Positions 1 to 64,000 of a DNA stretch of 64,000 bases are shown here, piece after piece. The notes below the pieces were generated by a model, which was not told where the DNA came from, ran no database searches, and was given only the letters and a program-made list of their open reading frames with translations. Source of the DNA: Eledone cirrhosa. Lineage: Eukaryota. Every line of letters starts with the position of its first letter. The stretch's first letter is position 1. Position numbers and translations under genes: made by a program. The DNA lies in NCBI GenBank assembly GCA_964016885.1, contig OZ024745.1, positions 50,778,001 through 50,842,000 on the forward strand, read 5' to 3'.

Positions 1-180
1 CAAAAAAGGTTTTTATTTACAGTATTAACAATTGTTTCACTGATTAAGTTGTTTAAAAATTGCTGAACACTTGAAGCTGTGCCACTCAATTTTAAATACG
101 ATGTTAGCTTAACCAGATCACCAGAAAGGACTGTTAAAAACATACTCAGCGTTTACGAATTAAAATTACAACATCATTAA

Positions 181-460
181 TAAAGAAAGAGAGAGAAAAA
201 AGAAAAAAGAAAAAAGAAAAAAGAAAAAAGAAAAAAGAAAAAAGAAAAAAGAAAAAAGAAAAAAGAAAAAAGAAAAAAGAAAAAAGTAAAAAGAAAAAAG
301 AAAAAAGAAAAAAGAAAAAAGAAAAAAGATATAGAGAAAAAAGAGAGAGAAAAAATAAAAAATAAAGAAGAGAAAAGGATGAAAAAAAAAAAAAGATAAA
401 AAAAATAGAAAAATAGAAAAATAGAAAAATAGAAAAATAGAAAAATAGAAAAATAGAGAG
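181..460. repeat. (AAAAAAG)n and (AAAAATAG)n microsatellite
   Basis: Direct reading; explains the poly-Phe ORF 177..521. Confidence 0.95.
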
Positions 461-473
461 AAAAAATAATAAA

Positions 474-665
474 GATAATTGTTTCTACTTTAGGGACAAG
501 GACAGCAATTACCCAGTACATTACTGGTACTTTATTTTATCGACCCCGTAAGGATGAAAGGCAAAGTCAACCTCGGCGGGATTTGAACTCAGATCGTAAA
601 GAGACGTAACTATGCTGGAAAGCATGGCGTCCGACCCTCTATCGATACTGCCAATCCACCGCCCT
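474..665 (-). mobile_element. tRNA-derived SINE with Meta/MESC-like central domain
   Basis: Minus strand: GGGCGGTGGATTGGCAGTATCG A-box head, GAGTTCAAATCC B-box, GCCTTTCATCCTTACGGGGTCGATAAAATAAAGTACCAG central domain; more than a dozen related copies in the window. Confidence 0.9.
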
Positions 666-893
666 CGTAACATTATATTGATACTGCCAATAATAATAAT
701 AAATGAATACATGTTAATAAATAAGTTATAACAAAGATGATAAAAATAATACAAAATATGATAAAAAATAAATAAAAAAATTTAATATGTGTGCGAAGAA
801 AAGTAAACATAGTATGATTATTGAGAGTAGTTGTGGTGTTGGTGGTTAAAATATAGAGATATGATAGTATAAACATGAAAAGGTTAAATATAT

Positions 894-1001
894 TTCTGAT
901 GATCTGGTTAAGCTAACATCGTATTTAAAATTGAGTGGCACAGCTTCAAGTGTTCAGCAATTTTTAGACAACTTAATCAGTGAAACAATTGTTAATACTG
1001 T
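894..1001 (+). ncRNA. Hammerhead ribozyme-like motif (type I, long stem II, stem I truncated)
   Basis: CTGATGA(896-902) t ctggttaag...cttaatcag t GAAA(982-985) caattg TT aatactg; palindromic stem III; mirror copy at about 18-135 has CTGGTGA and acagt/actgt stem I. Confidence 0.6.
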
Positions 1002-1191
1002 AAATAAAAACCTTTTTTGTAATGTTGACCATGTTATTCTTCACTCTTTCAATATTATTACTCCAAGATAAACTTACATAGACATTCCCGAGAACTCACA
1101 AACTCGCCACCTACTGAAACCTCTTGTTGAGTCAAACAACGCCGTACGCTAAAACTATCCACAATACGGAGTATTCACAACCTCTAACTGG

Positions 1192-1257
1192 ATTACCTAT
1201 AACGATATTTTGTTATCCCTTATATCTATATAAGGGATAACAAAATATCGTTATAGG

Positions 1258-1261
<4 letters not shown>
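1192..1261. repeat. Perfect palindrome, 34-bp arms with 2-nt loop, abutting (TA)n
   Basis: attacctataacgatattttgttatcccttatat-ct-atataagggataacaaaatatcgttataggtaat. Confidence 0.95.
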
Positions 1262-1312
<51 letters not shown>

Positions 1313-1529
1313 AATATCTTTAAGTCGTTTGGAAGCCTCGACAATGCAAATGGGTAAATCTCCGGGTAACAAGATCCGGTGGTGGAGAGAGAGAGATGTA
1401 AGTGGGTGTACGTTGAGATGCGTGGTGTGTATAAGATGTGTAAATGTGTAGAAGAAAGAAGGGAAGAGTATAAAGGATAAAATAAAAATAACAACACAAG
1501 AGAGAGTTACCTTGGGAGAGATTTAATAG

Positions 1530-1566
1530 TCCCTATATATTTCGGATTCACATCCATCAACTGGGG
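1530..1566 (-). ncRNA. Decayed minimal hammerhead in the PLE 3' region
   Basis: ccc CAGTTGA t ggat gtga atcc GAAA tata TA ggg; CUGANGA box has two substitutions. Confidence 0.55.
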
Positions 1567-1965
1567 TTTTTTTCCGGGGTAAAGGTTGTCTGTCGGACAG
1601 GTGCGAAACGCGTCCTCCGCTGTTTGTTGTTTTGAAGATCTGAGGTATTCGGCAGAGCGCGCGTGCGCGTGAAATGGGAAATGGGTCGGTCGGGCAGAGG
1701 TCAGCGGCCAAATATTGGAGTGGGGTGGCGCTAGCTGTCAGTCCATTCTCTGCCTGTTTGTTAAATGTTTCTGTGTGTGTGTGTGCGTGTGTTGTTGTCT
1801 CGCTTGAGTGTGTGTGTGTGTGTGCGTGTGTTGTTGCCTTGTTTCTCTGTATTGGCAGTGTAGTATGTTCGTATGGTGGAATGCTACTGTGTGTGTGTGC
1901 GTGTGTGTGTGTAATTGTCTCGTTTGTGTGTGCGTGTGTTGTGTGTTGCTACATCGTTTGTTAAC

Positions 1966-3966
1966 TTAAACCAGCCATCTCATTTCGCTTCTCTCTAATC
2001 GGTTATTTATTTGCGGTTGCAGGCGTTTGATAAAAAGCGCTTCCTTGATACGTAACGTGCCGACGTTTCTTTCAGTTGCTAGAATTGTGACAATGGGCCT
2101 TCCGTCTTTGTTTCCGCATTTGTCTATGTGTTTCCGGAAAGACGAGGCCCTGGTTTTAGTGTGTTCCTTGATCCGGATGTGCAAAGGTCGGATTGTGCTA
2201 CCTATGTAGTATTGGTTGCACCTGTCACATTCTATCTTATACACGACGTATGTGCGTAGGCAACAGTTCGCATGGCGTATCGGGCAGTCTCTGAGGGAGC
2301 ATGCGTCAGTAGATTTCCCGGGTTTCTTGGAGAGGCATCTTCGCAGGGAGGGGCCCGAGTGGGCCAGGTGGATGTCGAGGCCCTCCCTCCGTATAGCTTT
2401 GCGGATAGCGTTGGTGGTATTCTCGCCCAGGTGTGGCATTTTAAGGAAGCACTTGCCTTGGGTGCCTCTCTGTCTCTTGTGTTTGGTGTCTCCTATTCTG
2501 TCTGTGATCGAGGTAGGGTACCCGTTCGTCTCCAGCACCTCGAGGAATCGCTTGGTATGAGTGACACCACTCGCGGGATCGCTGCATCTGTTTTTGATTC
2601 GCGCGATCTCGTTCGTGATGTATCCTCTTTTGGCACTGTTAGGGAGGGCGGACTTGTAGTGAACGAACAGGTCCCTGCAGGCTGCCTTTCGGTAGAAGTT
2701 GCACTGGATTCTTCCCTGTTCCGTGATGTTGATTCGGAAGTCGAGAAGGGCAAGTGACCCGTCTTCGTTGGGGTGTTCAACACTGAAGTCAATGTTCTAG
2801 TCCGTGTTGTTGAACGTCTCATAGATTCTGTTCGCCGTGTCTTGGGAAGATGTGAGGATGAGGATATCGTCCACGTACCTTGAGAAAAAGGCTACGGCGT
2901 TGGGGTGGCAGGCGTTGAGTGCCTTGCGTTCGAGGTTGTCCATGTAAGAGATCGCTAGCACACCTGATAGGCTTGATCCCATGGGCAATCCCGAGGTTTG
3001 TTGGTATGTTTAGTCAAGGAATCCGAAGTAGGTGTTGTCGACGACGATGGATAGGAGTTGGTGGATGTCAGTGGTGGTGAGCCCGAAGCAGTGTAGGTCG
3101 GTGGATTGGACGCGTCCCATTAGTATATTGACGGCCGGGAGTGCCGGGACCGAGGTGTAGAGAGCGACTACATCAAGGCTGAAGGCATATCTGTTATTCC
3201 TTCTGGTGTCGGAATCCATTTGATGCAGGCGCTTCAACACCTCCTCGGAGCTGATAACGTGTCCCGGCAAGGTGTCTAAGATGGGTTTGAGTATTCTGGC
3301 TAGGAGCCATGAAATTTTGTAGAGTGGTCCCTCCACGCTCGATACGATGGGCCTGATCTTCAGGTCGGGTCCCTGTTTGTGTGTTTTCACGAGGTGGTAG
3401 AAGGCGGGTAGTCTGCTGTTCCTCGTGAGGAGGTTGTATCTCAGCTTCTTCGGGAGCTTCCGCCGGTCGCACATGTTGGTCCAGGCGGCGTTGATGTGCT
3501 CTTCTATCTGCGCGGGAGTGATTCCCGTGACCTTGGAGTAGAGGTTGTCATCGTCAAGGTGTTGGAGGGCCAGGGTGTTGTAGGCCTCTCTGCTGATGAC
3601 GCAGAATTCTTTTCCCTTGTTGGAGGGGAGATAGATGAGGTTCTTCGATTTTAGGTTGGAGAGAGTGGTGAGTTGAGATTTGGTGAGGTTATGTGTTGTG
3701 TGTGTTTGTGAAGTATATCCGAGATGGAGTGTTTTAGCCTGATGAGTTTAGTGTCGAGTTCGTGGTTGGTGGGTGGGGGGTGGAGTGGGTTGTCGGGGTG
3801 GTAAGTGGGGAACTTGGGGTGGGTTGCGTGGACGCTGTTATTTTCTGTGGCGCTGTTGATGGCGGTCACCCATTTAAGTTGGTAAGCGGCTCGACAAAAG
3901 TTGGCCTCGATGTTGAGTTTGAGTCTGTCGTCGAGACGTTGTGAGACGATTAACTTGTGTCCGAGG
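1966..3966 (-). pseudogene. RT + GIY-YIG endonuclease ORF of the PLE, disrupted
   Basis: ORF pieces 3010..3474, 2797..2988 and 1966..2538 join in frame across a TAA (about 3010) and a TAG (about 2797); frameshift near 3660. Confidence 0.9.
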
Positions 3967-4089
3967 TATATATATATATCCAGCAGAGGTCAACTTTGCT
4001 TTTCATACTTTCAAGGTCGATGAAAAAGTACCAGACTAGTACTGGTTGATTCTTCCTCTATACTCTTTCTCTCTCTCTCTCTCTCTCTA

Positions 4090-4130
4090 GGACTAAAACT
4101 GTTTCATTCGTTTGAAATCATCAGGATCCT
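4090..4130 (-). ncRNA. Decayed minimal hammerhead
   Basis: aggatc CTGATGA t ttc aaac gaa t GAAA cag TT ttagtcct; stem I imperfect. Confidence 0.45.
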
Positions 4131-4154
4131 ACATATATTATATTATATTATATT

Positions 4155-4183
<29 letters not shown>

Positions 4184-4191
<8 letters not shown>

Positions 4192-4437
4192 TTAGAGGAA
4201 TTCCAACTTTGTCTGATTTACTCGTTTTATTTACAATCCTTTAAAATTTATAATGGTATTATAATGAAATAGTATGATAGAATATTAAATGTTAAATGTT
4301 AAGTGTTAATTGAACAAGTACTTTCATGCTTTCGCAATCTTCAGGTTCATAATGTGTGGTGACAGTCAAGTTTGCAATTTTCAACTGTGAATAAAACGAG
4401 TAAATCAGACAAAGTTGGAATTCCTCTTATTAATATA
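4184..4437 (-). mobile_element. Short non-coding PLE-type element with inverted terminal copy, abutting (TA)n
   Basis: About 42-bp inverted arms at 4194-4235 and 4386-4427 enclosing an intact hammerhead. Confidence 0.75.
4311..4349 (-). ncRNA. Minimal type I hammerhead ribozyme, intact core
   Basis: tgaac CTGAAGA t tgc gaaa gca t GAAA gtac TT gttca; perfect 5-bp stem I, palindromic AGTACT stem III. Confidence 0.85.
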
Positions 4438-4468
4438 ATCTTCTATACACAATCATACACACCCGTGT

Positions 4469-4570
<102 letters not shown>

Positions 4571-5764
4571 CAATATTTAAAATAAGAAAACTAAATTAAT
4601 GTTAGGTTGAGGGATTTGTGTTCGTTTTCCTTTTCCTTTATTTCTGTAGCATAAAAAATCCAGTCTTATAGTTTTGTTTTGAATAGATCAGCTAATAATT
4701 GTGACTATTTCGTGACTTTCGGAATTCTTTCCATATTTGCCTGAATATCAAAGGTTAGAGCCAAATAAGCATCAACATGCTATCTCCAAGTTATTTGTTT
4801 TATTGTATTATTGCATTTCTTTGTCCCGGTTGTTTGCATTTCATTTCAGCAACCACTGGTAATTAAACCTTTGAGCAATATCATATGTTTTCTGTGATAA
4901 TAGAACTGTTTCATGATGCCATACTAGTTTGTTTGCTTGATGTTCTTTGTACGGATTTGAATGTCAATAATATTTAAATACTGTGGTGGCCACTAACACC
5001 GGATGACACAATGATCTAGGTTCTATTCTTTGTTGAAAAGATTTCATTTTATTTATTTCATTAGCATATACGAAAACAAAATGACCGACACAACATTTTA
5101 CTCTTCCGCCCACCCATAAAAATTATTAAGGTTTAATGTCTATTCAAAAACAACTACTCTATAATATTTGTTTGTGAGGTAGTGTAAGTTATCACATCAT
5201 TATGACGGAGTGTTGTGTTCCGTTGAATGGTCAGGTATTACTCTTTATATAGTAGGACACTCAATCATTGCATGTTGTTACTGATTAGAAGATATGAGAA
5301 GCTTTCCATGCTATACGTATGACGTGAGTTGAACTTTTAACTTGGTAACAAGCTCAGTTTTACTAAGTCGCTACTGATGACAACAGTGAGGCGTTTCACT
5401 TTATAGTAATATATTCTAGCTAGATAGAGGGAGTCTATGCAACTAAAAGTCTGAGTGACGAATAGAATGCCTTGCAGTATTTGTTCCAACTTTCTTCTTC
5501 TTCTCTCTTTGAGTGAGAAAAGGGGCATATAGTTACAGAAAACCTGACCCTGCTCCCAGTTCACCAGATCTTCATTCAGTTGGCACCGTATGAGCCGTAA
5601 CTGTACGAAGAATTCATATTTCCTTTTCAAATAAACACTCTTGTTATTACAAAAAGAGAGAAAAGATAACGATGTATTAAATTGCATGGCGTCTGAAACA
5701 AAACGAAATAAAAGCAAAAAAAAAAAAGGAACCCAAAACTACGAAACATAAATCTTGTTATGTC

Positions 5765-5848
5765 TATTAGTATTAGTAGTAGTAATGGTGGTAGTGGTGG
5801 TGGTGGTGATGGTAGTAGTAATAGTGGTGGTAGGTAGTAGTGGTGGCG

Positions 5849-5910
<62 letters not shown>

Positions 5911-5955
5911 TGTGATGATAGTCGTGGTGGTGGTAATAGTAGTAGTAGTAGTAGC
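5765..5955. repeat. (GTA)n/(GTG)n microsatellite
   Basis: Direct reading; explains the poly-Val and poly-Ser ORFs. Confidence 0.95.
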
Positions 5956-6826
5956 TGTTATTTTTGTGGTTAAGGAGGAGAAAAGAAAGGGTAAGATGGG
6001 AAATTATGATTCTGGCCTAGATGTATTTCAACCGTATTTTAAAGAAAAGCTGTGTTAAGGTTTAAAATATAGATTTGCCGTCATAAAACCTGCTGAATGT
6101 TTAAAACAGGACAAATTAAAAAGTCATTTCGAATTATATCTCATTGGTAAACTTTATACATATTTCTATAAACAAAGAAACGCAGCTATTCAAACATATT
6201 AATAAACAGAGAAGTCATACCGTGGACAAAAGACAACAATAAACTTCGTAAGATCCAAATCAGCAAGGCGTTTTCTACTCTTATTTGAAGAAATTTGACG
6301 TCTTTAATGTAACTGAGACCTTTCTTTTATGTCAATAATGCTCATGACATCAATATAGCCGTCAGAACATCCATTTTAATCTGAGTGATTGGCTTGCCGA
6401 AACGTTCCTATTTCCTAAAACTCTCGAGTTTCATGCGTCTGTATAGAAGTATATGTATGTATATGTATGTATATGTATATGTGTTCATGTGTGTATTGTA
6501 AAACACGTCTATGCTCACATTTGAGCTAATTAAGAATTTTTCATATTTTCTTCTTTAGCTGAGAACAGTAAATTCTATAGCTATCAACATTTCTTTATCA
6601 TATTTTATGAGTGTACTCGCTGGTAGTGACGTTGGAATTATGCACATAGTTAATATTATGAGCGTTAACTCAAAGCTACTTTCAGCCATAAGATCCGATA
6701 TCGTGCTGGTCGACAATAATCTTGATGAAATCTTGTTGAGGATGTTGCGCTTGACGATAGAGTGACTGATGCAATACAAATCCCCAGTTGTTCATCGTGG
6801 CGAAGCCCTTGCCATTTTTCGCGGGG

Positions 6827-6888
<62 letters not shown>

Positions 6889-6945
6889 ATCTGCCTTCCT
6901 ACCAATAACTAATTTCCGACCGGTCCTTTAAGACCTACACAGGGA

Positions 6946-6988
6946 TACTCTTGATAAAGGGTTTTTAAACCCGAAAACATTTGGAATA
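6946..6988 (+). ncRNA. Decayed hammerhead relic near (TA)n
   Basis: tactc TTGATAA a gggttt tt aaaccc GAAA acat TT ggaata. Confidence 0.4.
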
Positions 6989-7120
6989 ATTAAATTTGCT
7001 AAGGTAAAATTAATTCTATTGTTATCTTGTTACCTTTAAATTTCTAACGCATTGTATGGCTTTTAAAGTTATTTGAATTTATATTTCCTATTGAACAATG
7101 CTTCAAGCAAACTACAACGC

Positions 7121-7825
7121 TCTTATATATATATATATATATATAAAGACGAAGTGTGTGTGTGTGGACAATTTTTAATGAGGGCTCATATATTCTAAAC
7201 CATTCATGTGATTTTTTTGAAATTTTTGACAGAGCTTCTCTTTGCACAAAACCTGTACAAAGGCTTTCCAAAATCGATATTGGGGCCTTTGGAGATATTA
7301 AAAAATGTCGGTTATTTGTGTGAATTTTCGTGATTAAGTAAGACAAGAGTTATCTTTAAGTAAGACAAAAGTTATCTTTCGTAATTCGGCTCATTCGGAT
7401 TTTAATTTACTCTTTGTACTTGAAACAAAAGGTACGCTTCCTTGAGACTAACAATATCATTTTGTATATTCACAACCAGCAATTTCTAACAGATTACTAA
7501 GTTAAGTTATAGATTTGACATTGTATAATTTATCGTTTCAAGCTTGATGTTCATACATTAAGTGATGTCATAACTTTTACAATATTATGCTTTGTACATA
7601 ATAGTGTCTATTATTCACTTCACTTCTCTATTTCATGATGCGCTTTTACTGTTGTCAAAAAAGACACCGAGCTCACATATTAATTATTTCGCTGGAATAG
7701 TGCCTAAAGTTTTCATGTTTACATAAAGTACGTTTTTCTTCTATGTATTCAAATTTACTTTGTTTATTTTAATGAGCTACATCGAAAGCTACTTGAACCG
7801 TCCAAAGGACGGGTAGTTTAGCTAG
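7121..7825 (+). mobile_element. Non-autonomous Helitron
   Basis: 5' TC(TA)nAAAGACGAAGTGTG; 3' hairpin ccgtcc-aaa-ggacgg followed by CTAG|T; the same 3' end occurs inverted at 27128-27290. Confidence 0.75.
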
Positions 7826-7876
7826 TATATATATATATATATGAAAATCAGTGCTGCGAAGACTGAGACACACCTC

Positions 7877-7913
<37 letters not shown>

Positions 7914-7914
<1 letters not shown>

Positions 7915-8190
7915 GAGGGGGGTTGAAAAAAGTTCATAGGCTGACTATAAAGGAGTGATGCTATAGCTGTGAAATCTTGCATGCATTCATTTCAACTCTT
8001 CGTATTAATAACTGAATTGTTTCTTTTCAAGGACTATGTTGAAAAGAAAGGGTAAGATGGGAAATTATGATTCTGGCCTAGTTGTATTTCTACCCTATTT
8101 TAAAGAAAAGCTGTGTTAAGGTTTAAAACCTCACTTGGTCAATCCATGAGAATATCTTGGTCAGCCTATAAACTTTTCAGCTGACCTTCG
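7914..8190. mobile_element. Tc1/mariner MITE
   Basis: TIRs cgaggg..aaaagttcataggctgac / gtcagcctataaacttttcagctgaccttcg with TA on both sides; same TIR as the mariner at 31724. Confidence 0.85.
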
Positions 8191-8915
8191 TATATATGTG
8201 TGTATGTAAAGTGTGGGAGTGCGTATTTGAAAAAAAAAATTTATTTATTTATTTATTATTTATAGGATGCAGTCGTTGTGTTTATTTCGGGTTTGTATTT
8301 TGTTGTAATTAAAGCTTCCATAGCTAATCTATTTTTGTGTGGACGTCTATGTCAGATTATTTTTTTCTATCTATTTTTATGTGTTGTACTGTAATGTAAT
8401 AAATACATGCTTTGTCAACTGTCGTATTTGTATGTTCTAGCAATAGATTGAGTCCCGACGTTTACAAATTTAATGTTTGCATTGAAATGTCTACATCATG
8501 TTAGTCATCTGAAATAAGCCCTCTATCTGCTAGTCTCGTGTTGATGGAGCAATGAGAACATTTTTAATTTTCGTGTTATTGTAATACATTCTTACTTTTA
8601 TTCGGTGAAATACATGCCGCGTTCTTTTATGATTTTTTAAAACCATAATCATCCATTTTATAACCAGGATGAATTGGATTCATAAAATACACTCGTGGTG
8701 CGGTTGTATTACTTTTACTGGATACTCTGCCCGTTATATACATGCTGAACTGGTATTAGATATAGAGAGTGGGAGAGTTTGGTGTTAATTGGGTGGGGGG
8801 CTTGGGAAAGCAGTTATTGTATAGTGGACGTTCGTAAATATGAGGTTTCTTGTAATGAATACGTGTGAATTATTGACCGACGTAAGAATGAAAACTCAAT
8901 ACCGAAGTAGAGTTT

Positions 8916-9060
8916 AAATATTCATTTATTATGGCTAAGCCGTGTTACCCTGGAGTTTAACTTGCGTATTCACAGGATCATCAGACAAGACTGGTGACCC
9001 TGTGAGTGCGCAGCTGAAACATAGGGTAACAAAGCTCACCAATAGCCATAATAAATGAAT

Positions 9061-9064
<4 letters not shown>
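8916..9064. repeat. Diverged fold-back (about 70-bp arms) next to (TA)n, with a CTGATGA relic
   Basis: attcatttattatggcta..gttaccct..cacaggatcatcag-acaaga-ctggtgaccctgtg..agggtaac..tagccataataaatgaat. Confidence 0.7.
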
Positions 9065-9118
<54 letters not shown>

Positions 9119-9310
9119 ACAGGGAGAAAAAGACGATTATTAGGAAGAAACATTTTTTTTTTTCCCTTTTTATTTTTTCTCTCTTTTTTTCTGAGTTAGA
9201 AAATGATTAAAACGAAATATTTTACTTTGTGTGAAGTGTTAAGGTATTAGTTAATTTATTTATTAATTAACAATAGCATTTATTTATTTATTTATATATT
9301 TAATAATTGT

Positions 9311-9349
9311 CTATTACCGGTTTCAGCATTTTTATGCATTATCAAATGA
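9311..9349 (-). ncRNA. Decayed minimal hammerhead in the PLE 3' UTR
   Basis: tcat TTGATAA t gcat aaaa atgc t GAAA ccgg TA atag. Confidence 0.55.
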
Positions 9350-9701
9350 TAATAATATGTATTGGTGTAGAATGGTGGTGTTGGACATGTTAAAGAAATG
9401 GTGCCGAAAGAATAATGTTATTTACAGGCATAGTTCTTGAAGATAAGCAGATCAAAATGTGTTAATATAGCAAGAGTTCTTAGTTGATCCATGATGGAGG
9501 CAAATGGTGGACTGGGGTTTGATATGATTTCCCTTTTTAGAGAGTTAATATGCAGGGGGAGGTAATTCAGGGTGGGGGGGGGGGGGAGAAATGCTGGATG
9601 ATATTTAATTTATTTAAGAAAAAGGATTAGGTAGGGTGTTAGGGAAGTAACTCATTAGAGAGACATGGGTATTTGTAAATGTTTCTTTGTTCGTTCCAGT
9701 T

Positions 9702-11965
9702 TTAGTTTAGTTCGAAGTTTAGTGCATTAAGTAGAGATTGGAATTTGTTAATGAAATACGTTTCCTTATTGGTACGATGGATGAAAGTAACGTTGTCTAT
9801 GAATTTGTAAATGGGGAAAATTTTAAAGTTTGGATGTTGGTTGGGTGCACAATTGGCGATATGTTCACTAAATCTTTCTGTATTCCTGTATTTTGATTTG
9901 TGATTTATGAACATTCATACGTTGTCGGAGGCTGTTTTTTGTCTGTCCTATGTAGTGCTCTTGACAACCTGAGCAGGTCAAAACATAGATTAGGTTTTCA
10001 GATGCACATGTAAAGGTGTGTTTAACTGTGAAATGTTGTCCTTGTTTAAAATGGAATGTTGAACCTTCTATTAGATTTATGCATATGCCACAGTTGGGCC
10101 TTCCGCATTTTGTTACTGTATGGTTCATTGTGAGGGTTTGCTGGATTTTGGCTTGTGTGAGGATGTTTTTTTATGGATTTAGGTTGTCTTTTGCTTTTAT
10201 GATGTTGTGTGTTTGGAGGATTTTGTTCATTCTTGGGTCTATTTTTAGTAAAGGAATATTCTGGAGGATGGTGTCGAATGTTGAGGGGGTTGTGTGTGGA
10301 GATGTATGGTAGAGTTTTCTGTTGCGGTTAATTCCTGGGTTTGGGGTGTCTGAGTTCCTGGATGTCGAGTTTTAGGGCACGTTGGAATCCATTGTTGATT
10401 AGGGATGGTGGGTAGTTTCTGCTGATAAGTGTGTTTTTTAATTCTTCTAGTCGTGTGTAGCATGTGTAGTTATCTGAAACTATTGTGCAGATCCTTCTGG
10501 CTAGGTTATAAGGAATTGCCATTTTGGTATGTCGAGGGTGGCACGAGTTGAATGGAAGGTATTGTTTGGAGTCTGTGGGTTTGTAGTATATGTCTGTTTC
10601 TATTTTGTTGTTTGTTTTCTTGATGAGGATGTCGAGGAAAGGGAGTTGTTCATGGCTGTAATCCATTGTGAATTGTAAGTTTGTGTTGAGTCCATTCAGA
10701 AGGGTTTTAAACTCAATCAGTCTATCTATACTTTCATGCCAGAAGATGAAGCAGTCGTCCAGATATCTCTTCCAGTTCTTTTCTATGGGTTGGTAGAAGT
10801 GGTTACCGTATTTGTCTAGAACTTTGCGGTAGAGAGTGGTTTCCAAATATCCCATGACAGGGTTGGCGTATGAGGGGGCTACTTTCGTGCCCATGGCAGT
10901 CCCAGATTTCTGTCTGTAGTATTTGGCATTGAATTCGAAGAAATTGTTTTCCAAGATGAATTTGAGTCCCTCCAAAACAAATACTTTAGGGATGCGCTGT
11001 CGGAGTTCACTAGGGAAATTTTCAAGCCAGAATTGTATTGCCTCTATACCTAGGTTGTGTGGGATATTGGAATATAAATTGATGACATCAAAGGTTACTA
11101 GTAGGGTATGTTCATTATTGAGTGTTGTTGGGAGGTGGTTGAGCATATCAAGGTCGTCCCTTATGAAGCTTTTTATGTGTTTTAGGAAAGGTTTAAGCAG
11201 AATATCTAGGAAGTTGTTTAGGCGGTGGGTTTCACATGTGGTGCCTGCTATTATGGGTCTTAATTTAAGGTCACCAGGAGGGGCTATATTGATGTAAATG
11301 TCTGTGGCTTGCTTGCAGGCCCTACCTATTACTTCGCTTTTGTGTGTCTTTGGGATACCGTAGAAGAGGCTGGTTCTGCTTTTGAAATTGGTGATGTAGT
11401 TGTATTCCTTGTCTGTAAGGCCTTCTTTGTAAAGGGTTGTTAGGGATTTTAGGTTTCTCATTATTTTCTGTTGTATGTAGTGTTGGGCCTTTTCATAAGA
11501 TGTTTGGTTTTCTAGAGTTGAGAGTACTAGAGTCGTGTAGTAATCTGTCCCCATAAGGACTACTGCACTCCCTTTATCTGCCTCTTTGATTGTTAGGATT
11601 TTGTCGTTTTTTAGACTGTTAAGACCATTCCATTCTTTTTTGCTCAGGTTTGGTTTTTGTTTGTGTCTGTGTAGGTGGTGGTATGGGTAATTAGTAATGT
11701 GTTCGCAGAATTCATCGAGAAATTTGTTCTTGCCTTTTGGTGGGGTGTAGTTGCTTCTATTTCTGGCTATTGAGTCATCCTCATTGTATTTGTCGTATAG
11801 TTGTTCGCTGAGTCTTAGTTTTCTACAGAATTCTGCAAAATCTTCCTTCATTTCGGGGTAGTTTGGTTGTTGGGGAGTTGGTGTAAATTTTAGACCTTTG
11901 GAGAGTATGTTGATTTGGTCTGTTGTTAATTCTTTAGAGGTTAAATTAACAATTTTTATTACATT
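9702..11965 (-). pseudogene. PLE RT + GIY-YIG ORF, frameshifted
   Basis: ORFs 10328..11851 (RT), 9868..10128 and 9702..9914 (endonuclease) need frameshifts near 10330 and 9875. Confidence 0.9.
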
Positions 11966-12758
11966 TTGTGTCTCCTGTGTGTTTTGTCTTATCTTGTTAT
12001 CCTGTGTTTGTGTGCTGTGTCTAAAAAATGATTACGGAAGTTGTGGTGGCTGCTGAAGTTTGGATGTCTCTTATGGTTGTGTTGGCCCCCGCTGTTGTTG
12101 TTAGATGGTGTGTAGCTGTGGTGGTTGTTGAAGTTAGGTTGTATCGTGTGGTTGTATTGAGCCCTGCTGATGTTGTTGTAGGGTGTGTAGATTTGATGGA
12201 CGTGGTTATAGGGTATGAAGTTGTGGTGGTTGTTGAAGTCGGGTTGTATCGTATGGTTGTGTTGAGCACTGCTGTTGTTGTAGGGTGTGTAGACTTGGTG
12301 GTAGTTGTAGTAGCGTTGTCTTGTGTGGTTATATTGAGTCCTGCTGTTGCTGTTATATGGTGTGTAGTTATGGTGGTTGTAGTGGTTAGGGTGTCTCGTG
12401 TGGTTGTATTGTCCCCTGCTGGTGTTGTTGTAGTAGGATGTGGTTAGTGGGGGAGGGTAGATTAAGGTTCCCTTATAGTTGGTGTGTGGTTGTGAGGTCC
12501 TATTTTGGGTTCTATGTTGGAAGTAATGATGGTTGTGGGTTTGTTGTGTGGGGATGTTAGGGGGGTTGTAAGTGTGTAGGATTCTATGGTTTCTCCTGGT
12601 GGCAGAGAAGTTGTAGTGTCTATCTTGTAGCTGATGTTTCTCTATTACTATATTTGTTGCTTGGGAATCCGTGTGGTAGTTATGTGGAGGGTGTAGGGGG
12701 TAGGGACGACATGATGCCTTCTTTTTTTGGTATGTGGGGAGGTATTGTTTTTTTGTTG

Positions 12759-13544
12759 TTGCCTATCTGCTGGGTCATTTCTATGTTTAGATATTATTCT
12801 AATTTCTATGTTGTCTATGTTACCGTCGTGTTGTTGTCTGGCATGTTCGTATATACGAACATGCCAGACAACGACACGACGGTAACATAGACAACATAGA
12901 AATTAGAATAATATCCAAACATATATATGACCCAGCAGAGAGGCAAATCAGAGAGGCCAGTGAAATAGAACTTAGAAGGCCAAGGCTAAACAGAAAAAAT
13001 GAATGGAATAACAACAACACCCAAACAAACAACACTGACCTAAGAGAAGTATAAATAAGTAAATAAATAGATAACTAAATAAATACATACACAAGCACAA
13101 TAACAACAAACACATATAAACACACACTAGTAAAGATAGAATACATTAACCAATACACATTCACCCAAACACGAACACACATCAAACAAAACACTATACA
13201 CACACGCAAACGCATGCGCAAAGAAGACAAAAAACAACAAATAAATAAATATATAAACAGACTAAATAAAGATGGCGTAGACATACAATGCAACGGGAGG
13301 AAACAATAGCACCACTGACGATGTTGCAGATGTGCAACGAAAGAACTTTGATAGACTATATATGTGTGTTTGTGTCTATATTGTATCTCTATTTTTGACC
13401 GTTGGTCAGTCAATGGCAACATTGAGGACCGAATAAATGAAATTAACCAATATAAAAGACACAGAAGCGAAAACCAACCAAACAGTGAGTGTGTTGTGTT
13501 ATAAATTCTGCCAATATTACACAAATATGACCCTCCCCAAGTAT

Positions 13545-13550
<6 letters not shown>
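12759..13550 (+). mobile_element. 5'-truncated PLE of a third family: GIY-YIG C-terminus plus 3' UTR, with 94-bp 5' fold-back, ending in (TA)n
   Basis: 12854-13054 reads YEHARQRHDGNIDNIEIRIISKHIYDPAERQIREASEIELRRPRLNRKNEW, like the end of the endonuclease at 1966-2150; palindrome 12759-12946; UTR repeated at 15449 and 55199. Confidence 0.8.
13309..13354 (+). ncRNA. Hammerhead-like motif with decayed stem I
   Basis: acca CTGACGA t gttgca gatg tgcaac GAAA gaac TT tgatag; second copy at 15653-15698 (-). Confidence 0.6.
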
Positions 13551-13596
<46 letters not shown>

Positions 13597-13699
13597 CACA
13601 CACGCATATATATATATATAAATATATAAATGTAAGTATGTATACGTACATACATATATGTATACAGACGTACAGCATATGTATATACATACATACATG

Positions 13700-13752
<53 letters not shown>

Positions 13753-13771
13753 GTATGGGTTTACCGAATAT

Positions 13772-14083
13772 TTATTATAATGCTCGGTTTGTTTGTAAAC
13801 AAACAGCCCGAATTAAGCCTTACAGTGTTCGGCAACCATCGTTGCCATTTTGTTCAACACTGACAAAGGAACGATTAGATAGTTTCTCGCTTATTAGCTG
13901 TCATCAGCACCGTATACCTTCGTGTCAGTCGATTGAATGTTTGAAAGTATATACTTTCCTTATGCATATTAACGGCTGAGCAGCCTAATTTGCATATCGA
14001 GTGAGTTAGTCGGCCGGGCGCACCGAAAACGATAAATGGAAAAAATGAAATTTCTTTTCTCACTCTTAGTACGGCTGATACTT
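13772..14083 (-). mobile_element. Short HHR-bearing element flanked by a long direct duplication
   Basis: About 180 bp shared with 15041-15215; HHR relic at 13872-13912; flanks 13628-13771 and 14084-14190 are duplicates. Confidence 0.65.
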
Positions 14084-14191
14084 AAATGTAAGTATGTATA
14101 CGTACATACATATATGTATACAGACGTACAGCAGTATGTATATACATACATGCACACACATATATATATGTACGCATGGGTTTACCGAACA

Positions 14192-14680
14192 TCTATATAT
14201 TAATTTCAACAATGTCAGTATTCCGTGTGTCATAATTCTTGATTATCATTGGTTCATAGGTTTCAAACTCTCCGCCAACCTCAACGACGCCAAACTTAAA
14301 TTAATATGCATAATGCCAATGAGGGAGTGAGAGCGGAGAGTAAGAAACAGAGAGGCAAAGTGAACGCTGTAACTATTACCATGTGTGCGTGTGTATGTAC
14401 GTGCGCGTATGTTTATGTGTGCGTGCGTGCAGCGTCCCACAGAAAGTAAAAGCAATTCTACTTTATCAAACAGTGAACTACAGCGGTGACGGCGTGCAGC
14501 CAGGAATGAAGAAAAACGGGCCGAAAAGCGCCATCGGAACGCCGAACTTCAGAGGCGAAGACGTGCCGCCATGAATGAAGAGGAGCTGGCTGAACAACGC
14601 CAACGAAACACTGGAACCAAGCAGCGACGGCGTGCTGCGATAGTTGAAGACGAACTGGCTGAGCATCATCTTTTATATTA
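14192..14680 (+). mobile_element. Probable Helitron 5' fragment with STPR-like 23-aa repeats
   Basis: Starts A|TCTATATATT; 14469-14670 reads NSELQR*RRAARNEEKRAEKRHR NAELQRRRRAAMNEEELAEQRQR NTGTKQRRRAAIVEDELAEHH. Confidence 0.55.
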
Positions 14681-14684
14681 ATTA

Positions 14685-15040
14685 TCTATATCTATATCTA
14701 CATATAATATAAAAGATTGAAACTTCCATCATCCTTTTATGAAACGTGGAACAACCACGTCTATGCAATGATACACCTTTTACAGTCAGGCAGATGACCC
14801 ATCTCCTAGAGGTCACTATTCTAGATGAGAGCACCTAGAATTGTTCATATACTATGCACAAACGGTACAACGAAGAATCTGGTATATCTGGAAGATATTT
14901 TTTACTGTTTTTTGTATCATACAGACACCACGGACTCGCCTCATACTGTAATCAGACAAACATCCAATACAGTCATTTTCTCTTTTACCTCTCTTCTCTT
15001 ATCATCTGTTTACCCGGGCGAAGCTGGGTACGTCAGCTAG
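14685..15040 (+). mobile_element. Non-autonomous Helitron
   Basis: A|TCTATATC...; 3' hairpin acccgg-gcgaag-ctgggt followed by CTAG|T. Confidence 0.8.
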
Positions 15041-15141
15041 TTTATTATAATGTTCGGTTTGTTTGTAAACAAACAGCCCGAATTAAGCCGTACAATGTTC
15101 GGCAACCATCGTTGCCATTTTGTTCAACACTGACAAAGAAA

Positions 15142-15182
15142 CGATGAACTAGTTTCAAGCTTCTTAGCTGTCATCAGCACGG
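15142..15182 (-). ncRNA. Minimal type I hammerhead in a short element (15041-about 15390) with fold-back at 15210-15270
   Basis: ccgtg CTGATGA c agct aaga agct t GAAA ctag TT catcg; the sister copy supplies cggtg, giving a 5-bp stem I. Confidence 0.7.
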
Positions 15183-15389
15183 TATACCTTCTTGTCAGAT
15201 GATTGAACGTTTGACGGCTATTTCTGGACTGAAATAGCCGTCCAAAAATAGTCCAGAAATAGCCGTCAAAACGGCTCGAGTTCTGCCGTTGGGGGTCTTG
15301 AACATTTCCCTATTACCCACTCTACTACCCTAAGTATTGAGTACTCTCGTGCGTTATGGTCCACCTGGTTCCTTACCACACCTCCTTCG

Positions 15390-15448
<59 letters not shown>

Positions 15449-15453
<5 letters not shown>

Positions 15454-15755
15454 ATACTTGGGGAGGGTCATATTTGTGTAATATTGCCAGAATTAATAAC
15501 AGAACACACTCACTGTTTGGTTGGTTTTCGCTTTTCGCTTCTGTGTCTTTTATATCGGTAATCTAATATACTCGGTCCTCAATGTTGCCATTGATTGACC
15601 GACGGTCAAAAATAATACAGATACAATATAGACACAAACACATATATATAGTTTATCATAAATCTTTCGTTGCACATCTGCAACATCGTCAGTGGTGGTA
15701 TTGTTTCCTCCTGTTGAATTGTATGGCTACGCCATTTTTATTCAGTCTGTCTATA
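15449..15755 (-). mobile_element. PLE 3' UTR fragment (same family as 13250-13550) between (TA)n tracts
   Basis: Reverse complement of about 13255-13550, including the hammerhead core. Confidence 0.85.
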
Positions 15756-15846
<91 letters not shown>

Positions 15847-15958
15847 GAGATGAATAAATTGGGTATAATACCAGTTTCTTACCAAATGCGAAGAAGCTCA
15901 ATATATTAACCCCTTAGGAAAGGACACAGAGCATAATTTAAAAAAATATATATATACA

Positions 15959-16184
15959 CAGTGGCGGTGGAACTGGGGGGGGGGGGGGGGGCATGCCCCC
16001 TCCAATAATTATATTTTCTCCCCAAACTACCCAAACACACACATCTATTTGGATATGGGCTACAATTTATGTATATGTTATGTTTATCGCATATCGAAGT
16101 TTTCTGATCATTTCAGAGTGCAAACTAAATTATCCCAATTCCCCCCCTCCCCCAACCAATTCAGAAATGCTTACACCGCCCCTG
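15959..16184. mobile_element. hAT-like MITE
   Basis: TIRs cagtggcggtg / caccgcccctg with G- and C-run subterminal sequence. Confidence 0.65.
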
Positions 16185-19100
16185 CGCATGTACATATGCG
16201 CTCACACAAATATACTTATTTTATCTTGCTTCATACAATTGCTAAATATGCAACACTCGTCCGTTATTTAGTTCTCCCACTGCTGATATACTTGCAATGG
16301 TAAATTGTGTCTATATCAGCTACTATTTAGAGTTTGTTGGACTGGGCCATTGAGGGTTACGCGTATTGACTATGGATATAAAGCAGTACTGGTGAACAGA
16401 GAAACAAATCGACATTTCAGCTGAAAATTGGTCGAAAACTACAAACTGGATTCAAAAAACGATACCAGAAGTATTATTCTCACTGAATATGGTATATAAT
16501 GAAACAATTTTAGTGGCAAGTATTAAGTGCATCATTTAAAATTATTTTTTACTTCAAAGAAAGGTATTCCCATTTATCTTACTGAAAAAAATATTTACAA
16601 TCATTTATCAAACTCTTGGGACCATTGAGAATGTTGACTTTAGAAAAGTTCAAATAACTAGTGACATTCTAATGTGTTTCAGGCTCAGAAATGGATTTGA
16701 TCACGAATATTGACTCTACTATACTGTACTTAGTTGAACCTCATGGGGCTGTTTATTAAACCGTACACTTGGACTTAGAAATTTTTGAAAAATACATTCT
16801 ATTTTGATATTTCATGTTGGTGTTAATTAGCACATCTGTTGATATGCTCATAAATATATTTTTAGTGCTTAAAAGACTTCGTGTTTATAACGAAGTAAAA
16901 GGGGTTTTGTTAAGTTCATTCAGGGTCATTAATAGCCTAACATCACCATCTGACCCTTTGGTACCTTTATCGAAGCTGAATGTGTTGCAATCATTGGGAC
17001 CAAGTTTCTAGTCCGAGGATAACTCGATATCATCGTATGCGGTTTCCTGTATCTCCTCTCCCCTTCTTCATCACAAAGGTCATACGTCATGTTCTCCGTC
17101 ACTAAGACTTAAAACAGAGTAGCGTGTTATGGTGATAACTAAGAAAAAAAATGTGACCTAAATTCCATTCACTGGGATTTTGCCGAATATTGTAGTGGTT
17201 CACTAATCTGTTGACAAATACTAAATTCTTTTTCGTTAAGCACGAAGTCTCACATTTTTAGCAAGTGGGTGAGATGCTGGGAGGTTCATGCCCTTCTCAA
17301 CAGCGTAACTAAAAATGATATAAATTGGTTATTTCGCAACTTCCACATAGGCAGTGCTTGTTGCGACAGAGGCAAATATTAAAACTAAGTTTTAGTTGAT
17401 TAAAGTCGATTAAATTATTTATGTTTTAATCAATATAATTAAATATTTGTTTCTTTCGATACTCTTAAAACATTCGACTAGCTTTGCTTCAGCATATAAT
17501 GTTGAATGTCAAGAAACAAGAGAAACCAAATAAATATCTATCCATTTTATTATAAATATTTCTTTCATGAGAAAATCTTTCATGAAAATTGTTTACAATA
17601 TTACTAGAATATAGCATTCTTTTCACCAGACACAGAAAAGGAGATACATTTCCGATAAGTTACTATATTTTATATTAGTTATTCTCCCAATCATCTTGGG
17701 AAAGAAAGATGCTACTTTTCATCTTTCTTCTTATTGTTCCGTGCGATGTATTGAACCATAACCTGATCTTTTTCTTGGCTTTAGCGAAGTCTAGTCAATT
17801 GCTAATTATTCTAGTCAGGTCTACGGGTTTTTTTCGTCGTTTTCTAAATAATTTCAGGTTTGTGGGTTGTAATAATTTTACTTACGTAAGCAGAATTTTT
17901 GTAGATATATGAATATCACCACTTCCAATTTCTGTTCTAATGAATATATATCTAGTCACTTACTAAGTGGGACAAAATCAATGTTTCATAAAACTGCTGA
18001 AGGATAGGTCATATTATGTTAAAGGATATAGTCAATATTGAGTTCTACCCGACGATTCAAGGACTCTGCTGATGCTTATATACCGCACATATTTGTAACT
18101 TGGTTCGTGTAAAATATTTGCTACTATCGCTCAAGTCATTTTGTTTTTTCTTCTCAGGTTTGCTTTATGATTCATGTATGATATTGCCACAGTAAATGTC
18201 TGGTAGCTGGTTACTATAAAATGTTTCTGCTGTAGCGAAGTTAATTTAGCTTTCACTTGTAATTCATAATATTATTAATTACCAAATAAGAACAGTTTCC
18301 TGCAGACCTAATTGCATTTTCTTCTGACAAAATGGCAGCCAATATTTCAATAAGTGTTAAAAGCATAAATACATTAAAATTTAATTTTAATACTCTTTGC
18401 TTAAATCGAGGCAAATGGTCTAATATGACGATGGGTTTAATATTTCATCAAATACGCTACAGCGTTTTGTTTAAGTTTCTCACCTTCACACATCCATGTT
18501 ATATGTGTAATCAGACAAATAAAACTTAGTCTGGGGAACTGTTCTTTTCTCTCCCTCTCTCTGTAATCTGATCTTAGTCTCAACTGACATTGTATATATT
18601 TTGTTGATAGACAAATTATCTAGCCTTGTACTCGTAAACGACTTTATTACAACGTCTTGGCCTTGTTTTTCTCATACAACGACGTGAGTCTGTTAAACGA
18701 GAATAAGTAGCTACAATATTGCTGCAGTGACTGGTGAATAATACATCAGATGTTCAGTTCAAGAATGAAATTTTCTTTTATTTATCTGTCTAAGACAGAT
18801 ATATTACAATAACATAAAACACACATAAACTCCAAATAAATAGAAAAGCAGCAATAGGAAAGCTCAAGAGCACACACACACCCACACACACATGTTTATA
18901 TATATATATGTCCTCTCTTTCTCTTAATTTTGAGTATATTTTTGACTGGCGAACTTCCCGGAGGCAAGATTGTAAAGAAAAATAAATTGTCACCATCCAT
19001 TGTGTAAGAGTTTATTCTTTGAATCGGAAGAATGTTTTACAGATTTTGATGGTTCCATTTGAAGCTTATGAATTAAGAAGCTACGCACTTTCTCCACAAA

Positions 19101-20559
19101 TCGAAGTTCAGTTATACCTTGATCTAATTGGGTTGATATACAACCTGTAGCGCCACTAATAACGGGTATGAAGCTGAATGTGTATTTTGGATACTGGATC
19201 TGCAATCTATATGTATGCACGTATGTATGTATTATGTATGTGTGTGTGAACAAATATTCATACAAACTCGCCCGAATATACAGAAACAGTAGTACATTAT
19301 CTTTAAGCCATACCCTACAACCTCAAAAATGAGTACCTTAGATAGTGTAGTCATGGACATACAAAAATAAGGGTTGGTCTTGGTTGGAACATTCTTGATC
19401 ATAGATCCATTAGATTAGGGCTGATCTGGAGCTAGAGCACAACAACACTAGCAGTAGTGACAACAATGGCTCATAACCCATCCTTAGTTTTCAATTTTGT
19501 AAAGCTAAGCAGATAAACAATGAATGGTTTATTTGCTACAGATATTTCCAGAACATCCGAAACCTCTTCCGACCAAAAGGGAAACTGAATGAAGTACAAT
19601 TTAAATTTCTACATAATTTCGCCCAAACACCAGCCGTACTGGAGGCCAATATTTTGAGAACCGAATACCTTATTCAATCCTGTGGTATTCTGCCTCTAAT
19701 ACGAAGTATATATGACCTTTTTGACCCCAGGTTATAGAGAAAGTCACACATTCTAATCTTTGTAAACGCTGAGATAAACCTCAACTATCCGATTCACTTT
19801 TAAGCAATTTAAAGTTGGAGTCTTTACCTTAACCTGCCTATGCGCTTAATATTAGCATTTTAATGAAAATATCCCCTTAAAAATTATATTATCACATGTT
19901 TGAATCACAAGTTAATTGATCCTTGTCCTTTGGTGTAATCGCCCCATCATTGGAATCAAGTTATAGCGCTATTATATAAGAAATATAACCAAAAATATGA
20001 TTTTATGATAAAGCAAAATGTCGTTGAAGTTAAATGTCAGCGATATCTTATATAAATGTTGGCCGCCCGTGTGCACTAGAACTGAAAGTAAAACACAAGC
20101 TAGGAAGACTCAGAATTACATAATTTCTTTCTTCTCCATCCTATCCATCAGTTTATCTCAAATGGTTTTCTCGTTATTTTCTTGATTATACAGTATTATA
20201 TGTACTATATCTCTAGTAAAGCCGACAACCTTTAGTGTCTTGAAACGGAAGTACAACTGTCAAGATAATTTGGATCGCTTATATTTTATTAAGTCAGTTA
20301 TTATAAAATAACTATCATATGAGCCAGCCAGGGAGCATCTAAATAATTGCTTGAATTGTTAGAAATAACAATGAAATTTTCCTCAAATTACACTTTACAC
20401 TCTTCAAATGGAAGGACACTGAATATTGTGGTCTTAGTTATACTATGCCTAAAAATAAAAACAAATGGCTTTTACCGAAAAGAATGGGGAATGAGGCTAT
20501 GATCGAAACCTAAGCTTCAGATAAATCGTCTTAACAATCCAACGAAGTATTAATAGTTT

Positions 20560-22070
20560 AATTGGGAATCAAAACAAAAATACTGTTACACACACCAAAT
20601 ACAACACTAGCATTCTCTCTAACTCTGGCATTGGAGTTCACTTAAACATGCTCAACATGTCCTGGTTTTCAAATAGTAGAAGTAACACTAGAGCTCCCTT
20701 TACATCCTAAACAAATCCCACGAACACACATATCTCACCAAGCCAACTGCAATAATACCTCTTCAGATATCACTTTCTTTTTCACGAACACAGCTACCAC
20801 AAATACTTGAGAAAAAAACCCTAACTCTCCCTGGACTAGCTACCAATTATCATAGCAATTATCTTATATATTAATTAATGAACAAAAGAAAATTATTTTC
20901 AGAAACTTAACAAATTCCGAGTTGAATGAGTTCCACCAAAAAACAGAATTCAACACCACAACCACCAACATAGTGGCATCATCACAGAGTAATATAAAAT
21001 AAATACAGCTTTAGTCAGATATAAACTGACCGACCGAAAAAAAAAAAAGAACAGGAGCCAAAACAAACACAACAGACAATAGCAATAACAAAGAAAATTA
21101 GTTGTAGAAAACACTGGTAAATATTTTTATCCAGTAAAACACTGGGGGAGTAATTAACAGCATCTACAAAAAACGGCCAAATCGCACTCAATGTCGCAAT
21201 AACAATCTCAAATCACATAGCTCACATAATTTTCATGCAACAAAATATCATAAAATGAAGACAGGATCCTCAAACGAAAAGAATGCACTTCACGTTGCTC
21301 ATGGTCTTGACCTCTTCCTTTCGGCACCCATTCAAAATGCAACAGGTAAATTTAAGAACTCAAAGTTTTCGGGACAAAGAAAATCATAAATGTACATCTA
21401 AATCATCTGGGTTGTGAAGGAATCAGTGTATTCACGAACATGTACAACTACTCGTTCCCACCCACCACTGTCAAAATCTGAAAGCTGGGCAAAGATCACA
21501 ATAAATCTAAAGCTCAATACACATGGCGATGCCCCATCATGGCCTCAGCCTGTCGGCTGGAAGATATAAAAGTGTAAAAGAATGAAGATCCTAATGAAGT
21601 AACATCATAGAGACACATTACAATCAATTTAGAAAGGCTAATGTTTGACGTCATCAACCCACATAATACCACGCCTCATATTACAATATGAATTCAGAGC
21701 CATTCCATTTAACCATCACACTACTCACAAACGTAACAGAAAGAGGTACATAATGGTTTCAACAATAACAAAAAGTAAATAAAATAAAAACAAAGCTAAA
21801 ACTTTCACAGCCGATTAAATCTCCCATCCTCACCGGATTTCAACTCTAGCCCCAACATCCAAACATATATGAAATACTGTACACCAAAGCTAAGAAATAG
21901 CAAAGGGTGGTAAACTATCTACATACCTGGTATACTAGTATACTAGAACACATCCAGTACTTTCTGTTTGTCGAGTGGAATACCACAAAAATCCATCCTC
22001 CCACCCTCTCCTTCCAAACATATATGACCTAGTCACCCCTCAAACAAGACTTGGTGAGGCTCTAAACTAG
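20560..22070 (+). mobile_element. Highly decayed LINE (CR1/Jockey-type RT) remnant
   Basis: AC-rich; remnants resembling DLxKAFD (about 21625-21650) and GIPQxSIL (about 21977-22005). Confidence 0.3.
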
Positions 22071-22098
22071 AGCACACCAGAACACCTAACAAATATTG

Positions 22099-22315
22099 GT
22101 TTCTTATATAGGCACAAGGCCAGTGATTTTGGGAGGAGGGGAAAGTCGATTAAATCGACTCCAGTGCGTGACTGGTACTTTATTTTATCGACGCCGTGAG
22201 GATGAAAGGCAAAGTTAACCTCGGCGGAATTTGAACTCAGATCATAAAGGGCCGTAACTCTTTGCTGCAAAGCATGGCGTCCGACTCTCTACCGATACTG
22301 CTAATCCACCGCCCT
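22099..22315 (-). mobile_element. Meta-domain SINE with 17-bp TSD
   Basis: Family head and domain; TSD acacctaacaaatattg on both sides. Confidence 0.9.
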
Positions 22316-22846
22316 CACACCTAACAAATATTGAAATCGCATTTGCCTTGTAATAATTCTGTACCCTTTGTGGATTGTAAAACCCTAAGCTGTAGTATGT
22401 TTAGCGTATGCCTCAACCCGGTACTGTCCTGATAATATACTAAAAGTCTGAGCTAAACCAAATTTTATGGATGGAATGGATAAACCGATGGAAGATTGTT
22501 GTGGTTTAGTTCCACGTCAACCTTTATTGAACGAAGATATTAATAAATGCATTGCATCCATACCATGCCGTCATTTTAAGGGTATCTAAGACTATATTAT
22601 TAGGGATATCTAGGAATATTTTCATTATTTTAAGCAACATGGTGTGATTTCAGGAGAAATTGAGTGCTATTTCTAGTAAATGAAGCGATCATGTATAGGC
22701 TCGCTTGTTTGCTCATTTGAGGCAACATAGAGTAAAAACATTCAGCCCGGAAACGCGAGCATCAGATTCCATTTCACGACCGATGAGCAGGCAGGTGGTC
22801 CAATACCTTCCTTATCCATTCGGCAACTTGGCCTCCTAGCCACTAT

Positions 22847-22906
<60 letters not shown>

Positions 22907-23430
22907 TCCTTCTCTTTTTCACACTTATACACTGTTTGAAAAAGTAACAAGTAGCAAAAATCAGCAGCAGTCAGGGCTGATTGTCAACGTACATTAATAC
23001 TAGATGCTACTGTTGACCTACCAGTGACATTAAGCTAGGATAGATTAAGGAAAAAAGATTTGAAATTCCAGTCAGTTATTTCGGGGAGTAGTAGGAGAGA
23101 GAACAAAAATGAAATACAGGAAGGAGATGTCAAGAATCTAATAAATAAGTAAATAAAATTAGCAAAAAATAATTAAAGATACAAATTCGGGGTCAATCAG
23201 GGCCTGCAGCCTCAATAGCAGAAGTTACAGGATAAAAAAAATAATATTCTCTGTTTTTCTTTTCTGTCTTTCTGTCTCCCTTTCCCCTCACTATGTCTAG
23301 CTATCAATCTCTTCCAGTTCATATCGCATGAGAACTGGAGAGAATGACGCTCACGTGTGAATTGGATAGTGGACGAATTTTGAACAAACCTTTACGTTCC
23401 TCTTCCATGCCCGCATAATAATAATAATGA

Positions 23431-24763
23431 TTTCTTTTATACCCACACAGGGCTCACATTAAGGTAACATTAAAGACGGTACAGGACGATACAGTGTTTT
23501 TTTTGTGTAAAATGAAATTTATAACAGAGACTAAGAAAAATAAATATTAAAAAAACAAACATAACCAATTCCCCAAAGGCGAAGAGACTCCAAGAGTTAC
23601 TCATCGAGAAATCCAACAAAAAGCCACGGTCACCCTGTCCACTAGGGAAAAGTGCTCTCTCCCAGTTGTTCTTCTCCAATCTACAGGCGTATGCTCAAGG
23701 CAGGCCCATTCACTCGGACCATACTCGCCACTCTCACCCACCTTTCAACAAACTGGTTGGAAGGCAGCACTTCCCTCTTTTGATTTTCCTCTTCAAGTGA
23801 AACCTGAACAAGTTGATCAGGACTTCACCACATGACCTTCTCCTCTAAAGGAAGACGGCGGGGGCAATCTTCACAATGGACTCAGTTGATAGTCGGATCT
23901 ATTTTACACGTGACTGTAGGTGTTCGACATAAACCTATAGGTCAGCAATACTTGGACACTCAATGAGTGCATGTAGGATGGTTTCGTCGCCATGTGCGCA
24001 CCTCGGACAGGCACGACTGAAGGCACTTCCATGCCTATAGAGTGTATCTCGAACTGGCAACGCTCAACGCTAGCACTCTCAGGCCAGGGATTTCTGAAAG
24101 TTGTCCATGGGCCCCGGACCGAAAGCTCTCTGGAAAATGGTGGCTAGTTGATTTTCATCAACACCAAGAGTATCCCCAAGAACATCGTCATTTTTTTTTG
24201 CCACTAACCCTCTATAGAACATTAAGATGGAGTTTCCACCGATCGTACTACCCGATTAGCTGAGGGCTGTCAGCGTTTGAAGACGTTCCAGCCTCCAAGC
24301 GCTCCCTCTCGGTCTTCGCTTGATCCAAGACTGCAGTTCCGTTAAGGAGAAGAGCTGAGGGAAAAACGTGTCTAACGAACAGCGACCACACCTGTTCACC
24401 CAGGAAAAGTTGGAGATATAGCCTCAGCGCATGTTTGCGCATCATCAACCACGGCATACCCAATTCTTCACGTAGCAGGTGTTGATAGCAGATGGACCGC
24501 CTGACTAATGGAACCTGACCCATCCACAAAAAGCGAAAGGCTAGACGTTCCAGTGCAGTCAGACGTGGGCTAGGACAATGCACGACAGCCAGGCGGTAGT
24601 AGATGATGGATGTCACCACCTCTGCCCGACCTTTCAAGGATAGCTTCCTCTTGGCCCATTCTTTGATGAGAGAGGCCACCTTGCACGTCACTTCGTCCCA
24701 GTTTGTGTCCATCTGGAGGTCTGGTTCAAACTAGACACCGAGTAATTTAACCGCTCCGTCCAG
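23431..24763 (-). mobile_element. L1/Tx1-type LINE, 3' fragment, decayed
   Basis: W..RKLSLKGRAEV, FLW.G..PLVRRSIC, CPRC; 3' end CCCTGTG..ATAAAAGAAA followed by (ATT)n. Confidence 0.85.
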
Positions 24764-26283
24764 CTTATATCCTTTTTCAATATATCCAAGACTGGTGGGT
24801 GGGAAGGTAAAGGGTGTCTTAAAAATGGAGACCTACCCCTATTGCCTGGCATCCAAGGGCCAAAGTGGGGGCATTAAAACGGCCGATAAATTAAGTCTAC
24901 CACTTAAGTAGGCTCCGGTTATATTGAACGCAAACCTAAAAAAAAAAAAAAAAAAAATGGAACTAATACCACAGTGCATTTCATCCGAGAATATAAATTC
25001 CCCGAAGCAATCTTCCTGGACTGGTACATTATTTCATGGACCCCGAAAGGATGAAATACACAGTTATTTTCGACAGGATTTGAAATCATTTGAGCCGGAA
25101 CAAATATTGTAGTATTTCGTCATGCGCTGTGACGACTGCCAAACACATGGATGTACAAAACATAGGTGACGAATGAACGAAAGATGAGTGAGTTGGGGGT
25201 GTTTGAGTGCAGGTGATACAAAGCCTATCAAATCCTCGAGGCAGAGGCCAGTGTAGTAGCGTTAGAAAAAGCAGAGATGAAACATGTATATGGGACAGAA
25301 GTGAGAGTGTGTTGATGAGCGATTTTATTTTAATCAGTCGAGTAGAGGCAGTGACAAAAATGTGAACATCAGAAGCTGGAGCGTTATTTGGTGGGCTTGC
25401 CAACATCTTGAAACTATGAATCTTCAGGATAATTTATGTTTCGCATATTCATTCACACACACACGCACACACATACACACAAATACACACAAACACGCAA
25501 ACACACACACACACGCACACAAAACACATATCACCTCCCCACACGCACACATGCATTTATATAGTTATTGTGTCGCCTCAGATCTACAGGAATGCCTCAC
25601 ATGATGTCACCCCCAAGAGCCAAGCTCTTTCGGAGTGAGAACGAAACAAATGGCCCGAGATGAGTGATATCCACTCATGACACCAACTAGGCTAATTCTT
25701 TGATAAAATACGACCTGTTGTGGATAATGAATGTGCATAGAGTCCGCATGTTGTCATGCCCTCATATATACGGGAGTAGACGATAACGATATCTCTGATC
25801 ATAACAAGGGAATGACCATTAGTTATTTTTGGAGGCTTTTAACTGCAATGCAGAACAGTTCAATGTGAAATTCTGTGGAAGGGCGTGGAAAAGGGAATTA
25901 CAGTTAGCTGCACAATTTATCGTATTATCCATCTCATCAGAATGAACCTCTTTATTACACCAGCTGGGACAGAAGTCCACGGACCAATAATGACATCGAG
26001 CCCTTAACAATACTCAACTGGAGATTTCAAAAATAATTTCACTGTGACAACCAAAATAAAAAAAAATAAAATGAAAGGGTGAAAAAGAAAGAAGGATCAA
26101 ACAACAAAAGAAAGGGAGATGGGGGGTGGGGACAGACATTATATCCTCAGTCTGAGTGGTACCTCAAATGCGCTTCGCGGACGAAACAGTAAAGACGTTA
26201 CAGCAGAGAATGGCCAGAAAGATACGTTGCAACAGCCACCACACTTCACGGGGCTCCCTCCTTAAGCGAGCCGCCTTCTTTCG

Positions 26284-26386
26284 GGTTTTATGGAGGTCTC
26301 GATGGTGGTTTTATGGAGGGCTCGATGGTGGTTTTATGGAGGGCTCGATGGTGGTTTTATGGAGGTCTCGATGGTGGTTTTATGGT
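26284..26386. repeat. 23-bp minisatellite, about 4.5 units
   Basis: Unit ggttttatggagg(t/g)ctcgatggt. Confidence 0.9.
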
Positions 26387-27028
26387 GGTAAAGCTCCGGT
26401 AGCGCTAAATATAAAATTAATAAAAATTAATATAATAGCCCCCAATAAAGAACCATAACTATAGATACTATCGTACTAAACTATACTAGTTAAATTATTC
26501 ACTGTGTAGTAGTACTGTTTTCTATTCCTTTCCGACCTCGGAATAGAAAGATAGATGTCAAAAGAGGTGTCATCACCTAAAGACTTCTCGTGAGAAACGA
26601 CACGACCGAACATCAGTCAACGGGCAACCAACAAGAACAGCAACAAAAACGATAACGAAAACAACAACAACAACAACAATGAACTAATTCTAAGTTTGTG
26701 GGAAAAGTAAAAAAAGACAAAACAAAAAATAAACCAAACTATATTTGATGTCGGAAGTCGGTGAAGCGATATCACGTTCATTTAGCAATTCAATTCTCTC
26801 CGAAACTATTAAAGGTGTGTGTGTGTGCATGTGTGTGTGTGTGTGTGTGTAAATGGGTGTGTGTGTCTGTGAATGTAAGTATGTATGTGAGTATGTGTGT
26901 GTGTATGTGTGCGCGTGCGTACGTATGTGAGAATAGTGATATTTCCATTTCCCAAAAGCTCACCCACTGCTAGGCGAGTGGGATTAATTACTTTGTTTCA
27001 GGCTTCTGAGAAATCGAACTGTGGCAAA

Positions 27029-27127
<99 letters not shown>

Positions 27128-27290
27128 TAGCTCTGGTACCCGTCTTTTGGACGGTTCAAGCAGCTTTCGATGTAGCTCCTTAAACTAAACAAAGGAAATT
27201 TGAATTCATAGAAGTAAAACGTACTTTATGTAAACATGGAAACCCGAGGCACTATTCCAGCGAAATAATTAATATGCGAGCTCAGTGTCA
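27128..27290 (-). mobile_element. Helitron 3' end fragment
   Basis: Reverse complement of 7663-7825, including hairpin and CTAG. Confidence 0.75.
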
Positions 27291-27642
27291 CACACACACA
27301 CACATATATATATTTATATATATCCAAATAGCCGTGTTAGTTGATTATGTTCATCTTATTCACCTCAATCAACAAAATATCGTGTAACCCTGCTTATGTA
27401 CTCCACGTCTGCTGTGTTCCGAGTCCATTGGTTATAACATAGACACTATCCAATGGTGTATTTTTATGTTATTAAATACAAAGAGACGATTCTATATTTC
27501 CATACTTCAATGTATTATATATGATATATGTATATAGTAATAATAATTGTGAAGACTAAAATCGGAAGAGAGCTCGTTTCAGAAGATCCCGTAAATGGGT
27601 GAAAGCAGCGATTCTTTGCTTAAACTTTAATCTGTACGAATA

Positions 27643-27702
<60 letters not shown>

Positions 27703-27705
<3 letters not shown>

Positions 27706-27971
27706 CAAAGGGATATTTAATTTGTTGGTAATTCAACAAATATATATATTTATAACAGATTCGAAGCACTCGACAAGTTTTCTGGAGTACAATATCAATG
27801 ATATTAATAAATGGAAACTATATTTATAAAACCATATTTATTCTATTATATATATTTCAAGGGTACCAAAACTTTGGTACGCCCTCATCAGATAAAATGC
27901 AGAGCTTGTTTTATAAATATTGACATATCCAGGAATGAGACCTTAACGTTAACCATTAAGGTCTCATTCCT
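27703..27971 (-). mobile_element. Short HHR-bearing PLE-type element at (TA)n with 5' hairpin
   Basis: Homologous to 50261-50575; hairpin aggaatgagaccttaa-9nt-ttaaggtctcattcct at 27931-27971. Confidence 0.75.
27840..27898 (-). ncRNA. Minimal type I hammerhead ribozyme, intact core
   Basis: attttat CTGATGA gggc gtaccaaa gt tttggtac cctt GAAA tatata TA atagaat. Confidence 0.85.
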
Positions 27972-29493
27972 ATTTGTATTATATATATATAGTGTGAGTG
28001 TGTGTTTACTTCCTCACTCTCATTTCTTCGTGCCTCTTCCCCCTCGTTTCTTACTATAAGATAAATTCAGTGTTATTACTACTAATATGTGATTGTTATT
28101 TCTAGTGAGTTAAGTGACCACGAATGGTTTCGTTGGCTCGAAATTGGGGACCTAGCCGGATCAATTTGAGACGTTTGTTTCTGTAAGGATTCGCTTGAAG
28201 GAGTGTCTGAGGACGGACTCTGCTTCCACGACTCTCTCAGTAATAAGTGGGAGAAGAAGAAGATCGTGAACTGGGTACCTGCCATAGACACTATATCTGT
28301 TGTGCTTTGTTAGGTGTCCTTTAAAGCAATTATTTACTATTTTTCATTTTACACACAAGCTGAATAAGTTAGCTATTTTAGCTATCTTTCCTGGCCATAT
28401 ATGACATTTTATCAGGAATAATTTTTTTATAGTGTTTCAATATGTTGGTTTTATACTAATAAGGAGGTAAATGTTGAAGCCGCAAACACTTACATGTTTA
28501 AATATAAATATGTTTACTAAATGTATAAGTTTCAGAAAGCCGGTACTATACTTCATATTAACTATTCTATTATGTGTACATTTTTCATTTCGATGAGAAC
28601 ATTTTCAACGCCTAATCCAGACAAGTAATAGCGCTTTGAATACTATTTGATATAATTAGCATCATAATACAATTATTTACAGAATTCTTTCTAGTGCATT
28701 TCCAATAACATTTTCCCGTGTGTACGCAAAGACAGAGTTGAACTACGTACCTACCTTGGTTGGAAATGATCAAATCTTTTCAGACTTTAGGATCATACCA
28801 GGAAAAGCTTTATGGATCTTTCTTCTATTAAAATCTTGTTTTATTCCAGGTTTATTTTCTGTTGTATTGATGTCTATCTAGTTTCTGAGTATAATATTTT
28901 TTATCGGTTTCTGTTAATTTTATTAAATGTTCAGCTCAGGAATGACAGATGATGTCTTAATAATCTTAGAGGGTTTAGATCTATTCATAGAACATACAAT
29001 TAGCTCTTTTGTTATCGCCTTTGTCTAGTGTGGTATTTGGAGCTGCCTTAAATGCAGGGAGAAATATTTTGAGGAATTTACAATGTGTTATGTTGGTGTC
29101 AAGCTGTTATATAAGTTAAAGACAAACGTTTATATTAATTAGAATTGTGATTGTTCGGGTTGTTAAATCTATTTTCGCAATGCATAGATGTCAAAATGTT
29201 TTAAAATTTATGTTGACGTTTTAAGTAATTTGATAAAATTAAATCTAGAATAGAAGCAGGGGTGAGAAGACAAACATTCCTTAGTTCTTTAGCTTGTTTT
29301 AGCTATTACAGCTAAGGTCATATTGGAGCATCACTCTCAAGAGATAAACATGAGAAATGAATACATGAATAGTGGAGAAAATATGAAGTATTGAACGCGT
29401 TACAATTAAAAAAAAAATACTTTATAGGCTCTTTTTATTTTGTCATTGTTGTCTAGACAAGGTTTTCCACGATCGAGCAAACCTATATCATGC

Positions 29494-29533
<40 letters not shown>

Positions 29534-29617
29534 GACAAAATTATCGAATGAGTCAATTTTTAAGATAGTGGGTGATGATTTAAGAGAAATGTAGCCGACT
29601 TTTCTAGCATTATAAGA

Positions 29618-29840
29618 GGGCGGTGGATTGGCAGTATCGGTAGAGTGTCGGACACCCTGCTTCGTGATATAGAGTTACGGCGCTTTGCGTTCTGAGTTCA
29701 AATCCCGCCGAGGTTAGCTTTACCTTTACCTTTTTTCCTTACAGAGTCGATAAAATAAAGTACCAGTCATGCACTGGAATCGATTTAATCGACTTTCCCC
29801 TCCCCGAAAATTGCTGGCCTTGTGCCTAAATAAGAACCCA
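29618..29840 (+). mobile_element. Meta-domain SINE with TSD cattataagag
   Basis: Full head, domain and tail; TSD at 29608 and 29839. Confidence 0.9.
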
Positions 29841-30169
29841 TTATAAGAGTTTATTTAACCCTCCCCGTAGTTTTATTTATTTCATCGATCATCAGAATAT
29901 ATATGGTAACAGTGGCAGAGAGAGAGAGAGAGAGAGAGAGAGACAAACGTCGTCTATCTTTCGAAGCCACGTAATGAAATAAAGAGTAAGAGTGGTCTGA
30001 AATTACGGAGTAGCAGCTAGGCTTGCGGAAGTAATGGAATAGGGAAGAACCGGAAGAAATAAACAAGGAAAGAGAGTGAAAAGAGGGGGCGGGGGTGACA
30101 CAGAAAAAGAGCATCGTTACTCTGGTAATTAAATAGTTAATTAATAAAAGGCGTGCGTAGCGTTTCAAT

Positions 30170-30357
30170 AATAATTATTTCTACTTTTGGCACAAGGCCA
30201 ACAAATATCCCAGTGCATTACTGGTACTTTATTTTATCGACCTCGTAAGGATGAAAGGTAAAGTTAACCTCGGCGGGATTTGAAATCAGACCATAAAGGG
30301 CCGTAACTCTTTACTGCAAAGCATGGCGTCCGACCCTCTACCGATACTGCCAATCCA
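30170..30357 (-). mobile_element. Meta-domain SINE
   Basis: Family sequence. Confidence 0.85.
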
Positions 30358-30964
30358 AATAATGTATCCTGCTCTGTTCGCAGCTATTAGAATTATTATT
30401 ATTGTTATTTTTTTATGTACTCGCTTTGCTGTCTTAGTTGAAAGAAACTCAGTTGTGTACCCCTGTCTCTATGTTGTTGTATTATCTTATATGCATTTTT
30501 CCGGCGGCTTGTTCAGGCTATCCTAAATCTGGGCTCAATATGATGTAATTCAAACCGTTATTAATGCTGACGAAGAAGATAGTTGCTTTTGTTTGTTAGT
30601 CCTACGTGTTTAGTTCATTCTGTCTGCAACTTTGCTATTAATTATTTTTGTCTGCAACTTTTGTTTTTAATTCCTACTGTAGCGTTAACACCCCTACTTT
30701 GATTACTGTTGGTGTGTATGTTTGTTTGGCACTATGTGTGTATCTCTCCACTATATATATTATCTATTTTGTTTGTTGTTGTTTTTTAATGAAATAAAAT
30801 TTGATATACGAAAAACTGTTCCAATATCTTGTGAGAGGAGGGAAGGAGATGAAGAAAGGAAAAGGAAATGCATAGCGATAGTAAGAACGTTGCCCTTGAC
30901 AAGTGCACCGAGGCAGGACGTCTAAGGAAGACAGTGAGCAAGAGGGGGTAGATATGAAAAGGAA

Positions 30965-31015
<51 letters not shown>

Positions 31016-31140
31016 AAGCAAATGATAGATGAAATTGAATGAATAATGGGAAGAGAAGTAAAAGTTTGAAGTGAGGTGGTACGGGTGCAACAAAAGTTAC
31101 ATAAAAATGAGAGCGGGGGAAGAGAAACGGTCATACACGA

Positions 31141-31188
<48 letters not shown>

Positions 31189-31479
31189 AATTTGAAATGT
31201 AGTTGTCCCAACGCAAATGACTGTAATAGAAGTCGATCACTAAAAATAATAGTTAAGAAAATTGGTTAAACTTTATCCCCGGAGACAGAAAACTGTACAG
31301 TGGTACCTGCCAAGAATTGAACCTCATACATCTCGGATCCCATGTAAGTACGTTAAACATTACTCCAGAAGATTCTATACCACAGATTAACGTAATTTAG
31401 GAAATGTTTGGGAAAAATTTGAAATATTAAATGTGGTCACTCCAAGTTAAAGAAATATAATAGTCGATCGTTCCAAATA

Positions 31480-31663
31480 ATAACTTCTAGTATAGGCACA
31501 AGACCAGTAATTTGGTGGTACGTTACTGGTGCTTTATTTTATCGACCCCGTAAGGATGAAAGGCTAAGTTAACCTCGACGGGATTTGAACTCAGACCGTA
31601 AAGAGTCGTAACTCTATGCTGCAAAGCATGGTGTCCAACTCTCTATCTATATTGCCAATCCAC
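31480..31663 (-). mobile_element. Meta-domain SINE
   Basis: Family sequence. Confidence 0.85.
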
Positions 31664-31723
31664 AGTAAAAGTAATGATGAATGCAATTGCTCGATACACC
31701 CTATGACGAAAGACAAGTTGTTA

Positions 31724-32209
31724 CGAGGGTCGGCTAGAAAGTACATAGGCTGACCAAAATACTCTCATGGAATGTGACCAAATGAGATTTATTTTTCAAT
31801 GTATGAAAAGTTCATAGGCTGATTATGAGTGATGCTAGAGCTGTGAAATTTTGCATGCATTAATTTCTACTCTTCTAAATAGCACCTGTGTTGTTTTTTT
31901 TCATATAAACTGACATCTGATTGTTCAAAGAAGACTTCAAAGTAACTAGCAGTGACTTCCATTGAAAATGCACAAAATTTGGCATCGCTTAAGTACCAGC
32001 AGAAAAAAGGGTTTAGCCCCCCAAGGAGATTTTTGCTGACATGGTTGCTATATTAGGAGATGACGCTCCAGATTTATCAACAGTGCACAGCTGAATTTAG
32101 GAGGAGAAGGGAGATTTTTGAGGATGACACAAGGTCTTAACGTCCTGCAACTGCCACCACCGAGGAAAACATTGATCGTGTTCACCACATGGTGATAGAT
32201 GACAGGCGA
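31724..32209 (+). mobile_element. Mariner transposon 5' fragment with decayed transposase N-terminus
   Basis: TA|cgagggtc TIR; KKG..PKEI.ADMV..LGDDAP, EFRR..EDD.RS.RPATATTEENIDRVHHMV.DDRR. Confidence 0.85.
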
Positions 32210-32604
32210 AAGTGACCCCCTTAACTACACACGTAAGTGTAATATAGTTGTTCTATATAACTGTACCAGCGAATTAGAACATCAGACAAGTTTAAATCAA
32301 TTAAACCAGATTTGACTGGTAACGTCCTGTGGCATATAAAATTGCAGTAGCAAGATATTTTTGAAAAGTTAAAAAATAAATGAATAAATAAAATAAAAAA
32401 AAATAAAAGTATCAAACGAAAAAGAAAATGATTAAATACTGCAATTTTTCACAACAATCTATCTACTAGCAAATCAACTATAAACATTTGAATTAATAAA
32501 CTCATTTTAAATAAGTTCTGTTAAATTATTACAAGATGTTAAAATCAATAAACAACCATTCATATGCAACATTATTTTTAGCAAAATTTATTTTTAGCAA
32601 AATA

Positions 32605-32798
32605 AGGGCGGTGAATTGGCAGTATCGGTATAGGATCGGACGCCATGCTTTGACGCATAGTTACGGCCCTTGCCATTCTGAGTTCAAATCCCGTCGAGGT
32701 TAACTTTGCCTTTCATCCTAACGGGAGTCGATAAAATAAAGTACCAGTAATACACTGGGATAATTGCTGGCTTTGTGCCTATTGTAGAAACAATTATT
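32605..32798 (+). mobile_element. Meta-domain SINE
   Basis: Family sequence; TSD attatttttagcaaaat. Confidence 0.9.
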
Positions 32799-32871
32799 TT
32801 TAGCAAAATTTATTTGTCATATTAAAAATTAAGTCTTTACTCTAAAACTGCAAATTTTCACAATGTAAAGA

Positions 32872-33066
32872 CAGACCTGTCAACTCTTCCCGTCTGATGG
32901 GGGAATCTCCCACCCACTTTGGGGTGGGTGAGAGATGTCTTCTTTTGTGAAAATGGGTATAGCTTTCTTCATGTAAAATCTCTTAATTTTGCCTCATTTC
33001 TTCTCGCTTTGGAGCACTTTCTTTCATGATACTCCCCATTTGGATTTTTAGAGGTTGGCAGGTCTG
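32872..33066. mobile_element. MITE (hAT-like TIR)
   Basis: TIRs cagacctgtcaac / gttggcaggtctg. Confidence 0.65.
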
Positions 33067-33574
33067 TTTTTAAAGATGTTACAAACATTTGAATTGACAA
33101 CCACTTTTTTTGACATTTTCACCGAAATCATTACAGGATGTGAACAGTTAAGAACTTTAAACGATGAAAACGAATACTTCACATTTAGTTTTTAAGCACT
33201 GTCACTATTGACACTACAACTCAACACATTTTACGTGCGTGTGTGTATGTATGAGTGTCCGACGTTGTTGCTAGTGAATTATGATTGGTGATGATATTCA
33301 ATAAAATACAATAAAACAAACTGGTAAGCAAAAAATATATTTTGATTGAAATAAATAAATTGCTGGTTAAAAGTTACGCTAAACTAATGTCAGCGGCATG
33401 CTCAATTAGCAATATTAAGCTTCTGCTACTACTACGACTATTAAGGTAATATATATAGAGGATGAATATTTATGGAGAATATAAAAGTATATTAGAAAAT
33501 GTAGAATAAATTTAATGTAAGTTTATCTACGTTTTCTAAGCATCACTGTGAAAATCTAAACAAATGTAATAAAA

Positions 33575-33765
33575 ATAATTGTTTCTACTTTAGGCACAAG
33601 GCCAGCAATTATCCAGTACATTACTGGTACTTTATTTTATCGACCCCGTAAGGATGAAAGGCAAAGTTAACCTCGGCGGGATTTGAACTCAGACTGTAAA
33701 GGGACGTAACTATGCTAGAAAGCCTGGCGTCCAACCCTCTACTGATACTGCCAATTCACCGCCCT
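33575..33765 (-). mobile_element. Meta-domain SINE
   Basis: Family sequence; TSD tgtaataaaaataat. Confidence 0.9.
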
Positions 33766-35391
33766 TGTAATAAAAATAATGCTATTCTTTTCGTAAACAG
33801 AAACAGATATTTTGCTTTTACGGTTAGTTGGCCGATTATCAGAAGACAAACACCTTTATCTTTCAGTCTATGGAGAGAATTGATTGTGAAACGTTATATA
33901 TATATCACTCGCAGTTCAGAACAAGACTGAAACGATCATTTTAATTTGCGTAATGAGAGACGTACTTAATTAAATAATAAATATTTATACATAATACATA
34001 GATTTCGCAATCATATGCTTTCATGTTCAGCCCCAATGCATGTCATCTTGTCTTCTGCAATAGCTTCTGGCTAACCAGTACTTTATGAATGTATATATAT
34101 ACTTAAGTCAGCATTGATCGAATAGACCAAAGGAATTCCAACTGTGACATCACGTCCTTTATCTAATGTGTCCTTTATGTATGACGGTACAATGTAAGGA
34201 TAGTTGGCTTCGATATCTAATGTACCGTGCGACCACATAAAACATGGATTTCTGAGGTGAACTGCAAGAAATTGAGAAACTGTGACAACACAACTGTGTG
34301 AGATGAAGAATATAATATATTACTATTTGGTTAGAGGGTTAATGTTCCTCAACATTCGCCCACTAAACAAATGTACCTATGTCATGTGAAACAGACGAGA
34401 GACTGACTTACTCAAGGATCGATCACCAGTCAATCATACTTCATGCTCTCAACCAAAGTACCACTTGTCAGTTTTGCAGTGGAGTTGCTACTTATAACAA
34501 CAGACTATACGCCCTCGCACTTTGAAGTATCTACTTAGATTTAGGTGGACTTGCTCGTTGAGTGTTAAGTGTCTCAGTCGCAGACATGACATAGTGTGTC
34601 GATGACAGGATATGCTGCACTGACTTCTCGGTTGGTTGTGGTCGTTGTTCTTATTGTTTTGCTCCAGTTCTATCTAAACTGGTCTATCCCAAATAGAGCA
34701 AACATGTGATAAACACGCGATCCAGGTTGTTGAACGATCTAAATTTGGCATAGGAAAAATAAAAACCTATGGGTCATATACGAAATGATGGCCAATTGAA
34801 TGGTGTAATTATGAAATGTAGAAATCAGGGAGGTAATTTCAAAATGCAACATCCACGAAAATAAATGAATTTATTTTTCTCTTTTTTACTTTTTATTTTC
34901 AAGAAATTTCTAAATTTCATATCTTTTTAACACTAAGTGTTTTTATATTGAGTGGTGAGAAGGATACAATATTTTGACGTGTCGTAGTTGGACAGTAAAA
35001 AAAAAGCAAAAAAAAAGCTCAACAACCAGTTTCACTATAACGTTTATAATCACTTCAGCATATCCAACACTACAAGTTCATAACGACATTCATATTTTTT
35101 CCTCACTACCTGGCTGCAACTGTATCTACACATCACGATATTGTAAAACCATCTAATCCAAACAACTACTGCTTCACCTAATTCATCATGTGACATTAGC
35201 TAGTTCTCTCTTGTTTATTTATCCCCTCCCCCACATTTTTGCTCTTTAGCCCTTCAACAGTAGTTTATTTAACCCCGCCTCTCTCACTGTACCCCCTCCC
35301 CATTATATATTCACTCAAACACTCAATCTATCTATCTATCTATCTACTTTCCTATCTACCCTTCTGCCTATATGCTGATCTATCTATCTAT

Positions 35392-38003
35392 GACAGATGG
35401 TGGTACTCTCTCAAGAGGGCAGTTAGATTAGACTCGTTAGTTTTTAGTAAAGAATTAGCGTTAGATAGAAATAGAACCGAGAAAGAACTGGTAGATAAAG
35501 TAGAAGTGGCAACGTAGCCAGCGTGCTAGCAACGAGAACGGCCTTGGACCAGTTCTTCGACGCAAAGCATGAGGGTTGCGTTGTCAGAAGCAAAATACGT
35601 GCTCTGGGAAACGAGAGAGCCAAAGCTGTTAGCTGGGCCCGAGTGACGGAGGCAAAAAGTGGCAACAAGTCCACGATTCGGTCTTTGAAGGACCAAAACG
35701 GACGCGTGATACGTGAGCCGAAGCAGATGTGTGCGGCCTTTCAGCGGCACTTTGCTCAGCTGTTCGGACGTGGTGGCGCGCCGGGAAAGGTAAAGGATTT
35801 CGGTCCATACCTCGACAGCCTACCGCGTCTCTCGGACAGCGAGGCAAAGTTCTGCGAAAAGCCGATTTCATCCGCTGAGATAGGGGCCGCGTTGAGCCAC
35901 TGCGGCAAACGCAAATCTCCAGGTCTCGACGGTCTACCCTACGAATTTTACGTAGCAATGCCGGACTTATTCTCCGGTCTCCTGGAAGCAGTCTACTGCA
36001 ACTGGCAACAGAATGGGAGAATTCCCAGTTCTGTGACCGGGGGCGTTGTCACACTAGTCAGGAAGGACGAGAATAAAGGGGATGACATGGGCAACTTCCG
36101 GCCCATAACTCTGCTAAACATAGAGTTACAGATTTTGGCCAAGGTGTTGGCAAAGAGGCTGGCGCTTGTCGTCGAGAACCTGGTGGGAGAAGCGCAGACA
36201 TCTGCAATTCCGACCAGGTCCATACACGACAACCTCCACCTCATGCGATACATCATAGACAGGGTAGGGTGTAAATCCGGCTTCGGTGGGGCCCTGATCA
36301 ACTTGGATGAGTCTAAGACTTTCGATAGGGTTGACCATCGTTACCTGGATGCGGTGCTCGAGGCGGAAGGCTTCGGACCCGTGTTCAGGGGCTGGATTGC
36401 TGCAATGCATAACAGCAACATCTGCTCAAGGGTTAAGGTGAACGGCTACCTCTCGGAGCCGTTCCATATCACGCGATCCATTCGACAGGGATGCCCTCTC
36501 TCCTCCCTTCTGTACGTATTGACTCTCGGGCCACTACTGCGGAAGTTGGAGCTATTGCAGGGCATCCCTCTGGAACCGGGACTGCGGAAAGCGGCCTCGG
36601 CCTACGCCGACGACGTGACAGTAATGGTGTCAAGCGCCTCGCAAATCGAGGAAGTCGGCACCTTACTGAAGGAATACGAAAGGTTCACAGGAGCGAAGCT
36701 GAACCGGGAGAAGTCCATCGGTTTGCAACTCGGATCGTGGAGAGGCAAACCGATGCCTTCCGATGGCGTCGTCGGACGCTGGACGGAAGGACCAGTAAAG
36801 CTGCTCGGGGTCTGGTTTGGAAGAGGCGGGCTCCTTTGGTGAGAAGATCCATCTGCTGCCAACGCCCTTCCAACGGAGGGCTGGGGTTGTCGTGGCTGCC
36901 GATGAGCAAATACGCGCTCAAGCTGCGGCATCTCTACGTATTCCTCACCGGACAACCGGTGTGGGCCCCGTTCGTGAGGCGAGCCTTCCCACGACTCGTC
37001 TCGCTGACCGAGCTGCAGTCCTGGGTCAAGCAAAGACCGAGGAAAATGGGCGACTGGCACATCGAATGTGCTCAGGCGCTCACAGCCCTCTGGCAGGCGG
37101 ACCCGGCGATCAGTGTAGACTCCACTTCGTCATTCTATAGAGGGTTGATCCGCAGCAAGTGCGACGACGTGCTCGGTGAAACTCTGGGCGTAGAGGAAGA
37201 CGAACTGGCCAGTCTGTTCGGTAGGACCTTCCGCCTGGGACCGATGGACAACTTCCAAAAGTCCCTGGCCTGGCAGTGCTACCGAGGAGCTCTACCAGTT
37301 CGAGACAAGCTCTACAGACATGGGCGCCCGGGCAGGGACCTTGTAAAAAAGATTTGTCCGAGGTGCGTGCGAGACGAAGAAACCGTCGCGCACGCATTCA
37401 TACACTGCCCGGGCGTCACCGACCTGTGGGGCTATGTAGGTCTATTGTCGCGGGTGGGACCAATCCGGTTGACCACCGAGTCCATTGTCATGAAAAACCG
37501 CCACCTTCCTTCAAAAACGAAGGAGAGGCGGTTTTCCTTTGTGTGATAGCTATGGCGAAGAGGTTGTATGGTGGACAAGGTTGAAAGGGCTGAGGTCAGA
37601 CACCTTTCTCTCCGGCCAACAACTGATTCTTTTTTTCAAATACCACTTTGGAAGAAGAGTCAGGATGGAGAGAGAGGTGCTGTACCCCAGCAAGTTTTAT
37701 GAAAGGTGGGTGAAAGTGGCGAGAATGGCCCGAGTGAATGGGCCTTCTCTCTATAACAGCCTGTAGGCTGAGGAAAAAGAGGAGGAGAGGAAAGGGGTAC
37801 AAACTCTTCGTACTTATGGAGATGAGGGTTGCACATTTTTTTCGGGGGCATGTGTTACCCATATGAAATGTCTCCCCCTATTGGGGAAAATCGACTAATT
37901 TTTAAATTACATTTGTGATAATATTTTACACGTTTTTATTGTATGTAAACTTCCCCCTTTGTATTTGTCCCCTTCTTTTGTGCCCCTGTGGCTAATAAAG
38001 AAA
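35392..38003 (+). mobile_element. L1/Tx1-type LINE, 5'-truncated, inserted in (CTAT)n
   Basis: KSPGLDG, FRPITLLN, KTFDRV, RQGCPLS, YADD, CPRC..ETVAH..C; AATAAA at 3' end; (TATC)n on both flanks. Confidence 0.92.
35523..37766 (+). pseudogene. LINE ORF2 (RT and C-terminal zinc knuckle), disrupted
   Basis: ORFs 35523..36842, 36491..37546, 37276..37584 and 37539..37766 joined by frameshifts and an internal deletion near 36820. Confidence 0.9.
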
Positions 38004-40300
38004 CATATCTATCTATCTATCTATATTTAACTGCCAGTCTGTTTGTCTGCCAGCATGCCTGTCTATCTCTCTATCACTCTTTTTGCCTATCTGTATCTCT
38101 TTCAGTTTATTTATCTCTAGATGTATTTATTTATCTATCTACTCGCCAAGATATATGACTGAGTACCTCTCTGATTGTTTGTCTGTATAAACTATTCATT
38201 CAAGATTTTCTTCCTTTCTCTTCACTAAGATATACGATCCTTGAACTGGGACAATCGGAATTTGGTTAAGACAAATTGTCGATTTTATCCGCTGATCAGG
38301 TCAAAGGGTCACACAACACACACGCAAGCATAAAATCACTCTGTGCAACTACTTAGAATTCCGCATACTACAAACGGAGCAACATATAAACCGATTCATT
38401 CAAACCTCACATTCGTTAACACCGGTTGAAACCAGACACTTATTTGTCTGTCTCACCCAATCTTATTTACTGCCTCTATCTCACTCAAATACGTACAAAC
38501 ACACACCCTCTCTCTTTCTCTCTCCCCTCTCTCTTTGTTAATCTGTGCACCCATATACATTTACAAATAAATGTCCGTATATGAGTGTAAATGTATACTC
38601 TTTTACTCTTTTACCTGTTCCAGCCATCCGGCTGAGGTCATGTATATGTGTGTATGAGAGTGTGTGTGTGTGAGTGGTTCAGTTACGCCCACGTTAAACT
38701 AACAATGGCACGACATAAGAATGAAGCTTCATGCGAGATATTTTCACGTTTGAGAAGAAATTAATTCGATAACTACTTCCTGGGCCTGTCACACAATAGA
38801 AATCTCCATCTCTCGTAGTCTCTTATGACTGAAATATTTTCCAAGTACATTTTTACAAGAAATCCACATATCCATACATGCGCCCATCCACTTATACACA
38901 TGCACCCACCCACATACGCACACGCAAACACACAGCATTTGCATTAACAATTTGCCTTCTTTATGCATTACCAGTAGTTTCGTACTCGTCTACTGCCTTC
39001 AGATACACTTAACTGAGTGAAGAACAATATGGAGAATACCATTCAGGGGGATGTTTTTCAACGTTTCCAGATCACGTGATGATGTTGGTTAGTCATCGAT
39101 ACCAATTCAATAGACACGTGGTGACAAATGGATGACGAGCAACTTAACGACATTATAGTTGACGTTATGTCTGGCAGGTGTCACTGCACGAGCTAATGTT
39201 CATTTAGTTTATATGATGTTGGTACCGGTGTCCTTTTGGTAAGTCTGAAGTTATACAAGGCAAACATGACCATGCGTGTGAATAGGAGGATTGTGATGAC
39301 CAAGTAGAAAGAGAGGCGAGTAAGAATAAACGTGGCAGGATAAACAGTGATAGGTGGTTGGTAGGATGTTAAAGAGATAACAGTATGAGCAGAGTGAAGA
39401 GATAGCAATAAAAATCAGTTATGGTAAAGGAAAGCAATGGAGAGGAGTGATGGTGAAAGTGTTAGGTATCAATAAAGAGTCTTGCGGATGAGGGAATATG
39501 ATGGTCAGCGTCAGAAGGTGAGGAAGAGAAGATCACTGCTTAAATATGCACCTCGATCGTTTCAATCGTTCCTCTTTCGAAGCGAAATTCGTGCTGAAAA
39601 AATGCTCTAGACCAGACTAATTTTTTCGACCTTTCAAATTAACCTGTTTCTTCATCTAACTTTTTTCTAACCTTTTTCTTCTTAGAGTTAGCTCCCTTTA
39701 TATTTATAAAATTTAAATTATTTATCTAATTATAGTGTAGTTTCAGGATCACCTTCCCTTAGAACTCTCCTACTCTATCAGAACCTCACCGGAAGTACTC
39801 CATCACAATATGGCAGGATGAATGTGTTGGGGTAGAAACCCAACGAAACTTATATGTCACTGTTGAATCTGATTATAAATAATTCGTGTTACTGATTGAG
39901 TGTTCATAACCCACGGATATTATACCAAGTTTGTGTATGAATGCATGTGTATGCCATGGCGGACTGGCCAGGTTGCCAGGTTGGCCAATGGCAAGTGGGC
40001 CCCATGGGGTCCACGGTGGCATTGCAAGAGCCCACAGTAGTATTGCAGGGCCCACTGTAATATTTTAGGGGCTAATGTTTTGCTTTAAAAAAACACCTGA
40101 AATCTAAGAGAAAGAATAAATAAATAAATAAATAAAACAATTAAGCAAAGCATTTGGTCAAACAATTCCCCATGGAATTATTAGAAACCAAAATATAGTG
40201 CAAATAGCTGCAATCAGTGGTTATACATTCTACTAAATCTAAAGCTTACTTTATATATATATATATGAAAACATATATATATACACACACACACACACAC

Positions 40301-40375
<75 letters not shown>

Positions 40376-40379
<4 letters not shown>

Positions 40380-40985
40380 CCAATGAAGGCTGGAAGATCA
40401 CTGATGAGGGACTAATTTTATTCATATGTAACCCATTTGCAACCACGCAGCACGCCATTTTTTCATATATTTATATATTTTCCTCCGCTGTGACCCGTCT
40501 GTTTCTTTCTTACTGCTTCCCCTTTCTCTGTATCTCTAACTTTCTTTTTACCCCCTCTGCCAGTCAGTCTCTCAGTTAGCCTCTTCCTCACACTTTCACT
40601 CACTCACTCTCTGCTACTCCCTCTCCATTAATTCCTCCCGTTTGACCTGTGCGAAATCCTTTCCTCACTCACATTTCAACCAGGTTGGATGGTCTTTTTT
40701 TCTCTCGTTTACGATTTCACAGAACTTATGTTCATCGATTTCAGGGACTTGACTCCTACTTCCTCACTTTTCATTGCATTACCATCTTTGTTTGTTTGTT
40801 TACTGTCTCGCTCGTTCCCCCTATTTACGTGTCCCAACGACTTTCTTTAGCCGTTGATCAAACCAACCAGAGGTATATGATCTTTAAAGCAATCAAATAC
40901 TAATGAAGGCTGGAAGATCACTGATGAAGGACTAATTTTATTCATATGTAACCCATTTGCAACCACGCAGCACGCCATTTTTTCA
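40376..40985 (+). mobile_element. Retrozyme-like element: 520-nt unit with about 90-nt terminal direct repeat, in (TA)n, with rearranged hammerhead (GAAA box decayed)
   Basis: 40376-40465 repeats at 40896-40985; non-coding; homologous to 56058-56638; ggta TA tgatctt..atc AAA tac..aagatca CTGATGA. Confidence 0.75.
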
Positions 40986-41067
40986 CACATATATATATAT
41001 ATATGTCTCAAGGCTCTGATACCATCAACACTATACACGCAGAGCTGGCATATATAAGAACTGACTA

Positions 41068-41123
41068 ACTGCCTGATGAGGTCATAGCCATTCAATGGCT
41101 ATCATCGAAATATATATAGCAGT
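41068..41123 (+). ncRNA. Minimal type I hammerhead ribozyme, intact core
   Basis: actgc CTGATGA ggtc atagccat tca atggctat catc GAAA tatata TA gcagt, in a 165-bp segment between (TA)n tracts. Confidence 0.88.
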
Positions 41124-41164
41124 AAATAAAGGATTATGAGTTCATGCAATTGACTTATGTTTCG

Positions 41165-41203
<39 letters not shown>

Positions 41204-41230
41204 CGTGTGTAAGTATATATATAATATATA

Positions 41231-41266
<36 letters not shown>

Positions 41267-41357
41267 TATATACTTACACACGAACTACTGATCAAATAAT
41301 ATTTTGTATCAATGGGTTAAAGACATCTGTCAAATAAATTAGTGGTGAAGTTGGTGT

Positions 41358-41389
<32 letters not shown>

Positions 41390-41625
41390 TGAGGGAGTGT
41401 GAAAGACCAAATATCATTATTGAAAGTCTCTGGATTTCGTAAAATACATAATAATTTTTATTGGAGAAGGTAAGATATTTTCCCACAAAAATTTGATTGC
41501 ACTGTTTTGTTTCTACTTATGTATTTTTTGAAAATGTTATTTATTCATTATAAAAATTAAATGATAGCATTCTATATTTAAGTGGGCCCCCTTCATCTGG
41601 TAACCAATATTCTTAGACCTAGACC

Positions 41626-41629
<4 letters not shown>

Positions 41630-41717
<88 letters not shown>

Positions 41718-41742
41718 ATATATATATATATATATATATATA

Positions 41743-41779
<37 letters not shown>

Positions 41780-41795
41780 ATATATATATATATAT

Positions 41796-41828
<33 letters not shown>

Positions 41829-41853
41829 TATATATATATATATATATATATAT

Positions 41854-41886
<33 letters not shown>

Positions 41887-42015
41887 TATATATATATATA
41901 TATATATATATAGATATATATATATATATATATATATATATCTATATATATATATATATAGATATATATATATATATATATATATATAGATATATATATA
42001 TATATATATATATAT

Positions 42016-42084
<69 letters not shown>

Positions 42085-42136
42085 TATATATATATATATA
42101 TATATATATCTATATATATATATATATATATATATA

Positions 42137-42169
<33 letters not shown>

Positions 42170-42190
42170 ATGTATATATATATATATATA
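41630..42190. repeat. Compound (CT)n-(TA)n-(GA)n microsatellite
   Basis: Direct reading. Confidence 0.95.
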
Positions 42191-42287
42191 TAATGCCAAT
42201 CATTGTAAGTTTGAATCTAACTGACATGCAAAAGCATATATATAAGAATAAGGTACCCCAAATCATAGTAGACTCAAATATCGCAAA

Positions 42288-42334
<47 letters not shown>

Positions 42335-42440
42335 GTAAATGAGGTGCAAGAGAAATGAAATATGGATTATAAGTTAAAATATAGTCTAGATAGATGTGAA
42401 ACAAAACGAGGATGTAGTTTATGGAACACCCAAATGATTT

Positions 42441-42878
42441 AGAAGTCGACCTTAAGTAGGAGGAATAACATTAAGAAAGACACGAATGACACAACAACAT
42501 TTTGTTTTAAAAATTTTGAAAGTAGTTATGAATTTTCATAAAATGTTCGTAGTTGTCTGTATGGCCTAGTGGTAGGTACTAGAGACGGTGGAGATCTTGG
42601 CCTTGGGTTCAATCCTGATCAAGAGGTACATGTAACCTTTATCAGTTTTTATTTTACAACCCATATAAAAAAAAGTGAAATGATATACCGGGAACACTAC
42701 TTCCTACCAGGATCGAACTTCAGACCAGGATCACCACCGTCTATGATTCCTCCAACTAGGCCACCGAGACAGCTACAAAAGTAAAATGAAAATTAATAAT
42801 TATAAACCTACTTTCAAAATCAAAGTTGAAAAGATGTAGTGTCGTTCATGGCTTTCATAATATTTAGGGTCGACTTCT
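42441..42878. mobile_element. Fold-back element with two convergent tRNA-like heads
   Basis: Ends agaagtcgacc / ggtcgacttct; TGGCCTAGT(G/T)G A-box and GTTC(A/G)ATCC B-box on + (about 42563-42620) and on - (about 42700-42763). Confidence 0.65.
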
Positions 42879-43794
42879 GGTCATTATTGAAAGTCTCTGG
42901 ATTTCGCAAAATACATAATATTTTTATTGAAGAAGGTAAGATATTTTCCCGCAACAAATTGATTGCACTGTTTTGTTTCCACTTATGTATTTTTCGAAAA
43001 TGTTATTTATTCATTATAAAAATTAAATGATAGCATTCTATATGTAGGTGGGCCCCCTTCATCTCCTGGCAACCAATAATTTTAGACCCAGTCCGCCACT
43101 GTATGTATGTATGTATGTATGTATGTATGTATGTATGTATGTATGTATGTATGTATGTATGTATGTATGTATGTATGGATGGATGGATGGATGGATGGAT
43201 GCGTTGATGTGCATGTGTGTCGTGTTTGTCCGTGCTTGAGCTTGCGCTTACAGTTTGTTTATGTCCCGCAACTTAGCGGTTCGACAAATAGAGACTGATA
43301 AAAGAAATATCAGTTTACGAAAATGAAAACGTTTCTTTGTGTTGTCATAAAGGTATATGGTCAGGTTGGGCTAGAAATCACTGGTCTGAAAAATATGGAA
43401 GCTTAAATATTGTTTGTTTTTCAACTAGACGAAACATTTTCTAAATTTTATGTCAATCATTATTATGTACATTCATAAAAAGGGAAATAAAATATCATCT
43501 GCATATATCTAACTAAAATAATATTTTGTATGTTTGTCGCTCTCATATTTAACCGGGACTTTGAAAAATAATTTGACCTGCTTTTCACCCCTGCGCCATT
43601 TCAGAACAATTTTAGGTAGCTCTGACAAGAATTATATAATGTGATTCATATATATTGACAATATTAAAAAAGTCACTAATACTGTCTACACTGACGCTTG
43701 TAACATTTTTTGTTTTACTTTTATATCACCCGGATACATAATTCAAATAAATGTATATATTCATACGTCTGTTTAGTACACTTACACTTATCAT

Positions 43795-44040
43795 GAAGGC
43801 ATGTAGCTTATAGTCTAGTGTGTTCAGCTTACAGTCATACTATCGACAGTTCGATTCTCGGCGGCGTGTTGCTTCCTTGAGAAGGGCATTTTATTTTGCA
43901 GTGCCCCAGTCTAATCAGCTAGTAAAAAATTAAAAGAGATAACCTTGTCACTCATTGTGTCATACTGAATCTCTTTGCGAACTACTTTAAGAGTACACGT
44001 GTCTGTGAAATGCTCAGCGACTTACGCGTCAGATTCACGA
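43795..44040 (+). mobile_element. tRNA-derived CORE-type SINE, diverged
   Basis: Homologous to 60115-60441. Confidence 0.7.
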
Positions 44041-44049
44041 TAGCGTCAA

Positions 44050-44330
44050 ATTTAGGAAGAAGAACATTAAGGGTAAGGATTTCAGGTGTCCCAACGGAGT
44101 TGGATATTTGGGGGATCCTGGAATATGTTGCACAGGAGGGGAGCGACACACTCCCGGACGTAAAAACCCCCAGAAAAACTCGTCAATAGAAATGGTTTGG
44201 AATCAATTTAGAGATCACGCCTCAGATAGAGCTAGAAAACCTGGGTAAGATTCCAGACCTTATTCGAAGGCCGGATCAAGTGGAGCAGCGTGTCGTAGTG
44301 GTGTGCAGAAAACCTCAGATGCCAACTAAT
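44050..44330 (+). pseudogene. L1/Tx1 ORF1-like fragment
   Basis: GRRTLRVRISGVPTE..WFG..KIPDLI..RVVVVCRKP resembles ORF1 region upstream of the zinc knuckle; contains a stop. Confidence 0.45.
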
Positions 44331-46486
44331 TAAGAGCCTTTTGTCCTCAACAAAAATCAGAGACTACAGACCTCCTGCTGGACAACAGGAATAACAGCAA
44401 CAGCAACACTAACGACTGCAGCAGCAACGCTAACAAAACGTATCAGCCAATCAACAAGAAGAAAAAACCCATCAAATTACACCAGGAACTCCTGTCCCCT
44501 TTCTCTCACTCTCTTTTTCTCCATATCTATTTCTATCCATTTATTTTTCTATATCTCCCTCTTTCAAACGCAAACACTCACACAGGCACACGTTCAAACC
44601 TATCCCGCCCCCATTCGAATCCGACTTATCTGACAAAGAAATCTTCCATCTCGCTGCAAAGGTGAAATAGACTCCTTCAATACAAAAATAAAGAGACAAC
44701 AGAAATGTGACCCAACCCCAACAAAAAAGCCCACATTCTTGAAAACTTAAATCCACGCGAAATTTATTTTGTACAAGCTTAAGACCTCCATATAACGCTG
44801 TCCGAAATTAATAGTTGAAAACTAATTGAATTATATATCAAATGCTCTTTAAAAATCCATGAACTACATTGTTTTCCTATTTATAAATATCTATAAATCG
44901 AGTAATATGAGTTCAGTTTGTTATGAAACCATTTGAACTAAGCCAACAAGTGATACTTTACGCAGTCTTTCAGCCTGCTAGAAACAGCAATGAACTTGCA
45001 CTCGTATCATACACACCGGGCCTCTTTTAAAAAGGAGCAAAATAGGCAATATAGTCATAGACAAACGAAACGATGGTATGTTTACGATTTAAACGCTATT
45101 GATCATAGGTGTGATTAATCAGAGCAGATCAGTGGCTAAATAACAAGCCATTCATCAACATGGACACAATTTTTAAAAAGCGGCAAAACACCCAAGTTGT
45201 TATATTAGATTAAAAGGATAAGGATAAAGATAACATAACTCCTTGTGGAGTTGTAGAGGCACCGTCATACAGCGTGTCTAGGGCACTTTTAAACCTGGCA
45301 GAGCCCAACCCGCTCCGGGTCTGAACACAGCCGATATTTTCTATAGCGGAAGAATCGACCCCAGTACTGGACTGCTACTTTTTTTTTATCGACAAGGATA
45401 AAAAGAAAAGTTGATCCGGGCAGGATTTGAAATCAAAGCGACTCAAAGCGACTCAAAACGACTCGGCCAATTTGCCGCCTTATATACTAGATTACATATT
45501 CATAAATCACCACGTTTCTATTGCATGTTTTTCATTGTTTCTTTGGTCAGGTCATTTTGTTCTAGCTGTAGGAAATATCGTCTCCGACTATACTTACAAA
45601 ATAGAGTGGCTCCCTACTCAGGAAAACACTACTGGAATCTAGGATCCAAACACCAGTTTTATGAGCCAACATGGCTTGTGAAGAAATTATTCCTAAAAAA
45701 AACCCACACACAGAAAAGCAAAGCAAGAAATAGCAACAACGAAAGCACGCCTTAACACTTATAACCTCTTGTAATTGTATACAAAAAACATAAAAACTGA
45801 GGGACACGAACAAATACACACTCAATCTTTTTTTTAGGAATGTAGATTTTATCATTTTAACATGAATGTTCATTCACTTGTTTTTCTTTTATTCATTCTT
45901 TCTATCTCTTTGTTTCTATTTTCTCACAAATACCACCCCCACGTACACATATGTACACACACATACACCTTGCAAACAAAAATATCAACGTATATAGTAT
46001 ATTGTTCTTAGCACTTCAAAGGGGAACAGCCAAATTACTTAACGAAGCACTGCTTTCAGGTCAATAGTCACTTGAGATGTGACGTAAAGCATTTTGTTCC
46101 CCCAAAGTGTTTTAATAATGATAATGATAATAATATGAAGAAGAAGAAGATGAAGATGATGAAGAAGAAGAATCCTAAAAATATAAACATCTGAATGACC
46201 AGGTTCTTAGCCCGATTCTTCCATGTCATTAGCAAGTTACTTTATTATATTTTAAGAATGTCATTAAACAAAAATAGAAATGCCAAGAGCAATGAAGTAG
46301 TGAAATATCTCATTTAAGATCCTAATAATCTGATTCAATCAGATGCAAATGGGTATGTAATATTTAAGTTGATGGTGAGCACCGTAGAGTGGTTGCAAAC
46401 ACTGGTGAAATAATTTCACTGCACTTATGCCACTTGTTGGGAGGGGCGTTGAGAAAACAGCGAGCTATCAAATGCTGAAAGCTTAA

Positions 46487-46665
46487 AAATAATTGTTTCT
46501 ACTTTTGGCACAAGGCCAGCAATTACCCAGTATATTACTGGTACTTTATTTTATCGACCTCGTAAGGATGAAAGGCAAAGTTAACCTCGGCGGGATTTGA
46601 ACTCAGATCGCAAAGGGACGTAACTATGCTGGAAAGCATGTCCGACCCTCTACCGATACTGCCAA
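46487..46665 (-). mobile_element. Meta-domain SINE
   Basis: Family sequence. Confidence 0.85.
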
Positions 46666-47901
46666 TATAATGTTGTGTGGTCATAATATAACGCGACCCT
46701 ATAACAGCATACACAGAATGAATATTGTCATGCGTGGGCAAATTCATGGTAGAAGAGATGTAAAAAGACCACATAAGGAGATGATTGGGTAACATCAAGG
46801 AAAGACTTAAAGAAAGAAATCCTTTTATCTGACTCATCTTATTTTTGTGAAATTAGAATGCATAAATACTGGCTAATTAGAGTCCAGTGTTGTAAAACCT
46901 TACTGTGCTGCATATTACATGAACGATTTATTTGTTTACTATACTAAATTTAATTTCTCTGTGGATAAAGGAACACTCTTTCACACGTTCTTAGCTAAAA
47001 CACGCAAAAAAGTGAACTTAATATTAATAGAGTTACACTACTTCACAACTAGAGTTGAAACACTGTAAGCAAGAACTAGATATTTTTCAGTGCCTACTAA
47101 GATACCTAATGTGTCCAGTTATGGGATTCATGCTGCATACTTTTGACTGAAATTTCGACAAAATTTTGTTTCGACGTAACTCTAGTTTGTTAATTTGTTA
47201 GATTGAAAGAAAAACGTCGATAAACTTGACCAAATCTCATATTTTAAAAATTAACATTAGTTGTTATGATTCTTCACGCGTTTTACGAAAGAAAAGAAAA
47301 TCCCTGATCAAACGAAGATTAGGAAAATTTTCAGTAGAACGAGAGCAGCAGATTTAATATTTGTGTGTATGGTGGAAGGGGTGCTTTGATATGTCATATT
47401 AAAGAAAATCGTTACTGTATTTATATTGCCTTAAATAGGCAGCAACTGGTACGAAAAAAAAAAGAGCACAAATTTGATATTTCAGTGAATAAATATCGTA
47501 CGAACTTCGTAAAAAAAAAATATTGCTTTGTAATTTAAAACCCTTGAAAAGCCAAGGTTTTATATATCAAAGAGAGAAAATGGATGTGATTTCTGTTGTA
47601 TTTAAAAAAAATGTTCTTTAATTAAAAGTAAATAGCCAATCCCTTTGATTATTGCGGAAAAATTATACTTATCTTTTAAAAATAAAACGTATATTTTGAT
47701 AAACACTTTTTTGTTTTGTTTAGTTTTTATCTTCGTTTTATAAAAAGAAATGAGATTTGAAATCGCCTGCCTTCGACGTTACACTAACCAAATCATTTAA
47801 TACCAGCTTTATCCTAAAAAGCACACAACTTATCACAGACAACGCACACATAGGCATGAATGTGTACGTTGTAAATTCAAGCATATATGTATGTATGTAT
47901 G

Positions 47902-48510
47902 TCAGGTCACCAGTTGGTGCTACTGGTAACATGTATCCCAGTACAACCTCTCTCATGCTCGGGTCGTTGGCGACTAAACTGGCAACCCCACCAAGGTTTC
48001 TTGGTGAGGAGGGGGACTTTGGACATCCTGCAGGACTAAAAACAAAACGTGTCAAAGGGCAAAGGAGCTCTTAAGAGTCAATTGCCATCCAAAATCACCG
48101 GGAGAGATGACCCCTTAGCCTTTGTCAAGGCAGAATTCTAGGAGAAGGAAAACTCTGATATAACACCTGCAGCCCTGATGGTATCCAATGATGTTGACTT
48201 GTTCTTCTTTTTGGTAAATATCATCTTGGTTAAGAGAGTGGGACTGGCTTTGTGCAGTGCCTTTGATCACTGTAAAAGCTTCACGGCACAGGCATTACTT
48301 TATATCTGGAGATCTCTCCGTACTTGTCGTCACATGGTACCATGGGACCAGCACTATGTGTCAATAATTGTCACAAGTGTAGTGTTTGTACCAGAGTTTT
48401 CAAGTCGCTGGCTGGACTAAAAAGTCACACTCGTTCAGCGAATCGGTAGGGGTTCTCCTACATGGATATAAAGTAGTGGCCGTACTCGAAAACGAGTTGG
48501 CAGCCACCAT
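47902..48510 (+). mobile_element. RTE/RTE-X-like 5' UTR fragment in (TATG)n
   Basis: Motif AGGCA..TCTAGGAGAAGGAAAACTCTGA recalled from RTE-type 5' UTRs; (TATG)n on both flanks. Confidence 0.4.
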
Positions 48511-48511
48511 G

Positions 48512-48542
<31 letters not shown>

Positions 48543-48610
48543 TCCCCGTGGGACAGAAAATAATTGACCAGCAGCCACAACAGAGAATTATCTTTATCAT
48601 TATCGTTGGA

Positions 48611-48835
48611 AGGGCGGTGAATTGGCAGTATCGATAGAGGGTCGGACACCATGCTTTGCAGCATAGAATTACGGCCCTTTATGATCTGAGTTCAAATCCT
48701 GCCGATATTAACTTTGCCTTTCATCCTTACTGGGGTGATAAAATAAAGTACCAGTCTCGTACTGGGGGTCGATTTAATCGACTTTCGCCTCCTTCAAAAT
48801 TGCTGGCGATTTTGTGTTTGGATACCAACATTTTC
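48611..48835 (+). mobile_element. Meta-domain SINE
   Basis: Family sequence. Confidence 0.88.
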
Positions 48836-50306
48836 AAATATTCAAATTTCAAATTTCTCCAATACTCTAACGTCAACTAGTCTACACACATACACCCCCA
48901 CGCGACTAGTGTCCAGTACTTTTTTCAACGGAATAGTCTATTCGTAAAATTAACTTACAAGTATTGCTAGATCGTCGTAACTAAATGCTGGACAGCATTT
49001 AGTCACGACTTTCTTTGTTCTGAGTTGATATCCAACCAATGTCAAAATTGCACTTCCTCTTTCCGGGGGACGATGAAATAAAGTACCAGTTATATACTGA
49101 GGTCGATATAATCGACATTTCATTCACCACAAATTTCTGGCCCTGTGGAAACCTTAAAAAAAGAAAATGTACAAATAGCGGAATATTCCACAGTCCCATT
49201 TACACTTAATCGATTCAGCATGGTACAGAGTGTAACAACTCGTTTTTGTCAGCAGTGAACACACACACACACACACACACAACACACACATATACATTTG
49301 TTGTGTGTTGTGTGCTTGTTATATCTTATTGAATGTATGAGTGATACCAAATGTGTTGTTGTGAAGACATGGTGGCTGTTTGGTTGAAGTATAGATGAAG
49401 TTAATTTGGGTAAATTAGGTTATACCCAGGAACATGGGGTTAGCATGTTGAGAAAATATTCAGCAAAATTACATTCATACCCACTCAATTTAGATTTGGA
49501 CAGAAACTGGATATAAAAATATATAAGCATCTATCATATAAAACAAAGTCATTTATATGTCAAATATGAAATTCAAATCTTTGGGTGGTTTGTTGAAATC
49601 ACTAGGTAAACAACAAAATTATAGATATACTGCTTAGTGATTGTTTATATGTGCGTCTATATGTGCGATCAAGTGTATCTGTCTATACAGGAGAATAATC
49701 GTTAAGAGGGGGCAGAAATATATCTATCGACACCAATTCTATAGAAGGTCGTGATAACATGCCAGAGAGAACATACATACACACCCACAAACCCTAATAT
49801 ACTTTCTCGATAAATATATTTATTTAATATATATATAAACGAATATGTTTAGAAACGGTGACCAAAACTTTAAATTTATGAGAAAGTTCAGATTCATCGA
49901 ATAGTCTAAATAATATCATGAAGCGTTCACGCTCTCATATATCTACATATATATAAAACTGCAGTTGTCTGTGTGTGTATCCTCATTTTTGCAAAGTCTA
50001 TACAAATCCACATTCCTACTCCTATTGACTTCAAACTTGCATTTATATATTCCTTAACTGCAGCTTTTATTTTTCAATTTACTGTTGTTAAAAAGGTGTT
50101 AGGCGCCGGTTATCCATCTCCATCGCGCTCTTATAATATCTGTCTGTATGCCTGGCTGTCTGCATAACGACATTATGACCAAACGTCATTGCTGACGTAT
50201 TATGTTCGCCACGTTCACACACACTCACACACACACACATATACATATATATACATATACATACAATATATTAACAAATGGAATCTATATTTATAAAACC
50301 ATATTT

Positions 50307-50370
50307 ATTTCATTATACATATTTCAAGGGCCACCAGAGCAAACTATGGTGCGCTTTCATCAGATAAAAT
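50307..50370 (-). ncRNA. Minimal type I hammerhead ribozyme, intact core
   Basis: attttat CTGATGA aagc gcacca..tggtgg ccctt GAAA tatgta TA atgaaat; lies within an inverted-repeat element (50261-50299 / 50450-50487). Confidence 0.8.
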
Positions 50371-50572
50371 ATAATATAGGTTAGTTTTATAAATAAATAT
50401 TGACATACCCTTAAAAAAAGCAACCATTCTGGTTGGAATCTCCTGAATAGTTTATAAATATAGTTTCCATTTGTTAATATATTGTATATTTACTCCAATA
50501 ATTTGTTGAGTGCTTTATATCAGTTATAAAAATATTTTGCTTGTTTTATCCCAACAAATTAAATATAACCTC

Positions 50573-50604
<32 letters not shown>

Positions 50605-50789
50605 TATACACATATGTACATATACACACGCATATATACATACATACATATACAAACACATATACACACATATATATATATACACATATACTTATATATA
50701 AATATACACATAGAAATATATCTATCTATCTAGTGCGGGTAAAATAACCGAGATCCATGGATGAGTTCTTTCCAGCGTGGGTTTTGGCC

Positions 50790-51520
50790 GTGTAAAAAAG
50801 GTTATAACAAGATAGAAATATAAAAAAAAAAAAAAAATTCCGCCATAGGCATAGGGAAGAAACTTCCGAGGGTCACTCGTGGCGAAAACCACACAAAAGA
50901 CCCGGCCACCTTGACCACCAGAGCAAGCGCCCTCTCTGTTTTCCACTCCCCAGTCTACAGGCACATAATCAGAGCGGGCCCGGTCAAGCGCCGGAAATGT
51001 CCAGATGCTCGGCACCGCTCTCAAGAAATATGAAGCAGTGACAGGAGCAAAGTTAAACCAGGAAAAGTCGGTGGGCTTGCAGCTCGGCACCCGGAGAGGC
51101 AAGTCCATGCCGCCCGACAGCGTCGTGGGGCGCTGGACGGAAGGACCGGTTAAATTGCTCGGGGTCTGGTTCGGTCAGTACCTCCAGATGGAGAAAAACT
51201 GGAGCGAGGTGACGAATAGGGTGGCCTCTCTCACCCAGAAATGGGCCGAGAGAAAACTATCCCTGAAAGGTCGGGCAGAGGTGGCGAATGCGTTCATCGC
51301 ATCCGCCATCTGCTACCGCCTAACCCTTGTGCCTTGCCCCGGCCCAACTTTGACAAAAATGGAGCGCCTCCTTTTCCGCTTTTTATGGAAGGGACGTGCT
51401 CCCATGGTCAGACGCTCCATCTGCTGTCAATACCCGTTGCGTGGAGGGCTGGGCATGCCGTGGCTGATGATGCGCAAACACGCGCTTTGGCTGCGACATC
51501 TCTGGTGCTTCCTTGACGGT
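50790..51520. mobile_element. L1/Tx1 fragment with inversion: 3' UTR on - (50790-50982), RT fragment on + (50983-51520)
   Basis: ORF 51005.. matches ORF2 at 35523; the left part matches 23505-23710. Confidence 0.8.
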
Positions 51521-51696
51521 GCAAAAATGAGGACATACACACACACAGACAACTTCACTTTTATATGTATGTATAGATATACATACATATACAAACACAT
51601 ATGCACGTATACATATATATATATAAATATACACATATACATATACATAAATATACATATATATGAATATACACATAAAAATATATCTATCTATCT

Positions 51697-51918
51697 GGTG
51701 CGGGTAAAATTCCCGAGATCCATGGACGAGTTCACTCCAGCGGTCTCTGTGCCTCATTATCGCTGCCATGTCCTGCGTCTCCAACAGACCAGTGTCAGTC
51801 CTTAGGGCATCAACATATGTTAACTTTGGTCTTCCTCTTCCAGTGTGTACATGGAGGGGCTCCCACAGGAGTACTGGGTGCAGTGTCAACTCTGGATGTC
51901 GGTGAGCATGTCCAGTTC
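51697..51918 (-). mobile_element. RTE/RTE-X LINE 3' fragment
   Basis: GHAHRH..LLWEP..GRP.LTYVD..M..RDRW; same family as 55755-56020. Confidence 0.8.
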
Positions 51919-52419
51919 GTGAATTTTTAACAGGCACTTACAAATAAACGTTTCTCATTGGAGGTGCTATTACCAATGTTCTTACGCGTGCAACGCCGGG
52001 ATACACTGCTAGTATATATATATATAGTTTGAGTGTGTGTATGTGTGTGTTTGTTTATATATATGTATGAAAGTATGTATGCATGCACATGTATAATGTC
52101 ATATCTTTCGTATTATATTCTTAAATCAAATAATTTAATAGTGGATAAACATCAGCGATATATATCAGTTCATGTATATTCACAACACGTTTTATAATTG
52201 GTTCATGAATGTCAATTCTTAACGAATTTTTCGCTTCATCTGAAGTGAAAAGAGAGAAGAAACGTATTTTTCAACATTAGGTAGACTATGCACTAGATAT
52301 TATAACCACAATAACACAATACAAGATATTGGCATGTAAATATTTAGTGACGTACAGTCAACAGTAGGCTGGATGTATCACTTTTGCATAGATTGTCAAT
52401 AGAATAATTTTTAGGAAGA

Positions 52420-55010
52420 GGCTATATAGCCGGTAAGAGTGTCAGAGAATTCCGTGTAGTAGATATAGAGAGGGCGAGAGTTTAATTGTGTTAATTGATA
52501 TATATAGAGGGAATGGAAGAGAGTAGTGTGTCGTAGACATAAAGAGTGGAGAGAGATTGATGTTTATTGATATAGAGAGGGGTATTGTAAGAGAGTTTGG
52601 TGCTAATTGATATAGAGAGGGGGAATGGAAGAGAGTACCGTGTAATAGATATAGAGAGAGTTTGGTGTTAATTGATACAGAGAGGTGGATTGGAAGAGAG
52701 TATAAGGGGGGGGGAGAGTATGTTTTATGGTTGATTTAGAGAGGGTAGAGTTTGGTGGTAACGAATAGAGTGAGAGTTTGATAGAGACAGGTATTCATAA
52801 ATATAGTGAGGGAGAGAGTTTGGTAGCGATGGATAGAGTGAGTGTTCTATGGTAGATATAGAGAGGGGAGAATTTAGTAAGTAGCCGTAATTTAAAATAT
52901 TGTAAGGTGCAGTTCTGAAAAATAGTGTAATCATCTGTTATTTTTAATCCAGTCTTTGTGGTTGTACCAGGGCTGCTCAGTTAGTAAAGTCTCTATATAA
53001 ACATTTTTTCTTCATTAAGATTGTGATGTATTCTCGAATTGCATTAAACACCAACTGTATATAATATCTAATCTATTGATCTAGAATGTAGAAATAAACT
53101 GTAACATGTAAAACAGCTATGAATGATACATAAGAGAATGTAAGAAATGTTGGATTGTTATATGTTATTGAATGTATGAGTGATACCAAATATGTTGTTT
53201 TTTTTTCTTTTATGAATAAATCTCCAAAACAATTTTTGTTTCATTTAATGTCTTATTTTGGTGTTGAAGATTAATATCTTAATGTGCGTGTATGTATGGG
53301 GAGAGGGGGGGGGGGGGGGCGTGATGGTAAAATATAGTTTTGGGGTCCCCAGTGTTTGGAAAATTGTAGAACAACAAAATTAGTTTGGTAACCAATGCAT
53401 TAAAAAAATTTCAATAACTCCAGCTTGAAGTCGGATATTTTGTCGACAGATCTTATGAGGTCTGTCGAAAAAGTATCCGACAGACAAATATGAGGGACAG
53501 TTCAACAACTCGAGAGCTTAAACCAAAGTAAACAAAAAGGGAAAAATATTATGTGCTGGACAAAATATATACACAAGAACATTAAAAATACATTTCATTC
53601 ACCCCAAATTGCTGACCCTGTGGCAATCTTAAGAAAAGAAAATGTACAAATAGCGTAATATTCCACAGTCCCATTTACACTTAATGGATTCAGCATGGTA
53701 CAGGGTGTAACAAGGCTGGTCCTTTGAATTGCACGTACAACTCGTTTTTGTCAGCAGTGAACACACACACAGATATACATTTTTTGTGTGCTTGTTACAA
53801 TATAAAGTTATACAAAACCCCAAAATAAACAAGACAAAATAAAAAAAAACAGCTAAAAAAAATAACAAAAATAAAAAAATAAAAACATTTATTGATTAAA
53901 GGACATAATACATGTAGTAAAGCCAAATATATTTTACATATTGGATTACGGACTTCAAGTTCCGTCTTTTGCGGTTCATTCAATATATGATAGTATTTGA
54001 AATACTAGATGAATAAGCCGCCACAAAGAGGTAACTTGAATTCCCATTCAATACAATATATATTATTTTTTACCCTGTAGCGTGTTCGCATTGAAGTTCT
54101 TATGTACATAATATGTTTTCTTTATTCTATACGTTTTTTTATGTCGATTGTTTTCGTGTTGGTTTATGTTTGTAATTGTAAATTTTGTATAGTATGTCGA
54201 CCATGGTTCAAGTTTCGTTTAAAGTCACTTACTTTATCTTGATAACTATACAGGGTGCCCCCCGCAAAAAAAAAAAAAAAAATATATATATACACACACT
54301 TCAACAGCATTCTAATAAATATTGCTACACTAATAATTGTTTCTACTTTGGGCACAAGGCCAGCTATTACCCAATGCATTACTGGTACTTTATTTTATCC
54401 ACCCGGTAAGGATTTGTGTTAATTGATACAGAGAGGTGGATTGGAAGAGAGTATAAGGAGGGGGAGAATTTGGTGTTAATTGATATAGAGAGGGGGATAG
54501 GGAGAGTATGTTGTATGGTTGATTTAGAGAGGGGTAGAGTTTGGTGGTAACGAATAGAGTGAGAGTTTAATAGACATAGGTATTCATAAATATAGTGAGG
54601 GAGAGAGTTTGGTAGCGATGGATAGAGTGAGAGGGAATGAGAGAAAGTGTTGTATGGTAGATATAGAGAGGAGGATAGTTTGGTGGTAATTGATATAGAG
54701 AGGGGGATAATTTGGTGGTTGTAGACATACAGAGATGGATAATGGGAGAGTGTCGTGTAGTAGATATAGAAAGGGTGAGAATTTAGGGGTGATTGATTTA
54801 CAGAGGGTGATTGGGAGAGATAAGTGTAGATATTTATGGAGAGTGAGAGAGAGTATTAGTGTTAGATATAGAGATTGGGATAAGGGAGGTGGTGTCGTGG
54901 TAGATATAGAGAGGGGTAGAGTTTGGTTTTAGTAGATACATAGAGGGGGATTAAAAGAGAGTTTTATGTGATAGACATAGAGAGGAGGAGAGTTTGGTGG
55001 CACTCTCGAG
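52420..55010. repeat. Two blocks of degenerate GA-rich minisatellite (52420-52880 and 54415-55010)
   Basis: Repeated tagatatagagaggggg..gagtttggtg units; 52660-52870 is nearly duplicated at 54415-54670. Confidence 0.75.
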
Positions 55011-55198
55011 TCTCACATATTAGGAGGGGCTTTGGGATATCAGTAATTGTATAGTGTACGTTCTAAAATATGGGATTTCTTGTAATGTTCTTTTGTTACA
55101 TATAATGTTTTTTAATGTAAAATAAAATAATTATTAGATTCTCCATCTACTGTATCAATATAAATCACTTACAAATAAAATGTCGCCGGGTATATATA

Positions 55199-55503
55199 TA
55201 TTGTTATACTTGGTGAGGGTCATATTGTTGTAATAATATTGCCAGAAATAATAACAGATCACACTCACTGTTTGGTTGGTTTTCGCTTCTGCATTTTTTA
55301 TATCTCCACAATAATTTATTTGGCAATCAATGTTTATCATCGACTGACCAACGGTTAAAATACAGATATAAATATATATATATAGTCTAACATTAGACTA
55401 TATATATATATATATTTATATCTGTATTTTTAACATTTGGTCAGTCAATGATAAACATTGATTGCCAAATAAATTAACTATGGAGATATAAAAGATGCAG
55501 AAG
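55199..55503 (-). mobile_element. PLE 3' UTR fragment with about 105-bp fold-back
   Basis: Homologous to 13370-13550; inverted repeat 55287-55503 centred on agtctaa-cat-tagact. Confidence 0.8.
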
Positions 55504-55716
55504 TATAACAATATTTGTTTCGACATACGATTTCATATAAAAAACCTCGCAAAACAAATTCATCGCCGTCATATATATATATATATGCTATTAAGTTAGA
55601 CATGGCCTGGGCCAATACTGGCCGAAACCTATCAAAGTTATATATATATTAGTACAGATTAAGGTGTAAGCAAAGAATTTCTGATTTTAGCCTATTACGG
55701 GATCTTTTGAAACTAA

Positions 55717-55754
<38 letters not shown>

Positions 55755-55756
<2 letters not shown>

Positions 55757-56020
55757 AAGGCGGATAAAATTCCCGAGATCCATGGACGAGTTCTCTCCAG
55801 CGGTCTCTGTCCCTCATTATCGCTGCCATGTCCTGCGTCTCCAACAGACCAGTGTCTGTCCTTAGGGCATCAACATACGTTAACCTTGGTCTTCCTCTTC
55901 TAGTGTGTCCATGTAGGGGCTCCCAAAGGAGCACTGAGTGCAATGTGAACTCTGGATGTCGATGAGCATGTCCAGTTAACCTCAGTCTCCTCTGTATCAC
56001 TTTTGAGCTGACTTTTGGGA
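55755..56020 (-). mobile_element. RTE/RTE-X LINE 3' fragment between (TA)n tracts
   Basis: IQRRLRLTGHAHRH..GRPRLTYVD..DRDRWRELV. Confidence 0.85.
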
Positions 56021-56057
56021 TATATATGCCTCTTCATATATATATATATATATATGT

Positions 56058-56638
56058 AAGACTACTGAAGAGGACATTTTAACCCTTGTCTATTTTTATT
56101 CATATATTCATGTTCGCAACAACGTAGCACGCAATTTTTCATTCACATAATTTTTCCCTTCGCTGTGGTTCGTATATTTCCTGTTACCTTATTGCTATCA
56201 TCCCTTCTCTCTCCTTCACCTCTTGCCTTCCTCAACTCCTGCTGCTGGTCACTCACTCTCGGCTGGTCCTTCCTCCCACTTTCACTCACTCATTCTCTGC
56301 TTCTCCCCACTCTCACTTCCTCCCGTCTGACCTGCTTGAATTTCTTTCCTCTCTCAATCTTCTCGCAGCTCGGACGTGTCTATTTTTTCTCGTCAATTTG
56401 ATATGTCGGGCTTATGCCCACGTGATTCATTGACTTGTCTCTATTTTTCCTCTCTTTTCGTTGCATACCACCATGTGTTTGTTTTCTTCCCTCCGTTTTC
56501 CCACTGTCCCGATAACTTAATTGAGTTATTGCTCGCACTGATTTTAGGTATATAGTCTTTAATGCGTCGAAATACCAACGATAAATTAGAAGACTACTGA
56601 AGAGGACATTTTAACTCTTGTCTATTTTTATTCATATA
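56058..56638 (+). mobile_element. Retrozyme-like element: 532-nt unit with 49-nt terminal direct repeat, in (TA)n
   Basis: 56058-56106 repeats at 56590-56638; homologous to 40376-40985. Confidence 0.78.
56547..56607 (+). ncRNA. Candidate non-circularly permuted hammerhead ribozyme
   Basis: ggta TA tagtctt (56547-59), gtc GAAA tacc (56566-76), aagacta CTGAAGA ggac (56590-607); stems I and III pair perfectly. Confidence 0.7.
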
Positions 56639-57357
56639 TATATATATACTCATTGACACTAACTATAGATGGAAGTAATTCTAAACGTAGATTGCTGGTA
56701 AATTCATCTCTAGATCGACCAAATGCCATAGATATTAAAAACAAATGCAAATAAATATATATATATATATAAACGCGGTTTTTAGTTTATTGTAAAAAAG
56801 AGGATCCAATATCATTATTTGAATTTTAGAATCCATTTAACTGTTTGTGTTTGCGATGAGGCTACTTACAGATGTCACCCGACTGTATTCGAAAAGTCCT
56901 GCCAAATCTACAAAAACAAGGTATTAAGAGCACATGAATGCCACGTGTTTGTTGTGATAGACAACAGCCGGCGACGTACTGTGGCGTCGTCAACACGTCT
57001 TGTCCATTTTGGAAAAATATACGAAGTTAAAACTAATGGTGTTAACAGAAACTGTCTCAATTACATCTGTTAATTTTTTATCTACTGTTTACTGCTAGCA
57101 ACGCTCATTCCTCACCTTTTACAATTTCGTTACCAGTCAAAAAGTGGTACAAATAAAATACAAAAACACTAACAAATCAACGAACAAGGAAAAAATTTGT
57201 TTAAGCAGACATATATGTCACCAAGGAATTATTGATGTACCTACTTATGTGCATAAGTGTAGGGTGACGATGTGCATGCATATATTTCTTTATATTTTAT
57301 AGTGGTTGAACCCGACATATACACACACATATGAATGAAAAGATGCAATCACACCTA

Positions 57358-57868
<511 letters not shown>

Positions 57869-57954
57869 TTTGATAAAATATATCGAAACAATAACAGTCA
57901 TTAACGTGATTTTACCTAAACCTAAATCGTTTTATATTTACAGTAATTAAATAA

Positions 57955-58380
57955 TGATACCACAAGGCCCCCAATTTGTGGTGAGGGGAAAATCGATTAT
58001 CTCGACAGCAGTACAAGGCTCGTACTTTATTTTATCGACCGCGGAAGGACGAAAGGGAAAGTTGGCATGGGTAGGATTTGAACTCAGAGAGTAAAAAGTC
58101 AGAACAAATGCTGTTACACTTTTGTCCCACGCTCTTCCGCTCTTACACCGCCCTTAACATTGATTTCTATTTTTGGTATAAGGCCATCAAATATTTGGGG
58201 AATGGTAAAGTTGAATAAATCAACCCCAGTACTTGACTGGCACTTTATTTCATCGACCCCCGCAAAGACGAAAGGCACAGTTGACCTCAACGAGATTTGA
58301 ACTCAGAATGTAAAGAGCCAGAACAAAATCGATAATTATATTTTATCAGACGCTCCACTGATTCTGCCAATTCACCAGTC
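57955..58380 (-). mobile_element. Two tandem diverged Meta-domain SINEs
   Basis: Two successive copies of tactttatt..atcgacc..gaaagg..gatttgaactcag. Confidence 0.8.
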
Positions 58381-60114
58381 TACAATAATTCGATAATTAA
58401 AATAAAAAAGTTATTTCTTGATATTTCCATGTCGTGTTTTACTTCAAAGCTTTTAAAATGATATTAACTGCTTTATTCATATTCAAATTTGTTACAAAAC
58501 TTTATAACATTCTATTAAAATAAATAGGTTTTATTATGTCATTATAGTATCTATCAAATTTTGTACTCCATGATGTGGAATATATTAGTTTGAAATGGAT
58601 TTGTTTGACATTTACTACCACAATGACCTACTACGAAGGAGGTATAGATATTTAAGAAGGTTAGATATTTAATATCGAAATTGAAGGAATCTGAGTAATT
58701 TAATTTAAATGAACGCTTTGTAAAAAATATATTTGAGGAGCAGACAAGAAACTGGCAGTAGAATTATGAGGAAATACCCATGCAATATATATTCCAGCTC
58801 TTTCCATGTCGAGTTCAAATCCTGCCGAGGCCAAATATAATTTTTTTCCTTTCGGTGCCGGTAAATAAAGAACCTGTCTTCGGCGTCAAACTGGCAAAGG
58901 CATTTGAGCGTCGCATAGGATACTTTGTGGTATTTGTTCCGGCGTTTTCCGTTTTCATTTGAAATCCCACTGTGGCCTACTTGGGCGATAGACTTAATCG
59001 GTCACCTGGTTTAACAGTCCCATCTAGCTTACGGGTACCTTTAACAGAGTCCTCTCTAATATAAGCATTCATGTTAAGCCTCCAGTTTAAGGATACGACT
59101 CTTCCTCCTTCCAATTAGATCTTGAATAGAGTCATGAGCATCGCCCCCAAATCTCTTGGATAACCGATGAAAAAACCCCCACAATTCACCTCCCTACAAC
59201 TCTGAATATTATTAAAAACCAACAACTGCTAGAATAGCACCCAAGCTTCTTATAAAATATGCGCTACAAATATAAATAAAGGAAACTTGATAACAAAAAT
59301 GGGAAGGGTCCTTAACTCGAGTAAATCGTCTTATACTGGTTGTTTTAAGCCTGGCAAAGTATCTCTCACTAAGACTGAACAGAGCCGATTTCACCCAGGG
59401 AAGAAGAAGAGAGAGAGCGGTAAAATGATTGACCACAGTACTGGACTGGTATTTTATTCATCGACCTCGAAAGGCAAAGTTTACCTCGGCCAGAATTGAA
59501 CTCGGAGAGTGGTGAACCGGAACAAATACTGAGACATTTATATGGATGTTCTAAGCTTCATGAGAAAATATAATACATGGACATTTCATTTTAGAAAGAG
59601 GGATATAGATGTAGATAGCGCATGATTATTGATAGAAAAATTTAAATTGATGTCTGAGACAAAGCGACTGATCTCCCCCCACCCCCAGAAGGAAATCAAA
59701 TAAATTAAGAATATATTTTGTATGACATTCAGTACACCAGTCTTCAACATGATTATCCGAATTTATGTTAACGGGGAAATTCAGGTATTTCTATAAGCTC
59801 TCAATATTTCTAAGTATGTATACTATCTTTGACCAATATATATATATATATATATATATATCCTATTTATTTTTATACGTAAACAAATAATTACTAATTT
59901 ACAAGTACAGTTAGATTGTAGTATACTGGTGATGTTAAATAGACAGGAACATACGCCTACAGATATCTCGTGCTTCCTAAATTTCTTGCGATTGTCTCCT
60001 TTTATTATCCGGAATAACTAAATATTGCAACTCGGCTTTTGTTTTTTAACTTCAACTGAGAGGGAAGTTTTAAACAAATAAGAATTTATTATTCTGTATG
60101 GCATTCAATACTAA

Positions 60115-60441
60115 CTAACTGGAACTACGTCAGTTATGACGACGAGCGTTCTAGTTGATCCGATCAGCAAAACAACCAGCTCATGAAAATAATGTGCAAG
60201 TGGCTGAGCATTCTACAAACACGCGTATCCTTCACGTACTTCTTGGGGAAATTCAGCGTGACACAGAATGTGACAGGGCTAGCCCTTCGAATTATAGGTA
60301 CAACTCATTTTTGACAGTTGAGTGGACTGGAGCAACATGTAATAAAGTGTTTTGCTCAAGAACAAAACGCGCCGCCGGGAATCGAACTCACGACCTTACG
60401 ATTGTGAACCGAATACCCTAGCCACAAAGCCATGCGCCTTC
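60115..60441 (-). mobile_element. tRNA-derived CORE-type SINE
   Basis: TGGCTTTGTGG A-box, GAGTTCGATTCC B-box, TGTTCTTGAGCAAAACACTT CORE-like segment. Confidence 0.8.
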
Positions 60442-61017
60442 ACTATGGCATTCAGTACATCACACTTTAACCTAATTATTCAAATTCATACTACTGGCCC
60501 GCTTGAGCAATTTCTTTTATCTTTTTCTCTCTCTCACCCCCACCCCCCACACACACTCACACTCACTCAGTCACTCACTCTCACACACCAACACACTCTG
60601 TATATACATACATATAATTATTTTCCCGAATACATTAAGGAACATTCTTTCAACTCAATAAAAAGCAGCTTAATTATGTTGAAAATCAAATATCAACATA
60701 CTTTGAAATCTTTAAATTAAAACGAAATTAATTAGATTATTTCCAGAGTAAAACATGGAATTTAATGATACACTCTGTTGAATAGCAGTGCCCCGATTTA
60801 TAACGGATGTAATGGTATATTTGCTCTAAAGTACTATTTATGACCTCTGATACTTAGTATACGGGTCCCATGTACGATGTATTTGGGGTTACATAAGTAC
60901 CATCTACACAAGAAAGGAAAATACCTCATTATTTGTAAAATTATACCCCCTACTGCTATATTGGTTTAATTGACCGATGCACCAATGCTAGAAATCAACA
61001 TTACATTTCTGCTAACA

Positions 61018-63323
61018 GATGCTAACGTCTGATAAGATGCTAACGTCTAATAAGATGCTAACATCTAATAAGATGCTAACGTCTAATAAGATGCTAACGT
61101 CTAATAAGATGCTAACATCTAATAAGATGCTAACGTCTAATAAGATGCTAACGTCTAATAAGATGCTAACGTCTAATAAGATGCTAACGTCTGATAAGAT
61201 GCTAACGTCTAATAAGATGCTAACGTCTAATAAGATGCTAACATCTAATAAGATGCTAACGTCTAATAAGATGCTAACGTCTAATAAGATGCTAACGTCT
61301 AATAAGATGCTAACGTCTAATACGATGCTAACATCTAATAAGATGCTAACGTCTAATAAGATGCTAACGTCTAATAAGATGCTAACATCTAATAAGATGC
61401 TAACGTCTAATAAGATGCTAGCGTCTAATAAGATGCTAACGTCTAATAAGATGCTAACGTCTAATAAGATGCTAACGTCTAATAAGATGCTAACACCTAA
61501 TAAGATGCTAACGTCTAATAAGATGCTAACACCTAATAAGATGCTAACGTCTAATAAGATGCTAACGTCTAATAAGATGCTAACGTCTAATAAGATGCTA
61601 ACGTCTAATAAGATGCTAACACCTAATAAGATGCTAACGTCTAATAAGATGCTAACGTCTAATAAGATGCTAACATCTAATAAGATGCTAACGTCTAATA
61701 AGATGCTAACGTCTAATAAGATGCTAACGTCTAATAAGATGCTAACGTCTAATAAGATGTTAACGTCTAATAAGATGCTAACGTCTAATAAGATGCTAAC
61801 ACCTAATAAGATGCTAACGTCTAATAAGATGCTAACGTCTAATAAGATGCTAACGTCTAATAAGATGCTAACGTCTAATAAGATGCTAACGTCTAATAAG
61901 ATGCTAACGTCTAATAAGATGCTAACATCTAATAAGATGCTAACGTCTAATAAGATGCTAACGTCTAATAAAATGCTAACATCTAATAAGATGCTAACGT
62001 CTAATAAGATGCTAACGTCTAATAAGATGCTAACATCTAATAAGATGCTAACGTCTAATAAGATGCTAACGTCTAATAAGATGCTAGCGTCTAATAAGAT
62101 GCTAACATCTAATAAGATGCTAACGTCTAATAAGATGCTAACGTCTAATAAGATGCTAACGTCTAATAAGATGCTAACGTCTAATAAGATGCTAACGTCT
62201 AATAAGTTGCTAACATCTAATAAGATGCTAACGTCTAATAAGATGCTAACATCTAATAAGATGCTAACGTCTAATAAGATGCTAACGTCTAATAAGATGC
62301 TAACGTCTAATAAGATGCTAACGTCTAATAAGATGCTAACGTCTAATAAGATGCTAATTTCTAATAAGATGCTAACGTCTAATAAGATGCTAACATCTAA
62401 TAAGATGCTAACATCTAATAAGATGCTAACGTCTAATAAGATGCTAACATCTAAGATGCTAACGTCTAATAAGATGCTAACGTCTAATAAGATGCTAACG
62501 TCTAATAAGATGCTAACATCTAATAAGATGCTAACGTCTAATAAGATGCTAACGTCTAATAAGATGCTAACGTCTAATAAGATGCTAACATCTAATAAGA
62601 TGCTAACGTCTAATAAGATGCTAACGTCTAATAAGATGCTAACGTCTAATAAGATGCTAACATCTAATAAGATGCTAACGTCTAATAAGATGCTAACGTC
62701 TAATAAGATGCTAACATCTAATAAGATGCTAACGTCTAATAAGATGCTAACATCTAATAAGATGCAAACATCTAATAAGATGCTAGCATCTAATAAGATG
62801 CTAACATCTAATAAGATGCTAACGTCTAATAAGATCCTAACATCTAATAAGATGCTAACATCTAATAAGATGCTAACATCTAATAAGATGCTAACGTCTA
62901 ATAAGATGCTAACATCTAATAAGATGCTAACATCTAATAAGATGCTAACGTCTAATAAGATGCTAACGTCTAATAAGATGCTAACGTCTAATAAGATGCT
63001 AACGTCTAATAAGATGCTAACGTCTAATAAGATGCTAACGTCTAATAAGATGCTAACATCTAATAAGATGCTAACGTCTAATAAGATGCTAACGTCTAAT
63101 AAGATGCTAACATCTAATAAGATGCTAACGTCTAATAAGATGCTAACGTCTAATAAGATGCTAACATCTAATAAGATGCTAACGTCTAATAAGATGCTAA
63201 CATCTAATAAGATGCTAACATCTAATAAGATGCTAACGTCTAATAAGATGCTAACATCTAATAAGATGCTAACATCTAATAAGATGCTAACGTCTAATAA
63301 GATGCTAACATCTAATAAGATGC
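61018..63323. repeat. 18-bp tandem satellite GATGCTAAC(G/A)TCTAATAA, about 128 units
   Basis: Direct reading; gives the MLTSNK repeat ORF 61019..63331. Confidence 0.98.
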
Positions 63324-63957
63324 ATGCATAGTTTTGTAGTTAAGAAATTCGTTTCCAAATTTAAGATTTTGGTTTCAGTTCCATTAGATGGCACCATGTC
63401 TACCAAAACCTTGTAGGGGTGGTAGACGAAAAGTATATGGAAGTCCATCAAAATGTTTATCACCTGATTTAAGACCTCAACTTGACGTCTTAGGTGCCTT
63501 TAGCAGAGTCCGCTCTGTGGCAAGATCAGGCATCTTATCTCTCAACAGATTCTGAGTTCCAGTAGAAAATTTAGGGTGCTTCCTTTCTTCCCTTCACTAG
63601 TCATAAAATAAATATACAAATACATATCGACACCAAATTGAAGTAACATTCTTGGCTACTAGAACAGACATTAGTTGTCGACCTAAATTTTTTAGGATCA
63701 GTATATCCGTGATATACTCATCCTCAAAATCCTTGTATATCCGATGAAGAGTCTAAAAATTCTACAACTTTCTCAGGCGTTTCACTATATTAGATAATCT
63801 ACAATGCATTTAAGTTTTTCTTGATACAACATTCACTATATTTCATGTTTTACTTTACAAAACTCATGCTTTCAATTAAGAAGGTAATAGCGGTCAATTA
63901 TTTAATTTTGGAGTCTAGGATTGACATGCCATATATACCAGGGTTATTACATATATA

Positions 63958-64000
63958 GGGCGGTGGATTGGCAGTATCGGTAGAGAGTCGGACACCATGC
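63958..64000 (+). mobile_element. Meta-domain SINE head, cut by the window end
   Basis: gggcggtggattggcagtatcggtagagagtcggacaccatgc. Confidence 0.85.

Follow-up and report, generated by a model that had tools for sequence, protein, structure and literature searches.

We have characterised a high-copy, non-coding and terminally redundant family of repeats that carries a hammerhead core in S-G-C order, which is not a circular permutation. Two of its members, E1 and E2, lie in the window, that is, the whole stretch of 64,000 nt analysed here. Judging from the genomic copies, we consider that the family is likely a non-autonomous retrozyme that is copied in trans by the RT/endonuclease of a Penelope-like element (PLE). 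A more far-reaching reading is that more than 10,000 retrozymes are based on an active S-G-C hammerhead with a splinted junction in place of stem II, follow a circular RNA cycle and are copied by PLEs, and that the rolling of monomers also makes the pLTRs of autonomous PLEs. The last point, if true, would provide a general answer to the origin of the partial tandems of PLEs, and we put this reading forward as a tentative and somewhat doubtful one.

The two elements and the tract adjoining E1 are as follows.

40252..40376, strand not assigned: (TA)n target tract 5' of E1
40376..40985, + strand: element E1, a 520-nt unit with a terminal repeat of about 90 nt, a member of subfamily F1 whose 3' end is the distal tail site
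40933..40985, + strand: tail of E1, AC-rich with TA-like ends, lying between the two sites at which 3' ends of the family fall (about 40947 and about 40985)
56058..56638, + strand: element E2, a 532-nt unit with a terminal repeat of 49-50 nt, a member of subfamily F2 whose 3' end is the proximal site

An earlier note on this DNA had described E1 and E2 as diverged homologs, each of one unit plus a partial repeat, which are pyrimidine-rich, sit in (TA)n and lack a meaningful ORF, and all of these points were borne out. The units, with periods of 520 and 532 nt, are identical at 363 of 497 aligned positions (73%), and their alignment score is 371 against 47.6 +/- 14.4 for shuffles. The direct repeat of E1 contains 2 substitutions in 90 nt (95% in a local alignment of 103 nt that includes the TA-like flank), and that of E2 is 98% identical over 50 nt. 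Pyrimidines account for 67-69% of both units, the longest ATG ORF of the units rolled as circles is 50-53 aa, and shorter TA runs lie 3' of E1 and on both sides of E2. An Rfam scan of the 64-kb window returned no ribozyme family match, only TA-repeat miRNA noise. When folded as circles, the units are not highly self-paired (MFE -74 and -80 kcal/mol; z -0.39 and -2.85; about 40% paired).

Copies of the unit are dispersed and high in number, and are arranged head-to-tail from monomer to multimer. The motif stem III - 16 nt - GAAA - stem III gave 10,247 genome matches against 29 for the reversed control, and a first look at the 3.0-Gb genome of the window yielded 4,448 candidates with E1 as the query and 2,348 with E2. 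Units of the superfamily are about 520-790 nt long; the subfamilies in the sampled loci have units of 520, 531-533 and 630-637 nt, with 62-90% identity between subfamilies, and families further removed, with units of about 760-790 nt and, by the period of one locus, about 500 nt, have equal topology. Ranking loci by similarity favours long copies, so those used for the length statistics were drawn by exact motifs and comprise the first 100 of the 227 F1 matches, minus the tandem array described below, and all 73 F2 matches. The sample comprises 140 arms (72 F1 and 68 F2), the two arms of a twin being counted separately. The 140 arms and the motif sites agree with the description of a retrozyme-like non-coding family, in which terminal redundancy and multimers are family features. 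Two distant S-G-C families (L378-L417), one with the unit of about 760-790 nt and an older one with a single 501-nt period, also lie in (TA)n, are redundant and have inverted arms. The tail motif AACCAC.CAGC of the 770-nt family can pair with a downstream GCTGTG.

In 23 representatives, the hammerhead core is conserved and has the order cleavage site, GAAA, CUGANGA. The predicted elements in the window are listed below.

40831..40932, + strand: S-G-C hammerhead of E1, with a candidate splint strand from 40831
40872-40876/40897-40901, + strand: stem III of E1, predicted cut after 40877
40878-40885/40913-40920, + strand: stem I of E1, with CUGAUGA at 40921-40927
56505..56608, + strand: S-G-C hammerhead of E2, core intact, with GAAA at 56569-56572 and CUGAAGA at 56597-56603
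56547-56551/56572-56576, + strand: stem III of E2, predicted cut after 56552
56553-56560/56589-56596, + strand: stem I of E2
56505-56509 with 56604-56608, + strand: candidate helix UGUCC/GGACA of E2

The ribozyme of E1 is probably inactive because C replaces G at the G12 position of its core (CAAA, 40894-40897), a position that is mostly G in the contigs of three public runs (one sample). Covariation was assessed in the representatives, which were hand-picked from 38 clusters. For both stems I and III, the cognate strands pair better than swapped strands (0 of 5000 permutations each). A 30-pair structure, which was read from the tested sequences themselves and in which three distant rows are partly misaligned, has 86% of its cells paired and 18 of its 30 pairs changed on both sides, above all slid controls. 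Direct pairing of stem II covers only 1-4 bp and gives no normal helix; the only pair of note, 10.1-11.1, is formed in 16 of the 23 representatives by four pair types. Both strands of stem II could be splinted by an upstream strand through GUCC/GGAC and UCGC/GCGA, with a covarying hairpin between them. In the swap tests, splint helix a scored 11.96 for cognate and 11.94 for non-cognate strands, and splint helix b was reached in 269 of 5000 permutations, so that the first helix gains no support from swapping and the second gains weak support. The atypical stem II and these helices count against catalysis; we consider it quite probable that the ribozyme of the family is active.

In scans of metagenome and viral sequences, none of the 103 stretches with the S-G-C pattern (98 from metagenomes and 5 viral) has at least 4 bp of stem I, and we therefore regard these matches as chance. 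Regex matches to the same order behind the PLE ORFs at L099, L118 and L266 proved on inspection to be type I hammerheads. A minimal type I hammerhead (CUGAUGA ... GAAA UAUAUA) is also present at 41043-41170 (+) of the window, in another very high-copy repeat just behind E1, which has the highest summed depth in the public-run contigs; motifs resembling it occur at 27891 (-) and 50363 (-).

The 3' ends of 69 of 72 F1 arms and 67 of 68 F2 arms (136 of 140) fall at one of two registers, which are about 42-48 nt apart and immediately 3' of the ribozyme. Strict (TA)4 follows directly in 44 of the 72 and 48 of the 68 arms, and loose contig ends are seen at 40947 in the public-run contigs (one sample). 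The register mapping that the earlier note had called for thus qualifies its remark that E1 and E2 use different registers: they do differ, one ending at the distal and the other at the proximal site, but the registers are not free, as both sites are fixed in the family. An inverted partner arm, joined 5' to 5', is found for 17 of 72 F1 and 20 of 68 F2 arms, and the arms of twins have far more variants in common than expected (41 of 92 against 9.7, and 34 of 76 against 9.2). The hallmarks described for PLEs include an optional tail of about 40 nt and inverted and partial-tandem structures (PMC8557442), and a PLE enzyme is described to use, in vitro, two adjacent internal start sites 3' of its own hammerhead and to extend both strands (PMC11167929). 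We interpret the two 3' ends, which run mostly into (TA)n, as the PLE tail signature.

The window itself holds a copy of a possible partner.

1310..3966, - strand: 5'-truncated, stop-interrupted copy of a young, high-copy PLE with RT followed by GIY-YIG, inserted in (TA)n; its family is a candidate partner acting in trans

A GIY-YIG match was found in this copy, and its family has 25,167 genome candidates. In the 110 of 140 listed loci that were sampled, copies of this PLE likewise end at two 3' positions, separated by about 43 nt (58 short, 49 long, 3 other), and 16 of 35 long copies use their own UTR as pLTR. At 30 of the 110 loci this PLE forms twins with itself, and at two (L219 and L244) it stands head-to-head with a unit copy, with no TA between. 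The partner is a 1.2-unit F3 copy in L244 and a piece of the 630-type unit with an internal deletion in L219, and the fusions lie at almost equal PLE positions (701 and 708). Among 73 unit 5' flanks, one (L099) is a direct-orientation fusion between an F1 arm and the UTR of a second PLE family, with a 5-nt microhomology, ACCCG, at the join, and one (L135) stands head-to-head with a third PLE family across 9 nt of TA. Fusions between PLE and unit total three loci, and the two that involve the window PLE concern subfamilies other than those of E1 and E2. The proposal that a (TA)n-targeting PLE such as that at 1310-3966 mobilises the unit is supported, and this family is found fused to unit copies in single insertions (L219 and L244). 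It is not the only PLE family joined to the unit, as L099 involves another. On the evidence of the ends and joins, the unit is very probably a PLE-mobilised non-autonomous element. PLE copies at L219, L222, L243 and L244 are 5'-truncated at 701-708 of the window copy, which could be a truncation hot spot.

The earlier note had named as the contrary case that the unit is the pLTR or 3' UTR of an autonomous PLE, which would then be an unseen one, or that its repeats are local duplications. The end signatures of the unit are indeed equal to those of PLEs, vertebrate retrozymes are described as related to pLTRs (bioRxiv 10.64898/2026.07.22.740005), and a rare or very distant parent could have escaped our probes, which were three window PLE peptides and three further pieces. 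However, no RT/GIY-YIG ORF adjoins the unit as its 3' repeat in the loci sampled (90 with about 4 kb on each side, the rest with 1.5 kb), and no upstream body is common to the 73 non-inverted 5' flanks. The window PLE has its own UTR as pLTR, and the unit shows no homology to it (best match an 11-mer, E 0.59; other PLE families were partly sampled); the 11-mer, common to the PLE UTR and the F1 tail, was rejected as non-significant and is absent from F2. Local duplication is opposed by the recurrence of terminal redundancy at thousands of unlinked loci. We consider this reading largely refuted and its truth very improbable. Given the PLE fusions and the lack of a unit as the 3' repeat of an ORF in these loci, we conclude that the unit depends for its movement on the enzymes of one or perhaps several PLEs and does not represent the pLTR of these elements.

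The laps within single insertions bear on how the redundancy is formed. Non-majority bases are common to the laps of one insertion in 72 of 209 cases in F1 (14.7 expected) and 71 of 175 in F2 (21.3 expected), and where a subfamily-diagnostic variant is present, both laps carry it in 64 of 82 and 54 of 71 instances, respectively. Diagnostic variants in one lap have no consistent polarity between the 5' and 3' laps (10 versus 8 in F1, 13 versus 4 in F2), and a polarised difference at unit position 323 was discarded as a gap-placement artefact. Rare variants occur in both laps 19 times in F1 against 1.5 expected and 10 times in F2 against 1.4, although 11 of the 19 in F1 sit in two multimers (L141 and L142). 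Divergence is lower within than between insertions (4.4% versus 5.7% in F1; 5.4% versus 7.1% in F2). Since adjacent laps have rare variants in common, the variants point to a monomer-to-multimer step. A one-lap variant that is found in both laps implies a one-unit bottleneck, by a circle or an end-to-end jump, or else DNA conversion, and nothing else, and we believe that a circle or an end-bridged monomer probably takes part somewhere in the cycle. The window PLE family shows a similar behaviour: its pLTR/UTR pairs have 45 of 79 variants in common (9.0 expected), 10 of them rare, and 8 of 16 pLTR starts lie 3' of the predicted cut of the PLE (2437), the nearest at 2441 and 2446.

The 5' ends were analysed in 134 arms, after dropping four without a tail-site end, one below 78% identity and one chimeric. 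When weighted, about 72% of arms are shorter than one unit, 24% measure 1.0-1.3 units and 3% are longer. Within the first unit the stop hazard per 100 nt is 0.2-0.3, and it reaches 1.76 over the 70 nt that surround the second ribozyme; weighted for double sampling, it is 2.0 there versus 0.27-0.46 earlier. The first cut-site junction is crossed almost freely. Relative to the second cut site, the interval from -61 to +4 contains 32 stops and that from +5 to +57 contains none, and the hazard drops past this site. The starts of E1 and E2 lie 19 and 37 nt downstream of the cut-site position projected one unit earlier. Arms primed at the distal site seldom stop on reaching their own primer (2 of 17 and 1 of 6) and halt further on, in the same zone as the others. 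Accordingly, collision with the own primer is not supported as the cause of the stop zone, which follows the register and not the primer position, and neither is RNA:DNA hybrid stability, which has no peak there in F2. Most simply, cleavage at the second cut site would have set the 5' end of many of the templates, and a smaller number of templates would be longer or circular. Because the cut site itself is TA-like, microhomology might also contribute to the edge.

These data modify what had been proposed for the template. Of the copying of a circularised monomer, the monomer-to-multimer step stands through the variants common to laps. Copying slightly more than once round as the usual event is not supported: most arms fall short of one unit, the 3' ends are fixed at two sites, and register determines where the ends of longer arms accumulate, in the 60 nt before the second cut site. 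Nor can E1 and E2 themselves release a monomer by self-cleavage, because each contains only one complete ribozyme. If nearly all copies came from a covalent monomer circle, slightly over once round with a stop on meeting the primer, the arms of 1.0-1.3 units and longer and the almost free crossing of the first junction would be accommodated, and circles have been demonstrated for other animal retrozymes (PMC7229834). This strict form is improbable in our view, as the stop zone tracks register instead of primer position, hybrid stability does not peak in it in F2 and the hazard declines after the second cut site. More generally, a covalently closed circle as template is hard to reconcile with the sharp 5'-end edge at the second cut site, and that such a circle is the direct template of most copies seems rather unlikely.

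On the other hand, PLEs might copy linear, partly self-cleaved transcripts of tandem loci, from cut site to tail with one internal ribozyme uncut, while unequal crossing-over or gene conversion keeps the laps alike and neither circle nor jump occurs. This would fit the sharp edge and the raised hazard at the second cut site, and uncut RNA is described as the main substrate of PAc PLE (PMC11167929). An array of 14 kb with 17 intact cores does exist, and the multimers L141 and L142, with their 11 of 19 rare F1 variants, could arise by DNA duplication or gene conversion. Yet rare variants in both laps are also found in arms below two units (L128, L079, L149, L110, L026, L104 and L002), and each subfamily, at 62-90% identity to the others, has its own matched laps. 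Recurrent polarised lap differences are absent once the alignment artefact is removed, the u277-u384 deletion junction of the array is in no dispersed arm examined, and the lap divergence of F1 (4.1%) is about that of twin arms (3.9%). We therefore judge the linear template as the sole source to be unlikely, and slightly more so than the strict circle.

We prefer a cycle that combines cut linear templates with a monomer step. The PLE enzyme would nick (TA)n on one or both strands, and reverse transcription would begin at either AUAU-like tail site, immediately 3' of the ribozyme. Synthesis would pass the first cut-site junction almost freely and end mostly no more than about 60 nt from the second, where self-cleavage would have produced the 5' end of the RNA; such stops would give copies of 1.1-1.25 units, for example E1 and E2. 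Transcripts of arms with two whole ribozymes, of which there are 12 among the 134, would release a cut-to-cut monomer. Once this monomer had been closed to a circle by ligation, or while the enzyme bridged its two ends, it would be copied more than once round. Its rolling would restore the redundancy starting from one unit and prevent shrinkage of the family.

Metazoan non-LTR retrozymes are described as non-coding elements with a type I hammerhead and highly self-paired units (PMC7229834; PMC7761336; bioRxiv 10.64898/2026.07.22.740005). As in the accounts by Cervera & de la Pena 2020 (PMC7229834) and Li, Clavereau & Pollet 2026 (bioRxiv 10.64898/2026.07.22.740005), the present family is non-coding, with GC below 50%, head-to-tail copies from monomer to multimer, a hammerhead per unit and thousands of copies; PLEs are present in the same genome, and a PLE is proposed as the partner. 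In contrast to the elements in these accounts, the ribozyme has S-G-C order and not type I, the units of about 520-790 nt are 67-71% pyrimidine and not highly self-paired (z -0.4 and -2.9), and the unit has no homology to the pLTR of the window PLE. Circles are demonstrated there and are putative here; the link to PLEs comes here from fused insertions and tail ends, and there from co-occurrence and phylogeny. We suggest that the family works like animal non-LTR retrozymes, departing from them in two features, the type I ribozyme and the highly self-paired unit.

Compared with the type-SGC hammerheads of Eckert et al. 2023 (PMC10085705), the block order of cleavage site, GAAA and CUGANGA and all core nucleotides are alike, and stem I continues via a short linker into the strand before GAAA. 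That account describes the type from metatranscriptomes and, one GCS candidate aside, from no genome of a known organism. The present family differs in having more than 10,000 sites in an animal genome, inside a retroelement, and in a stem II reduced to about one pair, both strands of which are possibly splinted by an upstream strand. Searches of main texts in the open-access literature turned up no account that places an S-G-C hammerhead in the genome of an animal or in a retroelement. With PLEs that have a pLTR and tail, and with their non-autonomous derivatives such as MRC1 (PMC8557442, PMC11167929), the family has in common the unit plus partial tandem, head-to-head arms, the optional tail of about 40 nt, microsatellite targets and 5' truncation. 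Unlike those elements as described, the unit has no ORF and another ribozyme topology, and unlike the non-autonomous Chlamys elements, it has no similarity to the 3' end of the fused PLE.

In the sources cited above, the partnership of retrozymes with PLEs is derived from co-occurrence and pLTR phylogeny, and the step from circle to DNA is a model. The present family adds evidence at the level of insertions, namely tail ends, twin arms and PLE-retrozyme fusions, and with thousands of copies the question of the template, circle or cut linear RNA, can be tested by counting. The lap and end tests also apply to the formation of PLE pseudo-LTRs. If the ribozyme cleaves, a hammerhead permutation known from metatranscriptomes would gain a very high-copy occurrence in the genome of an animal, where at least five subfamilies supply natural variants of it. 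Retrozyme searches based on type I would miss an S-G-C family.

Several further features were observed. The tandem array of the F1 unit spans about 14 kb (G000:C1:285545966-285559812; L092-L094); it contains the 17 intact cores, its units diverge from one another by 9% on average, and an internal deletion (unit 277 to 384) recurs within it. It is a satellite-like DNA-level expansion of the element; as a master source it was rejected, its deletion junction being missing from the dispersed arms examined. Three independent insertions (L110, L115 and L129) have a common junction that leads from the predicted cut site directly to unit position of about 184, which suggests a propagated variant template of about 839 nt. 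Like the edge of 5' ends at that site, this junction bears indirectly on self-cleavage.

The 3' UTR of the window PLE contains a hammerhead-like motif at about 1527-1565 (-), with an atypical type-I-like core (UUGAUGG ... GAAA UAUAUA) found in 28 of 30 copies examined. Near-perfect palindromes of 120 nt (12793-12912) and 72 nt (1191-1262) adjoin PLE copies, and the sequence of the latter also flanks unit copies L010 and L192. A second, decayed PLE family lies at about 9115-12762 (-), with a 567-aa RT frame, a Cys-rich linker and upstream repeats rich in His/Asn/Thr; it ends in TTTTCATATA and (TA)n, and its last 20 nt resemble the distal end of F3. Fragments of non-LTR retrotransposon RT, which we take to be L1/Tx1-like, lie at 35499-37546, 24248-24730 and 50969-51500, and an 18-bp tandem array of 128 copies with 95% matches occupies 61017-63323.
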